Position numbers and translations under genes: made by a program
Notes under the pieces: model-generated
Database searches by the model: none
What the model was told of the DNA's origin: nothing
Seen by the model: only the letters and a program-made list of their open reading frames with translations
Virus record (IMG/VR): IMGVR_UViG_2842447887_000002
Coordinates: 930 to 64,929 of that record
From: a virus
Taxonomy: Duplodnaviria > Caudoviricetes
Reading direction: 5' to 3' (one strand)
DNA length: 64,000 nucleotides
In this document: in pieces, positions 1-64,000 of the stretch
Layout: the number at the start of each line of letters is the position of its first letter
Position numbering within the stretch: the stretch's first letter is position 1

Positions 1-13
1 GTTTTCGGTCGGC

Positions 14-526
14 TCATCGGCCTCGCCTCCATTGCTCGAAATCGCCGCGCAGGCCCTTCCAGCGCCGGGCGGCGGCCTCGTCGCTGTCGAGCTCGGTGAG
101 CGACTGGATCCGGAGGATGGTGTGGATGCGGGTTTTTATGCGCTCGAAATCGGTGGCGTCGGGCAAAGCGTGGCGCTCGATCAGGTATTGGCGGAAGGCC
201 TGGTCGTTCTTGCACTTCATCGCGCATTCGGCGGCGTAGCGCTTGGGCTTCGGATGGTTGCCGGCGAGATCGCGATAGGCGCGGCGGCAGCGATCGAGGA
301 GATCGAGCGTCAGCGCCGTGGCGTCGGCTGCGGCGACGATGAAGTTGAGGAAGGGCGCCGGCGCATCGGCGGCAAAGGTGGCGACCGGCCGCGGCAGGCC
401 GTCGGCCGGATCGCGCACCATCAGGCGCGTGACCTCGCCATCGGCTTCGGCCCACCAGTCGCGGCCGACCATCTCCAACGACAGCCGGGTCTGCTCGAGC
501 CTGCGCTTTTCCTCCTCGGTCGCCAT
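14..526 (-). CDS. Phage hypothetical protein
   Basis: 170-aa ORF, first of a chain of abutting minus-strand genes. Confidence 0.7.
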   Translation of the reverse strand: MATEEEKRRLEQTRLSLEMVGRDWWAEADGEVTRLMVRDPADGLPRPVATFAADAPAPFLNFIVAAADATALTLDLLDRCRRAYRDLAGNHPKPKRYAAECAMKCKNDQAFRQYLIERHALPDATDFERIKTRIHTILRIQSLTELDSDEAAARRWKGLRGDFEQWRRGR

Positions 527-804
527 CAGGGGTTTTTCGCCTCCGCAATGAGCGTTTGGGGCTTCCGAGCATCCATCATCTCGCGCGTTTCGAACATCGG
601 ATGTCCCGCGTTTGGGAAATCCTTAGCCCAATGAAGCTGTCCGACTGCATCGTAAATTTGGTCTTTGCACTCGCCGCAATACCAGGCGTAGGAGCCGTGG
701 TTGTACCAGTCGGCGGGGGAGCATTGGCAGCGCGTGCGATTGCAGCTTCCGCCTTCCTTGCCTTTGTCCGGCCTGTCCGGCCCGTCATAGTCGCCATAGG
801 CCAT
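526..804 (-). CDS. Small Cys-rich phage protein
   Basis: CNRTRC and CGEC motifs; abuts both neighbours. Confidence 0.7.
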   Translation of the reverse strand: MAYGDYDGPDRPDKGKEGGSCNRTRCQCSPADWYNHGSYAWYCGECKDQIYDAVGQLHWAKDFPNAGHPMFETREMMDARKPQTLIAEAKNP

Positions 805-1265
805 CAGTCATATCCCCACGATTTTGCGATGGCGACGAAGCGGTCATATTTGGGCCGGTCGGGATGCAATGGGCCGACAGGGCGGCCGGAAAGTTCCGAG
901 ATGGGTGTACCTATCGGCTCGTCAGGATCGCGGCCGCTGGCGAATGAAATCGAGACATCGCCTTCGCAGGGTCCGTAGCCGCTCCAATCGAAGGGCGCAT
1001 CGTTGCCGCACTCGATGCAGAAATGACGACGTTCGCACTGGTCATATCCATAGTCGGGATGTTCGCAGCAGTTGATGCAGATCGCGGCACCGGGATTGTA
1101 TTCGTCCCACGTGTAGATTTCGGCGCGATCGCCGCACACGCGGCAGGGTGGGTTATAGTGCCCGAGCTGGATCATGAAGCCCGGAACATAGAAGATCGCG
1201 CCCATGCCGATCCTGACGACACTCGGCCGCCAGCTCCAAAATAGCATCCGGCGAACCTTAAGCAT
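804..1265 (-). CDS. Putative Zn-binding phage protein
   Basis: Several CxxC pairs (CRVC, CINC, CIEC); start uncertain. Confidence 0.55.
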   Translation of the reverse strand: MLKVRRMLFWSWRPSVVRIGMGAIFYVPGFMIQLGHYNPPCRVCGDRAEIYTWDEYNPGAAICINCCEHPDYGYDQCERRHFCIECGNDAPFDWSGYGPCEGDVSISFASGRDPDEPIGTPISELSGRPVGPLHPDRPKYDRFVAIAKSWGYD

Positions 1266-1731
1266 CGGCGCTGCCCTCCGTTGCGGTGGTGACGAGGGCA
1301 GACAGGATGCGGCGCTCATAGTCGGCCTGGGCGGCGGCTTTGGCTTTTTCGAGTGTGGCGAAATTCGTGCGTCCATCGCTGTCGCGGAGCACTTCGCCCT
1401 TGATGCTTACCGACCAGCCGCCGTTCGCGGCCTGGTTCAGACGGATGACGCCCGCAACGGAATAAACTTCCGGAGTGCCGTAGCTGGTTTCTGCCCAATC
1501 CAGCGGCTTCACCACATATTGCGTGGCCGGTGTGGGCTGGCTCTTGAGCCGTTCCGCCATCATCGCATCGGCCAACGCATAGGCCTGCTGCGCCGTCACT
1601 CTCAGCGCAACAGCGTATGACACGTCCTCACGGCCAGCCGTGACCTTCTCATTGATGACAACGAACTGCGGCAACGCCTGGCCAGCAAACCAATCGCGAA
1701 GATCCACAAGGGGGATGAGGTGATCGCTCAT
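1258..1731 (-). CDS. Phage hypothetical protein
   Basis: RDWFAGQAL...QQAYALADAMMAER motif common in phage early genes. Confidence 0.7.
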   Translation of the reverse strand: MSDHLIPLVDLRDWFAGQALPQFVVINEKVTAGREDVSYAVALRVTAQQAYALADAMMAERLKSQPTPATQYVVKPLDWAETSYGTPEVYSVAGVIRLNQAANGGWSVSIKGEVLRDSDGRTNFATLEKAKAAAQADYERRILSALVTTATEGSADA

Positions 1732-2306
1732 GGCTTGCCGGCCTCGCTGGCGCGATCGAGGCGCTCAATTTCCGCAATAAGGAGGGCAGCCGCGCGGACC
1801 AGATCCCGGCGGCGATCCTTTGGCTTCCACCATTCATCCGACCAGGGCCAGCGCGCCGGCGGCCGGTCTCCAAAGGCCAGCTTCACAGCGGCCTTGATGC
1901 CCTCCATGCCCTTCTCGGCCTCTTTGCGCGCATCGGCCACAGCTTCGTATTTTGCCGGCCGCTCTGGGATCCTGTAAGTCACGCCATGAAGGGCATAGCA
2001 GGCGGCAGCGCCGGCCATTTCGCCGGCGCTGTGTTCGTCATCGTGCGCCGGTGTCCAGCCCTCGGCCCCGATCTGGCGGCGGCGCTCGGCAGCAACGTGC
2101 AGCAACGCTTGAGATACAGCAATCTGTTGCTGCGGCACCGGTGCCGTCGACATGGCCTTGATCGCGATCAGCTGCAGCTTCTCTACCTGGTCCTGTTCGG
2201 CGACGTCCTCTAAGGTGTCGGGCATTGCGATCTCAAGGAGCGCATTCCAGAACTGCACCGCCAAAGAGCTGATCCGCTCTTCCGTCGAATTGAATTCAGT
2301 GGTCAT
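1728..2306 (-). CDS. Phage early protein (Ead/Ea22-like C-terminal domain)
   Basis: VAAERRRQIGAEGWTPAHDDEH...AAACYA...WPW...WWKPKDRRRDLVRAAALL. Confidence 0.65.
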   Translation of the reverse strand: MTTEFNSTEERISSLAVQFWNALLEIAMPDTLEDVAEQDQVEKLQLIAIKAMSTAPVPQQQIAVSQALLHVAAERRRQIGAEGWTPAHDDEHSAGEMAGAAACYALHGVTYRIPERPAKYEAVADARKEAEKGMEGIKAAVKLAFGDRPPARWPWSDEWWKPKDRRRDLVRAAALLIAEIERLDRASEAGKP

Positions 2307-2848
2307 GCGATCTCCCTCGCGCTCTGGAACATGATCGGCTGCTGGTCGCGCGGGATGCGGTGCTGGCCGCGGGCCATCGGGTGTTTGGGAAAACCGTCCT
2401 TCGTCAGGCCGAGGCAGACGAGGTCGACGAGTTGCTGGCGGGCGCGGGTCATCAGCCACTGGTCGCGGCCGCGGTAATCGCCGCCGGCGCCCCAGGCGGC
2501 GAGCATCGGCGTATTCTGGTGGCGGGCGATGATGAAGGCGCGGTCGATAAAATCGTCGCAGCGCGGTCCGATGGAATCCTTGGCCTGCATCATCTCCTTC
2601 GGCGAGGAGGAGCGCCAGGCGTGCAGGTTGACGATCAGGATGCCGCCATAGCCCCAGAGCTTGGCAAACCAGATCAGGGCAAGCACGGTCGGGTCATTGC
2701 GGGTGTGATCGGCGTCCGACGGGTTGAGCATGCAGACGACGAGGAGCGGCTTGCCGGCGTCCCAGACGCGGCGCAGCTCGTCGCGGTAAAGGGTGCAGTC
2801 GGAGATCTCGGCGGCCATCTGCATGGCGGGGAAGAGGTCGAGGGTCAT
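2303..2848 (-). CDS. DUF1643 family protein
   Basis: CMLNPSDADHTRNDPT...YGGILIVNL...AAWG...GFPKHP signature. Confidence 0.85.
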   Translation of the reverse strand: MTLDLFPAMQMAAEISDCTLYRDELRRVWDAGKPLLVVCMLNPSDADHTRNDPTVLALIWFAKLWGYGGILIVNLHAWRSSSPKEMMQAKDSIGPRCDDFIDRAFIIARHQNTPMLAAWGAGGDYRGRDQWLMTRARQQLVDLVCLGLTKDGFPKHPMARGQHRIPRDQQPIMFQSAREIA

Positions 2849-3327
2849 GAGCGACCCTCCTGGAGGCCCGCCCGGGCGGCGATCAGCCGGCGAAGGGTTT
2901 CGGCGGCTTGGTGGATGGATTTGCGGGCGCGCAGCTGCGCCAAGCGGACGCGGTTCAGCCTCGGCGAAAACCAGCCGCGGGCGGCATACATGAGGATATC
3001 GAATTCTGGTTGGAGCGGCTGCGAATCCCAGATCGGGAGCCGCCCCATCATCACCACGGCGCCGTGACACCAGAGATCCCGGAACATCTCCAGCACCGTG
3101 CACTGCACCGGATCCTCGCCGGAGTGGTAATAGGCGGGCTTACCCGGATCATCGAAGCCGAAGAAGCAGATCAGGCCGGTGTCATGGTTCCACATCGACG
3201 GATGGTTCAGGGTCCCGTTCCAGACGCCGCCATGCGTCCAGAGGGTGACGTCGGCAAGATCGCCGAGCAGCTCGGGGATGCCGGGAACGACCTTGAGGAG
3301 GTCGGCGTCGAAATCGTCGCACCACAT
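2845..3327 (-). CDS. Hypothetical protein
   Basis: ORF overlapping the DUF1643 start; ATG at 3327. Confidence 0.55.
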   Translation of the reverse strand: MWCDDFDADLLKVVPGIPELLGDLADVTLWTHGGVWNGTLNHPSMWNHDTGLICFFGFDDPGKPAYYHSGEDPVQCTVLEMFRDLWCHGAVVMMGRLPIWDSQPLQPEFDILMYAARGWFSPRLNRVRLAQLRARKSIHQAAETLRRLIAARAGLQEGRS

Positions 3328-3341
3328 GGGTCTCGCCTCGG

Positions 3342-3668
3342 TCAATGGCGTCGCCCTCCATGCTTCGCCGGCATTTGATCGGCGCCGTCCTCTGCGATGT
3401 CCCTGGCGATATCGAACGCCTGCGGGAGATAGACCGCGATCATCCTCTGCAGCCCGAGATGATCCGAGGTCTGGGAACCGAGAACGCCTGCCACGGTGAC
3501 GCAAATGGAGGTGAACAGGGATTCGAACCGTCTTTCGCTCGACAGCGAGGCAAAGGCGGGATGGTTATTCATATGGTCGATGACGACGGTCACCAGCGCT
3601 ACGCGCAGGTCCTCTGTCGATGCGTCAAAAGGATCGCTCGGGTCGAAAGGCTTTTCCTGTTCGCTCAT
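3342..3668 (-). CDS. Hypothetical protein
   Basis: Coupled ORF in the leftward operon. Confidence 0.6.
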   Translation of the reverse strand: MSEQEKPFDPSDPFDASTEDLRVALVTVVIDHMNNHPAFASLSSERRFESLFTSICVTVAGVLGSQTSDHLGLQRMIAVYLPQAFDIARDIAEDGADQMPAKHGGRRH

Positions 3669-3883
3669 ATCAACGATCCCCTGTCTCTTGTTCGGCGGCA
3701 ATCCGGGCAGAAGTGCTGCCAGGCGCCGGCGTGTTTCTCGATCAGCCAGCGGGCGATCTTGGCGACGCGGACGGCCTTGTCGCGGGCGGCGCGCGGATCG
3801 GCATCCATCACGGACTCCATCGATGTCGGGCAGCTGTCGCAGACAATGCGCGCCGTGCCGGCGACGGGATCGGCCTTCAGCAT
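3665..3883 (-). CDS. Small Zn-ribbon protein
   Basis: CDSC ... HFCPDC motifs. Confidence 0.6.
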   Translation of the reverse strand: MLKADPVAGTARIVCDSCPTSMESVMDADPRAARDKAVRVAKIARWLIEKHAGAWQHFCPDCRRTRDRGSLI

Positions 3884-4659
3884 GGGCTCGGCTCCGCGAC
3901 CGCGTCGATATTGCGCTTGTCGACGGTGAAGGCGTAGGCGATCACCCATGGATTGGCTTTCCAGGATTCGATGCCGTTGATCATGATCCAGAGCGAGCGG
4001 AAGCTTTCCCTCGGGTCGCCGTGATAATTTGCCGGAGTGACGCCGTCGGCTTCATAGAAGGCCGTGGCGTAGGGCATCCAGCCGGATTTGTGGCGCTCGA
4101 TGCCCTCGGCGATCGCGTCCGCCTCGCTGATATCCTGCAGCCGCTCGATCCTGATGCCGGTGACGGTGAGTGTGATGCGCGACGCCCAGCGAGGCAGGTG
4201 GATACTGGGGCGCAGCTTCATGTGGCGACTAATCACCTTCGGCGACAACTGGCCAGACAGCCGCTCCATCGAAGCCTTGTGATCTGCGACTGCCACCAAG
4301 TCCTCGGCGTAAACCGCGAACTCCTCGTGCCCGTCGTCGGTCAGGTAGTGGTTTTCTTTGACCCAAATGCGGTCGCCCGGCTGGATCTTCGGATAGATGC
4401 GATGTGTGGTGCCCGCGAACGCATCATCCCCGGAAAGCCATGGCAGCTTGAGATAGGGGCCGGCATTGCCCATTGGCGACGGGCCTTCGTCGACCCATGC
4501 CTTTTCCCAATCCCACTGCTGCGCCTTCGCCAGCTTCGTCCAGGGGCGGCCGTCGAACAGCGTGTTCGCCGGCGTAAGGGTGCGGCGCGTGTTCGTTTTG
4601 CGATCGTCGAGCTCGGCGCGCACCATGGCGCCGGAGAAGAGCATCGGGTGGTCGGTCAT
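3877..4659 (-). CDS. Phage ASCH/PUA-like protein
   Basis: MLFSGAMVRAELDDRKTNTRR, QPGDRIWVKE, RPSIHLPRWASRITL...ERLQDISEADAIAEG, W..NPWV. Confidence 0.8.
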   Translation of the reverse strand: MTDHPMLFSGAMVRAELDDRKTNTRRTLTPANTLFDGRPWTKLAKAQQWDWEKAWVDEGPSPMGNAGPYLKLPWLSGDDAFAGTTHRIYPKIQPGDRIWVKENHYLTDDGHEEFAVYAEDLVAVADHKASMERLSGQLSPKVISRHMKLRPSIHLPRWASRITLTVTGIRIERLQDISEADAIAEGIERHKSGWMPYATAFYEADGVTPANYHGDPRESFRSLWIMINGIESWKANPWVIAYAFTVDKRNIDAVAEPSPC

Positions 4660-5066
4660 TGCACATCTCCTTTGCGGGGAATGTTGGGATGGCGGACGCC
4701 GTCCGTCTCCCATTCCGTGCGGATGGCGATGCCCTCGCGAACGCGCCTGGCGAGGGCGGCCGGCAGACCCTCGACGACGGCGTGCAGCACAATCCCGTGC
4801 CGCTCGATCGGCGTGGCGCTGATGGCGTAACTCGCCAGCCGTACCGCCATCTCGCCGCAGAAGATCTCGTCGTATGGCATGCACTCTTCGAAGATCACCT
4901 CCATGCATTTGCGCATGGCATTCTGGGCGGCGATGATCTTGTCGATATCCGGATGGGTCGTGACGCCCGAGCTGCGGACTTTGGCGGCCGTGAGCCGATC
5001 GGTGTCGTCGCGAACCTTTGCGAAAATCCGCCTGATGTTTGCGCGGTCCTGGTTGGTGACTTTCAT
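4656..5066 (-). CDS. Hypothetical protein
   Basis: Coupled ORF with ATGA overlaps. Confidence 0.6.
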   Translation of the reverse strand: MKVTNQDRANIRRIFAKVRDDTDRLTAAKVRSSGVTTHPDIDKIIAAQNAMRKCMEVIFEECMPYDEIFCGEMAVRLASYAISATPIERHGIVLHAVVEGLPAALARRVREGIAIRTEWETDGVRHPNIPRKGDVQ

Positions 5067-5530
5067 CGTGCGCCCACTTCGGCGCGCTGCTGCCGCGCGG
5101 CGGCGAACATGCTGATCGGCGGCAGGCTGATCGCCGCGCGGACGGTGCGCGTGGCGCCTGATTTGTCGATCGTGGTGGCGGTGATGCCGATGACGATCTT
5201 GTCGTCGCGGATGTCGGTATCGGGAATTTCGGGAATGAGGCCGTGGGTGCGGCAGAAGCACCAGGCGCAGCCGACCGTGCGGCCATAGTGGCGGTCGATA
5301 TCGGAATAGCTCATGCCGCTGCGCAACAGCTGCTTCACTTCCTCGACGGCGAACGGCCGAACCTTGCCGCGTTCCGGCGCGACGGCGGCGAGCAGGCCGA
5401 GCTCGGCCAGCTTTTCGCCGAGCGTCGTGCGGTGGACCTGATAGCGCTGGAGGATCTGGGCGCGGGTCAGGCCCTCGGCCACCAGCTGGCTCAGGGTCTC
5501 GTCATCAGGCAGCTTCTTCGGTTTCGTCAT
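5063..5530 (-). CDS. Putative double-HTH DNA-binding protein
   Basis: Two HTH-like segments (GLTRAQILQRYQVHRTTL; GMSYSDIDRHYG). Confidence 0.6.
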   Translation of the reverse strand: MTKPKKLPDDETLSQLVAEGLTRAQILQRYQVHRTTLGEKLAELGLLAAVAPERGKVRPFAVEEVKQLLRSGMSYSDIDRHYGRTVGCAWCFCRTHGLIPEIPDTDIRDDKIVIGITATTIDKSGATRTVRAAISLPPISMFAAARQQRAEVGAR

Positions 5531-6594
5531 TCTGCGGCCTCCTTGGTGAAATGGGCGGGTAGGGGCGGGTAGCCGTTGTGCTCGACGCCTGAGAGCTTGC
5601 GGCCGGCGCGGGATTTGGTGACGCGGAACATGCCGATCGGCTCGCGCATGCCGTCGCAGCTGGGCTTGGCCTGGCGGCCGTCGACGTCGAGCCAGATGGC
5701 GTCGTTCGTCACCATGCTGCTGTCGTGATGGCCGTTCTCGGCGCTGGCGACGATCCAGTTGCCCCATTGCTTGAAGAGGAAGGGCACCTCGGCCGCCACG
5801 CATTGATCGCGCAGCGCGTAGACCCAATGCGGGTGCATCGGGCGGCAGCCCAGGCCGCTTTCGCCGCCGGCGACGACCCAATCGAGCCCTCGGGAGTGCC
5901 AGTCGTTTCTACCCCATGAGCGCAGAAAGCTTCTGCCGGAGTCCTCGTTGACGGCGCCGTCCTTGTCGAGATCGAGCGGGCCGAGCAGCGGCTCGGCGCT
6001 GATCCATCGGATGGCGGCCGGCGTGTCGAGCAGGATCGGAATGCGTTCCTCGGCGCGCTTCTGGTCTTCGACCGAGACGCCGAGCCAGAGCTGCGGCCAG
6101 AAGCCGGCATGGGAGGGGGCAGAGATCGGAATGCTGCCGAGATGACGGCGCTGCGATCGCAGTGGGTCGGCGGCCCTGAGTATGCGGCCATAGGTCTCGG
6201 AGCTGCGGATATATTCCCGCATCCGCTCCGGCCGCTTGGTCAGCACCTGAAAAATGTGCTGCGGCGCCAGCGCCATGACGGCAAAAACCTTGTCGATCCA
6301 TTCGTCGGGCACGCCCTCGGCGAAGAGATCGCCATGGGCGCAGACGAAGATCATGCGCGGGCGCGACCAGGTAAGCGGCTGGGTGAGCCACTGCTCATTG
6401 AAGCGCACCTCGCCAGTCCAGACCGGGCCGGCCTTGCTGTCGCGGGTGAGGCCGGCGCGGCTCGGATGATGCTGCAGGCGCGTGCCGGCGAGCTTCATGG
6501 CGTAGCAGTTGGTGCAGCCGGGGGAGACGATGGCGCAGCCGGTGATCGGGTTCCAGGTGGCGTCGGTCCATTCGATCTTGGTGCCGTCAGACAT
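5527..6594 (-). CDS. DUF5131 / phage Gp37Gp68 radical-SAM-like protein
   Basis: TKIEWTDATWNPITGC..VSPGCTNCYA, LTKRPERM, WLGVSVE, SAEPLLG, GGESG, FKQWG. Confidence 0.9.
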   Translation of the reverse strand: MSDGTKIEWTDATWNPITGCAIVSPGCTNCYAMKLAGTRLQHHPSRAGLTRDSKAGPVWTGEVRFNEQWLTQPLTWSRPRMIFVCAHGDLFAEGVPDEWIDKVFAVMALAPQHIFQVLTKRPERMREYIRSSETYGRILRAADPLRSQRRHLGSIPISAPSHAGFWPQLWLGVSVEDQKRAEERIPILLDTPAAIRWISAEPLLGPLDLDKDGAVNEDSGRSFLRSWGRNDWHSRGLDWVVAGGESGLGCRPMHPHWVYALRDQCVAAEVPFLFKQWGNWIVASAENGHHDSSMVTNDAIWLDVDGRQAKPSCDGMREPIGMFRVTKSRAGRKLSGVEHNGYPPLPAHFTKEAAE

Positions 6595-7129
6595 GGGTGC
6601 GCTCCTGCTTGCTGTCGGTCTCGCAGGGCGCATGCTTTCCGCCGCCGAAGACGTAGTCCCGCCAGTGCGTCCAGCACCAGCGACCGTTGCGCTTCTTGAG
6701 AAAACCCCACGCGCGGCCGCCGCGGCCGCGCCAAACGATGGTGACGATCCTGCGGCCGTCGACATCGGGAACGAGTGCGAAGCCTCCATCCGGGCCGGTG
6801 GTGCCGGTATACCCCTTGTCAGGCGCAGCGCGTCCGAGAACGCGATGGCAGTGCGTCGCCGGGCGATAATGAAGCCGGAAGGCGCGCACCAGCTGCCGGC
6901 GCTTCCTGAAGGTGCCCCGGATCGGATCCCATTCGGCAACCTCTTCCACATACGAAGTGAGCGGGAACGTCCAGAACTGCCACGGATGATCATGGCAGTC
7001 CGGATCTGCATCGCCCCGATGGAAGATGTGAAGACAAAGCCGGCCGACCCATGCGCGGGTCAGGTAGGGCGTTTCGTGCTCGCCGTGGGCGCCGTAGATC
7101 GTTGCGAAGCCAATGAAGCGGTCAGCCAC
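6587..7129 (-). CDS. Cupin-like phage protein (HDHPW family)
   Basis: PYLTR...LHIFHRGDADPDCHDHPW; GTG start overlaps the upstream stop. Confidence 0.65.
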   Translation of the reverse strand: MADRFIGFATIYGAHGEHETPYLTRAWVGRLCLHIFHRGDADPDCHDHPWQFWTFPLTSYVEEVAEWDPIRGTFRKRRQLVRAFRLHYRPATHCHRVLGRAAPDKGYTGTTGPDGGFALVPDVDGRRIVTIVWRGRGGRAWGFLKKRNGRWCWTHWRDYVFGGGKHAPCETDSKQERTHV

Positions 7130-7649
7130 CGACGTGCTCCGTCTTAGCGGCGATATCGCCATAACGGCATGTGTCGGCCTTGCCATCCGTCGGCTCGCCG
7201 GTGTTGATGTCGACGACGGGTGAGCCCTCGAGGCAGGCGGCGTGGCAGATGCCCATCTCGATATCGGTGGCGCAGATATCGTCATCCTTCATCGCGACGC
7301 CGCAGATCGAGCATTCATAGCAGTCGTCGTCGACTGCGGCCTTGCGGGCGTCCTCCTCGAGCATCGCCTGCCAGCGTCGAAAGCCGTCGAGCTTGCGGTC
7401 GACACGCGCCTGGTCAAGCCCGTCCCCGACAATCTCGCGCAGCCATTGGGTGGCGGCCAGCACGTCGGCGATCTCGTCGAACAGCGCCTTGCGGTTCCAC
7501 TTGCCGGTTCCGGGGTCGCTTTCATTCAGACCCTGAATGGTGCAGCGGAAGAGGATGGCGGCGAGCTCGCTGGCTTCCTCGCCGGCCTTGCCGAGCGCCT
7601 GGTGAATGATGAGGTTCGGCTCGGGTTTCCAGAGGGTGATGTCGCTCAT
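7122..7649 (-). CDS. MazG-like nucleotide pyrophosphohydrolase fold with C-terminal Cys domain
   Basis: GKAGEEASEL...EIADV motif. Confidence 0.6.
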   Translation of the reverse strand: MSDITLWKPEPNLIIHQALGKAGEEASELAAILFRCTIQGLNESDPGTGKWNRKALFDEIADVLAATQWLREIVGDGLDQARVDRKLDGFRRWQAMLEEDARKAAVDDDCYECSICGVAMKDDDICATDIEMGICHAACLEGSPVVDINTGEPTDGKADTCRYGDIAAKTEHVGG

Positions 7650-8347
7650 CAGCAGTCACCGATGCCGGTCGACGGATCGAAGTCGTCGATGATGAACTTC
7701 GTGCCGCAGCAATAGGCGGAGAAGATCATCTTCTGATACTTGTCCATGCCGCCCATGACGATTGTCTTGGAGGCGTCCTTCTTGTTGATGGACAGGCTGA
7801 ATATCTCCCCGGTCGGGGTGACGCCGAACCGCAGCTCGCAGGAATATTTGTCCTGGCGTTCCTCCGGGTCGATCGAAATCCAGTAATAACCGCTCGTCAG
7901 CCGGCTGCTGCTATCCTCGATGACGCAGGTAATGTGGGAGCCATACCGGTCATGTTCATCGACATCGTTGAAGAGCGCCTCAAGGACCTCGGTAAGCTTG
8001 AGCTCCTTCGGCGCGATCGAAAGAATGTCCTCCATCTCGGCCGCAAGCTTTTCGTTGACCAGCTGGCCGAGGTGCTCGTCGAGCTTCTGGCGCAACAGGG
8101 CCATGACCATGGTGCCATAGGCCGGCACGTCGAGCGGTTCGCGGAGATGCAAAGCCTCCTTGATGGCCGTCTCGATCTGCTTGCGGATTTCGCCGAAGCG
8201 GAAGGCGCTGTCGACCGTGTCTGAGATCACAGACGCGATCTTCTTGTCGACCATGGCACGGATGGAGTCCTGGCTGGTCTGCCGGTGCACCTCGGCGACG
8301 ACGAAATCGGCAAGAGTGCCTTCAGTTGCTGGTGCGGTATCCATCAT
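7649..8347 (-). CDS. Hypothetical protein
   Basis: 232-aa coupled ORF. Confidence 0.7.
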   Translation of the reverse strand: MMDTAPATEGTLADFVVAEVHRQTSQDSIRAMVDKKIASVISDTVDSAFRFGEIRKQIETAIKEALHLREPLDVPAYGTMVMALLRQKLDEHLGQLVNEKLAAEMEDILSIAPKELKLTEVLEALFNDVDEHDRYGSHITCVIEDSSSRLTSGYYWISIDPEERQDKYSCELRFGVTPTGEIFSLSINKKDASKTIVMGGMDKYQKMIFSAYCCGTKFIIDDFDPSTGIGDC

Positions 8348-8490
8348 CCGTTCCCCTTCACGCGTTTGATTTTGGTGATGATGCCGTCGTGCTGGGCGCC
8401 GGCGGATCTTCCGGCGGCCGTCGCGTCGGCGGCGGATATGTCGAGCTTGGTTCCGTCCTCGAAATGGACGCGGAAGAGCGTGTCAGCCAT
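8344..8490 (-). CDS. Small conserved phage protein
   Basis: MADTLFRVHFEDGTKLDISA..., overlaps both neighbours. Confidence 0.6.
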   Translation of the reverse strand: MADTLFRVHFEDGTKLDISAADATAAGRSAGAQHDGIITKIKRVKGNG

Positions 8491-8755
8491 GAGCGGCCTC
8501 CGGCGGGTAACCGGCGTGGACGTTGAGGGCGAGCACCAGCAGCGTGGCGATATCGGTGACCTCGCTGTCGGGGCGCTCGCGGTTGGTGTCGATGACGAAA
8601 ACCATCTTGCCGTCAGCGTCGATGATCGTGCCGCAATAGGCGGTGTCGTGGCGCAGCGGCATGCGGACAGCGAGGCCGGCCATCGCCGAAGTGAAGAGCG
8701 TCGAAACGAATTGGGCGGCCGCAGCCGGCGGCTTCTTGAGGGCGCTAGTGGCCAT
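8483..8755 (-). CDS. Hypothetical protein
   Basis: Coupled 90-aa ORF. Confidence 0.6.
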   Translation of the reverse strand: MATSALKKPPAAAAQFVSTLFTSAMAGLAVRMPLRHDTAYCGTIIDADGKMVFVIDTNRERPDSEVTDIATLLVLALNVHAGYPPEAAHG

Positions 8756-9095
8756 GCTGGCTTCCCTCCCGATCGGCGATCGCTTTGGCCGCGGCGTTGC
8801 GCAGCGGCCGGTCGGCGGTGCGGCAGCCCTTGGCGTCGATCACCGAAATCAGCGCGTGGCAGATGCTGGTGATGACCTCGTCGCTGACGAGCTCGGCGAC
8901 ATCGCCGCCATTCTCCAGCAGGATCATGTTGGCGGCGTTTAGCTCTAGATTGGCCGACGCCATGTTTTCCATGGCGTTGCCGATATAGGCATGGCCCTTG
9001 GCCGTCGTCTCGGCCTCGACGAGATCGTCGATATCGCAGACGAGGCGCAGCATCGGGCGCGCGGGGCGGACGGGGAAGTGGACTATCTCCGCCAT
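8745..9095 (-). CDS. Hypothetical protein
   Basis: MAEIVHFPVR start typical of phage small proteins. Confidence 0.6.
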   Translation of the reverse strand: MAEIVHFPVRPARPMLRLVCDIDDLVEAETTAKGHAYIGNAMENMASANLELNAANMILLENGGDVAELVSDEVITSICHALISVIDAKGCRTADRPLRNAAAKAIADREGSQHGH

Positions 9096-9097
9096 GG

Positions 9098-9247
9098 TCA
9101 GCGTCTCCCCGCGCGACGCGGCGCGCGGTTGGACACCAGGCGGAGCGCTGCGGGCGCTTCCTCCTCGCGGCGGCAGCGGCCGGAAAGCGCGCAGCAAAAC
9201 CAGGCTGCGAGGGCGGAGAAGAGCAGGTAGGCGATGAGGACATTCAT
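9098..9247 (-). CDS. 49-aa small membrane protein (not in ORF track)
   Basis: MNVLIAYLLFSALAAWFCCALSG hydrophobic N-terminus; fills the gap in the operon. Confidence 0.55.
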   Translation of the reverse strand: MNVLIAYLLFSALAAWFCCALSGRCRREEEAPAALRLVSNRAPRRAGRR

Positions 9248-9251
9248 GAGG

Positions 9252-9353
9252 TCACCTCAGGTAGATGTCTTTGAGGAGGATGGCGGCCGCGACGGCAATC
9301 ACCACGATAGCGACGGGTCCGCACAGTGCGCCGATGTCTTGCAGCCAGCCCAT
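9252..9353 (-). CDS. 33-aa single-TM peptide, copy A
   Basis: MGWLQDIGALCGPVAIVVIAVAAAILLKDIYLR; paralogue of 9935-10036. Confidence 0.6.
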   Translation of the reverse strand: MGWLQDIGALCGPVAIVVIAVAAAILLKDIYLR

Positions 9354-9355
9354 GG

Positions 9356-9598
9356 TCACACCCGCGCCGCGTTCGCGAAATCGGCGTATAGCTCTGCCGC
9401 CGCGAACCTATCGAGATGACCTCTGCAGAAACGGGTCATGCACTCCGAGGCATCCATGCGGGTCCAGTATTCCCCCGCGTAGATTACCCATGAAACGTCC
9501 ACGACGAACACCTGGCCACCCACGGCGATGTGAGTGCTGAATGTGGGGCCGAGCCGAGGAGCCCGGCCGAGCAAGCCGAAGCTGATGGTCGCGCTCAT
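9356..9598 (-). CDS. Hypothetical protein
   Basis: Coupled ORF ending ...AARV. Confidence 0.55.
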   Translation of the reverse strand: MSATISFGLLGRAPRLGPTFSTHIAVGGQVFVVDVSWVIYAGEYWTRMDASECMTRFCRGHLDRFAAAELYADFANAARV

Positions 9599-9930
9599 GA
9601 CGCGCGCCCCGCTTCGCACAGGTAAGGCCCTTCGGCCGCCTGTTTGGTGAACCTCTTCCAGTCGCCGACGCGGGCGAGCCTGGTCTCGCCGAACCGCTGC
9701 TCGTAGCAATTCACGCAAAGAGTGAGGACGCTGGGGCGTGTGTCGCCGCCGATCTCCGTGGTGCAGTCATACAGCGAATCCCCGAAGGGTTCATTGCAGA
9801 CGCCGCAGCGCGAGATGGGGCCGGACCATGTGTTGGCGGGTTGGGTCACAGCACCATTCCCCGGTGCCGACCGGTGGTCGGAAACAGCGCTTCCATGGTG
9901 TGGGCTCCCTTCACTTCGGAGGAAAGTCAT
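9595..9930 (-). CDS. Zn-finger hypothetical protein
   Basis: CGVC...LCVNC motifs. Confidence 0.6.
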   Translation of the reverse strand: MTFLRSEGSPHHGSAVSDHRSAPGNGAVTQPANTWSGPISRCGVCNEPFGDSLYDCTTEIGGDTRPSVLTLCVNCYEQRFGETRLARVGDWKRFTKQAAEGPYLCEAGRAS

Positions 9931-9934
9931 GGGA

Positions 9935-10036
9935 TCACCTCAGGTAGATGTCTTTGAGAAGGATGGCGAGCGCCACGGCGATCACCACGATGGCGATGGG
10001 AGCACTGAGCGAGCCGATGTCCGAGATCCAGCCCAT
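9935..10036 (-). CDS. 33-aa single-TM peptide, copy B
   Basis: MGWISDIGSLSAPIAIVVIAVALAILLKDIYLR. Confidence 0.6.
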   Translation of the reverse strand: MGWISDIGSLSAPIAIVVIAVALAILLKDIYLR

Positions 10037-10038
10037 GG

Positions 10039-10236
10039 TCACACCCGCGCCGCAAAGGAGAAGGCAAGGACCAGGCCGGTCGCGACCAGCAGCACCGCCT
10101 CGGCGCGGCGCTGGGTGGCAAGGCGCATGCGGAAATAGGCGAGCAGCCGTACCTCGAGGTCGGCGGCGCGCTCGTCCGATATCGGCGGAGCGGTGAGCAA
10201 GGCCGCGGCCGGCAGGAAGGGGGTGAAATGGTTCAT
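10039..10236 (-). CDS. Small membrane protein
   Basis: C-terminal hydrophobic AVLLVATGLVLAFSF. Confidence 0.6.
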   Translation of the reverse strand: MNHFTPFLPAAALLTAPPISDERAADLEVRLLAYFRMRLATQRRAEAVLLVATGLVLAFSFAARV

Positions 10237-10323
10237 GGGATTGCCCTTTGCATCCGTTTGGGAGACCGCCCCGTTCCTGGTCGGGGCGGAAACCGAAGCG
10301 GGTCCTCGGTTCAAGACCGAGGA

Positions 10324-10503
10324 TCAGGCGGCTTCGGCGAACTTGATCTGCTCGGCGACCCATGGGGCGTTGCGCGCCTGGCTGGCGAGGCTGATGCCGG
10401 CGGCGAGCAGGGTCTTTTCGGTCTGGGCGCCGCGCTCCTGGTAGAGTCGCAGCATCTCTTCGCGGTCGCGGCGGTCGGCGGCGGTGACGTCTGGCTTCTT
10501 CAT
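10324..10503 (-). CDS. First gene of the leftward early operon, small conserved phage protein
   Basis: MKKPDVTAADRRDREEMLRL...; GGAG RBS. Confidence 0.65.
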   Translation of the reverse strand: MKKPDVTAADRRDREEMLRLYQERGAQTEKTLLAAGISLASQARNAPWVAEQIKFAEAA

Positions 10504-10622
10504 GGTCAACTCCTTGATGCTCCCGTCTCCGGCGCGGCCCGCCGCCGGCCGCGAAAGTGCGGACCGGCGGCGCTTCTGCGCGCCGTCCAGGTGAGGGAGG
10601 AGGACCACCGGGGCGAGCGGAA

Positions 10623-10674
10623 ACATAAAGCGGAAATATTTCCGCCGTCAAGTATGAAGCGGAAATATTTCCGT
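10623..10674 (-). promoter_or_regulatory. PL promoter with operators OL1/OL2
   Basis: Palindromes GCGGAAATATTTCCGC (10630-45) and GCGGAAATATTTCCGT (10659-74); minus-strand TTGACG -35 at 10651-46 and TATGTT-like -10. Confidence 0.8.
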
Positions 10675-10744
10675 AAGGTCGGAAACGAAAAAGCCCCGCT
10701 GGGTTGGCGGGGCTGCGAATCGCTCGGGTTTTTATGGGGTTCGG

Positions 10745-11425
10745 CTAGATGCCGTAGATCTCGTTATTGGTGAGCACCTTGTGGATGCTGATCACCGTTT
10801 CGCGCGGCAGGTCGATCTCGGCCGGCGGGTTGTGCTTGCGGATCGTCACCTTCTCGGCCGAGCGGCGGCTCAAGATGCCGATCGTCGCTTCGGTCGGGCC
10901 GTCTTCACCTATCTGGCATTGTATCACGACGGCGTCGCCGATCTTCGCCGGCTTGTCCGGATGAACGAAAACGAGATCGCCGGGCGCATATTGCGGCTCC
11001 ATCGACGAGCCTTCGACATAGAGCGAATAGAGATTTACAACGTTCGACAAAGCCGGCGGTCGCCTCACGAAATCAACGGGATCTGCGGTCATCTGGAACG
11101 CTCCGCGCATATGAGAGCCGGCGGCGGTTCCCCTTACCGGGACGTTGTTCGGCATCTCGTGGCGCAGCGGCGGCGTCGGCGAGGCGGCCCGGACATCGGT
11201 CTTCAGCGCGGGGGCGCTTTCGCCGCCAGATAACAACCATTGCTCGCTGACTTCAAGAGCCCCGGCCAGCGCCGTCAGGCTCTTTCCGCTCGGCATGGCG
11301 TCGGGATTGGCCAGCAGCTTGCGCAGCGTGTCCTTCGACAGCTCCGCTTTCCGGGAGGCGCCGCCCGGCGTTAAGTCCAAATCTTTCAATCGCTTGCGGA
11401 TGCGATCATGCAGGGTTTCGCTCAT
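10745..11425 (-). CDS. cI: CI-like repressor (XRE HTH + S24 autopeptidase)
   Basis: N-terminal HTH; VEGSSMEPQYAPGD (catalytic Ser) and TIGIL region; divergent from cro. Confidence 0.9.
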   Translation of the reverse strand: MSETLHDRIRKRLKDLDLTPGGASRKAELSKDTLRKLLANPDAMPSGKSLTALAGALEVSEQWLLSGGESAPALKTDVRAASPTPPLRHEMPNNVPVRGTAAGSHMRGAFQMTADPVDFVRRPPALSNVVNLYSLYVEGSSMEPQYAPGDLVFVHPDKPAKIGDAVVIQCQIGEDGPTEATIGILSRRSAEKVTIRKHNPPAEIDLPRETVISIHKVLTNNEIYGI

Positions 11426-11427
11426 GA

Positions 11428-11505
11428 GCGGAATTCTATCCGCGCCAGCGATCTGTGAAAGGGGGAAAAAATTCTGTTGACGTGGCGGAAAATGTTCCGC
11501 ATGTT
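11428..11505 (+). promoter_or_regulatory. OR region and PR promoter
   Basis: GCGGAATTCTATCCGC (11428-43) and GCGGAAAATGTTCCGC (11485-500); TTGACG at 11477-82, CATGTT at 11500-05. Confidence 0.8.
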
Positions 11506-11513
11506 CCGTTTCC

Positions 11514-11765
11514 ATGATGACGCTCCGCGAACAACTCATTCTCGTTTCAGACGGCTACGGGCTTGCCCGCGGCCTCGGGCGCCAGCGTGTCTCGACGATC
11601 GTTCTCAACCGCGGCTCGACGCTTGACGGCGTCGCCAGCGGCGAGAAGGACGTGACGACCGGCACCTTCGAACGGGCGATGCAGTGGTTTTCCGACAATT
11701 GGCCCGAGGGCACCGAATGGCCGCTGGATGTGCAGCGGCCGGAACGGTCCAGGGAGGCCGCATGA
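11514..11765 (+). CDS. cro: Cro-like protein
   Basis: Small HTH divergent from cI; FERAMQWFSDNWPEG..WP motif of alphaproteobacterial Cro-like proteins. Confidence 0.8.
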   Translation: MMTLREQLILVSDGYGLARGLGRQRVSTIVLNRGSTLDGVASGEKDVTTGTFERAMQWFSDNWPEGTEWPLDVQRPERSREAA

Positions 11766-12157
11766 CGATTCTCTCCCAGACGCGCGAGCAGTTGTCTCGC
11801 GCCAACTCGCGCCAGGCAGGCAGACCCTCTCTGTCTGGCGCCCTTCTCTTTCAGAGGTGCGCCGAACGACGTGACCGCGGCGGTCACCTCGGCTCTCCCC
11901 TCCCGGCCGTGACGCTTCGGGCAGTTGCGTCACGATTGCCGGGCCGCCCGTCCGCACGTTGCAACAGGCTGCGGACAACCCTGATAGGCCGGGGTGGCAG
12001 GGGCGCAATTTCCGGCGACGCTCGCCGCAAGCATTCGGTGTACCTGTCATCGGGTCCTCCTTGATCCAATGAGCAGACCTTAAGCCGCCCGCCAGCGGTT
12101 TTCACGGAATCAATCCAGTCGCGTTTTTTCCTTGACACACATTCAGGGGGTATCGTC

Positions 12158-12607
12158 GTGCGTTCAATTTCCGACAAGGACAGCGGCATCCTCAAGGCCG
12201 CGACAGCCGCAGCCTACGAGGCGATGGGCGGCGTCAGCCGGGCAGCCGAGGCGCTCGCCGTCGGCTCGTCGACGCTGACGAAATATGCCTCGCATAACGA
12301 GGAATGGAAAGACAGCTTCATCCGGCTGGACCTTGCCGTCGAGCTCGACCGCCGCACCGGCCATCCCTTCCTGCTCGAGGCCATGACCAAGCTGGTCAAG
12401 AGCACGCCGCGCAAAAGCTTCGGCGCGCTGACGGCAAGTGCCGTGCTGCGGCTCGACGGCGTGCTCGACGATGTCGTGCGCGAGGTCGTCAAGGCGATCG
12501 AGAACGATCACGTCGATGCCGCCGAGCGGCTGGCGGTCTGCGAGCGCATCGTCGCGGCGCAGACCGTGCTCGCCTGCCTCTTCGCCGAGATGACGGGGGA
12601 GGCATGA
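12158..12607 (+). CDS. Phage CII-like regulator
   Basis: Position after cro; LKAAT...GGVSRAA...STLTKY HTH, helical C-terminus. Confidence 0.7.
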   Translation: MRSISDKDSGILKAATAAAYEAMGGVSRAAEALAVGSSTLTKYASHNEEWKDSFIRLDLAVELDRRTGHPFLLEAMTKLVKSTPRKSFGALTASAVLRLDGVLDDVVREVVKAIENDHVDAAERLAVCERIVAAQTVLACLFAEMTGEA

Positions 12608-12810
12608 TGCCGGAGCTTTCCGCTGCGAATGAAGTGATCGCCAGCATTTGCGACGTGCTGACAGACCACAAGACCATCGCCGTCGGCGAGATCATGGCCG
12701 CCGCGGCGATCGTCGCGACCATGGCTGATCTCAGCGACGACCAGGCGCTGGCGGCGCTGCAAGCGGCCCTCAAGGTGATCCGCGAAGCGGACAGCAGGGC
12801 GGTGAACTGA
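12604..12810 (+). CDS. Hypothetical protein
   Basis: ATGA-coupled ORF. Confidence 0.55.
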   Translation: MMPELSAANEVIASICDVLTDHKTIAVGEIMAAAAIVATMADLSDDQALAALQAALKVIREADSRAVN

Positions 12811-12880
12811 TCCGCGCGGCGTGGCGCGCGAGAGTTGGGCAGGACCCGCCGCCGGGGCAGGTCGATACGAGGGGACTAAA

Positions 12881-13330
12881 ATGGGCTTCAGCATGATCGT
12901 GCCTACGCCGAAGGCGAAGACGGGCACATTCAAGATATCGACGGTCTCGATGCGCGGCGGCCCGTTCCGCCTGCAGATCAGCATCCCGTCGGCGCTGTTC
13001 ACGCTGCTCTTCAGAACGTTCGAGCAGTTCGACCTCATGATCGGTGAGGGCAGCGACAAGGGCAAGATGATGATCAAGCCCAGCCACACCGGCCATTTCA
13101 AGCCGACCTTCATGAAGCATGCCGTCATCTTTCGTTTGCCCGAGATGGCCGGGACGCCGCAGATCGCGCTGGCCGCCGAAGATCCGAAGCGGCGCGAGGT
13201 CGAGGGGGGGGCAATCGTCATCGATCTGCCCGAGTGGATGGACGAGGAGCGCTGGAAATCCATTCAGAAGGCCCGCCAGCAGGTGTCGCGGGAACGCGAA
13301 GCCGACAAGCTGCGGGGTGCTGCTAAATGA
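12881..13330 (+). CDS. Hypothetical protein
   Basis: GAGGGG RBS; coupled to the next ORF. Confidence 0.65.
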   Translation: MGFSMIVPTPKAKTGTFKISTVSMRGGPFRLQISIPSALFTLLFRTFEQFDLMIGEGSDKGKMMIKPSHTGHFKPTFMKHAVIFRLPEMAGTPQIALAAEDPKRREVEGGAIVIDLPEWMDEERWKSIQKARQQVSREREADKLRGAAK

Positions 13331-13539
13331 ACCCGCGCACGCAGATCGATTGCCGCCACGGCACGGCGGCCCGCATGCTCCTGGCGGCCGAGCGCGACGG
13401 CTTCGTCGACGACCGCACGCCACGGGAGCGTGCCGCCTGCCTGCGGCTGAACGGCCACGGCCTGCTGCGGCGTGACCGCAAGCTCGCCTCGCGCTGGTAT
13501 CCGGTCGAGGCGGCGCCGCGCAGTGAGGCGGCGAGATGA
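13327..13539 (+). CDS. Hypothetical protein
   Basis: ATGA overlaps at both ends. Confidence 0.6.
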   Translation: MNPRTQIDCRHGTAARMLLAAERDGFVDDRTPRERAACLRLNGHGLLRRDRKLASRWYPVEAAPRSEAAR

Positions 13540-13559
13540 CCAATTACAGAGGGGATTCC

Positions 13560-14234
13560 ATGTCAAGGGACGAGCACCGCCCGATCGGGCGCAATACCAT
13601 TTCCGGCAAGCTGCTGGCCGAATATGTCGAGAAGATCGAACGGATCCGCGAGGAGAAAAAGCAGCTCGCCGACGACGAGAAGGCGATCTTTGCCGAAGCG
13701 CAGGCGGCCGGATTCTCGCCGAAGCGCATCCGCGAGGTGTTGAAGATCCGCACCGCGAAACCGGCCGACCTCGAGGAGGCCCAGGCGGAGCTCGACATGT
13801 ATCTCCATGCGATGGGGATGTCGACGGATGCGCCGCTGTTCCGCGCCGTCGGCATGATGAACGTCGATCTTGCCGCGCGTGAACAGGTGATCGAGGCTTT
13901 CAAGCAGCTCGTGCCGATGGACGGCGAGATCATCATCAAGATTGGCAAGCAGCCGGTGCGCCTTTGGCGTGATGCCAAGGGCATTGCGCATGCCGAGGAT
14001 GTCGACGAGACGCCGCCGGCACCCGTGACGCCGCGTCCGGCACCGGCACCAAGGCCGGCGCGCGATGTTCCCGATGTCGACGAGGCTGGCGCTTTTGACC
14101 TTGGCGAGGCGGCCTATCACGCCAACGAGCCGGTCACGTCCAATCCGTTCCCCTGGGACGACAAGCGCCGGGCGCAGTTCGACGCCGGCTGGCGCGCGGC
14201 CTCCGGCAGCGACGGCATGGGGCCTGACACCTGA
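13560..14234 (+). CDS. GapR-like (DUF2312/UPF0335) DNA-binding protein with C-terminal Rmf/CrpP-like extension
   Basis: LLAEYVEKIERIREEKKQLADDEKAIFAEAQAAGF.PKRIREVLKIR...LDMYLHAMGM; C-terminal GEAAY...NPFPW...FDAGW. Confidence 0.8.
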   Translation: MSRDEHRPIGRNTISGKLLAEYVEKIERIREEKKQLADDEKAIFAEAQAAGFSPKRIREVLKIRTAKPADLEEAQAELDMYLHAMGMSTDAPLFRAVGMMNVDLAAREQVIEAFKQLVPMDGEIIIKIGKQPVRLWRDAKGIAHAEDVDETPPAPVTPRPAPAPRPARDVPDVDEAGAFDLGEAAYHANEPVTSNPFPWDDKRRAQFDAGWRAASGSDGMGPDT

Positions 14235-15193
14235 TGTTGGATCTCGGGCAGAACGATGGGCTGCGGGCGTTCGGCGAGCTGCTCGAGCCGGAGAAGGCGG
14301 AGGAGCCGATTCTGGCGCGCGCGGTGCGCGGCGCGCTGATGGAATGGCTGACCGAGATATGGGCAAAGGACGAACTGCAGGCCGTAAGGCTGAAGCCGCG
14401 CATGCGGGCGATCTTCTCGGGCAAGCCCGGCACCGGCAAGACGACGCTCGCCCATCACGTGGCCGCACGCCTTGGCCTGCCGATGCTGTTGGTACGCCCC
14501 GAACGCCTGCAATCGAAATATATTTCCGAATCCGCCACATTGATCGGCCGGTTGTTCGATGCCCTGAAACGCCAGCCGCAACCGGTGCTGCTGTTCTTCG
14601 ACGAGTTCGACAGCTACGCGGCCAAGCGAATGAGCGGCGGTAACAACCAAGCAGCCGAGCAGGACCACAACCATACGATCAATTCGCTGCTTGCGGCCTT
14701 TGACCGATATGACGGACTGATGGTCGCTGCGACCAATTTTGCCGATCGCATCGACGAGGCGATATGGCGTCGCTTTGAAATTCAGATCGAAATCGACGTT
14801 CCCGGCGATGCAGAGCGGCGGCATATTCTGGCCCGCTACCTCTCGCCTTTCGTGCTGCCGGACAATGCGCTCGACGCGCTTGGCGACGCAATGGCGAGCG
14901 CCGCGCCGGCGCTGATCAGGCAGTTCGCCGAAAATATCAAGAGGCAGATCGTCGTCGGCCCGAAGGCCGGATGGGAGATGAACCGGGAAAAGGTGATTTC
15001 CCGCGTGCTGACCACGGTGAAGCCGCATCCGGAAATGGGGCTGCCGCGCCTCTGGAGCCTTGGCGTCAAGGATCATGCGGTTTCGACCTTTCCCTGGCCC
15101 TTGGAACGCAGCCTTGATGCCTATCCGGAGCCCGCGCCGGCAGAGGCCGGCTCGACGGTTGTCCCGCTGCGTCCGCAGGGAGGCCGGCCATGA
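14234..15193 (+). CDS. AAA+ ATPase
   Basis: Walker A GKPGTGKT, Walker B FFDEFD, SRH ATNFADRIDEAIWRRF. Confidence 0.9.
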   Translation: MLDLGQNDGLRAFGELLEPEKAEEPILARAVRGALMEWLTEIWAKDELQAVRLKPRMRAIFSGKPGTGKTTLAHHVAARLGLPMLLVRPERLQSKYISESATLIGRLFDALKRQPQPVLLFFDEFDSYAAKRMSGGNNQAAEQDHNHTINSLLAAFDRYDGLMVAATNFADRIDEAIWRRFEIQIEIDVPGDAERRHILARYLSPFVLPDNALDALGDAMASAAPALIRQFAENIKRQIVVGPKAGWEMNREKVISRVLTTVKPHPEMGLPRLWSLGVKDHAVSTFPWPLERSLDAYPEPAPAEAGSTVVPLRPQGGRP

Positions 15194-16380
15194 AGATTTC
15201 TCAGCCCTATCAGGTGATGCCGCCGCTCTCCGCAGACGACTATGACGCGCTGAAAAGCTCGATTCAGCGCCATGGCGTGCTGGTCCCAGTGGAATATGAC
15301 GAGGACGGCAATATCCTCGACGGCCATAACCGCGTCGAGATCTGCGAAGCGCTCGGCATTGCCGACTGGCCGCGCTTCGTGCGGCGCGGCATGGCGGAGG
15401 AAGAAAAGCGTGCCTATGCGCGCGAGATCAATATCTCGCGCCGGCATCTGAGCAGCGAGCAGAAGCGGCACGTCATTGCCGAGCAGCTGCGCGACACGCC
15501 GTCGCTCTCATCGCGCGCGATTGCGGCGCGGCTCGGTGTCGATGACAAGACCGTTTCCTCTGTCCGCGCCAGGATGACGGCAACTGCGGAAATTCCGCAG
15601 TTGGACCGGATGCGAGGGGCCGACGGCAAAGAGCGCCGGCGGCCGATCAGAACCACATTCATGCCCGAGCCGGCGAACGTGCCGGAGCTGAAACGTGTCG
15701 CGAAGGAGATCCGCGCGAGGGAACAGCAGGTGCGCCACGCCGTGCGCTCCGATCTCGCGGTTCAGATTGCGGCGCGGCAGGATGCGACGCCGTGGTGGCA
15801 TTCGGTCGGCGGGCAGAGCGGTACGGCTTTTCCGATCATCTATGCCGATCCGCCGCACCGCTTCCAAACCTATTCGGCCGTCACGGGCGGAGAGAAGAGC
15901 GCCGACAACCATTATCCCACGATGTCAATCGAGGAGATCCTTGCGCTTGGTTGTCCAGCCGCCTCGAATTCCGGGCTTTTCCTCTGGGTGACGGATCTTG
16001 CCAACGGCCTGGCGATCCTGAAGACGTGGGGGTTCGAATACAAAAGCTTTTGGGGCTGGAAAAAGCTTTATCCCGGCGAGCAGACCGGCACGGGCTATTG
16101 GAGCTTTGACAATCTCGAACTGCTGCTGATCGGCACGCGCGGCGATTTTCCCGCCCCGCTTCAGGGAACGCAGCCGATCAAGTGCACTGATCATCCGGTC
16201 GGTCGTCATTCGGAAAAGCCCGCTTGGTTCGCCGAGCAGATCGACCGGCTCTATCCAGATATGCCGAAGCTTGAAATGTTCCAGCGGCGCGAGAGCCTCG
16301 CCGCCGGCGATATCCGCCTGTCCGGCAATTGGGAATTCTGGGGAAATCAGGCCGGTCGGCCGGAAGGTGAGGCGGCGTGA
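15190..16380 (+). CDS. ParB-like N-terminal/HTH domain fused to an MT-A70-type N6-adenine methyltransferase
   Basis: YDALKSSIQRHGVLVPV...ILDGHNR; IYADPPH, LFLWVTD, WGFEYKS, HSEKP, KLEMF. Confidence 0.85.
   Translation: MKISQPYQVMPPLSADDYDALKSSIQRHGVLVPVEYDEDGNILDGHNRVEICEALGIADWPRFVRRGMAEEEKRAYAREINISRRHLSSEQKRHVIAEQLRDTPSLSSRAIAARLGVDDKTVSSVRARMTATAEIPQLDRMRGADGKERRRPIRTTFMPEPANVPELKRVAKEIRAREQQVRHAVRSDLAVQIAARQDATPWWHSVGGQSGTAFPIIYADPPHRFQTYSAVTGGEKSADNHYPTMSIEEILALGCPAASNSGLFLWVTDLANGLAILKTWGFEYKSFWGWKKLYPGEQTGTGYWSFDNLELLLIGTRGDFPAPLQGTQPIKCTDHPVGRHSEKPAWFAEQIDRLYPDMPKLEMFQRRESLAAGDIRLSGNWEFWGNQAGRPEGEAA
15581..15603. repeat. 23-bp palindrome inside the ParB-MTase gene
   Basis: CAACTGCGGAA-A-TTCCGCAGTTG, perfect 11-bp arms. 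Confidence 0.9.
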
Positions 16381-16667
16381 CGCCTGATTTCTCCCCGGCC
16401 ATGCTCAAGCAGTTCCTCACCCTTCGCGTCGCAATGATGGTGCGGATCGACTTCCCGTCGCAGCCGCGCAACGGCGAGAAGGCGGCGCGCGCCGACCTGC
16501 GCAAGCGCTCGGGCCTGACGCGCGACGAATTCGAGCTTGCCTGCAACGGCCGGCTCAAGGGTGGCATCGCCCGGGCGAAGATCTGGGCGGCGCTCTGGAT
16601 CGACCCGGCGAGCCTCGGCATTCATCTGACCGACGACGGCGGACAGGAGGGCGGCGATGCAGCCTGA
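16377..16667 (+). CDS. Hypothetical HTH-like protein
   Basis: GTGA-coupled ORF. Confidence 0.6.
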   Translation: MTPDFSPAMLKQFLTLRVAMMVRIDFPSQPRNGEKAARADLRKRSGLTRDEFELACNGRLKGGIARAKIWAALWIDPASLGIHLTDDGGQEGGDAA

Positions 16668-16932
16668 GATCGACCGCGCCCGCTTTGCCCGCGATGTCCG
16701 CCAGTGGCTCGACGACAACCGCCTGACGACGCGCAGCGCGCCGCAGATCTATGCCGGGCTCAACCCGGCGATGATCTCGCGGGCCTGCAGCGAGAGCGTG
16801 CTTTCGGCCGCCAGCATGCTGGCGCTCTGCGCGGCGATGAAGCGCGATCCGACGCTCTATCTCACTTTCCGCGACAAGCGAAATCAAGCTGTTACAGCAA
16901 GTGTTCACCGTGAAACGAGGGGCGCGGCATGA
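16657..16932 (+). CDS. HTH-like phage protein
   Basis: GLNPAMISRAC HTH-like segment. Confidence 0.6.
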   Translation: MQPEIDRARFARDVRQWLDDNRLTTRSAPQIYAGLNPAMISRACSESVLSAASMLALCAAMKRDPTLYLTFRDKRNQAVTASVHRETRGAA

Positions 16933-17126
16933 TGGTCGAACTCGGCAAATGGATCGTGCCGCTCACTGTGACGGTCATCGTCTTCGCCTTTGCCGCCGGC
17001 TTGGTCAGAGTGAGAGTGCCTGACTATACGCGGCTGGTGAACCGGTTGTTCAACATGCTGATCATGGCAGCGGCAACGATCGCCTCGCTGCTGATCTGGC
17101 TCGCCTGGGCGATGGTGAGCCAATGA
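16929..17126 (+). CDS. Small two-TM membrane protein
   Basis: Two hydrophobic stretches. Confidence 0.6.
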   Translation: MMVELGKWIVPLTVTVIVFAFAAGLVRVRVPDYTRLVNRLFNMLIMAAATIASLLIWLAWAMVSQ

Positions 17127-17416
17127 GCGATGTCCTCCCGATCATCGAAGGGTCGCTGGGCGCTGGTCCGCCCGACTGGGCATCGTGGCTGCTGCGCTGC
17201 CCGATCTCCATCATCCATCGCGAGCAGGCGACGATCCGCGCGATCCTGCAGAAGCACGGCTTTGCCGCCGGCATCGATTATTTCGACGCGCTGCTTGCCT
17301 ATTCCAACGCAACACGACTGCCGGACGGCGGCTTTCCGCCGACGGTGGTCCTGCCCGTGCACATGGCGGCCGGCGCAATGAGGGAAGCGGCGCGCGCCGC
17401 AGAGGGGGCGGAATGA
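17123..17416 (+). CDS. Hypothetical protein
   Basis: ATGA-coupled ORF. Confidence 0.6.
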   Translation: MSDVLPIIEGSLGAGPPDWASWLLRCPISIIHREQATIRAILQKHGFAAGIDYFDALLAYSNATRLPDGGFPPTVVLPVHMAAGAMREAARAAEGAE

Positions 17417-19413
17417 ATTCCATGGCAATGCCGAAGAGCTTCGGGCTCGACAACCGCATGACCGTCGTTCTCTTCGCCGGCATGGGCGGCGGCTGCGACG
17501 GGCTGGAGGATGCCGGGTTTCATGTGCATCTCGCCGTCAATCACGATCCGCTGGCGGTCGCCATGCACGAAAAGCGCCACCCGCATACCAAGCACCTGCG
17601 CTGCGACGTGTTCGAGGTCGACCCGCGCGCGGCGACGCGCGGCCGTGGCGTGCGCATCCTGCATGCATCGCCCGACTGCACACATTTCTCGGTCGCCAAG
17701 GGTTCGAAGCCGGTCAGCAAGCGGCGGCGTTCGCTCGCCTGGGTGATTCCGCGCTGGGCCGGCCAGGTGCGCCCCGAGGTGATCACAATGGAGAACGTGC
17801 AGGAGATCAGGACCTGGGGTCCGCTGATCTGCAAGCGCGACAAGAAGACGGGACGGGCGATGCGCCGCGACGGCTCGGTCGCCGCCAAGGGCGAGCGCAT
17901 TCCCGTCGAGGATCAATGGCTGATCCCGGATCCGCGCCACAAGGGCCGGATCTGGCGTGCCTGGCTGCGGCACATGCAGGGCCTTGGCTATAGCTTTGAG
18001 CACCGCATTCTCGTCTGCGCCGATTACGGCATTCCGACGATCCGCAAGCGCTTCTTCGGCGTCGCGCGCGCCGACGGCGGGCCGATCTACTGGCCCGAGC
18101 GCACGCATGCGCCGCGCGACAAGGCGAAGGCGCTCGGCCTCAAGCCGTGGGTCGGCGCGCATACGATCATCGACTGGTCGCTGCCCGTCAAATCGATCTT
18201 CGACCGCAAGAAGCCGCTCGCCGAGGCGACGCTGCGGCGGATCGCGCGCGGCGTGATGCGCTATGTCGTCAATGCCAAGCGGCCCTTCATCGTGCCGATC
18301 ACCCATACCGGCGGCGATCGCGTGCACGATATCGATGAGCCGCTGCGCACCTTCACGACCGCGCACCGCGGCGAGCTGGCGCTGGTGGTGCCGGCGATTG
18401 CCGGTGTTGGCGGCAGAATGGGGCAGTCGGCGGAGCGCTCGGTCGAGGAGCCGATGCAGACCGTGACCACCAAGCCGGATTCGGTGTTGGTCTCGGCGCA
18501 CCTGACGAAGTTCCGCCCGGGCTCGACCGGCTCGGAAGTCGAGGAGCCTTTGCCGACCTATACGGCGAACAATTTCGAGAAGCGCCCGGGCGGCGCGCCT
18601 CCGATCGGTGTCGCGGCCGTTCACATGTCGACGATGCGCAACGCGCAGAAGCCGTTCGGCGCGGCCGACGAGCCGCTGCATACGATCACCGCCGGCGGGG
18701 CAGGGCTGTCGCTTGTTGCGGCGACGATGGTGCAGACGGGCTATGGCGAGCGGGACGGGCAGATGCCTCGCTCGCTCGATATCGAGGAGCCGGTCGGGAC
18801 GCTGGTGGCGGGCGGTTCGAAGGCGGCCGTCGTGGCGGCCTTCTTGGCGCAGCACAATACGGGCAATGATGGCCACGATGCGCGCGAACCGCTGTCGACG
18901 GTTACCACCGGCGGTGACCGTGGACAGTCACAGCAGGGGGTCGTTGCTGCGGCTCTGACGCGGCTGCGCGGTAACGACAAGGACGGGCAGGATATCGGCC
19001 ATCCCCTGCCGACGCAGACCTGCGGCGGCGGCCATGAAATGCTCATCCTGCCATTCCTGCAAACCTATTACGGCTCGGGCGAGAATAATCACGATGCTCG
19101 AGATCCATTGCACACGGTAACGACCAACGACCGTCACGGCTTCGTCACCGTCCAGGTGAACGGCCAGACGTTGGTGATCACCGATATCTGCATGCGCATG
19201 CTCGATCCCCTGGAGGGCGCGGCGGCGCACGGCTTCGATCCGAAGAGCTTCGACCATGTGATCGAATACATCGACGAGCGCGGCAAGCTCGTGAAACGCA
19301 AGCCGACGAAAACCCAGATCGGCCACCTCGTCGGCAACAGCGTCCCGAAAAAGATGATCCAGCTGCTGGCCGAGTGCAACGGCCGCTACGAATTCGTGGA
19401 GGCGGCAGAGTGA
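17413..19413 (+). CDS. DNA cytosine-5 methyltransferase with an expanded repetitive variable region
   Basis: Motif I LFAGMGG, catalytic SPDC, ENV, RKRFF, terminal GNSV. Confidence 0.92.
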   Translation: MNSMAMPKSFGLDNRMTVVLFAGMGGGCDGLEDAGFHVHLAVNHDPLAVAMHEKRHPHTKHLRCDVFEVDPRAATRGRGVRILHASPDCTHFSVAKGSKPVSKRRRSLAWVIPRWAGQVRPEVITMENVQEIRTWGPLICKRDKKTGRAMRRDGSVAAKGERIPVEDQWLIPDPRHKGRIWRAWLRHMQGLGYSFEHRILVCADYGIPTIRKRFFGVARADGGPIYWPERTHAPRDKAKALGLKPWVGAHTIIDWSLPVKSIFDRKKPLAEATLRRIARGVMRYVVNAKRPFIVPITHTGGDRVHDIDEPLRTFTTAHRGELALVVPAIAGVGGRMGQSAERSVEEPMQTVTTKPDSVLVSAHLTKFRPGSTGSEVEEPLPTYTANNFEKRPGGAPPIGVAAVHMSTMRNAQKPFGAADEPLHTITAGGAGLSLVAATMVQTGYGERDGQMPRSLDIEEPVGTLVAGGSKAAVVAAFLAQHNTGNDGHDAREPLSTVTTGGDRGQSQQGVVAAALTRLRGNDKDGQDIGHPLPTQTCGGGHEMLILPFLQTYYGSGENNHDARDPLHTVTTNDRHGFVTVQVNGQTLVITDICMRMLDPLEGAAAHGFDPKSFDHVIEYIDERGKLVKRKPTKTQIGHLVGNSVPKKMIQLLAECNGRYEFVEAAE

Positions 19414-19416
19414 GCG

Positions 19417-19674
19417 ATGGCCGAACAAACGGGATTGCAGTGGCGTGATGAAACTTACCGATGGCTCGCGAAGAGCGGGTCGGTGGATGTCGGGGCGGTT
19501 TACCCGCCGCCCGCGCTCGCGCGGCTGTGGCGCTGGCGGGTCTGGGTGACGGAAAGCGGCACATCCGCGACTGGCACCGAATTGCGAGAGGACGCGGCGC
19601 GGCGCCGGGTCGAGGAGAGATTTCAAGGATTTCTGGCGGCGGCGGGACTAGCGCCGAAAAGCCAGGCGGAATGA
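19417..19674 (+). CDS. Hypothetical protein
   Basis: 85-aa ORF following the MTase. Confidence 0.55.
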   Translation: MAEQTGLQWRDETYRWLAKSGSVDVGAVYPPPALARLWRWRVWVTESGTSATGTELREDAARRRVEERFQGFLAAAGLAPKSQAE

Positions 19675-19739
19675 TGAGGGCGATGCGATGAACGGTTTGA
19701 CGCGCACGCGGGATGCGCGACGGGGAAGGCGGTGACGGC

Positions 19740-20222
19740 ATGAATGTCCAGCCTTTCCTTTTCGGCGATGGATGGATCGAAGTGCGCGATGGCAATGACA
19801 CCGCCCGCGCGCTCTTCGATCGTCACTACAGCCGGTATTTCTATTCTGACGGCAGAAAGCCGAAGCTCTTCGTCGGGCCTGGCGAGAAAATGGTTCTGCT
19901 GACTGCCGACGCCGGTGCCGTTTGCGTCTGGCGCAAATTCATCAGCGGCGACGGCCAGCATGGCGTCAACTGCGCCGTGTTTCGCCGTGAGGCTGGCGAC
20001 GTCGCAAGCGCGCTTCTCGCCAAGGCGCGGTGTCTTGCGTGGCGGCGCTGGCCTAGCGAGCGCCTTTACACCTATGTCGATCCTCGGCAGGTACAGCCGA
20101 CGTTCCGCGCCGGCCGGCCGACCTGGGGACACTGCTTCTATTATGATGGCTGGCGCTTCGAGGGCCTGACGAAGAAGGGGCTGCATATCCTGGCGCGCTA
20201 CCCCTCGGGAGGTGCGTCGTGA
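19740..20222 (+). CDS. Mom-like/GNAT-fold putative DNA-modification protein
   Basis: RALFDRHYS, NCAVFRRE, LYTYVDP...GHCFYYDGW..G pattern. Confidence 0.55.
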   Translation: MNVQPFLFGDGWIEVRDGNDTARALFDRHYSRYFYSDGRKPKLFVGPGEKMVLLTADAGAVCVWRKFISGDGQHGVNCAVFRREAGDVASALLAKARCLAWRRWPSERLYTYVDPRQVQPTFRAGRPTWGHCFYYDGWRFEGLTKKGLHILARYPSGGAS

Positions 20223-21559
20223 GCCACGAAGCCACCATGTGGGCCGTCAAGGTGCGCGGCATCAGCTGCACCGAGGCGCGGGTGCTCTGGCACCTGGCCG
20301 ATTGCCATAACCCGATCTTCGGCTGTTATCCCAAGCAGGATTATCTGGCCGACGCCTGCGAGATCGACGAGCGCTCGGTGCGCCGTTCGCTGACCTCGCT
20401 GCGCGACAAGGGGCTGGTTAACTGGATCGAGCAGCGCGAGGGAAAGAACCGCAAGGCGAACCGCTACAGCCTTGGTTTTGAAGCCGGTTTCCGCCGCTAT
20501 GAGGACGACGATTCCACCGAAAATGAACCGGACAATTTGTCCGCTTCATGCGAGGCATCAACCGGACAGGAAGGCGCCCTTCAACCGGACTCAGATGACG
20601 CTTTGAACCGGACTCCTGAGTCCTCAATAGAACCTGTAAGGGAACCTGTAATAGAACCCGTAACGGAGAGAGGGAGCGCGCGCGAGGTTTCGGAAGATGA
20701 TCCGAAAATGCTCCGCAAGCGGTTCCAGGCGCTGATCGTCGGCAAGCACGACAATCCCTGGCCCGATGTCCTATCATCGGCGCCGGAATGGGCGTTTCAG
20801 CATTTCGTCAAGCTCTCGCCGGAAGAGCGGCTGCGCGCCGAAGAGCGCCGCGATGCCTATCTGGCTGCCTGCCCGAAGACCCTGTCCGGCGAGCACAAGG
20901 GCAGACCGAAGGCGGCGGCGCTCGGTGTCTATCTCCGTGACCGGATGTTCGACCTCGTCGATGCGATCGCGCCGCAGGTGGTCAGCCGGCAGGCCGAGAA
21001 ACGCAAGCAGGAGGAGGCCATTCCGGTCCCGCCATTCGGTCCGATCTGGGCGGGCAAGCGGGCCTTGGCGCTGCTGGAGGGTCCGATCGACATCGAACTG
21101 CCGCCCAATCTGCTCGAGCTCGCCGTCGAAACCTACAACCGCCTGCGCCGTAGCAACGTGTCGACAAGCACCTGGCTCGAAACACGCGGTATCGTCGTCG
21201 ACGGTGGCGAGCTGGTGTTTCCACCCGGCTATCGTGACCAGGAGCGCCGGCGCCGTGAATGCGACAGCGGCTATCCGGAAGCGCATGCGCTTGACAAGCT
21301 CGCCAAGGAACGGGGCAGGGGAACGGCCGACGCCCGCTTCGCCATCCTTTCCGATCTCTGCGAGGCCGTACCGGTCGGCTCGGAAACCTACGAGCAGTGG
21401 CGCGCCTATCACCAGCAGATGAACTGGCCCTTCGTCCCTGATCCGGGCGGCATGCGGGTGGTCTACTTTCCGAAGGGCGGGCCGGAAGGATTGCGTGAAT
21501 TCGAGATAGCCGCACGGGCGGCATTGAGCATGGAGCGGGGCGATGACGATGCAGTTTAG
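20219..21559 (+). CDS. Replication initiator (N-terminal winged HTH, lambda O-like)
   Basis: EARVLWHLADCHN...CYPKQDYLADACEIDERSVRRSL..L...GLV; internal iterons. Confidence 0.85.
   Translation: MSHEATMWAVKVRGISCTEARVLWHLADCHNPIFGCYPKQDYLADACEIDERSVRRSLTSLRDKGLVNWIEQREGKNRKANRYSLGFEAGFRRYEDDDSTENEPDNLSASCEASTGQEGALQPDSDDALNRTPESSIEPVREPVIEPVTERGSAREVSEDDPKMLRKRFQALIVGKHDNPWPDVLSSAPEWAFQHFVKLSPEERLRAEERRDAYLAACPKTLSGEHKGRPKAAALGVYLRDRMFDLVDAIAPQVVSRQAEKRKQEEAIPVPPFGPIWAGKRALALLEGPIDIELPPNLLELAVETYNRLRRSNVSTSTWLETRGIVVDGGELVFPPGYRDQERRRRECDSGYPEAHALDKLAKERGRGTADARFAILSDLCEAVPVGSETYEQWRAYHQQMNWPFVPDPGGMRVVYFPKGGPEGLREFEIAARAALSMERGDDDAV
20526..20663 (+). repeat. Putative replication origin iterons within the initiator gene
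   Basis: AACCGGAC at 20526, 20560, 20583, 20606; GAACC(T/C)GTAA x3 with 12-bp period; palindrome CGGACAATTTGTCCG. Confidence 0.7.
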
Positions 21560-22223
21560 GAAGGGTGATCCCACTGGGATGATCGTCGTTAGCGCCGAGG
21601 CTTGGCTGAAGCGCAACAAGGCGGCGGGCGCAACCCGGCTGCAGATCGACCACCTGAACATGGCTTCGAGGGGCACGGTGATTCGCTTGTCGAACGACCC
21701 GGCAGCCCCTAGGCCGGGTTGGTTCTGCCTCAGGGTGGCAACCGGACAGGAAATCGCTGTGGAAAAAGTGCTGACAGCGGCGGATGTGGAATCGCTGGTT
21801 GTGATGACGAACTGCTGCAAGGTGATGGTTCGCAAGCGGGTGCGGGTCATCAGTGCGCGTCCCGTCATTCCTGGTTACGTGCTCGTCCACTGCTCTCCTG
21901 TCGCGCAGGCTATGATGGGTCTGCTGCATGTCAAGGGCGTCATCGACGTGGTTGGCGGCGCTATCCGACCTTATCGGGCAGATGCGGAATCCATACATCG
22001 TTTCAAGAAGATGGCCGAAGAGGGAAAGTACGATGCGCCGGTCAGCAAGGAGCGCCGCTTCGAGCTGAAGGAGCAGGTGCGGATCACCGATGGACCGTTT
22101 GCATCGTTCCCGGGGATCATCGTCTCGATCGACGACGAGAAGGGTTATGTGTCGCTCGACGTGGACATCTTCGGACGCCCGACGCCCGTGCAGCTGATGC
22201 TTGATCAAATCGAAAAGATGTGA
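21543..22223 (+). CDS. NusG-family transcription antiterminator (late activator)
   Basis: WFCLRVATGQE, PVIPGYVLV, KOW VRITDGPFASFPGII, LDVDIFGRPTPV. Confidence 0.9.
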   Translation: MTMQFRKGDPTGMIVVSAEAWLKRNKAAGATRLQIDHLNMASRGTVIRLSNDPAAPRPGWFCLRVATGQEIAVEKVLTAADVESLVVMTNCCKVMVRKRVRVISARPVIPGYVLVHCSPVAQAMMGLLHVKGVIDVVGGAIRPYRADAESIHRFKKMAEEGKYDAPVSKERRFELKEQVRITDGPFASFPGIIVSIDDEKGYVSLDVDIFGRPTPVQLMLDQIEKM

Positions 22224-22243
22224 TCAGAGTCCGGGCCGTGGAC

Positions 22244-22505
22244 GATCCTAGATCCCAGTGCGGGCTTTGAGTCGGTGGCATGACCATCGGCAAACGAGGC
22301 GACAAACCTCGGAGCTGCTTGCCGGTAGGACCCCGCTTTGACAGCCTCCATATGAGGCATCAAGTCAAGGCCAGTGCCACTGCATTGTTTCCAAGTTCGA
22401 TGATGTTTGGTGCTGCTCTGGGTTAGCAGCGGTTTTGTCAACCTGACATCTATAAGCGGCCCAGCGGTCGAACGTGAAGGGCGGCCCCATCCGGCCGCCC
22501 TTTCC
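22244..22505 (+). ncRNA. Putative structured late-leader RNA
   Basis: At least six hand-verified helices in a non-coding stretch between nusG and cos. Confidence 0.45.
22477..22505 (+). terminator. Terminator-like hairpin upstream of cos
   Basis: AAGGGCGGCC-CCATCC-GGCCGCCCTT followed by pyrimidines (short U-tract). Confidence 0.55.
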
Positions 22506-22526
22506 TCAATCCTCAAGACTTGCCGC

Positions 22527-22579
22527 GGGTCCTTCCCGGCCGCGAACGTAAAGCGGGTGAGGCGGCAGCGCGGGATTTT
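22527..22579 (+). other. Lambda-type cos site (cosQ-cosN)
   Basis: GGGTCCT (lambda cosQ), then 23 nt, a 12-mer and CGCGGGATTTT; same spacing as lambda; immediately upstream of terS. Confidence 0.7.
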
Positions 22580-22602
22580 GGGGTGTGAATGCATCCTGAG
22601 GG

Positions 22603-23277
22603 GTGGCCGATTTCCTTGTTGTTGTTGTTATGAGCGATCTGACCGAAAGCGAGATCAAAGCGCTGTGCGAACGCTATCCCTTGCCCGAAGGGGTGGAGGA
22701 TTGCGTCATGTCGCGCGAAGAGCTGGCCGAGACGCTGCAGGTGTCGCTCAACACGGTTTCGGCCTGGCTGTCGAAGGGCATGCCGATGCTGCAGGAAGGT
22801 GGGCCGGGCAAGTCCTACGAGCTGCAGCTGTCTGCATGCTTCGCCTGGCGGCAAGCGCAGAAGGCAGATGAGGATCTGCGTTCGGCGCAAGTCAAGCGCG
22901 CCCAGGCGGCGATGCGGCTGGCGCTCGTCGGCGGTGCGACCGGCGACACGATCGAGGCGCTGGATCCGAAGACGCGGCGCGAGATCATGGCGGCGCAGAT
23001 CGAGCAGGAGCGTTTCCAGCGCGAGCGCAACCAGCTGATGCGGCGCGACGACGTGCATGAGATGATGGAGCTGGTTTACGGCATCATCCGCGACCGGATG
23101 AACGCCGCACCCGACCACATCGAACGGCGCAACGCGCTCGAGCCGAAGCTGGTGCAGGAGCTGATCGACGCCTGCGACGATATCGTCTCCGATGTCCGCG
23201 GCGCGATAGACCGTTTCTGGCGCGAGCGGCCGGTGCGTGAAGGTGCCGGCGATCGGCGCGACCTCTTCGATAGCTGA
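22603..23277 (+). CDS. terS: Terminase small subunit (Nu1-like/DUF1441)
   Basis: MSREELAETLQVSLNTVSAWLSKGMP winged helix; upstream of terL. Confidence 0.85.
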   Translation: MADFLVVVVMSDLTESEIKALCERYPLPEGVEDCVMSREELAETLQVSLNTVSAWLSKGMPMLQEGGPGKSYELQLSACFAWRQAQKADEDLRSAQVKRAQAAMRLALVGGATGDTIEALDPKTRREIMAAQIEQERFQRERNQLMRRDDVHEMMELVYGIIRDRMNAAPDHIERRNALEPKLVQELIDACDDIVSDVRGAIDRFWRERPVREGAGDRRDLFDS

Positions 23278-25427
23278 TGTCGGGCTCTTCCGTCGCCCGT
23301 CCGTGGGAGCGGTTCCTGCCGCCTGTCCCGCCACCGGCTTTCGCCGATCCGTGGGATCATGCCGCTGGCCCGGCGCTGTCGGTACTGGCGCCGGCGCGGC
23401 GCATCGACGTGCCGACCTGGGCGTCAAGCCGCAAGGTGTCGACGGCGGCGGGCCTCATCACCTGGCGCAACGACTTCGCGCCGTACATGGTCGAGCCGTC
23501 GAAGATGGCGACATCGAGGCGTTACCGGGCGGTCGGCTTCTGCGGCCCGGCGCGCACGGTGAAGTCGGAAAGCCTGATCCTCAACACGATCGGCCAGCGC
23601 ATCGAGTGCAATCCGCGTGACATGCTGGTGGTCTGCTCGACGCAGGACACCGCGAAGCAGTTTTCCGAGCGCAAGCTGGCGCCGATGATCCGGGAGAACC
23701 GGCAGCTTGCGGCCGCGCAGCTTGCCGGCCGCGGCGCCGACAACATCCACGAGAAGCGCTTCGCGGGAAACATGAACCTGCAGATCCGCTGGCCTGTCAT
23801 CGGTTACTTCTCGCAGAACGAATATTTCGACGTTCTGCTGACCGACCTCGACCGCATGACGGACGATATCGGCGGCGAAGGCTCGGCCTTCATCCTGGCG
23901 CTGAAGCGCATCCAGCATGCCGGCAGCCAGGGCAAGGTGATCGCCGAGTCCTCGCCCGGTTATGTGGTGACGGTCGACGACTGGAAACCGTCGACGGTGC
24001 ATGAGGCGCCGCCCTGCGACGGCGGCATCCTGCCGATCTTCAACGCCGGCACGCGCGGATCCTGGTATTGGACCTGCCCGCATTGCGGCGATCCGTTCCG
24101 GCCGCTGTTCGAGCGGCTGCACTATGAGCGCAGGTCAACGCCGGGCGAGTCCGCCCGCACCGTCGAGATGGTCTGTCCGAACGGCTGCTGCATCGGACCG
24201 GACCGGAAGAACGAACTGAACAGCGGCGGCTTCTGGCTGCACGAAACGGCCGATGGGCAGAGCGCCGTGCCGATCGAAGAACCCGACGTACGCGACACCG
24301 ATATCGTCTCCTACTGGATGGAGGGGCCGGCCGCCGCGCTGCAGACCTGGCAGGAGCTGATCAGGGTCGCCGAGCAGTCGCGCCGCACCTTCGACGAGAC
24401 GGGCAGCGACAAGGATCTGAAGACGACCGTCTTTCAGGACCAGGGCCGCCCCTATCTGCCGCAGGTGCGCACCGTTGGCGACGCGCTGTCGGCCGAGACG
24501 CTGAAGGCGCTTGCCGAACCCTATCCGATGAAGGTGGCGCCGGCGGCAACGCGCTTCGTCACCTACCAGGTCGACGTGCAGCCGAACCGCTTCGTCGTCC
24601 AGGCGGACGCCTGGGGGCCGGGATTGGAGCGCTGGCTGATCGACCGCTTCGATATCCACGATGCGCCGGCCGGCGCGCCAGGGGCTGCCGAGCGGTCGAT
24701 CGACCCGCCGCGCTACTACGAGGATTGGGCGGTGCTGTCTGATCTGCTCGACAAGGCCTATCCAGTCGCCGGCTCCGGCTTTGCGCTGCTGCCGCGGGCG
24801 ATCGTGGTCGACCTGCACGGCGCCAAGGGCACTACCGATCACGCCTATCACTGGTGGCGTCATCACCGGAAGCAGGGCAACGCCGGGCGCTGCTACATCC
24901 AGCGCGGCCGCGGCGGACCGGAGCGCGAGCGCGCCGTCTACAAGACGCCGGAAAAGGTGCAGGGCACGAAGAAGCGGCGCAAGTCCGACCTGATGGTCAT
25001 CGAGACCGGGACGGATCCGCTGAAGGACGAGGTGATCATGTCGCTCACCCGTAAGGAAGCCGGCCCGGGCAAGTATCACCTGCCGGAAGCGCTTCCGGCC
25101 TCGGCCTTTGAAGAATTCTGCGCCGAAGTGCGGACCGACGAAGGCTGGCGTGAACGCAAGAGCGGCCTGCGCAACGAGTCGCTCGACCTCGCCGTCTACG
25201 GCAAGTCGCTGGCGATCGTGCTCAAGGCCGAGCGGATCGACTGGAAGCGGCCGCCGATGTGGGCCGCGCCGCTCGAGAAGAACGCTTACGCGGTGAAGGT
25301 CGGCGCGGCCGCGGTTGCTGCCGATGCTGACGAAGATGCTCCAGCGCCGGCGCCGGTCGCCATCGCAGCGCCGGCGCAAAAGACTGCTCCTCGGCGGCGG
25401 GTCCGCCGCAGTTCCTGGATGGGGTGA
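23277..25427 (+). CDS. terL: Terminase large subunit (gpA family)
   Basis: GPARTVKSE, LTDLDR, ESSPG, CPHCG, VDVQ, RNESLDLAVY. Confidence 0.92.
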   Translation: MSGSSVARPWERFLPPVPPPAFADPWDHAAGPALSVLAPARRIDVPTWASSRKVSTAAGLITWRNDFAPYMVEPSKMATSRRYRAVGFCGPARTVKSESLILNTIGQRIECNPRDMLVVCSTQDTAKQFSERKLAPMIRENRQLAAAQLAGRGADNIHEKRFAGNMNLQIRWPVIGYFSQNEYFDVLLTDLDRMTDDIGGEGSAFILALKRIQHAGSQGKVIAESSPGYVVTVDDWKPSTVHEAPPCDGGILPIFNAGTRGSWYWTCPHCGDPFRPLFERLHYERRSTPGESARTVEMVCPNGCCIGPDRKNELNSGGFWLHETADGQSAVPIEEPDVRDTDIVSYWMEGPAAALQTWQELIRVAEQSRRTFDETGSDKDLKTTVFQDQGRPYLPQVRTVGDALSAETLKALAEPYPMKVAPAATRFVTYQVDVQPNRFVVQADAWGPGLERWLIDRFDIHDAPAGAPGAAERSIDPPRYYEDWAVLSDLLDKAYPVAGSGFALLPRAIVVDLHGAKGTTDHAYHWWRHHRKQGNAGRCYIQRGRGGPERERAVYKTPEKVQGTKKRRKSDLMVIETGTDPLKDEVIMSLTRKEAGPGKYHLPEALPASAFEEFCAEVRTDEGWRERKSGLRNESLDLAVYGKSLAIVLKAERIDWKRPPMWAAPLEKNAYAVKVGAAAVAADADEDAPAPAPVAIAAPAQKTAPRRRVRRSSWMG

Positions 25428-25702
25428 TCACCATGATCCGCGCGCTCGTCTTTCTCGCCGTTATCATCATCTGGGTCATGGCCCTGGAATCGTTCCTGTC
25501 GATGGCCCACGCCAAGCAGGAACAGGTGAGGCCGGAGCGACCGGTACCGACGATTGCGAAGCCGATGCCGGCTGCAAGGCGGTGTCCGCCGCCCATCTGG
25601 ATCCGCTTCTGGGTGCAGGATGGGGCTGGCGGCCTCAAGCTGATCGGCGTGCAGATCGTCGAGCCGCGGTGCGCGGCGAACAGTCCGAAACTTTTCCCTT
25701 AA
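25424..25702 (+). CDS. Small exported/membrane protein inserted between terL and gpW
   Basis: Hydrophobic N-terminus with AHA cleavage-like motif; GTGA overlap with terL. Confidence 0.55.
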   Translation: MITMIRALVFLAVIIIWVMALESFLSMAHAKQEQVRPERPVPTIAKPMPAARRCPPPIWIRFWVQDGAGGLKLIGVQIVEPRCAANSPKLFP

Positions 25703-25719
25703 CGAGGCGAGCAAGGCCC

Positions 25720-25941
25720 ATGGCTGACACCGTTGAAACGTTGACCGCGCGGCGGGTCGCGATCGTCAAGGCACGGGATTCCGGCGTGCTGACGATCAGG
25801 CACGGCGATGAGCAGACGACGTTCCGCTCGCTCGCCGAGATGAACAAGATCGTCGCCAATCTCGATGCGCAGATCGCCGCGCTGCAGGGCACGCAAAAGA
25901 AGCGCGTCCGCTACGCCTATCAATCCGGGAAAGGTCTCTGA
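25720..25941 (+). CDS. Head-tail adaptor gpW-like
   Basis: ARDSGVLTIRHGDEQTTFRSLAEM; position before the portal gene. Confidence 0.85.
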   Translation: MADTVETLTARRVAIVKARDSGVLTIRHGDEQTTFRSLAEMNKIVANLDAQIAALQGTQKKRVRYAYQSGKGL

Positions 25942-25943
25942 GG

Positions 25944-27524
25944 ATGGCTGACGCCAAGCCGCGTATCCGTGTCGCTGCCGGACGGCAGGAGTGGAAGGCA
26001 TCGACGGCGATCGGTTCGTCGGTCGCCGCACCGCGCCGGCAGGCCTTCGATGCCGGCCGCTCGTCGCGGCGGCTGAAGGGTTTTACGACGACGACGCAGG
26101 AGATCAACCGGCAGATCCGCTCCTATGGGCGGACGATCGTTGCCCGCTCCCGTTATCTCAGCCAGAACAACCCCTATGCGATGCAGGCGAAGAAGGTCTT
26201 CGTCTCGGCGCTTGCCGGTGCGGGGATCAAGCCGTCGTCGCTGGCGGACGCCGACTTCAAGGCGGAGCTGCAAAAAGTCTGGCTCGACTTTACCGACGAG
26301 GCGGATGCCGACGGACTGACCGACCTCTACGGCATGCAGGCGACGATCGCCTCCGAGATGTTCGATGCCGGCGAATGCTTCGTCCGGCTGCGCGCTCGTC
26401 GGCTGGAAGATGGCTTGACCGTGCCGCTGCAGTTGCAGCTGCTGCCATCGGAGATGCTGCCGCTCAACGACAACCGCATGCTTGATGGCGGCAATTATGT
26501 GCAGATGGGCGTCGAGTTCAACGCGATCGGCAAGCGCGTCGCCTATTGGTTCCTGCGCCAGCATCCCGGCGCCGACCAGGTGAATTTCCGCAGCGGCTTT
26601 GCCGGCGAGCAGGTGCGCGTGCCGGCGGAAGAGGTCCTGCATCTCTTCGACCCGACGGGCTTTGCCGGCCAGATCCGCGGCATTCCGCATACGCTTTCGG
26701 GGATCGTCACCGCGGCGGTGCTCGACTGTTACGACGACGCGGAACTGGAGCGCAAACGTGTCGCCGCGCTGTTCGGCGGCTTCGTCACCACCGAGCTCGG
26801 CGACGATGCCGCACCGCATCCGCTGTCGGAAGGGATTGAGGCGGCCCAGGCGGCCGGCAAGGATTCAGCGATCGCGCTGGAACCCGGCGCCATCCTCGAT
26901 CTCGATCCCGGCCAGGATGTCACCTTTGCCGAGCCGGCCGATGTCGGCGGCAACTACGAGGCGTTCGAATATCGCAACCTGCTGCGGATGGCGGCCGGTT
27001 TCGGCGTGCCCTATGCGGCGATGACCGGCGACCTTCGCCAGGCGAATTACGGCTCGATCCGCGCCGGTCTCGTCGAATTCCGCCGGCGCATCGAGGCGAT
27101 GCAGCACGCCGTCATGGTGTTTCAGTTCTGCCGGCCGGTCTGGCGGCGCTTCATGGATGACGCAGTTCTCGCCGGCCGCTTGCCGGTCCGGCCGGCGCAA
27201 TATCAGGCTGCGCCGCAGGGCTATCGCCGGGCCAAGTGGATCACGCCGCGCTGGGACTGGGTCGACCCTCTCAAGGATCGCCAGGCCGAAAAGCTCGCCG
27301 TGGACTCCGGCTTCAAGGCGCGCTCCGACGTGATCGAGGCGGAAGGATACGACCCCGAGGAAACGGATCAGCGCATCGCCGACGACCGGGCGCGCGAAAA
27401 GCGGCTGGGCCTCAGCTTCGCGCCGGCGAAGGCGCCGCCCGCCGCAGCCGCCGAAGACGACAAACCGGCTTCTCAGGCCAAGACCGAGACTGACCAACAG
27501 GGAGACAAGACCAATGGCGCATGA
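25944..27524 (+). CDS. Portal protein, lambda family
   Basis: ARSRYLSQNNPYA, GECF, GVEFNAIGKRVAYW, QIRGIP, NYGSIRAG, WDWVDPLKD. Confidence 0.93.
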   Translation: MADAKPRIRVAAGRQEWKASTAIGSSVAAPRRQAFDAGRSSRRLKGFTTTTQEINRQIRSYGRTIVARSRYLSQNNPYAMQAKKVFVSALAGAGIKPSSLADADFKAELQKVWLDFTDEADADGLTDLYGMQATIASEMFDAGECFVRLRARRLEDGLTVPLQLQLLPSEMLPLNDNRMLDGGNYVQMGVEFNAIGKRVAYWFLRQHPGADQVNFRSGFAGEQVRVPAEEVLHLFDPTGFAGQIRGIPHTLSGIVTAAVLDCYDDAELERKRVAALFGGFVTTELGDDAAPHPLSEGIEAAQAAGKDSAIALEPGAILDLDPGQDVTFAEPADVGGNYEAFEYRNLLRMAAGFGVPYAAMTGDLRQANYGSIRAGLVEFRRRIEAMQHAVMVFQFCRPVWRRFMDDAVLAGRLPVRPAQYQAAPQGYRRAKWITPRWDWVDPLKDRQAEKLAVDSGFKARSDVIEAEGYDPEETDQRIADDRAREKRLGLSFAPAKAPPAAAAEDDKPASQAKTETDQQGDKTNGA

Positions 27525-28425
27525 GATCCGGCGCGTGCTGAGCGCCTTTGCCTCTCAAGGGTGGTTCATCGAGCCGCGCAAGGCGGAGCAGATCGTGGCT
27601 ATGCTCGAGCTGCGGGCGCTTTCCGGCCCGCGTGCAGAGCCGTTTCGCAAGAATGGCGCAGCCATTCGCCAAGAGGTGCGCACGACGAAAGGTGCTGTCG
27701 CAGTCCTCAATCTCTTCGGGGCGATCATGCCACGCGCCGAAGCGGTCGAGGATATTTCGCAGGCGGCGGCACTGATGGTGCCCTTTCAGCAGGCATTCCA
27801 GAATGCCGCAGCGGATCCATCGCTCTCCGGCATCATCATCAATATCGATTCTCCTGGTGGCCGTGTCGACCTGGTGCCGGAGACAGCAGCGATGATCCGC
27901 AAGGCGCGCCGGCCGGATCGTCCGATCGTCGCGGTGGCGAACACGCTCGCCGCCTCGGCTGCCTACTGGATTGCGTCGGCGCCAGACGAGCTGGTCGTGA
28001 CGCCGTCCGGAGAAGTCGGTTCCATTGGCGTCTATGTTCTGCATCAGGATATTTCCGAGGCGCTGGCGGCAGCAGGCGTGCGCATGCAGTTCATCTCGGA
28101 AGGGCCGCGCAAGGTTGAAGGCAATCCCTTCGAGCCGCTTTCCGAGGAGGCCAGCGCAGCGCTGCAGGCGAATGTCCGGTATTTCTATGATCTGTTTGTC
28201 AAGGATGTCGCGATCGGCAGACGCGTTCCAGAGGCCGTCGTGCGGGCCGACCCGGAGAAGAGCGATAAACACTTCGGCGGCGGCCGTGTCTATCCGGCTC
28301 GCGAGGCGGTGAAGCTCGGCATGGCTGACCGCGTGGCGACACTCGACGAGACAATCGCACGGCTGATCGGCAACGGGCCGCGCAGCGGGACCACGGCGGC
28401 ATCACAGCGTCGTCCGATTCTTTGA
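27514..28425 (+). CDS. S49 family prohead protease (gpC-like)
   Basis: IDSPGG, AASAAYWIAS, VGSIGV. Confidence 0.92.
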   Translation: MAHEIRRVLSAFASQGWFIEPRKAEQIVAMLELRALSGPRAEPFRKNGAAIRQEVRTTKGAVAVLNLFGAIMPRAEAVEDISQAAALMVPFQQAFQNAAADPSLSGIIINIDSPGGRVDLVPETAAMIRKARRPDRPIVAVANTLAASAAYWIASAPDELVVTPSGEVGSIGVYVLHQDISEALAAAGVRMQFISEGPRKVEGNPFEPLSEEASAALQANVRYFYDLFVKDVAIGRRVPEAVVRADPEKSDKHFGGGRVYPAREAVKLGMADRVATLDETIARLIGNGPRSGTTAASQRRPIL

Positions 28426-28510
28426 TTTTACCTTGGGCTGCCCGTCGCGCCGGACGCGGGGAAGCAGCTCTTTCCATAATTCCGGCGACACTCTCGAAAA
28501 GGAGACGATC

Positions 28511-29008
28511 ATGCCTCAGCCTCATAAGTTGAGCGATCTCCGCGCGAAGCAAAAGGCGCTGAAGGCGGAAGCCGACGGCATCTTTGCAGCGGCGGAAAAG
28601 ACTGCTGAGTTCACGACTGCGCAGGACGAGCGACTTGCGGCAATCAAGGGCGAAATTTCGGCGCTCGACACCGAAATCGACGCGGCGATCGTCGAGCTCG
28701 ATCCCCCGCCAGCGCCGCCGAACAATGCGGGCGCAGCCGATGGCGATGTCGTGGCCGAACGCAAGCGGGCCAGCGATATCCTGGCGGCCTGCAAAATGGT
28801 CGGCAAGCCGGACAAGGCGGCCGAGTTCATTGCCGGCGGCAAGTCGCTGTCCGAAGTTGTCGACCTGCTGCAGTCGGCGCGGGCAAACGAATCCGACAAG
28901 AATACGATTAACGCCCGGCATTCTGGCCGCCAGACCGACATGAATGTCGCGGCGAGCTGGGATGATGCCGTGAAGAAGGCCAACGCCCTTCTCGGCATCA
29001 GAGGCTGA
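28511..29008 (+). CDS. Capsid scaffolding protein
   Basis: Ala-rich helical ORF between protease and decoration protein; C-terminal WDDAVKK. Confidence 0.6.
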   Translation: MPQPHKLSDLRAKQKALKAEADGIFAAAEKTAEFTTAQDERLAAIKGEISALDTEIDAAIVELDPPPAPPNNAGAADGDVVAERKRASDILAACKMVGKPDKAAEFIAGGKSLSEVVDLLQSARANESDKNTINARHSGRQTDMNVAASWDDAVKKANALLGIRG

Positions 29009-29092
29009 TCGAAATCAATCCTCCATCATAGTCCGCTCCCATCTCGGTTCGGTGGACTTTGACACCGCGTTCTTTTCGAAAGGAACACCTCG

Positions 29093-29467
29093 ATGACCAC
29101 TTTTACGGAAACTCTCCATGCGGGCTCTCACATCGCATGGGAAGCGGATATTCAGATCTCTCGTGAGACGGGCACTCTCGCCTCTGGTCAGAATCTGCAG
29201 GCCGGGCGGCTGCTGATGCTTTCGGGCGGCAAACTCGTCGCACATAACGGCGCCCTCAATACGGCCGGCGATGTCGTTACGCCGGTCGAGGGTGTCCTTT
29301 ACCAGGCTGTCGATGCCAGCGGCGGCGACGTTGCCGGCGTTGTCTATTCGAAACGACTGACTGTTTTCAAGGATGACGACCTCACCTATCCAACGGAGTC
29401 GACCGCCGGCGGCGAAAAGGCTGCCTGCCTCGAAAACATGGCCACGAACAATCTCATCGCCCGCTAA
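29093..29467 (+). CDS. Head decoration protein (gpD-like)
   Basis: SRETGTLASGQNLQAG..L, GVLYQAVDA. Confidence 0.85.
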   Translation: MTTFTETLHAGSHIAWEADIQISRETGTLASGQNLQAGRLLMLSGGKLVAHNGALNTAGDVVTPVEGVLYQAVDASGGDVAGVVYSKRLTVFKDDDLTYPTESTAGGEKAACLENMATNNLIAR

Positions 29468-29551
29468 TGCGGCGGTGACGAAACTGATCCTCCCTTAATT
29501 TCACCAGGCCAGCCGCGACGGCCAAGGCCATTTCACACAAGGAGATGATCC

Positions 29552-30571
29552 ATGATCACCATGGATATTTTCAACGACGACGCATTCTCGGCGACGTCGC
29601 TCACGGCTGCCGTCGACAAGGTCGGCTATGTACCGAACTTTCTCGATGCGATGCCTGGCCTGTTCGATCCGGTTCCGGTTCGTACCGAGGCCATCTGGAT
29701 CGAATCGCGCGCCAATGAGGCGGCATTGATCCAGACCACGGCGCGCGGGGCTCCGATCGACGAGAAATCCAATGACGACGGCCGCGACGCTCGCGCGTTC
29801 CGTACCCGGCGCCTTTTCGGCAACCGCAGAATCCGGGCTTCCGAACTGTTCGGCATCCGCGCCTTCAATTCTGAAACGGAATTGAAGGCGGTTCAGACCG
29901 AGGTTGCCTACCGGCAGGGCTTGATCAAGCGCGACTTCGCACTGACGCGCGAAAACCTCAAGCTCGGTTGCATCCAGGGCATCGTTACCGACGCCGATGG
30001 CACGACCATCTATAACTGGGCGAACGAGCTGGGTCAGACCATCCCGGCGGAGGTCGATTTCGATCTCGACAACGCGTCGCCGGCTGATGGCGCCTTGCGC
30101 AAACGGTGCACGGCCGCGATCCGGTCGATGCAGCGTGGCTTGAAGGGCGCTGTCGCCCGGAGCTTCATGGCCATCTGCGGCGATGCCTTCTGGGACGATC
30201 TCACCGCTCACCCGGAGGTGCGCGCGACCTACCTTCAGACGCAGGCCGCCGCCGCCTTGCGTGAGCCGCTGGCCTGGGAGACGTTCAACTTCGGCGGGAT
30301 CACCTGGACGAACTATCGCGGAACCGACGACAACAGCACCGTTGCCGTCAATACCGACAAGGCGAAGTTCTTCCCGGTCGGCGCCGGCATCTTCAAATGG
30401 GCGATGTCTCCCGGTGAAACGTTCGACGACATCGGCACGTTGGGGCAGGACTTCTACTCGATGATGGTCCTCGACGAGAAACGCAACACCTATGCGGATG
30501 TCGAGGTGTATTCCTATCCGCTTCCGGTCTGCACCCTGCCGCAGGCGCTCTATCGCGCCAAGCGCACCTGA
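29552..30571 (+). CDS. Major capsid protein, lambda gpE family
   Basis: MDIFNDDAFSATSLTAAV, T.E...LGCIQGIV.DADG, SYPLPVCTLPQAL. Confidence 0.92.
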   Translation: MITMDIFNDDAFSATSLTAAVDKVGYVPNFLDAMPGLFDPVPVRTEAIWIESRANEAALIQTTARGAPIDEKSNDDGRDARAFRTRRLFGNRRIRASELFGIRAFNSETELKAVQTEVAYRQGLIKRDFALTRENLKLGCIQGIVTDADGTTIYNWANELGQTIPAEVDFDLDNASPADGALRKRCTAAIRSMQRGLKGAVARSFMAICGDAFWDDLTAHPEVRATYLQTQAAAALREPLAWETFNFGGITWTNYRGTDDNSTVAVNTDKAKFFPVGAGIFKWAMSPGETFDDIGTLGQDFYSMMVLDEKRNTYADVEVYSYPLPVCTLPQALYRAKRT

Positions 30572-31176
30572 TGACCGGCTTCTGGACGGCGCCGCGGATC
30601 TGGGAAGGCGAGACGGTTTTCGTTCTCGCCAGCGGCCCGTCCGTCAACGGCCTCGACCTGTCGCTCCTTGCGGGGCGGCGGGTCATTGCGGTGAAATCGT
30701 CGTGGCTGACCTATCCTGATGCCGATGTGCTGTTCTTCGCAGACGGCCGCTGGTGGAAGGATCCGGCGCTGCGGCCGAAGGCCTTCGAGGGGCTGATCGT
30801 CTCCTCGGCGAAAGAGATCTCCGACCCGCGCGTCAAACTCGTGCACAAGGTCGAGCCCGGCGATCTCTCGGAAAAGCCGGATACCGTGGCGCTGCGGCGC
30901 ACCAGCACGACCGGCGCGATCAATCTCGCAGTGCACTTCGGCGCAAGCCGCATCGTGCTGCTCGGCGTCGACGGCAAGGTCACGCCCGACGGCCCACGCC
31001 ACTGCCACGGCCGCCCGTGGCCCTGGCCGCTCAAGGCCGGCTGCTTCGACGAGCAGGCCGCCGAATACCGACAGATCGCCCCGAGTGCCGAACGCCTCGG
31101 CATTGCGATCGTCAATGCCAATCCTGACAGCGCCATCGACGTATGGCCCAGGCGTCCGTTTCCGGAGTGTTTATGA
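30571..31176 (+). CDS. Maf/DUF115-like (sialyltransferase-like fold) putative glycosyltransferase
   Basis: VLASGPS, IAVKSS, FFAD, STTGAINLAVHFGASRIVLLGVD, IVNANPDSAIDVWP. Confidence 0.65.
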   Translation: MTGFWTAPRIWEGETVFVLASGPSVNGLDLSLLAGRRVIAVKSSWLTYPDADVLFFADGRWWKDPALRPKAFEGLIVSSAKEISDPRVKLVHKVEPGDLSEKPDTVALRRTSTTGAINLAVHFGASRIVLLGVDGKVTPDGPRHCHGRPWPWPLKAGCFDEQAAEYRQIAPSAERLGIAIVNANPDSAIDVWPRRPFPECL

Positions 31177-31883
31177 AGCAGTCCATCCATATCGGTTTCG
31201 ACCCGCGCGAAGCGAATGCCTTCGCCGTCGCCAGGCGCTCGACGCGGCGACAGCTGACGCTGCCCATTCCGACGAGCGGTCTCGTGCTTTCCGAACTGAA
31301 GGCGAGGGGGCTCTATACGCGGCCGACCTCGCGTCGCGACGGGCGGCTCTGGGACGACATATCGGATGCGCCGATGGCGACCGAGTTTGCCTGCTCGCGC
31401 TTCCTCGTCCCCTATCTCAACGATTACGACGGCTGGGCGATCTTCATGGATTGCGACATGCTGGTGCGCACGAACCTAGTGCGCCTGTTCAAGCTGTGCG
31501 ACCCGTCGAAGGCGGTGATGGTTGTCAAGCACGATTACCAGCCGGCGGCCGAGACGAAAATGGACGGCCAGGTGCAGACGCGATATGCCCGCAAGAACTG
31601 GTCGAGCATGATGGTGTTCAACTGCGGCCACAAGTCCAACAAGGCGCTGACCGTCGAGCTCGTCAATTCTATTCCCGGCCGCGACCTGCACGGCTTCTGC
31701 TGGCTGAAGGATCATGAGATCGGCGCGCTCGACCAGAGCTGGAACTATCTCGTCGGTCATACCAGCCCCGAGATCACGCCCGACATCGTGCATTTCACCG
31801 ACGGCGTCCCGTCGATGCCAGGCTATGAGGATTGCGAATATGCCGACGAGTGGCGCGCCGAACTGTCACGGTGGGCGGCATGA
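31173..31883 (+). CDS. GT8-like glycosyltransferase
   Basis: IGFDPRE, TEFACSRFLVP, FMDCDML (DxD), KNWSSMMVFN, WNYLVG, HFTDGVP. Confidence 0.8.
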   Translation: MKQSIHIGFDPREANAFAVARRSTRRQLTLPIPTSGLVLSELKARGLYTRPTSRRDGRLWDDISDAPMATEFACSRFLVPYLNDYDGWAIFMDCDMLVRTNLVRLFKLCDPSKAVMVVKHDYQPAAETKMDGQVQTRYARKNWSSMMVFNCGHKSNKALTVELVNSIPGRDLHGFCWLKDHEIGALDQSWNYLVGHTSPEITPDIVHFTDGVPSMPGYEDCEYADEWRAELSRWAA

Positions 31884-32671
31884 TGCAGTTCGCGGCGATC
31901 AGCACATTCAATCGTGCCGGCCTTGATCTCTACGGCCGGAGGATGGTGGAAAGCTTCTGCCAGGCCTGGCCGCGCGACGTGTCGTTGCGGCTCTACAGCG
32001 AAGGCTGGGAAGCAGACGACTTGCTCGCCCATTGCCGCCTGCGGCCGGCGTCGCTGTCGCGGCTGGCCGACGAGACCTGCGAGATCGTCCATCTCGCCTC
32101 GGCGTCGCCCTGGCTCGATGCGTTCAAGACGCGCAACCGGAACCGGCCGTTCCGCGACTTCCGCTGGGATGCGGTGCGCTTCAGCCATAAGGTCGCGGCG
32201 GTGTGCCATGCGGCCCGCACGGTCGATGCCGACGTGCTGATCTGGCTGGACGGCGACATCGTCACGCATGCGCCGGTGATGATCGCCGACCTCGAGGCGT
32301 TGGCGCCGGCTGGCGATGAATGGATTTCGTGGCTCGACCGGGCGTCGATGTATCCGGAATGCGGCTTCTACATGCTGAACCTTCGGCATGAAAACCACCT
32401 CGAGTACATCTCGGTTTTCGAGGCGATGTATTCCAACGACGCGCTCTATGGGCTCAACGAACACCATGACAGCCACGTGCTGCAGGTGGTGGTCGAGCGC
32501 TACCGCGCGACGGCGAAATCGCTCTCGGGTGCCGGCCGGGCAACCAGCCATCCGCTGGTCAACGGGCCGCTCGGGCAATGGTTCGACCACCTGAAGGGCA
32601 GTCGCAAACGCGAGGGCCGCTCGCGGGCGAGCGATCTCAAGGCGCCGCGGCAAGAGGGCTACTGGCAATGA
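31880..32671 (+). CDS. GT-A fold glycosyltransferase
   Basis: DAVRFSHKV, LIWLDGD (DxD), ECGF, HDSHV, DHLKG. Confidence 0.7.
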   Translation: MMQFAAISTFNRAGLDLYGRRMVESFCQAWPRDVSLRLYSEGWEADDLLAHCRLRPASLSRLADETCEIVHLASASPWLDAFKTRNRNRPFRDFRWDAVRFSHKVAAVCHAARTVDADVLIWLDGDIVTHAPVMIADLEALAPAGDEWISWLDRASMYPECGFYMLNLRHENHLEYISVFEAMYSNDALYGLNEHHDSHVLQVVVERYRATAKSLSGAGRATSHPLVNGPLGQWFDHLKGSRKREGRSRASDLKAPRQEGYWQ

Positions 32672-33312
32672 AACAGATCCGTGGCATGTGGTTTCCGGAC
32701 AGTGACACGCATTTTGCGGCGCAGCTGGCGCACAATCCGCTGGTCGACGGTCGCGGCACCTATCAGTTTCGCAAGTTCCAGGCGGCCCTGCCGCATGTTC
32801 GCGGCCGCGGCCATGCCGTCGATGTCGGCGCGCATGTCGGCCTCTGGTCGCGGGTGATGGCGCTGACCTTCGAAAAGGTGACCGCCTTCGAACCGCTCGC
32901 CGAGCATGTCGCCTGTTTCGAGCGCAACATTCAGGATCCACGCGTCGCGCTGCATCCGGTGGCGCTGGCCGACAAGGCCGGCGAACTCCGGTTTGCGGCC
33001 GACATCATCAACAGCGGCAATGCCGCCGTTGCGGAATCCGGCGAGGCTGTCACGGCGCTCACGCTCGACAGTTTCCGCCTGAAGGGGATCGACCTGATCA
33101 AGATCGATGTCGAGGGTTTCGAAGTGCCGGTCATATCAGGTGCCGAAAAGACGCTGAAGCGCGAGAAGCCCGCCGTCATCGTCGAGCAGAAAGCCAATGG
33201 CAGCGCCGAGCGCTACGGACGCGGGGCGACGGATGCCGTCGCGCTGCTGCGGTCATGGGGTGCCGAGGTCGTCTGGGAGATCGGTGGCGACTTCCTGCTG
33301 GTCTGGAAATGA
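32668..33312 (+). CDS. FkbM-family SAM-dependent methyltransferase
   Basis: VDVGAHVG, AFEP, LDSF, IKIDVEGFE..VISGA, IVEQ. Confidence 0.9.
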   Translation: MKQIRGMWFPDSDTHFAAQLAHNPLVDGRGTYQFRKFQAALPHVRGRGHAVDVGAHVGLWSRVMALTFEKVTAFEPLAEHVACFERNIQDPRVALHPVALADKAGELRFAADIINSGNAAVAESGEAVTALTLDSFRLKGIDLIKIDVEGFEVPVISGAEKTLKREKPAVIVEQKANGSAERYGRGATDAVALLRSWGAEVVWEIGGDFLLVWK

Positions 33313-34097
33313 TCTTCCTTTGCGTCACCCGGGAACGGGAGATGAAGACGCGCCGCATCATGGCGGCGCTCGAGCAGGGTTCGGGCGGCCGCGGCAGGAT
33401 GATCCTGGGCGCGCCGCCGGCTGGGGAGCCGTTCGTCGTCTGGGGGCAGCGCTGGCTTTCCGAGGCGATCGTGCCGCCGGCCGTCCGCAGCGGCGTCGAC
33501 TGGTGGCATGTTGACAACGGTTTCTACTGGCCCGCCAACGGCCGGGCGACCGGTTACTACGCCATCACCTTTCGCGGCCTTTCGCCGGCCTTCATCGCTG
33601 ACGCGGATCGCTCGCGGCTGCCGTTCCGGATGGCGGCCTGGCGGCAAAGCCGCGGCGACCATGTGCTGCTGGCGCTGCCCGGCATGCATTACGGCAGGAT
33701 GCTCGGCGCCGATATGGCGGTCTGGTGCCGGACGATCGCGGCGCGGATCGCGGCGCATACGGACCGGCCGATCATCCTGCGGGAAAAGGGATGCCTGCGG
33801 CCGCTGGCCCACGATCTCGCGCGCGCCTTCGTCGTGGTGACGCATTCCAGCAAGGTCGCCGTCGATGCGGTGGTCGCCGGCATTCCCGCCGTGGTCGAGC
33901 CGACCAATCCGGCCGCGCCCGTCTGCTCGACGGATCTTGCCGAGATCGAGGCGCCGAAGATGCCGGAGCGCGAGGCCTGGTGGGCCTCGCTGATGGCGCA
34001 ACAGTTCACGCTCGACGAGATGAAGAGCGGTTTCGCCTTCAGGGCGATGGCAGGGGTGAAGGACAGATTTGATGGACTATGCAGCGCTGCTCTTTGA
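33309..34097 (+). CDS. GT-B glycosyltransferase resembling capsule-synthesis (KpsS-like) proteins
   Basis: VDNGF, VLLALP, ILREKG, VVTHSSKVAVDAVVAGIP, QFTLDEM. Confidence 0.65.
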   Translation: MIFLCVTREREMKTRRIMAALEQGSGGRGRMILGAPPAGEPFVVWGQRWLSEAIVPPAVRSGVDWWHVDNGFYWPANGRATGYYAITFRGLSPAFIADADRSRLPFRMAAWRQSRGDHVLLALPGMHYGRMLGADMAVWCRTIAARIAAHTDRPIILREKGCLRPLAHDLARAFVVVTHSSKVAVDAVVAGIPAVVEPTNPAAPVCSTDLAEIEAPKMPEREAWWASLMAQQFTLDEMKSGFAFRAMAGVKDRFDGLCSAAL

Positions 34098-34416
34098 TCC
34101 GGCCTATTCGATCTACGGCGCCGCCGCGGTGCTGACGCTTGCCGATACCGCCGGAACGCAGGTACCGTTGACGGTCATCGACAAGACCGCCGGCCTGCCG
34201 CTCGGGCCAAATATCGAGATCGGCACCATCGTGCCAGGCGCGATGCTGCGGGCCGCCGAGCTGGCCGAGCGCGGTGTCGATCGCGCTGCGCTCGACGAGG
34301 CGGTCATCGCCTTCAACGGCAACAACTGGCGGATCGCCAGCTGTTATCCGAAGCCGGTTCCATCGGGGGAAGCAAACGGCGAGATCGTGCTGGTGCTGGA
34401 GGCGGTCGATGGCTGA
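34069..34416 (+). CDS. Head-tail joining protein (FII-like)
   Basis: Position and beta-rich profile. Confidence 0.7.
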   Translation: MMDYAALLFDPAYSIYGAAAVLTLADTAGTQVPLTVIDKTAGLPLGPNIEIGTIVPGAMLRAAELAERGVDRAALDEAVIAFNGNNWRIASCYPKPVPSGEANGEIVLVLEAVDG

Positions 34417-34852
34417 TCCGCGCGAACAGATCCTGCAGCGGCTCGTCGCTGTCCTCGGGAGCGTCGAAGGCGTCAGGAAGGTCAAGCGCAACGAGCTGGA
34501 CCAGAACGAAACCACCTTGCCGCTTGCTGTGATCCTCGACGGCGACGAGACGGCGGCGGACAGCGATCCTGTGTCCCGGCCGCCGACCGCGCCGCGTCTC
34601 ATGACCATGACGCCGGAGATCTATGTCGTCGTCGCCAATAAGGCGGCGCAGGTCGGCACGGATGTAAACGCGATGCGGGCGCGCGTCATCAACGCTATCG
34701 CCAGCGATGCCGAGATCATCGCGCTGACAAAGGACCGCGAGGGCGGGCGCTACGAAGGCGCCGCCTCCGGCCTGTCGCGCGGCCGCTCGATGATGGGAGA
34801 AGTGGGGCTCTCCTTCTCGTTCCGATACGTCCTTCGCCCCGGTTCCATCTGA
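34409..34852 (+). CDS. Tail terminator/completion protein
   Basis: REQILQRLVAVL...LPLAVILDGDE; precedes the tail tube gene. Confidence 0.7.
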   Translation: MADPREQILQRLVAVLGSVEGVRKVKRNELDQNETTLPLAVILDGDETAADSDPVSRPPTAPRLMTMTPEIYVVVANKAAQVGTDVNAMRARVINAIASDAEIIALTKDREGGRYEGAASGLSRGRSMMGEVGLSFSFRYVLRPGSI

Positions 34853-34896
34853 TGCCGGCATAGACCGGTTTTTGAAGCTCTCGAAAGGAGACCGAC

Positions 34897-35421
34897 ATGC
34901 CTGCTTCTCCCAATACGCTCAACTATTTCATCGGCAAGGGCATCATCAAGTTCACGCCGACCGGCGGCGTCCAGCGCGACTTCGGCAATGCGCCGGAGAT
35001 CGAATTCACGCCGACCATCGAGAAGCTCGATCACTTCTCGTCGCGCTCCGGCGTGAAAAAGAAGGACCGCACCGTCGTCACCGAAAAGGGCGGGACGATC
35101 CGCATCGTACTCGACGAGGTGACCCCCGAAAACCTGTCGCTGCAGCTGATGGGCGAAGTGACCACCGCCACCGACGGCACCAAGTCCTTCCGGATCATGA
35201 GCGAAGCCGAGATCACCGGCCAGATCGACTTCACCGGCACCAACGACGTCGGCAACAAGATTACTATGCAGCTGCCGAACGTGTCGTTCGGGCCGTCCGG
35301 CTCCTTCAATCTGATTTCCGACGAATGGGGGCAGATCGAGCTCACCGGCGACGTGCTGGCGACCGAATACACCGACGGCAGCTCCGACTTCGGCCAGATC
35401 ACCTTCACCGACGCGGAATAG
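34897..35421 (+). CDS. Major tail (tube) protein
   Basis: YFIGKG, RDFGNAPEIEFTP, LDEVTPENL, LISDEW. Confidence 0.8.
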   Translation: MPASPNTLNYFIGKGIIKFTPTGGVQRDFGNAPEIEFTPTIEKLDHFSSRSGVKKKDRTVVTEKGGTIRIVLDEVTPENLSLQLMGEVTTATDGTKSFRIMSEAEITGQIDFTGTNDVGNKITMQLPNVSFGPSGSFNLISDEWGQIELTGDVLATEYTDGSSDFGQITFTDAE

Positions 35422-35542
35422 TTCTGTCCTCACGCGGCTTACCGCGCTCCTGATGGAGCGCGGGCCAAGCACCGCGACGGCCCTCGGCCTTGCGGCCTGA
35501 CGGCCGTCCGATCATCCACCAAACAAAATAGGAGAGGCCCGC

Positions 35543-35962
35543 ATGGCGGGATTGCTTGATATCGCGGCGGTGACCGAGACCGTCACCATCAACGGAACGA
35601 AAGTCGATGTTCCCGGCATCTCGGCAGATGGCATCGCGCACTTGCTGGCACGATTCCCGGAATTCCGCATGGCCATGACCGGGCGCGGCGTTGAAGTTGA
35701 TCGCTGGATTGAAATCGGCGGCGATGCCGCCGCGGCAATCATCGCAGCCGGCGTCGGCCACTTCGGAGAAACGGAATATGAAGACGCCGCCAGACGTCTC
35801 GGCATCGAGGCGCAAGCCGATCTGATCGAGGCCATCCTCAAGGTGACGATGCCGAGCGGCTTCGGCCCTTTCGTCCAAAAGCTGACGGGCGGCCTCAATC
35901 TCGTCGGCGGTCAATCAAATATGGCGCCGGCTACGAAATCGCCGAGGGGGTCGAGGCTCTGA
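35543..35962 (+). CDS. Tail assembly chaperone (gpG-like)
   Basis: Follows the tail tube gene; GGAGAGG RBS. Confidence 0.75.
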   Translation: MAGLLDIAAVTETVTINGTKVDVPGISADGIAHLLARFPEFRMAMTGRGVEVDRWIEIGGDAAAAIIAAGVGHFGETEYEDAARRLGIEAQADLIEAILKVTMPSGFGPFVQKLTGGLNLVGGQSNMAPATKSPRGSRL

Positions 35963-35967
35963 TCGCC

Positions 35968-36147
35968 ATGGGGCATCCGCCGAGCGCCGTCTGGTCGTAC
36001 ACGCCGCGGCAGATTGCCGGCTTTCTCGATTTCGCATCGGCCCGGTTGAAGCGGGAACAGGCGCGGGATCTGGCGATCGGCTTCTCGGCGGCGCGCGGCA
36101 AGCCGCAGGATGTGAAACAGCAGATGAAGGACCTGCAGCGGGAATGA
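35968..36147 (+). CDS. Tail assembly chaperone gpT-like ORF (in the -1 frame of gpG)
   Basis: GHPPSAVWSYTPRQ motif; frame open upstream across the gpG 3' end. Confidence 0.6.
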   Translation: MGHPPSAVWSYTPRQIAGFLDFASARLKREQARDLAIGFSAARGKPQDVKQQMKDLQRE

Positions 36148-36806
36148 CGCTCAAACTCCTCTTCCGGGCCGTCAAGGGCGAATTCGAGCAGGCGCTGCGG
36201 GAAAAGTACCAGCCGCTTGCCGAAGCCGGGCAGGAGACGATCCAGGAGATCGCCGACCAGATCAAGACCGCGGCGCGGCAGGATATTGCCTCGGCGGGCT
36301 TTTCGAAGCGGTGGCAGAACGCGCTGCGCGCCGACGTCTATCCGAAGGGCAAGGTGTCGCTGAATGCCGCGGCGCTGATCTACCACAAGATCCCTTATGC
36401 CGACGTGTTTGAAAGCGGCGCGACGATCAGCGGCAAGCCGCTGTTGTGGCTGCCGCTGAAATCGACGCCGAAGAAAGTCGGCCGCAACCGCATGACACCG
36501 GATCGCTTCATGCAGGCGATCGGGCCGCTGCAGCTGGTGCGGCGCGCCGGCGGCAAGCCGCTGCTGTTCGGCAAGATGAGCGTGTCGAAAAATCAGGCCG
36601 AGTCCGGCGATTTCGGCAATGTCACCCTGGCGAAGCTGCGCAAGGGTGCGGCAAAGACCGGGATTATCCGGGCGGTCCCGCTCTTCGTCGGCGTCGACAG
36701 TGTCAGGCTGCGCGATCGTTTCTCGATCAACGAAATCGTCGATCGGGCGGTCGACCGGATGGGCGAGGTGTTCGTCCAGAAGCTCGAGCGGAAAGACGTC
36801 GATTAA
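36144..36806 (+). CDS. Neck/tail-completion protein (DUF6441-like)
   Basis: Conserved alphaproteobacterial phage ORF: NALRADVYP, LWLPL, VPLFVGVDSVRL. Confidence 0.6.
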   Translation: MTLKLLFRAVKGEFEQALREKYQPLAEAGQETIQEIADQIKTAARQDIASAGFSKRWQNALRADVYPKGKVSLNAAALIYHKIPYADVFESGATISGKPLLWLPLKSTPKKVGRNRMTPDRFMQAIGPLQLVRRAGGKPLLFGKMSVSKNQAESGDFGNVTLAKLRKGAAKTGIIRAVPLFVGVDSVRLRDRFSINEIVDRAVDRMGEVFVQKLERKDVD

Positions 36807-37141
36807 GGCTTCATATGAAGAAGATCTTTGCGCTTCGTTCCACCGCTGCCGTATCGCGACCAGCCAAGCAGACAGACCAAATCAGGTGGGTTTTTCCTGA
36901 TTCCCCAAGGGTCCTTGGCGGTGCGGGTATTAATCTCCACAACGGCTGCTTCGACATCGATTTTGTTGAGTCTCAGCCCAAGCCCCAGCGCGTCCGTCTT
37001 TGGGAGTGCCAGTGATGGACAGATAGTCGAGATCAAATAGGCTTCGGCCATTTGATCAAGGAACTGGTCTTGTTCTTGCGAAAAGGCATTCGCCTGGGCC
37101 GCGGCGGCAAAAAACGCTGCTGCGAGAATGCAAGTTTTCAT
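36803..37141 (-). CDS. Secreted moron protein, candidate superinfection exclusion factor
   Basis: Signal peptide MKTCILAAAFFAAAAQANA; antisense to the late operon; AT-richer. Confidence 0.7.
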   Translation of the reverse strand: MKTCILAAAFFAAAAQANAFSQEQDQFLDQMAEAYLISTICPSLALPKTDALGLGLRLNKIDVEAAVVEINTRTAKDPWGIRKNPPDLVCLLGWSRYGSGGTKRKDLLHMKP

Positions 37142-37214
37142 TCCCCACCTCCATGCGCGGCGATCATGCCGAAAACAAACGCAATAGTCGAATAATAAAA
37201 TCGGATTACAATCT

Positions 37215-39970
37215 ATGGCGCGCAAGACGATAAAACAGCGAATTTCGCTCGACGGCGGCAAGGAAGTCGAAGCGCAGCTCAAGCAACTCGGCGCGGCCGG
37301 CGAAAACGCCTTCGACAGGATCCGCAAGGCGGCCGTCGGGGCGGATTTCGCCAAGTTCGGGCAAAGCCTCAGTGCCTTCGGCAACAACCTGCAGACGGTC
37401 GGGCAGCGCCTGGCGCTCGCCTTTGCCGGCGTCACGACAATAACGACGGCCGCGGCGGCCGGCCTCGCTCATCTTGCTCAGAGCGGCGCCGATGCTGCCG
37501 ACGCGGCCGGCAAGGCGGCCCAGGCGGCCGGCCTGCAGATCGATGCTTATGGGCGGCTCGCCTTCGCCGCCGAACAGAACGACGTTTCCGCTGAGGCGTT
37601 TGGCGCCGCCATGTCGAAGCTCAACAAGGCGATTGGAGAGGCGGCCGGCGGCAGTAAGGAAGCAAAGGAAAAGTTTACCGCGCTCGGCGTGTCGATCACC
37701 GATGCCAAAGGCAAACTGCGGCCGACCGAGGAGATCGTGCAGGATCTCGCCGGGGCGTTTTCGAAGATGCCGGACGGCGCCAAGAAGTCGGCGGCGGCTA
37801 TCGGGCTTCTGGGCAAATCCGGCGCATCGCTGATTCCCTTCCTGAATGAAGGCAAGGACGGGATCATTGAGCTTGGAAAAACGGCCGAACACCTCGGAAT
37901 CGTCTTCACCGGCGCACAAGCGGAAATTGGCGATGCGATGGGCGACGCCTTGGCCGAAGTCTCGAAAGCGTCGACTGGACTTAGAAACCAAATTGGCCTG
38001 CTGTTCGCGCCGACGATAACCGAAGGCGCTATCCGGCTGCGCGACGCGATCACCACCAATCGCGACGCGATCCTGGGCTTTGCCAAGAGCCTTGCCGATA
38101 CCGCACTGCCGATCGTCCAGGATTTCATCTCGGCGCTCGCCGGCGACGACAAGGCGGTCAAGAATATTTGGGTGCTCGACTGGCGCGACGCGGTTATAGA
38201 CTTCGGCAAGTCGGCGAAAGCGGCATTTACGGACATCATTGTTCCGGCGATCGCCGCTGTGAAGAAGGGTTTCGACCTCGCCGCCGGCTCGGTCAAGGCT
38301 CTTACCGGGATCAACATAAATGGAACAATGTTGGCGATCGCAATCGCCGTCGGCCAGGTCACCGGCGCCTTTCAGCTGTTGCGGTCGGCGATCGGCGTCG
38401 CGTTCGCGGCGCTGAGATTGTTTCAAACGAATCCGCTTGTTGCTGCCGTCTCGGTCGTGGCCGGCGGCCTCTTGCTATGGGCGACGCGCACCGATGCTGC
38501 CACAGCGGCGATGGAGCGTCACAACGAAGTCGTCGGCAAGATTGAAGAGGCTTACCGCAAAGCCGGATTGCAAGTCGCGAAGATGGCGCAGGATGTGCGC
38601 GATCGGCTGCTGATTGAAACCCGCAACGCCTTCAATCAAACGACGGCGGCGCTCGACGCCGCGACGGCTGATCTCAAACAATGGCTGGCGAGCCTTCCCG
38701 CCGGCGATGCGCTCCGGCCGATGATTGAGGCCTTTATTCAGGGCAGGAAATCAGTCGAGGAGTTGAACGCCGAGCTCGGCCGTTTCGGCGCGGCTAACCC
38801 TGAATTTGGACCGGATATCGAAGATATTCAGAAGCGCGTGACGGCCGTCGCGGATTTGACCGCCACGTTTCGAAAGCAGGGGAACGAGGTTCAACTGCTG
38901 CAGGGCACGATGAGCGATGCCGAATTTCAGGCGCGCAACTTCACCGCCGAGCAAAAGGCGATGGCCGCCGCGTCGGGCGAGGCGACGCAAAAGGTCGCCG
39001 AAACCAAGAAACAGGTCGAAGCGCTCGGCAAGACGATCACCGTCCATTCCTCGGATGGCGGCAAGCCGGTGCAGCAGACCTTCGACCTGGTCGACGGCGT
39101 CGCCAAGGCGGCAGAGGTGAGCAAAGACAGCCTCGACGGCGTTAGCGAAAGTGCGACGAAGGCCGGCGACGCTGTCGGCAAGGTCAAGGATGATATCTCG
39201 AACCTGATCATCCATGTGCCCGACGAGCTGAAGGGACAGCCAACGGTCGCCGATGCGATGACAAAGGGGCTGTCCGATGTTCCCGCCGCGGCGAAGGCGG
39301 CTGCCGATGGCGTGATCGCCGAGGTGTCGCGGGTGCCGCAGGCGGTATCAGGTGCGATTTCGGGCGGGGTGCAGCAGGGCACCGGCGGCCCGGGTGGCGC
39401 CGGCGGCACGGGCGGTGATGGCACACAGCAGCAGGCGCAGCCGACCGGCGGCATTGCCGATACGCTGGCCAAGCCTTTTGAGGAGGCGCGCGACCGGATC
39501 GCGGCGGCGCTGACATCCGTGCCGACGGCCGTCACGACGGCGCTGCAGACGGTGCAGGCGGCGGTGGCCGAAGGCGGCGCGGCACTCCGGGCACGTCGAC
39601 GAGTGACTCCATACCGGCCAGGCTGTCAGTGGGGGAGTTCGTCATCAGGGCGCGGGCGGTGCAGAAATATGGCGCCGAGCTGTTTGCGTTGCTCAACGGC
39701 GGTCGGCTGCCGGTCGATTTTTTCGATCGGCTCAAGTTCGCGGCCGGGGGTGCCGTCTCGGCGTTGACTGGCGGTATGAGCATGCCGCGGCTGGTGCCGA
39801 AGTTTGCTGACGGCGGGGCTGTTGCCTCCAGCGGCGGCCGGCCGATCCATCTGACCTTCGACGGCCAGACCTATCAGATGATCGCGCCCGAGGATGTCGC
39901 CGACCGGCTGGCCAAGCACCAAGGCCGGCAGGGCCTGCGCAAGGCCGGCAAGCAGCCGAGCTGGAGGTAA
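37215..39970 (+). pseudogene. Tape measure protein interrupted by a frame break near 39587
   Basis: TMP-like Ala/Gly helices in the frame from 37215; the conserved PGTSTSDSIPARLS.GEFV motif and C-terminus lie in a different frame from 39587 to 39970. Confidence 0.75.
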
Positions 39971-39976
39971 CGGGGC

Positions 39977-40408
39977 ATGGCAAACGAAACCGTTCTCGTT
40001 CTGACCGGCATCGGGGTCGCGCCCTATTCGGCGCGCGGCCTCGAGCAGAGCCTGCAGCCGATCGACGGCGCCGGGCAGCTGCGCCGCACCATCAACGGCG
40101 CGCTGGTCGATCTTTCGGAGACGCAGCTGCGGAAATTCACCTCGACGATCTCGGGAAGCGACCAGCTTTCGCCGGCCGTCAACGGGATCTGGCCGGGCAA
40201 GGTGGTGACCGTCGATTGCATTGCCGAGCTTTGTTACCCGACCTCGGGTGGCGCGCCGGACCGGTCGGTTGTTTCAGGTTCGTCGCGGGTCGAAGGGGCG
40301 ATGACCTATTACCGGCCGCAGCTGACGATGATGGTCACCGACTGGCAGATCAAGCGGGACGAATACCAGGCGCAGGTCTCCTGGACGCTCGAGCTTGAAG
40401 AGGTTTGA
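39977..40408 (+). CDS. Distal tail protein
   Basis: Position after TMP; LRRTINGALVDLS motif. Confidence 0.75.
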   Translation: MANETVLVLTGIGVAPYSARGLEQSLQPIDGAGQLRRTINGALVDLSETQLRKFTSTISGSDQLSPAVNGIWPGKVVTVDCIAELCYPTSGGAPDRSVVSGSSRVEGAMTYYRPQLTMMVTDWQIKRDEYQAQVSWTLELEEV

Positions 40409-40409
40409 T

Positions 40410-40604
40410 ATGGGTGCTCTGGCGGAAATGGTGGCCATTCGCGAAGCGATCGAAGAGCGCATGCGCGCGCTGAATATGACCGGCGAAATCAGCGTGACGT
40501 CCGGCGGCTCTTCGGCGACGACGTGGGTCGGCCAGCCGAGCGACGATGATGTCATCGTCGAAGTGCGTATTTCCAGAGAGGCCCGGAAGGGCAAGGCTGA
40601 ATGA
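40410..40604 (+). CDS. Small hypothetical protein
   Basis: Fills the gap; ATGA overlap with the next gene. Confidence 0.5.
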   Translation: MGALAEMVAIREAIEERMRALNMTGEISVTSGGSSATTWVGQPSDDDVIVEVRISREARKGKAE

Positions 40605-42358
40605 CCACCTACTATTTCGCATGGGTCGACGAGGCGGACAGCGATTTCGATATCGCTTACCTGCGCGAGGACGAGCAGGTCTTTGCCTTCGAAGTGTCGC
40701 AGGCCGAAGGGGAGTTTTCGGCGCTGACCGTCGATATCCGCAATCCCGAGGCCGGGCTGCTCAATCCGTCGCGCAAGCAATGGGCGTGGCTGTCGGCCGA
40801 TTTCGGCGACACGGCCGGCGGCCAGCCGTTGTTTTTCGGCCGGCTGGTCGGCATGCCCGAGGAGATCATCGGCAGGGCCGTGCGGCTCACCTTCTCCGCC
40901 CGGCCGTCCGATTTTGCCGATCGCAAGGCGTCCGCGGCCGCGGCCCTCAAGGTCGCGCCCTACTGGGATCCGGTCTGGGTCACGCCCGAGCTCGCCGACG
41001 ATCCGGATGCGGTGCTCGAAAGCCGCTCGGCGCTCTGGCATATCGACCGGGTGACGCATGCGGTGACCGCCTCTGACATCCTCGAGGCGGAAGACGGGCT
41101 GATCGATCTCGGCGACGACGTGCTGCGCGATTCGATCGAACTCTCCTTCGGCTCGCCGCCGGCGACGAAGATCACCTGCGAGGCGACGATCGGCTGGGAC
41201 CAGGCGGTGTCAGGCAGCTTCGACCTGAAGGCGGCGCTGCTCGCAGCCTTTGCGGCGGCCGGCACGTCTACTGGCGGTGTCATCTCCTCGTTTACGGGGC
41301 AGGGGCTGATGGAGGACTGGCCGGCGCCCGGCGCCAATATCGGCGGCGGCTGGTCGTTCGGGCAGAGTGCGATTACGCGGCTCGACGGTTCCGTGCTGCC
41401 GGACGATTTCCAGACGCAGATCTTCACCGGCAACGGATCCTGGGGGCAGAAGGCGAACTGGCCGTGCTGGAAGATGCTGCCGACGCTGATCGTCCGCTAC
41501 GACGTGTCGCGGACGCGGCGCGAGGTGGTGCGCTTCACGCTGACCTCGGACGCGCAGGCCTTCATCATCGATCCCGACGATTCCGAGCCGCTCGCGGTGA
41601 CGCTGTCTTCGGACCTCGTCGGCGAACCGGTCGATCCGGGCGAGGCCTTGCCGATCGGCTCGCGCCGGCGCCGCGCCTATTTCCCGACGACACGCGGACG
41701 GCAATCGCTCGATTATCTCGTCGCCGTCTGCCGGGCGAGGCTTCGCGGCCGGGCGCGCTCGGTCGAGATCAAAGGCGAGACGCGGTTGTCAAACGGCGCC
41801 GGCTTCTCCTGCCGCAAGGCGATCCGCATCGAGGACCAGCGGCTGCCGGGAGGATCGGCGACCGGCAAGATCATTTCCTATTCGCTGAAGATGGACGGCG
41901 ACAGCGGCGAGGCGCTCGCCTCCTTCGTCATCGGCTGCTCGGTCGGCAAGGGCAACCCGGTCTCGGATGCGACGGGAACGCCGACCTATGTCGAGGACGG
42001 TTATGTCGAGACCGGCTGGCAGCGCTACGAGGGAGCGTCGTCCTCGGTCGTTTCCGGCGAGGTGACGGTGTCCGACTATTCCAATATTCCGCCCAATGAC
42101 GACGGCCTCGACTTCGACCACCTGACGCAAGCGCAGGTGCTGGATTCGATTACCGTGTTCAACGGCGAAACGGAGCAGCGGGCGCTGATCAACGCGTTCC
42201 ACTCGTCCTATTCGGAAGTCGCCGCCGCGCTCGATCAGGCTTACACCGAGGTCGATCTGAAGCTGAAGCCGATTTCCAAGGGGCCATTCGAGACGGTCTA
42301 TGACATCACCGTCAGCGATCTGGCTCTCCCCAAAACCATCGATCTGGAAGCAGCCTGA
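40601..42358 (+). CDS. Tail tip/baseplate hub protein
   Basis: 585 aa, position in the tail module. Confidence 0.7.
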   Translation: MTTYYFAWVDEADSDFDIAYLREDEQVFAFEVSQAEGEFSALTVDIRNPEAGLLNPSRKQWAWLSADFGDTAGGQPLFFGRLVGMPEEIIGRAVRLTFSARPSDFADRKASAAAALKVAPYWDPVWVTPELADDPDAVLESRSALWHIDRVTHAVTASDILEAEDGLIDLGDDVLRDSIELSFGSPPATKITCEATIGWDQAVSGSFDLKAALLAAFAAAGTSTGGVISSFTGQGLMEDWPAPGANIGGGWSFGQSAITRLDGSVLPDDFQTQIFTGNGSWGQKANWPCWKMLPTLIVRYDVSRTRREVVRFTLTSDAQAFIIDPDDSEPLAVTLSSDLVGEPVDPGEALPIGSRRRRAYFPTTRGRQSLDYLVAVCRARLRGRARSVEIKGETRLSNGAGFSCRKAIRIEDQRLPGGSATGKIISYSLKMDGDSGEALASFVIGCSVGKGNPVSDATGTPTYVEDGYVETGWQRYEGASSSVVSGEVTVSDYSNIPPNDDGLDFDHLTQAQVLDSITVFNGETEQRALINAFHSSYSEVAAALDQAYTEVDLKLKPISKGPFETVYDITVSDLALPKTIDLEAA

Positions 42359-42774
42359 TGGCCTCGTTCGGAATTGCCAGCGGCAATATCTTTCACAATG
42401 GCGGCGGTGACGACGGCGAGCGCTTCCTTGCGCGACTGCTCGCCCGCAAGCCGAGCGAAGACCAGGATGCCGAGGCCGAGGTGCGCTGGGGCAAGGCGTC
42501 CGATTTCGTGTCGGCGCTGACGGGGCGGAAGTATCTGCCCGTGATCTCGATCATCAACTGGCCGGACTTCCCGGGCAATGACGAGGACGACAAGGAAGAG
42601 CCGGTCATCGACTGGCAGGAGCTGGCGCGCACGACATCCGACGTCCGGGTCGAGAACCCCGACGACAGTGATCAATACGTGATCGTGCAGCGGGTCGAGA
42701 CGATCACCTTCCAGACGCCCGAGGGAAAACGCATCCGGTTCATTTTCAATAACGCTGCAGCGGAGGAGGGCTGA
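42358..42774 (+). CDS. Tail tip protein
   Basis: Coupled ORF. Confidence 0.6.
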   Translation: MASFGIASGNIFHNGGGDDGERFLARLLARKPSEDQDAEAEVRWGKASDFVSALTGRKYLPVISIINWPDFPGNDEDDKEEPVIDWQELARTTSDVRVENPDDSDQYVIVQRVETITFQTPEGKRIRFIFNNAAAEEG

Positions 42775-43565
42775 TGCCGGGAACGGTCGACAATCCTGTC
42801 GTTCTCGACCCCTTCCGCACGATCATCGAGGTCGGCTGGAATTTCGTCACGCACATCGCGGTCAAGGTCCGGGTCGTCGTCGATAATCTGGGCGGGCATA
42901 CATCGGAACCGCTCGACGTGCCGAATTATGAAGACATCACCGTCACAATTCCGGATGCCGACTGGGGCCAAACCTGGCTTATCGTGCCGGCCGACTATGC
43001 CGCGCACCTGCTTTTTGTCGGGTCCGACGTTTATCAATCGAGCTATCAGCAACTTTTCGGGAAAGACATTCACACCGCAAGCGCCTGGAAAAAGAACTCC
43101 AGTTTGCCGGAGGGCGGAAGCTGGATCACGCTCGATGACGATGATTACACTTATACCGGCTTGCCCGACATGGAGGCCACGGGGCCGGTGAATATTCAGA
43201 TGCTCGCCAACAGCCCGGCTTACACGCCTCCGGTCACAGGATGGCAAGCCGAAGCGGGCGGCGCCGGCGACGGAATGCATATTCCCGGCGACGAAACCAA
43301 GATCTTTGATCAGGTTCCAAACCCGTCATGGCGGTTTTATTTGAATGCAATCTGGAGCGAAAGCCCATATTGGGCGCGCGGCCCGGGATCGTCGAAAGGT
43401 TACGGCGGTTATACGTCGCCCGTTGAAACGGACATCATCAACAAAGTCTTCTCCGACGCGACTTTCACAATCACCCACAAGAATCAGAATTACCGGCCGG
43501 TAGCGTCGTACTTCGTGCCAGGCGAACCTGACCTATGGGTCCTGCTGGAAAAACAAACCTCATGA
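42774..43565 (+). CDS. Tail-associated protein, candidate receptor-binding
   Basis: Trp/Tyr/Pro/Gly-rich; codon usage visibly more A/T-ending than neighbours. Confidence 0.55.
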   Translation: MPGTVDNPVVLDPFRTIIEVGWNFVTHIAVKVRVVVDNLGGHTSEPLDVPNYEDITVTIPDADWGQTWLIVPADYAAHLLFVGSDVYQSSYQQLFGKDIHTASAWKKNSSLPEGGSWITLDDDDYTYTGLPDMEATGPVNIQMLANSPAYTPPVTGWQAEAGGAGDGMHIPGDETKIFDQVPNPSWRFYLNAIWSESPYWARGPGSSKGYGGYTSPVETDIINKVFSDATFTITHKNQNYRPVASYFVPGEPDLWVLLEKQTS

Positions 43566-43572
43566 GCGCGCA

Positions 43573-44487
43573 ATGATCACCTATCGCACATCGGGCGCCT
43601 GGGGCGCCGGCAAAGGCTCCAATCTGACGCCGGCCGAGGTCGACGAGAATTTCAACGATCTCGACGGCCGGGTGAGCGAGCTCGAGGGCAATCCGCCGAC
43701 AGCCAACCAGATCGCCGACATCACCCAGGTCGGCGATCAGATCACGATCGTCATGGACGATGCGTCGACCTTCGGGCCGTTCACGCTGCCGCGGTCGCTG
43801 TCGCGGCCGTCGATCACCACCGCAGTCTCCGGCCTGACGCTGACGCCGGACCCGACGCAGATCGGCTGTTATTTCCGCTGCACCAACGATTCCGGCTGCG
43901 AGGTGACGATCAGCGACGTGCCGTCGGCCTTCCCGGTGGATTCCGAACTGTATTTCCGCCAGGAGAGCGACGAGCCGATCTCCTTCGATCCCGGCAGCAG
44001 CGTCACGCTGAATATCCCGACCGGATACAATGCCTTTTCCGCCGGCAGGGGCGCGGTCGTCGTCGCCAAGAAGGTCGGCACGCTGACCTGGGATCTCTAC
44101 GGCGACCTGGAACCATCAGGCGGCGCGAGCGCGGCCCCCTTCGAACTGATCGTCGCGGCGAGCGACGAAACGACCGACATCACCACCGGAACCGCCAAGG
44201 CGACCTTCCGCATGCCCGACGGCGTGACGCTCACCGCTGTCAGGGCCTCGCTCACCACGGCCTCGTCATCCGGCGTCGTCACGGTCGATATCAACGAGGG
44301 GGGCGCGTCGATCCTCTCGACCAAGCTCACGATCGACGCCAGCGAGAAGACGTCGACGACGGCGGCGACCCCGGCCGTGATCTCGGATGCATCGCTCGCC
44401 GACGACGCGGAAATCACCATCGACATCGACACGGCAGGCACCGGGGCGAAGGGCCTCAAGGTGGTGCTGATCGGAACACGGACCTGA
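43573..44487 (+). CDS. Tail fibre/adaptor protein
   Basis: GKGSNLTPAEVDENF N-terminus; ASDETTDITTG...FRMP C-terminal module. Confidence 0.65.
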   Translation: MITYRTSGAWGAGKGSNLTPAEVDENFNDLDGRVSELEGNPPTANQIADITQVGDQITIVMDDASTFGPFTLPRSLSRPSITTAVSGLTLTPDPTQIGCYFRCTNDSGCEVTISDVPSAFPVDSELYFRQESDEPISFDPGSSVTLNIPTGYNAFSAGRGAVVVAKKVGTLTWDLYGDLEPSGGASAAPFELIVAASDETTDITTGTAKATFRMPDGVTLTAVRASLTTASSSGVVTVDINEGGASILSTKLTIDASEKTSTTAATPAVISDASLADDAEITIDIDTAGTGAKGLKVVLIGTRT

Positions 44488-44493
44488 CCGATC

Positions 44494-45507
44494 ATGAGCT
44501 TCCTCGTCAATTCCTATCGCTTCGGCGGCGTGGCCGGTTCGGTGGGCGCGTCATTGGGTCTGGGAACCGCAGCGGGTGTTGGTGTGGCCGCATACGCCGC
44601 CGTTGGCGCGGCGTCCGGGGTTGGCGCTGCATCCGGGGTCGGCGCGTCAGAGGCGGCGTCGGTGGGTGCGTCAGCCGGCTTAGCGACCAGTGCGGCCACT
44701 GGCGCCAGCGAAGCGGCATCTGTTGCTTCGGCTGCGGGCAGTTCGACATCTGAAGCCGTAGCGCAGCTTCCCGGTGATGGAGTCGGCTCCTCCACTGGAA
44801 CCGGCACAGCACAGGCTGTCGGTGCATCCAGTGCGGACGCGACTGCCAGCGCTGCTGGTGCCGCCGCAGCTTCCAGCGTCGGGCGTGCTACCAGTGCAGC
44901 AGATGCCAGTGCCAGCGGCACAGGATCGGCCTCTGCGGTCGGTGCCGGGATCAGTTCGGCGGATGGAAGCGCGGCGGGCGTCGGCGCGGCCTCGGCAGTC
45001 GGCAGTACCCCCAGCTGGCAGACAAACGCATCCGCTTCACTCACGACAAACCAAACCGGTTGGACTGCCCTCACTCTGCGTCAGCAGATTTCGTCCTCGC
45101 AGATATCCAACACTGGCGGCTCGAAGGTACGTATCACTCTCAAGGCGTCGACGACTGCCGGCTGTGTCGTGGGTAAATGCTACATTGGCCATAAGGCCGC
45201 TAGCGGCGATGCGTATGACTTCGAGTCGACACCTACGCAAATCACGTTCGACGGCGGAAATGCAGGTGTTACGATTGCCACAGGCGGGACGAAGCTCAGT
45301 GATGAGATAAACTTCACGGTTCAAAACGGGAAGGATCTGATCATTTCGATCTACTTCAGCGGAGGCAGCGCCATTTCGAGAGCTGCTACCCTGACAGGTT
45401 GGCAAGGTTACTCGAAGGCTGGTGACGATGCGGTAACCGTCAATGCAACCGGGTACACTACCCAGGGCGCCGCTAACTGCATAACGCTCGTCGAGTCGTT
45501 GGTCTAG
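44494..45507 (+). CDS. Tail fibre-like protein with Ala/Ser/Gly repeats and a distinct C-terminal beta domain
   Basis: Low-complexity GASSASAVG-type repeats in the N-terminal half. Confidence 0.65.
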   Translation: MSFLVNSYRFGGVAGSVGASLGLGTAAGVGVAAYAAVGAASGVGAASGVGASEAASVGASAGLATSAATGASEAASVASAAGSSTSEAVAQLPGDGVGSSTGTGTAQAVGASSADATASAAGAAAASSVGRATSAADASASGTGSASAVGAGISSADGSAAGVGAASAVGSTPSWQTNASASLTTNQTGWTALTLRQQISSSQISNTGGSKVRITLKASTTAGCVVGKCYIGHKAASGDAYDFESTPTQITFDGGNAGVTIATGGTKLSDEINFTVQNGKDLIISIYFSGGSAISRAATLTGWQGYSKAGDDAVTVNATGYTTQGAANCITLVESLV

Positions 45508-45574
45508 GCGCACGCTTAACCCTGAAATTACCGAAACCCCAGAAAAATCTTCTACTTAGAGGAAAGGACAAGTC

Positions 45575-46003
45575 ATGTCTAAGGGCAATACTTTCGAAAA
45601 CGATCTGCTGAAGCTGATCTTCAATGCAACAGCGATCGCAAACATCGCCGACAATGCCGGATCATCGCCGTTGACCAATCTCTATGTGTCGCTGCACACC
45701 GCGGATCCTGGCGAAGCCGGCGACCAGACGACCAGCGAGGCGACTTACACCTCTTATGCTCGTGTCGCCGTCGCGCGCACTTCCGGCGGCTGGACGGTCA
45801 CCAATAATTCGGTATCGCCGGCCGCGAATATCGACTTTCCGGCCGCGACGGGTGGCACCAACACGATCACCCATTTCGGCATCGGCACGGCGTCGTCGGG
45901 CGCGGGTAAGCTCCTGTATTCCGGCACCGTCACGCCGAACATCTCGGTATCCAGCGGCGTCACACCTCGCCTGACGACCGCATCGACCGTCACCGAAGAC
46001 TGA
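45575..46003 (+). CDS. Phage tail fibre-associated structural protein
   Basis: ENDLLKLIFN, LYVSLHTADPG, YARVAV, ITHFGI. Confidence 0.75.
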   Translation: MSKGNTFENDLLKLIFNATAIANIADNAGSSPLTNLYVSLHTADPGEAGDQTTSEATYTSYARVAVARTSGGWTVTNNSVSPAANIDFPAATGGTNTITHFGIGTASSGAGKLLYSGTVTPNISVSSGVTPRLTTASTVTED

Positions 46004-46057
46004 CCGACGGCGTCGATCCGCGCGAAGCGATCGACCTCTCGGAATAGGAGCGTCCCC

Positions 46058-46279
46058 ATGAAACTGATTGCCGGATGGCGACGGGTGCTTCTCCGCGCGT
46101 GGAGCATTCGACTGCTGCTCTTGGCCGGCGCTCTGTCCGGCCTCGAATTCGCGCTTCCCTACCTCGACGGATATCTGCCGCTGCCGCCGCGCCTGTTTGC
46201 CGGTCTGTCCGGCCTGACGGTAGCCGCCGCCTTCGTCGCCCGCATCGTTGCACAGAAGGATTTCGACAATGGCAAGTAG
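46058..46279 (+). CDS. Holin
   Basis: 73 aa with two TM segments, WRRVLLRAWSIRL...ARIVAQ; directly upstream of the lysozyme. Confidence 0.75.
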   Translation: MKLIAGWRRVLLRAWSIRLLLLAGALSGLEFALPYLDGYLPLPPRLFAGLSGLTVAAAFVARIVAQKDFDNGK

Positions 46280-46742
46280 ACTGAGAAAGGCCGGCTATGG
46301 CCTCACCGTGGCGGGCGCGCTCGCGGTCGGGTTCGTCGGCGGCAAGGAAGGCGTCAGCACCAAGGCGTACCGCGATATCGTCGGCGTTCCGACCATCTGC
46401 TTCGGGGAGACCCGTGGCGTGAAAATGGGCGATACCGCCACGATGGACGAATGCAAGGCCATGCTCGGCGACGCGCTCGTCGAATTCGAGGGCAATATGC
46501 GGGCCTGCCTCACCAACCCGGACAAGATCCCCGACAAGCCTTATGTGTCCTTCCTGTCGCTGTCCTACAACATCGGCAGCCACGCCTTCTGCGGCTCGAC
46601 GGTCGCACGCAAGGCGAATGCCGGCGATCTCGTCGGCGCTTGCAACGCGATCCTGGCATGGAACAAGGCGGGCGGCCGGGTGATAAACGGCCTGACGCTT
46701 CGCCGGCAGGAAGAGCGCCGCATGTGCCTCGAGGGCGTGTAG
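46269..46742 (+). CDS. Endolysin, GH24 lysozyme (SAR-type N-terminus)
   Basis: EG...AYRDIVGVPTICFGET, SYNIG, WNKAGGRVINGLTLRRQEE. Confidence 0.92.
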   Translation: MASRLRKAGYGLTVAGALAVGFVGGKEGVSTKAYRDIVGVPTICFGETRGVKMGDTATMDECKAMLGDALVEFEGNMRACLTNPDKIPDKPYVSFLSLSYNIGSHAFCGSTVARKANAGDLVGACNAILAWNKAGGRVINGLTLRRQEERRMCLEGV

Positions 46743-47204
46743 ATGGGGTCGTCAATCCTCGCCTTCCTGCTGCGCACGATCGGCGTCGGCGGCTGCGCCT
46801 TCCTTGCCCTCTACGTCTACGACTGGGGCCTGCCGGGTGCGGCGCGCATTCCCTACCTGTCTAGCATTCCGATCATTGGCGACCTGACGACGGGCAGGGC
46901 GCATTCCTACGCCGCCGACCAGGTTAAGGTCGCCACCGCGGCGCAGAAGGCGCAATGCGACGCGAGGCTGGAGAAAACGGTCTCGACCTTCCAATACGAT
47001 GTCTTGGCCGCGCAGCTGGCCGAGGAGCGCAAGAGACGCCTGATCGCCGACCTGCTGACCACCGAGGCGTCGAAGCGCGCCGAGGCGGCCGTGCGGGCGA
47101 AATCGGCGGCAGAGGCCGAGCTCGAGGCGCGCATTGCGGCCGATAACGGCGCAGACGGCGGCAGATGGACCGAGGAGGACCTGAAATGGGATGGAAAACA
47201 CTGA
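46743..47204 (+). CDS. Inner-membrane spanin (Rz-like)
   Basis: N-terminal TM plus coiled coil, after the endolysin. Confidence 0.65.
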   Translation: MGSSILAFLLRTIGVGGCAFLALYVYDWGLPGAARIPYLSSIPIIGDLTTGRAHSYAADQVKVATAAQKAQCDARLEKTVSTFQYDVLAAQLAEERKRRLIADLLTTEASKRAEAAVRAKSAAEAELEARIAADNGADGGRWTEEDLKWDGKH

Positions 47205-47497
47205 TCTTCATCCCGCTTGCTTTGCTCCTGATGAGCAACAAGGGTTGTCAGGCGATCGACGAGCGGGCGAGCTCGGCAGCCGAAGCAAAGGGGCGTACGG
47301 CCGCGGCCGTCGACTTCCCGCCGCTTCCTGCTGCGTGCACGGCACATGTCGACCGCGTCCGGCCGAAGGTCGGCGAAAAATTCCGCTGGATCCAGAGCCG
47401 CTGGGAAGTCACCGCGGACAATCGCGATCGGCAGGCTGACGACTGCGCCGCGTGGGGACGCGACATGAAAACTCGCTACGGCGGCGGGCCGCGGTGA
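47186..47497 (+). CDS. Outer-membrane spanin lipoprotein (Rz1-like)
   Basis: GAGGAGG RBS; signal peptide ending NKG-C; Pro-rich segment. Confidence 0.65.
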   Translation: MGWKTLIFIPLALLLMSNKGCQAIDERASSAAEAKGRTAAAVDFPPLPAACTAHVDRVRPKVGEKFRWIQSRWEVTADNRDRQADDCAAWGRDMKTRYGGGPR

Positions 47498-47652
47498 TCA
47501 AACGGCCGGCGTCATCCTGCGCCAACAGGATACGCCGACCTCGCCACACGATCGGCAGGGATCGCCATGGCTTGCGGGGACACTACCTGCCGGTGCTTCC
47601 CGGACGGTTGACATATTCAGTCGAAATTTAAGCAGAGGCAGGGCTAAGGGGA

Positions 47653-48279
47653 ATGGCAGAGGTCACCGATATGAGTGCGAACGGCAACGGAATGGAGCCC
47701 ATCTTGAATGTGGCTCGATTATCTGAGCGAGTGGAGAACCAGGGTAAGGATATCATGGATCTCCGGTCGAACATGAATTCCGGGTTCCAGGGCGTCAATG
47801 CGAACATCACCGCCCTTTCCAGTGAACTCCGCAGCAGCAGCAAGACGCACTGGCCTGCCATCTGGGCGGCTCTCAGCGTCGGAATGAGCATCCTCGCCGG
47901 CCTCGGCTTTTTGTCGCTGCAGCCGATCAAGGACAATACGAACCGGCTCGAAAACGCCATGGTTCGCCTGGCCGAAACGACCGTTTCCCAAAAGGAGATG
48001 GAATGGCGCACACAGCGGGGCGCCGAAGATCGCAAGCGCCAGGACGATGCCCTGGTCGATCTCAGGGCGAGTTCCGTCACCCGCAACGAATGGAGCGAGC
48101 GAAATCACGCCCGCGACAACGAAATCGCCGAACTCAGCCGCCGCATCGACGAGCTGCGGCAGGAAGTCGGATCGGTCTACGGGACGCGCGATGTCATCGT
48201 CGACCTGAAGCGCCAGCTGGACACATTGCGTCAGCGGGTGTTCGAATCCAGAGGCGACGGCCGCGGCGCGCCCGAGTGA
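47653..48279 (+). CDS. Coiled-coil membrane protein
   Basis: Central TM WPAIWAALSVGMSILAGLGFL flanked by coiled coils. Confidence 0.7.
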   Translation: MAEVTDMSANGNGMEPILNVARLSERVENQGKDIMDLRSNMNSGFQGVNANITALSSELRSSSKTHWPAIWAALSVGMSILAGLGFLSLQPIKDNTNRLENAMVRLAETTVSQKEMEWRTQRGAEDRKRQDDALVDLRASSVTRNEWSERNHARDNEIAELSRRIDELRQEVGSVYGTRDVIVDLKRQLDTLRQRVFESRGDGRGAPE

Positions 48280-48285
48280 GCGACA

Positions 48286-48507
48286 TCAGGCGCTGTTCCA
48301 AGCCTCGACCGCCCGCCAGGTCTCGTGCTCGAGCTGGCGGGCGGCATCACGAAAGAACCTTTCCATCGTCTCGATGGTGATCTCGTCTCCGCATTTTGCG
48401 CAGGAGATCCGCGCCGTGGCGTCGTGAACCACGCGCGCCTTGCCGCCGCAGCCGCATTTCCTCAGGCGCGGCGTGGTGTCGTCCGTTCTCATCGGCTGCC
48501 ACCGCAT
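48286..48507 (-). CDS. Zn-ribbon protein resembling the Lar restriction-alleviation family
   Basis: LRKCGCGGKA...CAKCG...AVEAWN. Confidence 0.55.
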   Translation of the reverse strand: MRWQPMRTDDTTPRLRKCGCGGKARVVHDATARISCAKCGDEITIETMERFFRDAARQLEHETWRAVEAWNSA

Positions 48508-48779
48508 CACTCTTCCCCCAGATATGACCCAAATCGCAGCTTTCCGGATTTCGCTCCGCATGCGCTGCATTTCAGATGGGGCTCGATCTCGCTGATCAGC
48601 GCCTGGCGAAAAGCCGCTGGCAGGCTGTCCCTCGCGAATTCCCGCATCTCGCCACAGGCGGTGCATTCCGCCATGATATCGAGGTGCGCCGGCGTGACGT
48701 TGAAATAGCCGGGCGTCCAGTCCCTGATCGCGCGAAAGCGGCGCCGCGTCGATTTTCCTGGTGTCTCAAGTTTGGTCAT
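48507..48779 (-). CDS. Small Zn-binding protein, possibly SOS-regulated
   Basis: CTACG ... LKCSACG. Confidence 0.7.
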   Translation of the reverse strand: MTKLETPGKSTRRRFRAIRDWTPGYFNVTPAHLDIMAECTACGEMREFARDSLPAAFRQALISEIEPHLKCSACGAKSGKLRFGSYLGEE

Positions 48780-48844
48780 GCGTCATCGTCCCCGCGTGAG
48801 GTCCCTTTCTGCCGCATGTGTCGTGAGCGCTCCGCCCGAGCGAA

Positions 48845-48859
48845 GTTGCTAATATGTTC
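48845..48859 (-). promoter_or_regulatory. Possible alphaproteobacterial LexA box
   Basis: GTTG-N7-GTTC, one mismatch to GTTC-N7-GTTC, upstream of 48507-48779. Confidence 0.45.
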
Positions 48860-48892
48860 TCATCGGCGGGCGAGTCAAGTCGCTACCGAAGT

Positions 48893-49138
48893 TCACTTGG
48901 CCGCTTCTTTAACGATCTCGGCGATCTCTAAAGGCAGGAAGCCAGATTTAAGCGGGCTCTTGGATGCCAACTCTGTCAGCGCCCACCGTGCGGCGGCGAG
49001 ATGGATCGGCCGGATAGGGCTCTTGCCGCTCTCAATATCCTGGTAGCTGCGAAACGCCATGCCCATGGCTGCCGCGAATTCTGCCTGCGTAAGGGCGGCG
49101 CCGGATCGATAGTATTTCAGGATGTTTTCGCCCGTCAT
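48893..49138 (-). CDS. XRE-family HTH regulator
   Basis: LTQAEFAAAMGMAFRSYQDIESGK. Confidence 0.85.
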   Translation of the reverse strand: MTGENILKYYRSGAALTQAEFAAAMGMAFRSYQDIESGKSPIRPIHLAAARWALTELASKSPLKSGFLPLEIAEIVKEAAK

Positions 49139-49180
49139 GGTCGTCGTCATTGAAGCGATCCCTCAGGTTTGCTATATCTT

Positions 49181-49216
49181 GGGAACCGGAGGGGTGGCTA
49201 GACCCCTCCGGCCCCC
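49181..49216. other. Strong GC hairpin without U-tract between the peptide and XRE genes
   Basis: CCGGAGGGGT-GGCTAG-ACCCCTCCGG (49186-49211), extendable to 15 bp with G-U pairs on the minus strand. Confidence 0.8.
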
Positions 49217-49218
49217 AG

Positions 49219-49287
49219 TTACCGGCCGATGGAGATTGTCAGTCTCCACTTGCCGAACCGGACTTGGAAGGTGAGCTTGACGCTCAT
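49219..49287 (-). CDS. 22-aa peptide MSVKLTFQVRFGKWRLTISIGR
   Basis: Strong GGAGG RBS; ATG at 49287, TAA at 49219-21; alternating hydrophobic beta-hairpin pattern. Confidence 0.65.
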   Translation of the reverse strand: MSVKLTFQVRFGKWRLTISIGR

Positions 49288-49331
49288 GGTAGCCTCCAGT
49301 CCTCCCGAAGCGGGATTGCTTCGGTAAGATT

Positions 49332-49383
49332 GTTATGCACGAAAACCGTGCTTAACGCAAGTGGAAAAGCACGAAAACCGTGT
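49332..49383 (-). promoter_or_regulatory. Promoter with two operator copies for the peptide-XRE unit
   Basis: GCACGAAAACCGTG(C/T) at 49337-51 and 49369-83; minus-strand TTGCGT-N17-CATAAC. Confidence 0.65.
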
Positions 49384-49444
49384 TTATTTTGCCGTCTGGA
49401 GCGATCCGGGCGGCTTTTCTATTTTTCATGTCAGGGTAGTGGCG

Positions 49445-49675
49445 TTAATTGCGCTTGCGGCTGGCGATGATCTTGCGCCGCAGGCGATCGAAGTCGGCGA
49501 TGATATCAATGAGCTCCGGATCCTGCACATCGAGATCGCCAGGAGCAAAGGAAGCTATGATGCGCGCGATGATTTCCGCGGTCATCGACCGGTCATTCGC
49601 CTCGGCCGCCGCTTCAACGCGCTTTTTCAGTTCTTCAGATATTCGTAACCTAAAATATAAGTCGTCTTTCGCCAT
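49445..49675 (-). CDS. Arc/Mnt-family ribbon-helix-helix repressor
   Basis: YFRLRISEELKKRVEAAAEANDRSMTAEIIARI; ATGCCAC repeats upstream (49685-49725). Confidence 0.85.
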   Translation of the reverse strand: MAKDDLYFRLRISEELKKRVEAAAEANDRSMTAEIIARIIASFAPGDLDVQDPELIDIIADFDRLRRKIIASRKRN

Positions 49676-49875
49676 GCCCCACCGATGCCACAAAGAGGGG
49701 TTGACCGATATGCCACCACGATGCCACCAAATGATAATGCTTATCCGAGGTTGAGCGTGGTTAACGAAGCGCATCATCTCCCGATAGTGCAGGCAGGGAT
49801 GAGAAAACGACGCGGCCGGTGCAGGCCCTTGGGCCGGCCGCGTCGGGCGAGGACATGATCTAAGGGAAATGAGAC

Positions 49876-50256
49876 ATGCAGAGCGATGCAAGACGTGACG
49901 GCAGCGCCGGCGCGAACGAGATCATCTGTCGCTATCGCAGAGGAATGCTTGCCGGAGCAGCCGCGATAGCGGCGGCGGCTCTGACTTCCCGCCCGTCGGC
50001 CGGGCCGCACGACGGAACATTACGCTACCTGCGCGGAGAATTTCTGCGCGTGGCCGATCGCATGGCGGCGGCCGCAGACAAGGACCGGCAGGCCCTCTTC
50101 GGCGAGATGGTGAGGATCGCCGGCGCCATGGCGGTGATTCCGGCAGGAGGAGGCGAAGCGCGGCGGGCCAAGGCGGAAATCGCCGCCTGGTCGACGCGGG
50201 ACGGGATCGGCACGATCAGGCTGCCCGGCGAGCTGGTGACGGCGTTGAACGGATAG
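49876..50256 (+). CDS. Hypothetical protein divergent from the Arc repressor
   Basis: 126-aa ORF with an upstream hairpin and RBS. Confidence 0.55.
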   Translation: MQSDARRDGSAGANEIICRYRRGMLAGAAAIAAAALTSRPSAGPHDGTLRYLRGEFLRVADRMAAAADKDRQALFGEMVRIAGAMAVIPAGGGEARRAKAEIAAWSTRDGIGTIRLPGELVTALNG

Positions 50257-50325
50257 GAGTGCGCGCGGCAGAGATAATGAATATGGGTCAATTGCTTTTT
50301 AAGCTGTTGCTGATGTCATGGCGGC

Positions 50326-51378
50326 ATGACAAAGCCGCCTCGCAAGCCCGCCAAGCCGCTGCTCGGCGATGCCGACGCGCCGCTCCGAAGCCGGCCGCGC
50401 CGCCGGCGCGATCCCGCCCAGCCGAACTTGTCCTTCGACCCCATGCCGTCGCGCGTCGATCCGTGCCTGGCGCTATTGAAGCCGCGGCCGCCGAAGGGCC
50501 GGCAGTGGGCTTTCGAGGTGAAATGGGACGGTTACCGCATCGCCGTCCACATCGAACCCTCGGGCGTGCGCATCCTGACGCGCGGCGGCCATGACTGGAC
50601 CGATCGCTTTCCGGCGATCGCGGCCGAGGCAAAGCGCCTTCCGATTTCGACAGCGATATTGGATGGCGAAGCCGTCGTGTTCGACGAGCAGGGCCGGTCA
50701 GACTTCGGGCGGCTGCAACAGTCGCTTGGCGGCCGCGGCGGCAAGCGGATGTCGCGGGAAGCGGTCTTCATGGCGTTCGACCTTCTCTATTTTGACGGCC
50801 ATGACCTCACGGAAACGGAACTCACCGCACGGCGCCATCTCCTCGAGGGGCTGGTGCCTGCCGGCGGCGAGGATGCCATTCGACTGTCCGAGGAGATCGA
50901 GGCGGATGGGGATGTGCTGCTGCGCATCGCCTGCGAGCATGGGCTGGAGGGGATAATCGCGAAGGACCGCAACAGCTCCTATCGCAGCGGGCGGTGGGGC
51001 GACTGGCTGAAGATCAAATGCATCCAGAGCGATGGTTTCGCGATCGTCGGCTACCAGCGCTCAAGCTCGGCGTTCGGGAATATCGGCGCGCTGCTGCTGG
51101 CTGCTCGAAAGGGTGCTGATTTGGTTTACGTCGGATCGGTCGGCACGGGCTTCAAGGCAGACGAGGCAATGAAGCTGCGCGCGATGATGGACAAGCTCAA
51201 GGCTGCCCGGCCTGCGGTCAGATATGCCGGCCGGCGCAAGAACCTTGTCTGGATCAAGCCGACGCTGGTTGCGGAGATCGAATATCGCGCCTGGACGCAT
51301 GACGGAAAGCTGCGGCACGCGTCCTATAAGGGCCTGCGCGATCGGGCGGACAATGCGGCGGTTTATCAGTTGGAGTGA
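50326..51378 (+). CDS. ATP-dependent DNA ligase (stand-alone LigD-type ligase domain)
   Basis: EVKWDGYR, LDGEAV, AFDLL, EGIIAKD, WLKIKC, VGSVGTGF, EIEYRAWT..GKLRH. Confidence 0.92.
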   Translation: MTKPPRKPAKPLLGDADAPLRSRPRRRRDPAQPNLSFDPMPSRVDPCLALLKPRPPKGRQWAFEVKWDGYRIAVHIEPSGVRILTRGGHDWTDRFPAIAAEAKRLPISTAILDGEAVVFDEQGRSDFGRLQQSLGGRGGKRMSREAVFMAFDLLYFDGHDLTETELTARRHLLEGLVPAGGEDAIRLSEEIEADGDVLLRIACEHGLEGIIAKDRNSSYRSGRWGDWLKIKCIQSDGFAIVGYQRSSSAFGNIGALLLAARKGADLVYVGSVGTGFKADEAMKLRAMMDKLKAARPAVRYAGRRKNLVWIKPTLVAEIEYRAWTHDGKLRHASYKGLRDRADNAAVYQLE

Positions 51379-52697
51379 TCCCATCGGAACTTGATGGCTT
51401 CCAGCAGCGCCTGGCGCCGCTTCATCTCCGAACCGTCGCCATAGACCGGCCGACCGAATTCATGGCCCATCAGGTCGGCCTGCATGCGATCTGAGACGCC
51501 GGCGTTCTCGATGCGGTCCTGGAAGGTGTGGCGGAACGAATAGAGTGTGTGCTTGCCGCCGGCCGGCCGCAGGCCTTCCTTCTTCATCATCTTGTTGATC
51601 AGCGCCGAGGCGACATCGGCCTTGTCCTGATAGCGCGGGAAACCATCGGGGTATTGCTTCGCGGCCCATAGGGCGATGCCGACGAGGGGGATGCGGCGGA
51701 TGGAGTGCTCGGTCTTCTGGCGGCGATCGGTGCGCTCGGCGACCTCGACATGCGGCACGTCGTCGTCGAGCCGGATGTCCTGCGGGCGAAGATTGCAGAC
51801 CTCGCCAAGCCGCATGCCGGTTTCGATCATAATGTAGACGATGCAGCGGGCGTCGAGGTTCATTGTCTCCAGCGCGCCGTTGGCGAGGATCCTGGACTGG
51901 ACCCAATCGACCGAGAACGGATGCCGCTTCTTGAGCTTGTTGGCGTTAGTCTCCTTGATGCGGCTCTTCGTCCACACTTCCTTGAAGTTGGTGTGCAGGG
52001 CGTCGTCGATGACGGTCAGCATGCCGAGCATGTCGCTGAAGCTGCGGTTCGCTGTATAGGCCCTCAAGCCTTCCGCCTTGACCTTCTGCGTCCACCAGGT
52101 GCGGTAGCGCAGGACGTCGGCGCGGGTGATCTTGCCGAGTTCGAGATCCGTCAGCTCCTGCTTGGCGTATTCGATGGCCCTCAGGCGCGAGTTCTTGTGC
52201 TTGCGCAGCTGGTCCGGCGACATGCCGGTCATTCCCGCCTCGTTGTGTTCCTCATAGAGCTGCCAGACGTCGCTAAGCCGCGGCGCCGGCTCGCCGGCGG
52301 TGCCCATCACCGCATCGACGATCGTCTCCGACTGATCGAATGCATCTTCGGCGATCGCGATGCGCCGTTCGAACTCGCCGAGGTCGGCATCTGCGACGTC
52401 GGTGGCCGGCTTGTATGTGAAGCCGAGCGACTGGGCGGCCTTCAGGGCAGCCTCGTAGCGCGCGATAGACGAATCCTTGCCCTCGCCGTGCAGCAACGCG
52501 CCCCATAGGGTCTCGAGCGCCTGGTGGACGGCTTCCGCCCGGCTGAGAGCTTCCTTGTGGTTTTTCGTCTTCAGGGATTGTTTGACGTGAACGCGGCCGT
52601 CGAGCGGCACGACCTCGACCGGCACGCGTCTATAGTAGCGGTATATGCCGCTTGTCGGATGCTTGATCACGTATTTCGAGATGTCGTCTGTAGCCAT
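51366..52697 (-). CDS. int: Tyrosine recombinase/integrase
   Basis: YYRRVP N-terminal domain, TGMRLGEV, YSFRHTF, LMGH, VYG. Confidence 0.93.
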   Translation of the reverse strand: MATDDISKYVIKHPTSGIYRYYRRVPVEVVPLDGRVHVKQSLKTKNHKEALSRAEAVHQALETLWGALLHGEGKDSSIARYEAALKAAQSLGFTYKPATDVADADLGEFERRIAIAEDAFDQSETIVDAVMGTAGEPAPRLSDVWQLYEEHNEAGMTGMSPDQLRKHKNSRLRAIEYAKQELTDLELGKITRADVLRYRTWWTQKVKAEGLRAYTANRSFSDMLGMLTVIDDALHTNFKEVWTKSRIKETNANKLKKRHPFSVDWVQSRILANGALETMNLDARCIVYIMIETGMRLGEVCNLRPQDIRLDDDVPHVEVAERTDRRQKTEHSIRRIPLVGIALWAAKQYPDGFPRYQDKADVASALINKMMKKEGLRPAGGKHTLYSFRHTFQDRIENAGVSDRMQADLMGHEFGRPVYGDGSEMKRRQALLEAIKFRWDHSN

Positions 52698-52730
52698 AGG
52701 TCGGGCATCCTGTTGGCTTGCGCGGTACGA

Positions 52731-52765
52731 TGTAGGACAAAATGTATCCCAAAATGTAGCCAAAA
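52731..52765. repeat. Putative integrase arm-type sites
   Basis: TGTAGGACAAAA / TGTATCCCAAAA / TGTAGCCAAAA, 12-bp period, between int and the tRNA. Confidence 0.55.
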
Positions 52766-52777
52766 AAACAAGAGGCA

Positions 52778-52793
52778 GCGGAACATGTTCCGC
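52778..52793. promoter_or_regulatory. CI-type operator upstream of int
   Basis: Perfect palindrome GCGGAACATGTTCCGC matching the OL/OR consensus GCGGAA-N4-TTCCGC. Confidence 0.7.
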
Positions 52794-52877
52794 AGCGCGA
52801 CGCGTTCCGCTGTTGTCAAGATATTGAAAAGGCTAGAAAAATTAAAGGCCGCGCGGTTGGCGCAGCCTTGGAAAATT

Positions 52878-52952
52878 TGGCTCCCCGGGCCGGATTCGAA
52901 CCGGCGACCTGTCGATTAACAGTCGAATGCTCTACCGCTGAGCTACCAGGGA
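52878..52952 (-). tRNA. tRNA-Asn (GTT), prophage attachment target
   Basis: TCCCTGG...CTGTTAA...GGTTCGAATCC...CCA cloverleaf. Confidence 0.97.
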
Positions 52953-53069
52953 TCACTGCTTGGCGCGGTGTGAGTGGGCTAATACAAATGCTTGCCCGAT
53001 TTGCCAAGCGGTTTTTTCAAAAAAATGAAATGAACTTGTATTTGGGTAGCCTATGCCCATCTCTGGGAA

Positions 53070-53384
53070 ATGACAAATCGGAATGATCGCCAGGGCGCGG
53101 GCAGCGATAAGCGCAAGGTGCGGGCACGGCGCTTCGGCATCGATCACGCAAGCCACAGGCTTATGCTCGGCGCCTTCAGCATTGGAATGCCGCGTTCGCG
53201 CGTTGGGCGTATGACAATCGGCGTGGCCCTCGTCTTGTGTGGATTCCTGGGCTTTCTCCCGATTCTGGGTTTCTGGATGCTGCCGCTCGGCCTCCTGGTG
53301 CTCTCGCATGATCTTCCGGTAGCGCGCAGGCTTCGGCGCCGGCTGGCGGTCTGGTGGCACAGGCGGCGAAGGCCGGCCGGATAA
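53070..53384 (+). CDS. Conserved small membrane protein (host)
   Basis: GVALVLCGFLGFLPILGFWMLPLGLLVL. Confidence 0.75.
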   Translation: MTNRNDRQGAGSDKRKVRARRFGIDHASHRLMLGAFSIGMPRSRVGRMTIGVALVLCGFLGFLPILGFWMLPLGLLVLSHDLPVARRLRRRLAVWWHRRRRPAG

Positions 53385-53478
53385 CGGTGAACGCCGAAGA
53401 GCCCGCCCACGGTGATCGCTTTTCTCGTTGTGGTTTATGGAGCTCCAAACGTGCCACGATCGTCCGCGGGGTGAGGTG

Positions 53479-53766
53479 ATGAAGGTATTCTTGATTGTCG
53501 TCCTGTCAGCGGCGGCGATTCTTTCGGCAGGGGCGGCCGGAGCCCAACCTGTCGACAGCCGCGGATTTGACGCCAGCGGTATCTGCCGCCGTCCGGAAGG
53601 CTGCGTCATCGATCAAGGCCAGGGCGGCGGCTATAGCGGGCCTCGCAACTATCGCAATTTTAACGGCCGCAACGAGCGCGACGGCGACAACGACCGGGGC
53701 CGGGACGAACGCCGCTACCGCTCCCGGAGCAGGACCTCGCTTGCGACTGTCAGCAACGTTGCCTGA
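53479..53766 (+). CDS. Small secreted protein (host)
   Basis: Signal peptide; GAGGTG RBS. Confidence 0.65.
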   Translation: MKVFLIVVLSAAAILSAGAAGAQPVDSRGFDASGICRRPEGCVIDQGQGGGYSGPRNYRNFNGRNERDGDNDRGRDERRYRSRSRTSLATVSNVA

Positions 53767-53817
53767 ATGGGCCATGCCGGCTGCCGGGATCGAGACGTAT
53801 GAATCCCGGCGGTGGTC

Positions 53818-54156
53818 CTAATTCGATCTCAGTTCGCTTTCCTCGAAAATCCCGCCATGGCCGGGATCGAGGTCGGTCGCCATCAACAGGCTGCAGGCGG
53901 CGAGAAGCAGAACGAGCTTCAGCCCATAGGTGATCATCGAGATCGGCCCCCGACGAGCCGGCGGGACGCGCGAGGGCGCGATATAGTACTGGTAATAGAA
54001 ATGGGGATCATTCGTTTCCAGCAGGTTCTGGTAGACATGCGGCGGAATGTCGGCATGTCTCACCGGCGCGGAACCAGAGAACTTTACGCGGAGATCGCCG
54101 GTTTCGGCATCATACGCGGCACGTCCCTGCTTCGACTTAAGGGCAGCCCATTCCAT
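53818..54156 (-). CDS. KTSC domain protein
   Basis: AAYDAETGDLRVKF...HADIPPHVYQNL. Confidence 0.7.
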   Translation of the reverse strand: MEWAALKSKQGRAAYDAETGDLRVKFSGSAPVRHADIPPHVYQNLLETNDPHFYYQYYIAPSRVPPARRGPISMITYGLKLVLLLAACSLLMATDLDPGHGGIFEESELRSN

Positions 54157-54416
54157 CAGCAGCTCCTTCACCCTCCCAGGGCGGAAGATGGCAGGCAGAC
54201 GTTCGAAGTCAAGTTAAGAGTTCGTTCGAATGCTGTTGTTGGTTCGAAGCAGGGCACGATCGCCAAGAGGACGTTTCAGCCTAAGGCCGGACCTGTTCCG
54301 CGATCGAAAAATGGTCTTGTCGGCTGCCGGGGAATGGCGTTTTTGCAAAATGCCCTCTTGCGATTTCCTTACGATCATTCTAAACGCTCGCCACGGCTCA
54401 GATAATGAGCATGTGA

Positions 54417-54490
54417 GGCCTCGTGGCGGAGTGGTGACGCAGAGGACTGCAAATCCTTGTACCCCGGTTCAATTCCGGGCGAGGCCTCCA
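54417..54490 (+). tRNA. tRNA-Cys (GCA), island attachment target
   Basis: GGCCTCG...CTGCAAA...GGTTCAATTCC...GAGGCCTCCA. Confidence 0.97.
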
Positions 54491-54552
54491 ACGATTTTGC
54501 CACCAAAAACAAAGGCTTAGCGCGTCATAGTCGTCAGATTGACCCTGGCTGC

Positions 54553-54649
54553 ATGTCGCATATGTTGCAATAAATTTTCCTTTATTTTCAACGATTGTCA
54601 GACGCTCCCGGCAGCTCCACGCGACATGCATGCGACATGCGCGCGACAT
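54553..54649. repeat. Putative att arm sites of the island
   Basis: GCGACAT at 54621, 54632, 54643 (11-bp period) and inverted ATGTCGC at 54553. Confidence 0.55.
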
Positions 54650-54717
54650 ACAAATCGGAGCTAAACTCAACTGTCACCTCCCTTTTCGGGCAATGGACTT
54701 TCTGGCATCCTGCCGGC

Positions 54718-55218
54718 ATGCCCGCGCCATCCAAGAAATTAAAGCTCCGCCCCGTCCTGGTGGATAATCCCTACTTCTCCCGCTCCCATCCGGCCGATGC
54801 GACGAACCCTCGCGAGGTCGTCGCAATGATAAACGTCCGGGAAAGTGCCATCACGACAATGGCGGCGAGAGGTGTTCTCGATGCTGCTCAGGTCGCCGCC
54901 GCGACTCGCTTTCGGGCCCTGTGGGAATCAATGGGCGGCAAGGGAGCCGGCGCTATTGATTACGGCAAGGAACATGTCGACGGCGGCAAGGCGCGCGACC
55001 CGATCACCGAGAGAGAGGTCAACGCGGGCAAGGAGCTGGCCCGATGTCGGGCTCTTCTAGGCGCTCGCTTATACGGACTGGTCTCCGCCGTCGCCGGCGA
55101 GGGGTTTGCGCTGACTGAAATTTTTGAAGGAAAACGGGAACGGCTCACAGCGGCGGATATGCTCCGGATGGGGCTGGACGATCTCGCTGAACTCTGGAGG
55201 CTAGCTACCGGCCGTTAA
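54718..55218 (+). CDS. DUF6456-like transcription activator/antiterminator
   Basis: ESAITTMAARGVLDAAQVAAATRFRALWE...LRMGLDDLAELW. Confidence 0.6.
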   Translation: MPAPSKKLKLRPVLVDNPYFSRSHPADATNPREVVAMINVRESAITTMAARGVLDAAQVAAATRFRALWESMGGKGAGAIDYGKEHVDGGKARDPITEREVNAGKELARCRALLGARLYGLVSAVAGEGFALTEIFEGKRERLTAADMLRMGLDDLAELWRLATGR

Positions 55219-55537
55219 TGCCCGCCTTGCCTCCCACCGGGGCCGACGGCGCGCTTCATCGATCAGGCCGGGGCAATATGCTCCGCACCTAACATCGCGC
55301 GCGTGCGGCCTTCTATTTGCCGCCGCCCAGGAGCTGTTCAAGTATAAGCGGGACGAAGGCGGTTTCACCGGATGGCTTGCGACCCAGTTGCCATTCATCC
55401 CGCAACGTTCGGCCTATCGGTACAACCTGAGACGGCAAAAATCACCATTAAATCCCAGGGTAGTTTCGGTGTCCTCGGTCTGATACGTTTGTGGATGTCT
55501 GCCTTACCAATCCAACAGCGCAACAGTGGAGATCGTC

Positions 55538-55966
55538 ATGACCGATAATTCTAAGACTCCTCCCGCAAAGAAGACAATCCAAGACCCGCCGGAATACGGC
55601 GCTGCCGCCGGCGAAAGCAAGTCTGGTAGGGGAAAGCCTCCCGAGCAGCCTAGCGGCGGGACCGAAGCAGCTCCTTCCGAGGCACCTCATGTTATCAGCG
55701 GCGGGATTGGTGGCGAGCAAGCCACTTATCAACAAAACGGGCAGAGCTATCAACAAAACGGGCAGAGCTATCAGCAAAACGGGCAGAGCGATCGTGGTCG
55801 TGTTCCCAACGACTGGGAGAGTGGTCCAACAGGCTCGGGGAAATCTGCGGCGCAGGGCGAAGGGGCAAGAAACCCCCAAACGGGCGAACGAATTGCAAGG
55901 AACCCTCAACGCTCACAACCCCCAGAAGTGGATCAGCAGGAAGGCGGCGGTCCGGACGTAGGTTGA
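55538..55966 (+). CDS. Hydrophilic low-complexity protein with YQQNGQS repeats
   Basis: GGAG RBS; Pro/Gly/Gln-rich. Confidence 0.5.
   Translation: MTDNSKTPPAKKTIQDPPEYGAAAGESKSGRGKPPEQPSGGTEAAPSEAPHVISGGIGGEQATYQQNGQSYQQNGQSYQQNGQSDRGRVPNDWESGPTGSGKSAAQGEGARNPQTGERIARNPQRSQPPEVDQQEGGGPDVG
55727..55789 (+). repeat. 21-bp tandem repeat x3
   Basis: TATCA(A/G)CAAAACGGGCAGAGC, three copies without spacers. Confidence 0.95.
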
Positions 55967-56274
55967 CCCCTCTCGCCAAACTCTGGCGGCTGGCTACCCG
56001 GCGCTGATGCACGTTTCGCCGGCCTGCGGAGCCCCACGGCGCGATTCGTGGGTGACGCCAGGGAAAGATAGCGGCGGGAGGAATCGGGTCATAGGGCCGC
56101 CCTCTTTGGCGAGGTTCTTGTGGGTATGCGATACCCCAGTGCCCTGTGTTGTTCGCCGCCCCTCTCAAGCCCGACCGCCGCAAGCGCACCAGATGGGTGG
56201 CCGAGTGGCACACTCTGGTTGAGAACCCGACTATTCTCCCGCCTACCGCTAGGCCAACGAGCGCCGGCAATGCT

Positions 56275-57552
56275 ATGACCGACAAGGCCAAAGCGGAGAG
56301 ATTCATGCGCTGTGTAGCGAATTATGAAATAACTTCCGGTGTCTCGGTGGTCACCGATGATCTTGTGCTGACCATCAAGGATCCGCGCGGATCTTTCGAG
56401 GCGCGCATCAAGAATATCGCGCGTTCAGAGTATACGACGCCCTTCTTGCTTTCCCTTCACCTCTACTTCGAAGCCTCCAGCTTGAACGAGGCCAGCGACG
56501 TTGCCGACGACCTACTGGCGAACTGCCTGAATATGCTGGCCTTTACTACGGGCTCCAGCTTTAGGAAGCACAGGATCCGGCAGATCGTGGATGCTGAACC
56601 TGCCCAGGGAGCGATGAGGGACGTCCACTTGTGGAGCGATGTCATTGAGCATGATGACCCGCAACCCTTCCTGCAGCCAGAGCATGCAGGCTCTATTGAG
56701 CGCTTGCTGGAGTTTGACGTTCCGCCAGCAATACGACGCGCGCTCCGCTGGTACAGGCTAGGGATTCATGCGGGCTCGCCGGATGACCAGTTTACCTACT
56801 TCTGGTTCGCCCTCGAGATCGTTGCCGAGTTTCAGAAGCCGACCGCGAAGGTTCATGACAAATGCCCTCACTGTCAGTCAGCTCTCTACTGCGAGAAATG
56901 CGAAAAGCACCCGGAGCATAGGCCCTATGCGAAACAGGCCATCCGGGCGTTGATGATGGCGGCAGATGCGGAGTGTGACGAAGCGACCGTGGACTTGCTC
57001 GACAAGACCCGGAACAGCCTTATGCATGGGGCAACGCTTCGGGAAATTGAAAGCGCGCTACCTGATCCACACGAAAGCGTAGTCGATATCTTGGGAAAAA
57101 TCCTGTTCAACGCCCTCGTCAGACAGTTCCCGAAGGAGGTTGTTAACGGCGCATACATGGGCCTCCCCTCGACTTATTTGCACTACAAAGTCAATGCGTA
57201 CGGCCATCTCCGGACCGTTGTCCCTTTGGATCAAGAGGGCCATTTTGATCTTGAATTCAAAGGGTTCAAGATGACGATGGTGCCGCCCGGGCCGCCGCAG
57301 AGCGCTCTGCCGTCACAGATCAGGATGACGCTCGAGCAGTATGACCGGCTACGTAAGCTCAGCTATTCACCCGGCGACCACCAAGAGATGGTCAATCGCA
57401 TCCGGGTCCAGGAGCACGACGGCTATGTCTACGGGCTTGTGCTGGCAACGGACACGGCACGAATCCGAGGGGCATTGGAAAAAAAAGAAGAAGGGATATG
57501 GCAGAATCTATTCCGTGAGATCTTGGACCCAGTTGGTCCAAAGGAAGTCTAA
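56275..57552 (+). CDS. ApeA/MauJ-like HEPN-domain protein with Zn ribbon, candidate defence effector
   Basis: ALRWYRLG...FWFALE, CPHC..CEKC, HEPN RxxxxH motif RNSLMH. Confidence 0.65.
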   Translation: MTDKAKAERFMRCVANYEITSGVSVVTDDLVLTIKDPRGSFEARIKNIARSEYTTPFLLSLHLYFEASSLNEASDVADDLLANCLNMLAFTTGSSFRKHRIRQIVDAEPAQGAMRDVHLWSDVIEHDDPQPFLQPEHAGSIERLLEFDVPPAIRRALRWYRLGIHAGSPDDQFTYFWFALEIVAEFQKPTAKVHDKCPHCQSALYCEKCEKHPEHRPYAKQAIRALMMAADAECDEATVDLLDKTRNSLMHGATLREIESALPDPHESVVDILGKILFNALVRQFPKEVVNGAYMGLPSTYLHYKVNAYGHLRTVVPLDQEGHFDLEFKGFKMTMVPPGPPQSALPSQIRMTLEQYDRLRKLSYSPGDHQEMVNRIRVQEHDGYVYGLVLATDTARIRGALEKKEEGIWQNLFREILDPVGPKEV

Positions 57553-57707
57553 TACATAACATTCGCTCACGGGCGGGGTTTTGGCGGGCTGTTGCCCCGC
57601 CTCGCCGCCAACGGGCGCTTCGGGCGTATAGCCGCACGAGACTGAGAAGTGACGCTACGTTTACGGTTCCCATGCGAAAGTTGAGCGTGTTAATTGGGGG
57701 AACTGCG

Positions 57708-58253
57708 ATGGCAACACAATTCCAGTCGGCTGCTCGGCGCAGCTATTGGTTCAGCATCCTTTTCAGCAGCCTTGTCGATTTCGTAGTCGCATTCGTTATC
57801 GCGCTGTTCTTCGATAATACGGCCGGCCAAGCTTTTATCGTGGCGCTGATCGCAATCGCGGTGTTGTACATTTTCCAGCTGCTCTACGCGCTGCTAGGCG
57901 TAATCAAGGTTGCGATCTTGTTCTACTGGTTCGACAAGAAGAAGCGGGTCCAAGCGACGGTGGATGAGATGATCGCGCGGAGGATGCCGAAGCCGGTGCG
58001 CTTCTATGCCGACGCCAGCGAGTATCTGCTGAGTGTTGTTAAATCGGACACAGCTAACAATGACGCGAAGCTATATGCCGGCGCAGCGCTTGGCAGCATC
58101 GACACCTTACGGGCCACCAACCATAGCTATCAGCTGATCAATCTGGGTTTGGTTTTGGAGGAGGCGATCAAGGAATATGGACGCCTTGTTGGTTTCGTCT
58201 GGGAGGATGGTTCGGATATCGCGCCTGAAGACTTGGCTGAAATCGAACGTTAA
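57708..58253 (+). CDS. Membrane protein with a soluble C-terminal domain
   Basis: Long hydrophobic N-terminal helices. Confidence 0.7.
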   Translation: MATQFQSAARRSYWFSILFSSLVDFVVAFVIALFFDNTAGQAFIVALIAIAVLYIFQLLYALLGVIKVAILFYWFDKKKRVQATVDEMIARRMPKPVRFYADASEYLLSVVKSDTANNDAKLYAGAALGSIDTLRATNHSYQLINLGLVLEEAIKEYGRLVGFVWEDGSDIAPEDLAEIER

Positions 58254-58265
58254 ACGCAAGTTCTG

Positions 58266-58580
58266 TCAGCCGCATGGCGGCGGGGCATAACGGGACCACC
58301 CGAATCGGCATCTAAGCAAGTAGATGATCGCCCGCAACGCAATATCGTCATCGCCAGCGGCAAGGCGGAGGAGGTGGCCGATCAGCGCGGCTTCGAGCTT
58401 CACGGCACCGACGTTCAACTCCCGTCGATAGTATCGCCTCAACGTTTTCTCAGAGACACCCAAAACCCCGCAAATCTGCGCCTGGGATACGGCCTCTCCA
58501 GCGAGGATCTCGACAAGACGCCGGTGCGTTGCAGTCGGTTGATGCGCGGGTCGTCCGCCGGTGCTTTTTGGCGCTTCCAT
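58266..58580 (-). CDS. Terminase small subunit-like HTH protein
   Basis: GGRPAHQPT...VSQAQICGVLGVSEKTLRRYYRREL...AIIYLLRCRFGW. Confidence 0.7.
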   Translation of the reverse strand: MEAPKSTGGRPAHQPTATHRRLVEILAGEAVSQAQICGVLGVSEKTLRRYYRRELNVGAVKLEAALIGHLLRLAAGDDDIALRAIIYLLRCRFGWSRYAPPPCG

Positions 58581-58619
58581 GATAGGCGGGAAAAACCCTT
58601 GCGTGGACGATATTCTGCC

Positions 58620-58700
58620 CGCGAGAAAAAATCTGCGGATGGGGGGGCACGCGGGTTCTTTTGCCGGCCGGCAGTTTGGCTTGGCCCATCCCCCCCGGCT
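58620..58700 (-). other. HK97-type cos-like region of the island
   Basis: Minus strand GGGGGGGATGGG...AAAAGAACCCGCGTGCCCCCCC...TTTTTT directly upstream of terS. Confidence 0.45.
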
Positions 58701-58766
58701 AGGCGGTTAGCCTATGATGTTCGGCTCCGAAATGCGAAGCACGTTTCGTATTTGCCTGCCGCAGGC

Positions 58767-59000
58767 TCATTGCAGCTTTCCGGTCGGCGCGTCCCAATCC
58801 AACAGTCCACGGCCGATCTCGGCAATAATTTCGGCCTTCCACTTGATCGCTTCTTCCCGGCTGATAGCGACGTGAGCGGCGATCTCGTCCTCGGTCGCAC
58901 CCTTGTCGGCCAGGAGCATTTCGTCGTGCGAGATCGCTTCCTCGATCTGCCGGTCGAGCGAAGCAGCAGTCCGTGCCATGGCTTCTTCGAAGGATATCAT
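58767..59000 (-). CDS. Hypothetical protein
   Basis: ATGA-coupled ORF. Confidence 0.55.
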   Translation of the reverse strand: MISFEEAMARTAASLDRQIEEAISHDEMLLADKGATEDEIAAHVAISREEAIKWKAEIIAEIGRGLLDWDAPTGKLQ

Positions 59001-59341
59001 TCCTGCCTCTCTGTCTTCACGGGCACGGCCGGCCGGGCTGCCTTGGCTGAAAGCTGCCATGCGTCGAGCGCCTTCCCAGGCTGCTCGCCTTCGGCTGTAT
59101 CGCGCAACGCCGTCCACATGCTGCTAGACGCCGTGACCACATCGCCCCGGCGATAGCTGAGGGCCTTTTGATAGACCCCACAATATCGGACGCCATGGCT
59201 TTCCATCGCGTCGAGGCGCGCCTGGTGTTCAAGCAGAACGGACTTCAGCGCGTCGAGTAATTGGTAAGCCTCGCCTCGGCTCATCGGCTTCGTGAGCGCG
59301 GCGGCCCCGAATTGCTTCGTCATTTCGTCGATCAAAGACAT
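58997..59341 (-). CDS. Head-associated protein with a chitin-binding-like motif
   Basis: YQKALSYRRGDVVT.SSSMWTA motif; follows the capsid gene. Confidence 0.55.
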   Translation of the reverse strand: MSLIDEMTKQFGAAALTKPMSRGEAYQLLDALKSVLLEHQARLDAMESHGVRYCGVYQKALSYRRGDVVTASSSMWTALRDTAEGEQPGKALDAWQLSAKAARPAVPVKTERQE

Positions 59342-59354
59342 AACGGTCCTCCGA

Positions 59355-60380
59355 TCAACCCGACGCCAACGCCGGCCACTCGATGCCCGAGAGGATTGCC
59401 AGCGCGTCGCTGGTGCCGGCGACGACCCCGAACAGGGCGCTGATCTTGATGGCCACCGAGTTGGTTTGCCAGAGCGAGACAACGGGCGTTGCCGTCGGCG
59501 CGCTCGCGTTCATGGTCGGCTCGTCGTTCATCTGCAGCGTCGCGAAGCGCGAGATATCTACCCCGAGGCTTTCAATGTCGGCGAGGATGCGGTCACCGTC
59601 GAGAAGAATGAGCGTGCCGGCAGCGAGGCCGGCCGAGACGGCCAGGGGCAGACCCAAAAACTCACTTACGCCTTCCGGGCTCGCCGTGCCGCGACCGTCG
59701 TTGAGCAAGGCAATCGAATTTCCGACATCGGGCGCGGCGATCCAGCAGAGCCTGCCTTCGCCGGTATTCACTTGATCCAACAGCTGCTTCAGGTCAGCGG
59801 CGTGATTGTCGGTCGCAGCAAACGTCGGCGTGCTGCTGGTCACCAGTCGGTCGAAGAAGCCGACATCAAGGGCCTTAGCGACGGCCCGTCGGAGCTGCCG
59901 GGACACGAACGCCTGAGAGGCGGCCGACGAGTTCTCGACGACCTCCCTGGACAAGACGATGATTGCGTCGGCCTGCTGCGGCAGCAACGCATCGCCGTTG
60001 AGCGACATGCGCCCGACAGGGCGGGCTTCTCCTTCTCCGGTAACGGCACCGATGACGCCCTCGGAGACCGCGCCGACCCTGGAACGCAGCGGCGCACGAC
60101 TGATTACGCCCTGGTCCAACAACGCCGCAAACGCGCTCCGACCGCCTAAGCCCTGCAAGAAAGCGCTGCTCGCTGCGGCCAAATCGGCCAGCCCACCGGC
60201 CCATTGCGGATCAGCAAGCGATCCAGCGGCTGTTGCCGCTTTCAAAATTCGTTGCGCTGGTGCCGGCAAGCGCAGTCGGTCAGCAATGTCGGCGGTCGTC
60301 TCGCCGGTCTTCTCGGCGATGACGAGGGCTCGAACGATGCTTTGGATGGTGCCGGCGAATTCGGCGTGCGGGTTCTGCAT
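59355..60380 (-). CDS. HK97-fold major capsid-like protein
   Basis: VTGEGEARPV, IIVLSREVV, LRRAVAKALDVGFFD, FLGLP, SLWQTNSVAIK. Confidence 0.8.
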   Translation of the reverse strand: MQNPHAEFAGTIQSIVRALVIAEKTGETTADIADRLRLPAPAQRILKAATAAGSLADPQWAGGLADLAAASSAFLQGLGGRSAFAALLDQGVISRAPLRSRVGAVSEGVIGAVTGEGEARPVGRMSLNGDALLPQQADAIIVLSREVVENSSAASQAFVSRQLRRAVAKALDVGFFDRLVTSSTPTFAATDNHAADLKQLLDQVNTGEGRLCWIAAPDVGNSIALLNDGRGTASPEGVSEFLGLPLAVSAGLAAGTLILLDGDRILADIESLGVDISRFATLQMNDEPTMNASAPTATPVVSLWQTNSVAIKISALFGVVAGTSDALAILSGIEWPALASG

Positions 60381-60419
60381 GATGATCGAACTCCCTTGAC
60401 GTTTAGTTCAAGGTGCAGA

Positions 60420-60460
60420 TCGAAACGCGCATCACCAACCCCTCGAAACGCTCGAAACGC
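60420..60460. repeat. TCGAAACGC x3 upstream of the island capsid gene
   Basis: Copies at 60420, 60443 and 60452. Confidence 0.7.
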
Positions 60461-60592
60461 GCACGCAGCGCAGATGCCATTTCTGCCGATGATAAGATTA
60501 GAGATGTAGCGCACACGCTATGTTTGCCAGCGACCTTTACCGCCGCCGTCAATGACGGCCGGATTAATTCGAAAATGGAACGCAGAGACGCG

Positions 60593-60919
60593 CTAGCGCT
60601 TACCGAGATGCCGTCGAATTCGTGGGATCGAGACCATCCAACGACCGCCTTGCAGAACACCGATACCGTAGTCCCGGCACCATCGCCGCAGCTTGTCTTT
60701 CGCAATTCCGAAGCGGTGCGCCACGATCGGGAGCTCAACCATATTAGCCTCGGCGAAATCGTCGGCGGCTTCCAATTCCGGCTCCGCCGGTTCCGCATCC
60801 ATCAAGCCTAGATCGAGCACCTGATCGAGCTTGCCCTCGATCCGGGCCAACATCTGTTTGAGAACGGCGATGTCTTCGGCGGTCATGGTCGATTTGATCA
60901 GTTCAACGTCTTCCGCCAT
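60593..60919 (-). CDS. HTH protein
   Basis: VAHRFGIAKDKLRRWCRDYGIG...GGRWMV. Confidence 0.65.
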   Translation of the reverse strand: MAEDVELIKSTMTAEDIAVLKQMLARIEGKLDQVLDLGLMDAEPAEPELEAADDFAEANMVELPIVAHRFGIAKDKLRRWCRDYGIGVLQGGRWMVSIPRIRRHLGKR

Positions 60920-61227
60920 GTCTGCGAGGTGTCGTCCGCTTCAATCTGAAACATCAGGGTTGCCGCGCCGTTGGTGACAAGCAACGGGAAACAACCACGT
61001 GTGCAGCTAAAGTCGACATCCGGGCAGCCGCTACGTTCGAAGTGATCGAACAGGGTCTCTTTCGGAACGGCATACAGGGAACAACCATTTTCAGAAATCA
61101 TCGCGGTGGCAACCGCATCTGGTCCGACTTGCTTTGCTTTCGATAAGATGGCGTCAACATCGCTATCCGCCAGCCGGCAAAGGTGATCGATGATTTCGGC
61201 TGCCATGTGCTCATGTGATTTATTCAT
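60898..61227 (-). CDS. Hypothetical protein
   Basis: GGAGG RBS. Confidence 0.6.
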   Translation of the reverse strand: MNKSHEHMAAEIIDHLCRLADSDVDAILSKAKQVGPDAVATAMISENGCSLYAVPKETLFDHFERSGCPDVDFSCTRGCFPLLVTNGAATLMFQIEADDTSQTWRKTLN

Positions 61228-61289
61228 TCTCGTTCCTCCTTCTCGCCCGGATCATCGGCTCCGGCATTGCCGCTCCTACGTTATTGAAC

Positions 61290-61428
61290 CCCGCCCGCGA
61301 GGCGGGGGATATTACGTAGTAATAGGGTGCCGCGCACCGCACGGCATTTCGTTAGTAAAAACAGCACGTTAGGGGGGAGTGCCGCGCATGCCGCAGGAGT
61401 CCCGCGCCACCCACGAAAAATCAATGAT
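61290..61428. other. Putative island replication origin downstream of the helicase
   Basis: GTGCCGCGCA at 61327 and 61379; hairpin CCCCGCC/GGCGGGG; inverted repeat ATTAC-GTA-GTAAT. Confidence 0.4.
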
Positions 61429-62580
61429 TTAGCTATGTGCGCCATCACCGCCTCCGGTCCGTTTCAACAGCCTTTTTTCGCGGGTCGTCCCCTTCGCAGT
61501 TATGACAACCTCGATTGTTCCTTTATCGATCAGGCTCTTCATTGCGTCTTCAAGGGCGCGCTTGGGCAGCCCTTCGCGCGCGTCTTTGAAAAAGAGGTTG
61601 GGCGCATAGGTGCCGGGGCTATTCGGGTTGGCCGAAACGTCGATTTGGCGCTTTTCGAAAACCCCCATCAGTTTCAGAAAAACGCGCTCGCTCTTGCTCT
61701 GCTGCCCGATATCGGCGTCGGGTCGGGGCGGCAGGTCGGTGCAACGGTACACGCCGCAATCCCATTTCAAATTCACGTGCCGTCCGGTTGGGCTGTAGTT
61801 GGATTTCTGCGAGACCAGCACGCGCCGGCCATCATCGATACCGCCGCCGTTGCCTTCATCATCGGCGTCGTCCGGGCGGCGCAAATAGACCGTGGCGCGC
61901 CCGGTATTCGTCCATGCCGTCGAGCCGGATGAACCGCTTTTGTTGGCCATGCCGCCTAGCGACGGATGGGTCAAAATCACGATCGCGCTGTCATAGAGCT
62001 TGCCGAGATGGCCGAAGATATTCGAGGCGCGGGTCGCGAGGGAGCGGTCAATCTCATCGCAAATAATGGCCTGCGCCCGGTTGTCGATAATCACGAGCGC
62101 AGGGCGGATTTGAGCGATCTGCTCTTCAAGCGCGTCGAAGATTGGCGTTTTCACAAGCCGGTGCCGCTGCGGGCTAACGAGCAGCGCTTTATCCAGCCGC
62201 GCCGACATGTCGAAAATCCGCAAATCGCGAAGCTCCCGAAGGTCATATGCCTCGGCGGCGGCGGCGGCTTCCAGGCGGCGCTGGCATTCAAATTCGTCGT
62301 CTTCGCAGGAAATGAACAGCACCGGGCCGCGAACGCCAACCGGTGCGCCGAGCCAATGGGATTGCACGCAGGATTCGACCGGTCGGGCGACCGCTGCGGC
62401 CAGTTGCAGCGCAACCGTGGTTTTGCCGCCGCCGCCGGGGCCGCTGAGGTAGGAAAGCTCGCCAGCGGGGAAAAAATTGAAGCCGTCGACAAATCTCCGG
62501 GCTGGAATTTCCCGGCCGGCGAAGGACGAGGCGCGGATGCCTTCGAGATACGCGACTTTACCGGGGGGGCCGCCGTCCAT
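61429..62580 (-). CDS. AAA_25/RepA-type replicative helicase with C-terminal winged helix
   Basis: GPGGGGKT, LFISCED, LVIIDN, ILTHPS, SGSTAW, KSNYS. Confidence 0.88.
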   Translation of the reverse strand: MDGGPPGKVAYLEGIRASSFAGREIPARRFVDGFNFFPAGELSYLSGPGGGGKTTVALQLAAAVARPVESCVQSHWLGAPVGVRGPVLFISCEDDEFECQRRLEAAAAAEAYDLRELRDLRIFDMSARLDKALLVSPQRHRLVKTPIFDALEEQIAQIRPALVIIDNRAQAIICDEIDRSLATRASNIFGHLGKLYDSAIVILTHPSLGGMANKSGSSGSTAWTNTGRATVYLRRPDDADDEGNGGGIDDGRRVLVSQKSNYSPTGRHVNLKWDCGVYRCTDLPPRPDADIGQQSKSERVFLKLMGVFEKRQIDVSANPNSPGTYAPNLFFKDAREGLPKRALEDAMKSLIDKGTIEVVITAKGTTREKRLLKRTGGGDGAHS

Positions 62581-62951
62581 TAGCGCCAGCCTCCGCGCTC
62601 GCCGGGATAGGGAATTGCCCGCCGGTATCGGCGATAATCCTCAAAAAGCCGGGTCCACTGTTTTTCGATTTCGGCAACGAGCGGATCGATTGGCGTCTGC
62701 GGTTCGAGCGTTGCCAATAGCCGGCGTCGGGATTCCACTTCCCTTGCGAAATCGGCGCGGGACGAGCGGATGTGCGCGAGCAGCCATTTGTGGCGACGGA
62801 CACGGTCCAGTCGATGTTGTAGTATCCGGCCGCTGGGGTTCAAACTGTAATGAGTTTCATCCATGACGGGGTCACCTCGATGGGGACCGCCGCGATCCTT
62901 GCGCGTGAAGCTGAACCGGATTATTTTCAGAGCGTTCCAACAGCCCTTCAA
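62580..62951 (-). CDS. Hypothetical protein
   Basis: Coupled to the helicase; start uncertain. Confidence 0.5.
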   Translation of the reverse strand: MKGCWNALKIIRFSFTRKDRGGPHRGDPVMDETHYSLNPSGRILQHRLDRVRRHKWLLAHIRSSRADFAREVESRRRLLATLEPQTPIDPLVAEIEKQWTRLFEDYRRYRRAIPYPGERGGWR

Positions 62952-62988
62952 TCCTTCCGAGCCGCCGCGCTGAAGACGCGACGGTTCG

Positions 62989-63234
62989 TTAGGACGACTG
63001 CTCGCCTGCTAGATGCCCGCGTAGGGTAGCTTTTGAGCCGACCCAAATCTCGCCGATCTTCCGCGCCGGCACCTGCCGCTTCTCTAACTGGTAATACGTC
63101 TGACGTTGAGTGCGTCCGATATACCGGGAGATAGCGGCTACCCCCCAAAGTAAATCGTCCCGGAGGTCTGTGTCGTCGTCCATCGCCTGCACTTTGGTGT
63201 CGTCGTCTATCACCTGCGCTTTATCCATTCCCAC
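62989..63234 (-). CDS. Excisionase/AlpA-like DNA-binding protein
   Basis: DLLWGVAAISRYIGRTQRQTYY...VPARKIGEIWVGSK. Confidence 0.75.
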   Translation of the reverse strand: MGMDKAQVIDDDTKVQAMDDDTDLRDDLLWGVAAISRYIGRTQRQTYYQLEKRQVPARKIGEIWVGSKATLRGHLAGEQSS

Positions 63235-63376
63235 CGGCTGGCCTCCGATAGAGTTTCACTGTGTCCGTTACTTTCGGCGGTAATCGTAACGTCGGAAAGC
63301 GGATTGCAACAAGTGAAAATGACGGTTATCTTGGCATCATTCCGAACTTATAGAAAAATACGTAACAGGAGGTGTC

Positions 63377-64000
63377 ATGATACCGATTAAGCTGCACTGG
63401 GAGCGCCGGGTAGACGGGTTCGAAAAGGACCCTGACAGACCGGACGAGTTGCGAGCGCGAAGTCACCGTACCGATCCCCTCATCCACGAGATCGCCGATC
63501 TGGAGAACCCCCTGGTCCTGCGTCTTATGAACTGCCGGACTGATGAAGAGTTCATCGAATTCGTTAATCGCTTCGGCTCACCGCTGCACTTCGATGACGC
63601 GGTACTCTCCCTGTCACTCATCAGGGGGATGGCGGAAGGACTTAGGACCCAGGCTGTCGATACCATCGGGAAGCACCTCAGCCCTCATGAAAGGGCACAT
63701 TTCATCAATGAGGCGATAAGCAATGTGTCCCTTCGACCGGCTTACGTTTGCTCCGAGGAGACCGGCCGGGGGCGGCTAATTCTGGAAGCGGATAGCCTCC
63801 ACACATTCATGATGATGGAACACCTCGCCGCGCATGAAGCCGGAGCCGTAGCAACCTCCTGCGAGCACTGCGACAAGCTTTTCTTGACCGGCCCGCTCAC
63901 CGGACGGCGATCCCATGCCAAATTCTGTTCTGACCGTTGCCGCGTCGCGGCCATGCGGGCACGGAACGCTGCAAAGGAGGCTGATCATGTCAGTGCGTAA
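63377..64000 (+). CDS. CGNR zinc-finger regulator
   Basis: CEHCDKLF...AKFCSDRCRVAAMRAR. Confidence 0.8.
   Translation: MIPIKLHWERRVDGFEKDPDRPDELRARSHRTDPLIHEIADLENPLVLRLMNCRTDEEFIEFVNRFGSPLHFDDAVLSLSLIRGMAEGLRTQAVDTIGKHLSPHERAHFINEAISNVSLRPAYVCSEETGRGRLILEADSLHTFMMMEHLAAHEAGAVATSCEHCDKLFLTGPLTGRRSHAKFCSDRCRVAAMRARNAAKEADHVSA
63987..64000 (+). CDS. Start of the probable island integrase (truncated by the window)
   Basis: AGGAGG RBS then ATGTCAGTGCGTAA (MSVRK...), an N-terminus typical of rhizobial integrases; only 4 full codons visible. Confidence 0.4.

Follow-up and report, generated by a model that had tools for sequence, protein, structure and literature searches.

The window analysed here, a 64,000-nt stretch of a Caudoviricetes genome (IMG/VR record IMGVR_UViG_2842447887_000002, 64.9 kb), carries a cassette of ~560 bp in which a 22-codon micro-ORF precedes a gene for an XRE-family HTH protein. 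All elements of this micro-ORF/XRE cassette are present, and reading them from the window sequence places the cassette on the minus strand. Its surroundings are those of the accessory end of a prophage, with genes for a lysozyme (46248-46742), an ATP-dependent ligase (50326-51378) and an integrase (51366-52763) and a tRNA-Asn gene (52878-52952). An Arc-like gene lies directly upstream of the cassette in the window and is not conserved alongside it elsewhere. The features of the cassette are as follows (window coordinates, then strand where one applies).

49391..49424, + strand: antisense-oriented intrinsic terminator, a GC stem followed by a T-run, found on the + strand only
49369..49382: distal operator, a CACG-N5-CGTG palindrome and exact repeat, upstream of the sense -35
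49337..49350: proximal operator, filling the sense-promoter spacer and reaching the edge of the -10
49332..49360, - strand: predicted sense promoter TTGCGT-N17-CATAAC, read from sequence (-35 at 49360-49355, -10 at 49337-49332)
49305..49324, - strand: P1, a 7-bp hairpin at the 5' end of the sense mRNA, from the fold and compensatory changes
49260..49302, - strand: P2, helices that pair the SD region (GGAC, GGAGG) with codons 6-9 and place the AUG in a UGAGC/GCUCA hairpin
49297-49293, - strand: peptide SD GGAGG, 5 nt from the ATG
49219..49287, - strand: 22-codon ORF, MSVKLTFQVRFGKWRLTISIGR, with the ATG at 49287 and the TAA at 49221-49219
49181..49216, - strand: P4, a GC-rich hairpin 2 nt 3' of the stop codon, without a U-tract
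Directly 3' of P4, - strand: AU-rich stretch
49159-49164, - strand: XRE SD GAGGGA
49150..49177, + strand: antisense promoter, with -35 TTGAAG (49150-49155) overlapping the XRE ATG, 16 nt, then CTATAT (49172-49177)
49184..49424, + strand: predicted cis-antisense RNA of ~240 nt, from the promoter and terminator
48893..49150, - strand: XRE-family HTH protein, 85 aa (Pfam HTH_3)

Part of this layout had been described in a first-pass annotation. The two operator repeats that it placed 32 bp apart over the promoter are exact 14-mer copies; the strong RBS and short peptide ORF are where it put them; and the hairpin without a U-tract that it saw after the peptide is P4, which in the window has 14 pairs, two of them G-U, and one bulge. 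The XRE HTH gene was also correctly recognized, with a match to Pfam HTH_3 (E 1.3e-5; 25.5 bits against a cut-off of 23), but its product has 85 aa when the family-conserved start is used and not the 81 aa proposed. Likewise, the earlier parts list of operators, promoter, peptide, hairpin and XRE was accurate as far as it went, but it overlooked the 5' hairpin, the helices that occlude the SD and AUG, the antisense promoter and the antisense terminator.

Distribution among rhizobial phages

The cassette occurs in about 75 loci, comprising 46 distinct viral loci from IMG/VR and 29 metagenome loci, a recurrence far above chance. We found the IMG/VR cassettes with two patterns, one a back-translation of the peptide and the other for the hairpin. 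A third, used for the metagenomes, constrained no more than the hairpin and the two final codons. Of its 33 matches, 29 were cassettes; in each of these, an ATG stands exactly 22 codons ahead of the TAA, and both the antisense promoter and an XRE gene are present. In all 45 loci with enough sequence, the XRE gene lies downstream of the micro-ORF. It is also the sole conserved neighbour, as clustering of the flanking ORFs placed any other family in at most eight loci. Because the flanks vary between loci, gene context indicates that the cassette is an autonomous moron (accessory unit) of temperate Rhizobium phages.

Rhizobium phage RHph_TM3_3_3, the sole deposited phage genome carrying the cassette, has a copy with 85% identity to that of the window, in which the micro-ORF is left unannotated. 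There, the cassette lies between a NusG-like gene and packaging genes, a different position from the one in the window, and the two genomes have only the cassette and the ligase gene in common. RHph_TM3_3_3 is a temperate phage with an S24 CI-type repressor of its own; the distal operator of its cassette is inverted, with the half-sites retained. We rejected a reading of the locus as a tRNA: the tRNA-Met annotated in RHph_TM3_3_3 merely abuts the match, and ARAGORN found no tRNA inside the cassette. Beyond this phage, the phage collection gave no cassette match, the plasmid collection gave none, and 401 alphaproteobacterial genomes sampled across the class gave one weak, partial match of 38 nt. 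Homologues of the XRE are named in Rhizobium ruizarguesonis and Rhizobium sp. CNPSo 3968. Two further loci retrieved through XRE similarity (L004 and L005) are ordinary XRE genes without the module and were set aside; by eye, L005 resembles what we take to be a BrnT/BrnA-type pair.

Searching Rfam at E values up to 10 returned two sub-threshold chance matches only, and a literature search found no paper describing the cassette. It is annotated nowhere, and no matching family, structure or Rfam model was found. New here are the coding micro-ORF, the covariation-supported fold, the antisense promoter and terminator, the co-variation of operator and XRE, and the status of the cassette as a moron.

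The micro-ORF and its sense mRNA

The micro-ORF is constant at 22 codons, from ATG to TAA, across the 46 viral and 29 metagenome loci. Its ATG and TAA are invariant, and a good SD precedes it at a spacing of 5-6 nt. The viral set contains 37 distinct ORF sequences encoding 32 peptides, and all sets together contain 37 peptides. Although a reading frame of this size is below every gene-caller cut-off, it is among the most conserved features common to otherwise unrelated Rhizobium phages. Synonymous variants are present among the ORFs, and variable codons retain T at position 2, with V, I, L, F or A at residues 3, 7, 11, 16, 18 and 20. The pN/pS ratio (0.46) did not separate frame 0 from frame +1, so we used a test of replacement quality in its place. 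In frame 0, the replacements were conservative, with a mean BLOSUM62 score of +0.69 compared with -1.09 and -1.0 in the other frames. Moving the variable columns at random gave a mean score of -0.84 (sd 0.24), and none of 2000 randomisations reached the observed value. Comparison across loci thus shows the micro-ORF to be protein-coding and under selection. Conservation of the peptide reading frame, which the first-pass annotation had set as a test of its proposal, is borne out by these results.

Hydrophobic residues occupy positions 3, 5, 7, 9 and 11 and positions 14, 16, 18 and 20, on either side of a Gly12-Lys13 turn, and the opposite face of the peptide is polar and basic, with five basic residues in 22. 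This residue pattern is of the amphipathic, cationic beta-hairpin type, as predicted from sequence. The alternation is kept in the most divergent 22-aa member (L060, MNIKFTIEIRFGKRKLTLSVTL) and in a distant cassette (L094) that has a very different nucleotide sequence and encodes a 21-aa peptide (MPVISITLRWKSLTITIVLFF). An amphipathic beta-hairpin-like alternation had been proposed from the window alone, and both the periodicity and the selection on replacements across loci agree with it. Searches of the peptide against Pfam, PHROG, NCBIfam, PADLOC and PDB gave no match and no known toxin domain or fold.

An alternative reading of the constraint on the ORF is that the payload is an RNA acting in trans, whether the structured sense transcript or its antisense partner, and that the ORF stays open through nucleotide constraint. 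The ORF nucleotides are indeed extremely conserved, third positions of codons 4-10 included, and the RNA is strongly structured. Against an RNA payload stand the T kept at codon position 2, the conservative replacements with their 0 of 2000 randomisations, the beta-hairpin-type peptide that L094 retains despite its very different nucleotides, the well-spaced SD with its invariant ATG and TAA, and the lack of any Rfam family match. We consider an RNA payload quite improbable.

The structure of the sense mRNA was derived from 45 sequences using RNAalifold together with a hand-specified structure. The consensus fold has 47 pairs, of which 15 show compensatory changes, and 96.8% of its cells are paired; none of 500 shuffles was as good, and slid controls were 35-53% paired. 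In P1, 99% of cells are paired and compensatory changes occur at four of the seven pairs. In P4, 99.7% of cells are paired, with compensatory changes at six pairs, and the AUG hairpin is 100% paired, with two compensatory changes. In the SD helix, a change of GGAGG to GGAGC is matched in six sequences by a change of ACC to AGC (Thr6 to Ser), and the helix is weaker in variants with Phe7 replaced by Val, Ile or Leu, one pair being open in 19 of the 45 sequences. Many pairs are G-U, and the alifold energy was -58 kcal/mol for the sense strand compared with -39 kcal/mol for the antisense strand. The fold is therefore favoured in the sense RNA, which indicates that selection acts on that RNA. The RNA of the window has an MFE of -90.5 kcal/mol and a z-score of -5.9. 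A long-range pairing of P1 with the XRE start appeared in the MFE fold of the window and was dropped, as it is absent from the consensus fold.

The predicted probability of being unpaired is 0.21 for the peptide SD and 0.35 for the peptide AUG, compared with 0.42 for the XRE SD and 0.65 for the XRE AUG. Among 44 loci, the XRE SD is predicted to be more open than that of the peptide in 39 and the XRE AUG in 40. According to these models, the sense mRNA fold would hide the peptide SD and AUG and leave the XRE start open. With its covarying SD and AUG helices and low SD accessibility, the transcript has the character of the structured, translation-restricting toxin mRNAs of type I systems. The first-pass annotation had suggested that the hairpin sets the peptide:repressor ratio. 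This is possible: the structure of P4 is selected, as its six compensated pairs show, and the predicted accessibilities favour translation of the XRE over that of the peptide.

A predicted antisense transcription unit

An antisense promoter is present in all 46 viral loci, with an identical spacing of 16 nt. Its -35 TTG is the reverse complement of a conserved CAATG at the XRE start, and its -10 variants (CTATAT, CTACAT and TTATCT) are the reverse complement of the AU-rich stretch 3' of P4. The rhizobial sigma-70 consensus is CTTGAC-N17-CTATAT (PMC2873474). Written in the notation of that consensus, the antisense promoter of the window is ATTGAA-N17-CTATAT, a match at 10 of 12 positions. The antisense match averages 8.7/12 and is at least 9 in 32 of 57 full cassettes, compared with 1.1% of random 90-nt windows. 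The sense promoter averages 7.3/12, and the antisense match exceeds the sense match in 43 of the 57 cassettes. A simple E. coli-type promoter scan flagged neither the sense nor the antisense promoter. Insertions and deletions fall between P4 and the antisense -10, but the stretch from the -10 to the -35 is free of them, and the antisense TTG column is unchanged in the two loci whose XRE start codon is displaced by 3 nt.

Of 43 loci, 37 have an antisense-oriented intrinsic terminator, placed 128-140 nt upstream of the peptide ATG, and 20 have one in the sense orientation. From the conserved antisense promoter and terminator, we predict a cis-antisense RNA of ~240 nt, which by its sequence would be complementary to P4, the ORF, the SD, P1 and the operator/promoter region. 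The predicted RNA carries CCUCC-type motifs. No conserved ORF was found on the + strand. An ATG on that strand owes its existence to the variable codon 20 and was rejected, as was the antisense "ORF cluster", which is conserved DNA read in reverse.

A repressed promoter, a leader ORF of ~22-24 codons, a stem-loop preceding the downstream gene and an antisense RNA to the leader are also the components of the CopB/CopA/tap/repA circuit of plasmid R1 (IncFII). The cassette could accordingly be a cis-regulatory leader circuit in which the XRE is the real output: antisense-gated translation of the micro-ORF would remodel the RNA around the GC hairpin and so set XRE synthesis. Beyond the identical component list, a ribosome at the TAA, 2 nt from P4, would be expected to open the base of the hairpin. 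Several differences nevertheless make this reading unlikely. In R1, tap is coupled to repA over a few nucleotides, whereas here the peptide stop is 68-75 nt from the XRE start, the hairpin occupies the gap, and the separate SD of the XRE is predicted to be accessible even when the leader is not translated. The repressor is encoded downstream here and upstream in R1, and the cassette has no replication function. The peptide sequence itself is under selection, and amino-acid properties and a beta-hairpin periodicity maintained despite nucleotide divergence would be needless in a mere leader. The supposed output is also the variable part of the cassette and the leader the constant one. Finally, the XRE has no visible target except itself, and an output-less circuit would not persist in about 75 loci.

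Regulator specificity and a proposed mode of action

The XRE proteins have only a core of ~80 aa in common, featureless beyond the XRE fold. Their C-termini differ in length and sequence, and some have extra C-terminal domains. PF01381 is assigned to all 10 XRE homologues, and the nearest solved relatives, at weak scores, are 434 Cro and repressor, HipB, Aca2, PezA and HigA2. A search of the 64-kb window with the operator 14-mer, allowing up to two mismatches, gave one further match (0.59 expected). With no other operator visible in the phage, the XRE appears to regulate this cassette alone. The operator copies are 24-33 bp apart in nearly all loci, and their half-sites co-vary with the helix-3 region of the XRE, defining at least six specificity groups, as follows.

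Helix-3 FRSYQDIE or FRTYQDLE: operator of the GCACG-N5-CGTGC type
Helix-3 PLRTYEDLE: operator CCACGG-TTT-CCGTGG
Helix-3 PLRTYENLE: operator CCACC-AAAAT-GGTGG
Helix-3 LRGYQKLE: operator CGAAC-N3-GTTCG
Helix-3 SYQDIESGKNP: operator CACG-TATTA-CGTG
Helix-3 RAWSAVE or RAYSDLE: operator GCAG-TTT-CTGC

Paired palindromes that overlap the promoter and co-vary with the recognition region of the XRE across loci argue for the autoregulation that had been suggested for the window. Within the cassette, the payload (peptide and RNA) is constant and the regulator is variable: mean pairwise identity is 0.87 in the ORF nucleotides and 0.78 in the peptide, compared with 0.40 in the XRE. The same peptide is paired with XREs of different specificity groups, for example in loci L003 and L025.

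This pairing bears directly on the comparison with type II toxin-antitoxin operons that the first-pass annotation had drawn. The cassette has the toxin-first order of HigBA, HicAB and BrnTA, with an XRE-type, apparently autoregulating HTH protein as second gene and palindromic operators in the promoter, and that part of the comparison stands. Its protein-level counterpart, in which the XRE would bind and neutralise the peptide as well as repress the operon, finds no support in the data: identical peptides occur with unrelated XREs, only the HTH core of these is conserved, and their C-termini vary beyond it. Unlike the type II systems, the cassette has no protein toxin fold or known toxin domain in its first product, its XRE shows no sign of a conserved region for toxin binding, and a control at the RNA level is predicted for it. 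A classical type II system would leave the antisense promoter and terminator unexplained, and we rate it as highly improbable. What the data point to instead is type-I-like RNA control, which had been overlooked: the antisense promoter and terminator are conserved, and the SD and AUG are occluded in the predicted fold.

Acr-Aca operons, likewise mobile phage units, show an equivalent layout, in which a small payload gene comes first, an HTH autorepressor comes second, and the promoter contains two inverted repeats for the repressor to bind, as is predicted here. The peptide might then be a non-toxic anti-defence or host-modulating effector, made in a burst on infection before an Aca-like XRE and the antisense RNA shut off a strong promoter. 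The cassette occupies accessory-gene slots, as such an operon would, and very short anti-restriction phage peptides exist, such as T4 Stp with 26 aa. In addition, the XRE profile matches Aca2 weakly (E about 8e-4), although this similarity is generic, since 434 Cro, HipB, PezA and HigA2 score alike, and the XRE is not assignable to any Aca family. Acr-Aca loci are marked by a conserved Aca next to varying payloads, the reverse of the pattern seen here. A buried SD and AUG and a stronger convergent antisense promoter, both points of difference from Acr-Aca operons, would be ill-suited to a burst of synthesis, and 22 aa is far below the size of known Acr proteins. We give this explanation only a small chance of being correct.

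Our preferred, though tentative, explanation is that the cassette is a type-I-like unit of toxin and antisense RNA that carries its own XRE autorepressor. We put the chance that it is right, including its antisense RNA and XRE repression, at slightly below even. We hold with similar reserve, and not quite as an even bet, that the peptide is a silenced and probably harmful effector, freed when the repressor and the antisense RNA decay. This goes a step beyond the anatomy, coding selection, RNA fold, operator/XRE co-variation and antisense promoter and terminator conservation documented in silico, in that the two RNAs are inferred to be transcribed, the XRE to bind its operators and the peptide to harm the cell.

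Three layers of control would act on the peptide. In the first, the downstream XRE would bind the two palindromic operators at its own promoter and repress it. In the second, the peptide SD and AUG would pair with the peptide's own codons 2-9 in the sense mRNA, with the 5' hairpin in front, and P4 would close the peptide segment while the XRE start site remained open. In the third, the stronger convergent promoter would yield the ~240-nt antisense RNA, fully complementary to the peptide segment and stopping at the terminator upstream of the operators. Synthesis of the peptide would have to wait until the repressor and the antisense RNA had fallen, and the peptide would then harm the cell. Possible triggers are loss of the prophage or an infecting phage that shuts off host transcription, and the outcome would be post-segregational or abortive-infection behaviour. 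Three stacked negative controls on a 22-aa ORF in a mobile prophage unit amount to a type I design, and this is why a harmful effector is favoured; locks of this sort are the usual bacterial answer to a harmful peptide.

The cassette shares with type I systems, among which tisB/istR-1 and hok/sok are the closest parallels, a very small ORF, an SD hidden by intramolecular pairing in a toxin-type mRNA, a cis-encoded antisense RNA from a stronger promoter (predicted here) and a location on mobile elements and prophages. At 22 codons and with coding selection, the peptide falls within the small-protein range of type I toxins (under about 60 aa). The tisB/istR-1 system also has an additional transcriptional repressor, LexA, whose place would here be taken by the XRE. 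In contrast to these systems, the cassette encodes its repressor within the same transcript, and neither its peptide nor its RNA is related in sequence to any known family. Known type I families are defined by small hydrophobic toxins (PMC2887945, PMC6563280). The main objection to a type-I-like reading concerns the peptide, which is no hydrophobic helix: it is amphipathic and cationic, with a beta-type periodicity, and has no hydrophobic run of transmembrane length, in contrast to hydrophobic or membrane-inserting type I toxins. Also to be counted against it is that the regulator appears to have diversified while the antisense RNA stayed, as modelled, cross-reactive. The weaker SD helix of the Phe7 variants, the inability of pN/pS to tell frame 0 from frame +1 and the E. 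coli-type scan that flagged neither promoter likewise speak against it.

More speculatively, these cassettes may constitute an undescribed family of hybrid toxin-antitoxin/abortive-infection cassettes in rhizobial phages, in which a 22-residue beta-hairpin micro-toxin would be silenced both by a family-wide antisense RNA and by a self-encoded XRE with at least six non-cross-reacting specificities. We think it somewhat doubtful that this full description will prove right. If it does, the non-cross-reacting XRE-operator specificities would let co-resident prophages regulate their own copies independently. Should the peptide be an effector, it would be a new and very small one, of a beta-hairpin type instead of the usual hydrophobic helix, and the cassette would unite type I logic (antisense RNA, occluded SD) with type II-like logic (HTH autorepressor) in one transcript. 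With one promoter pair, one 22-aa ORF, one repressor and natural specificity variants, it offers a compact, testable system and a possible model for how prophages gate harmful micro-proteins and how regulators and operators diversify around a constant payload.

A further parallel is found in the immI region of phage P22 (arc-ant, sar), another accessory operon of a phage that combines a small repressor with a short antisense RNA transcribed from inside the operon (predicted in our case). Unlike the antisense RNA proposed here, sar targets the RBS of ant, which encodes a full-size antirepressor, and immI has no micro-ORF.

Variation among cassettes

In alignment A3 of the cassettes, the outer stem of the GC hairpin is invariant, and the loop (columns 142-150) and the inner stem vary. 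Should the sense and antisense RNAs first touch loop to loop, this variation could confer specificity at the RNA level, comparable to that of plasmid incompatibility groups. The XRE proteins encoded by the cassettes at loci L009, L013, L044, and L090 carry additional C-terminal domains, for a total length of 130-160 aa; the addition in L009 is a zinc-ribbon-like CxxC...CxxC segment. We also found a divergent cassette at locus L094 (about 2336-2770, minus strand), in which a GC hairpin of the same kind, an antisense -10/-35, and an XRE gene accompany a more hydrophobic peptide of 21 aa. This cassette suggests that the superfamily is wider than the reach of the search patterns used.

Segments common to the window and RHph_TM3_3_3

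Only the cassette and an ATP-dependent DNA ligase gene are common to the window and the temperate Rhizobium phage RHph_TM3_3_3. The ligase segments share 86.6% nucleotide identity and lie 1 kb from the cassette in the window vs. 30 kb in the phage.

Ligase gene segments
Window 50274-51336
TM3_3_3 (sequence L135) 31105-32167

Adjoining genes

Genes around the cassette in the window
48286-48779, minus strand, two small overlapping Cys-rich ORFs (90 and 126 aa), 3′ of the XRE gene
49445-49678, minus strand, gene for an Arc-like ribbon-helix-helix protein (E 3e-8 to Pfam Arc)
51366-52952, integrase with a DUF6538 N-terminal domain together with the adjoining tRNA-Asn
52878-52952, tRNA-Asn
54417-54490, tRNA-Cys, farther out than tRNA-Asn

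The Arc-like gene, which shares the cassette’s strand, lies immediately 5′ of it and is not conserved alongside it at other loci. A promoter-like TTGACT-N16-CATATT precedes the Cys-rich pair, the second member of which has a weak match (E 0.013) to the Lar-like restriction-alleviation family in PHROG. The tRNA-Asn adjoining the integrase is likely the attachment site. At two other loci, a tRNA gene on the opposite strand adjoins the cassette’s antisense terminator.

tRNA genes beside the antisense terminator
TM3_3_3 (L001) 3935-4010, annotated tRNA-Met
IMG/VR relative (L002) ~2630-2700
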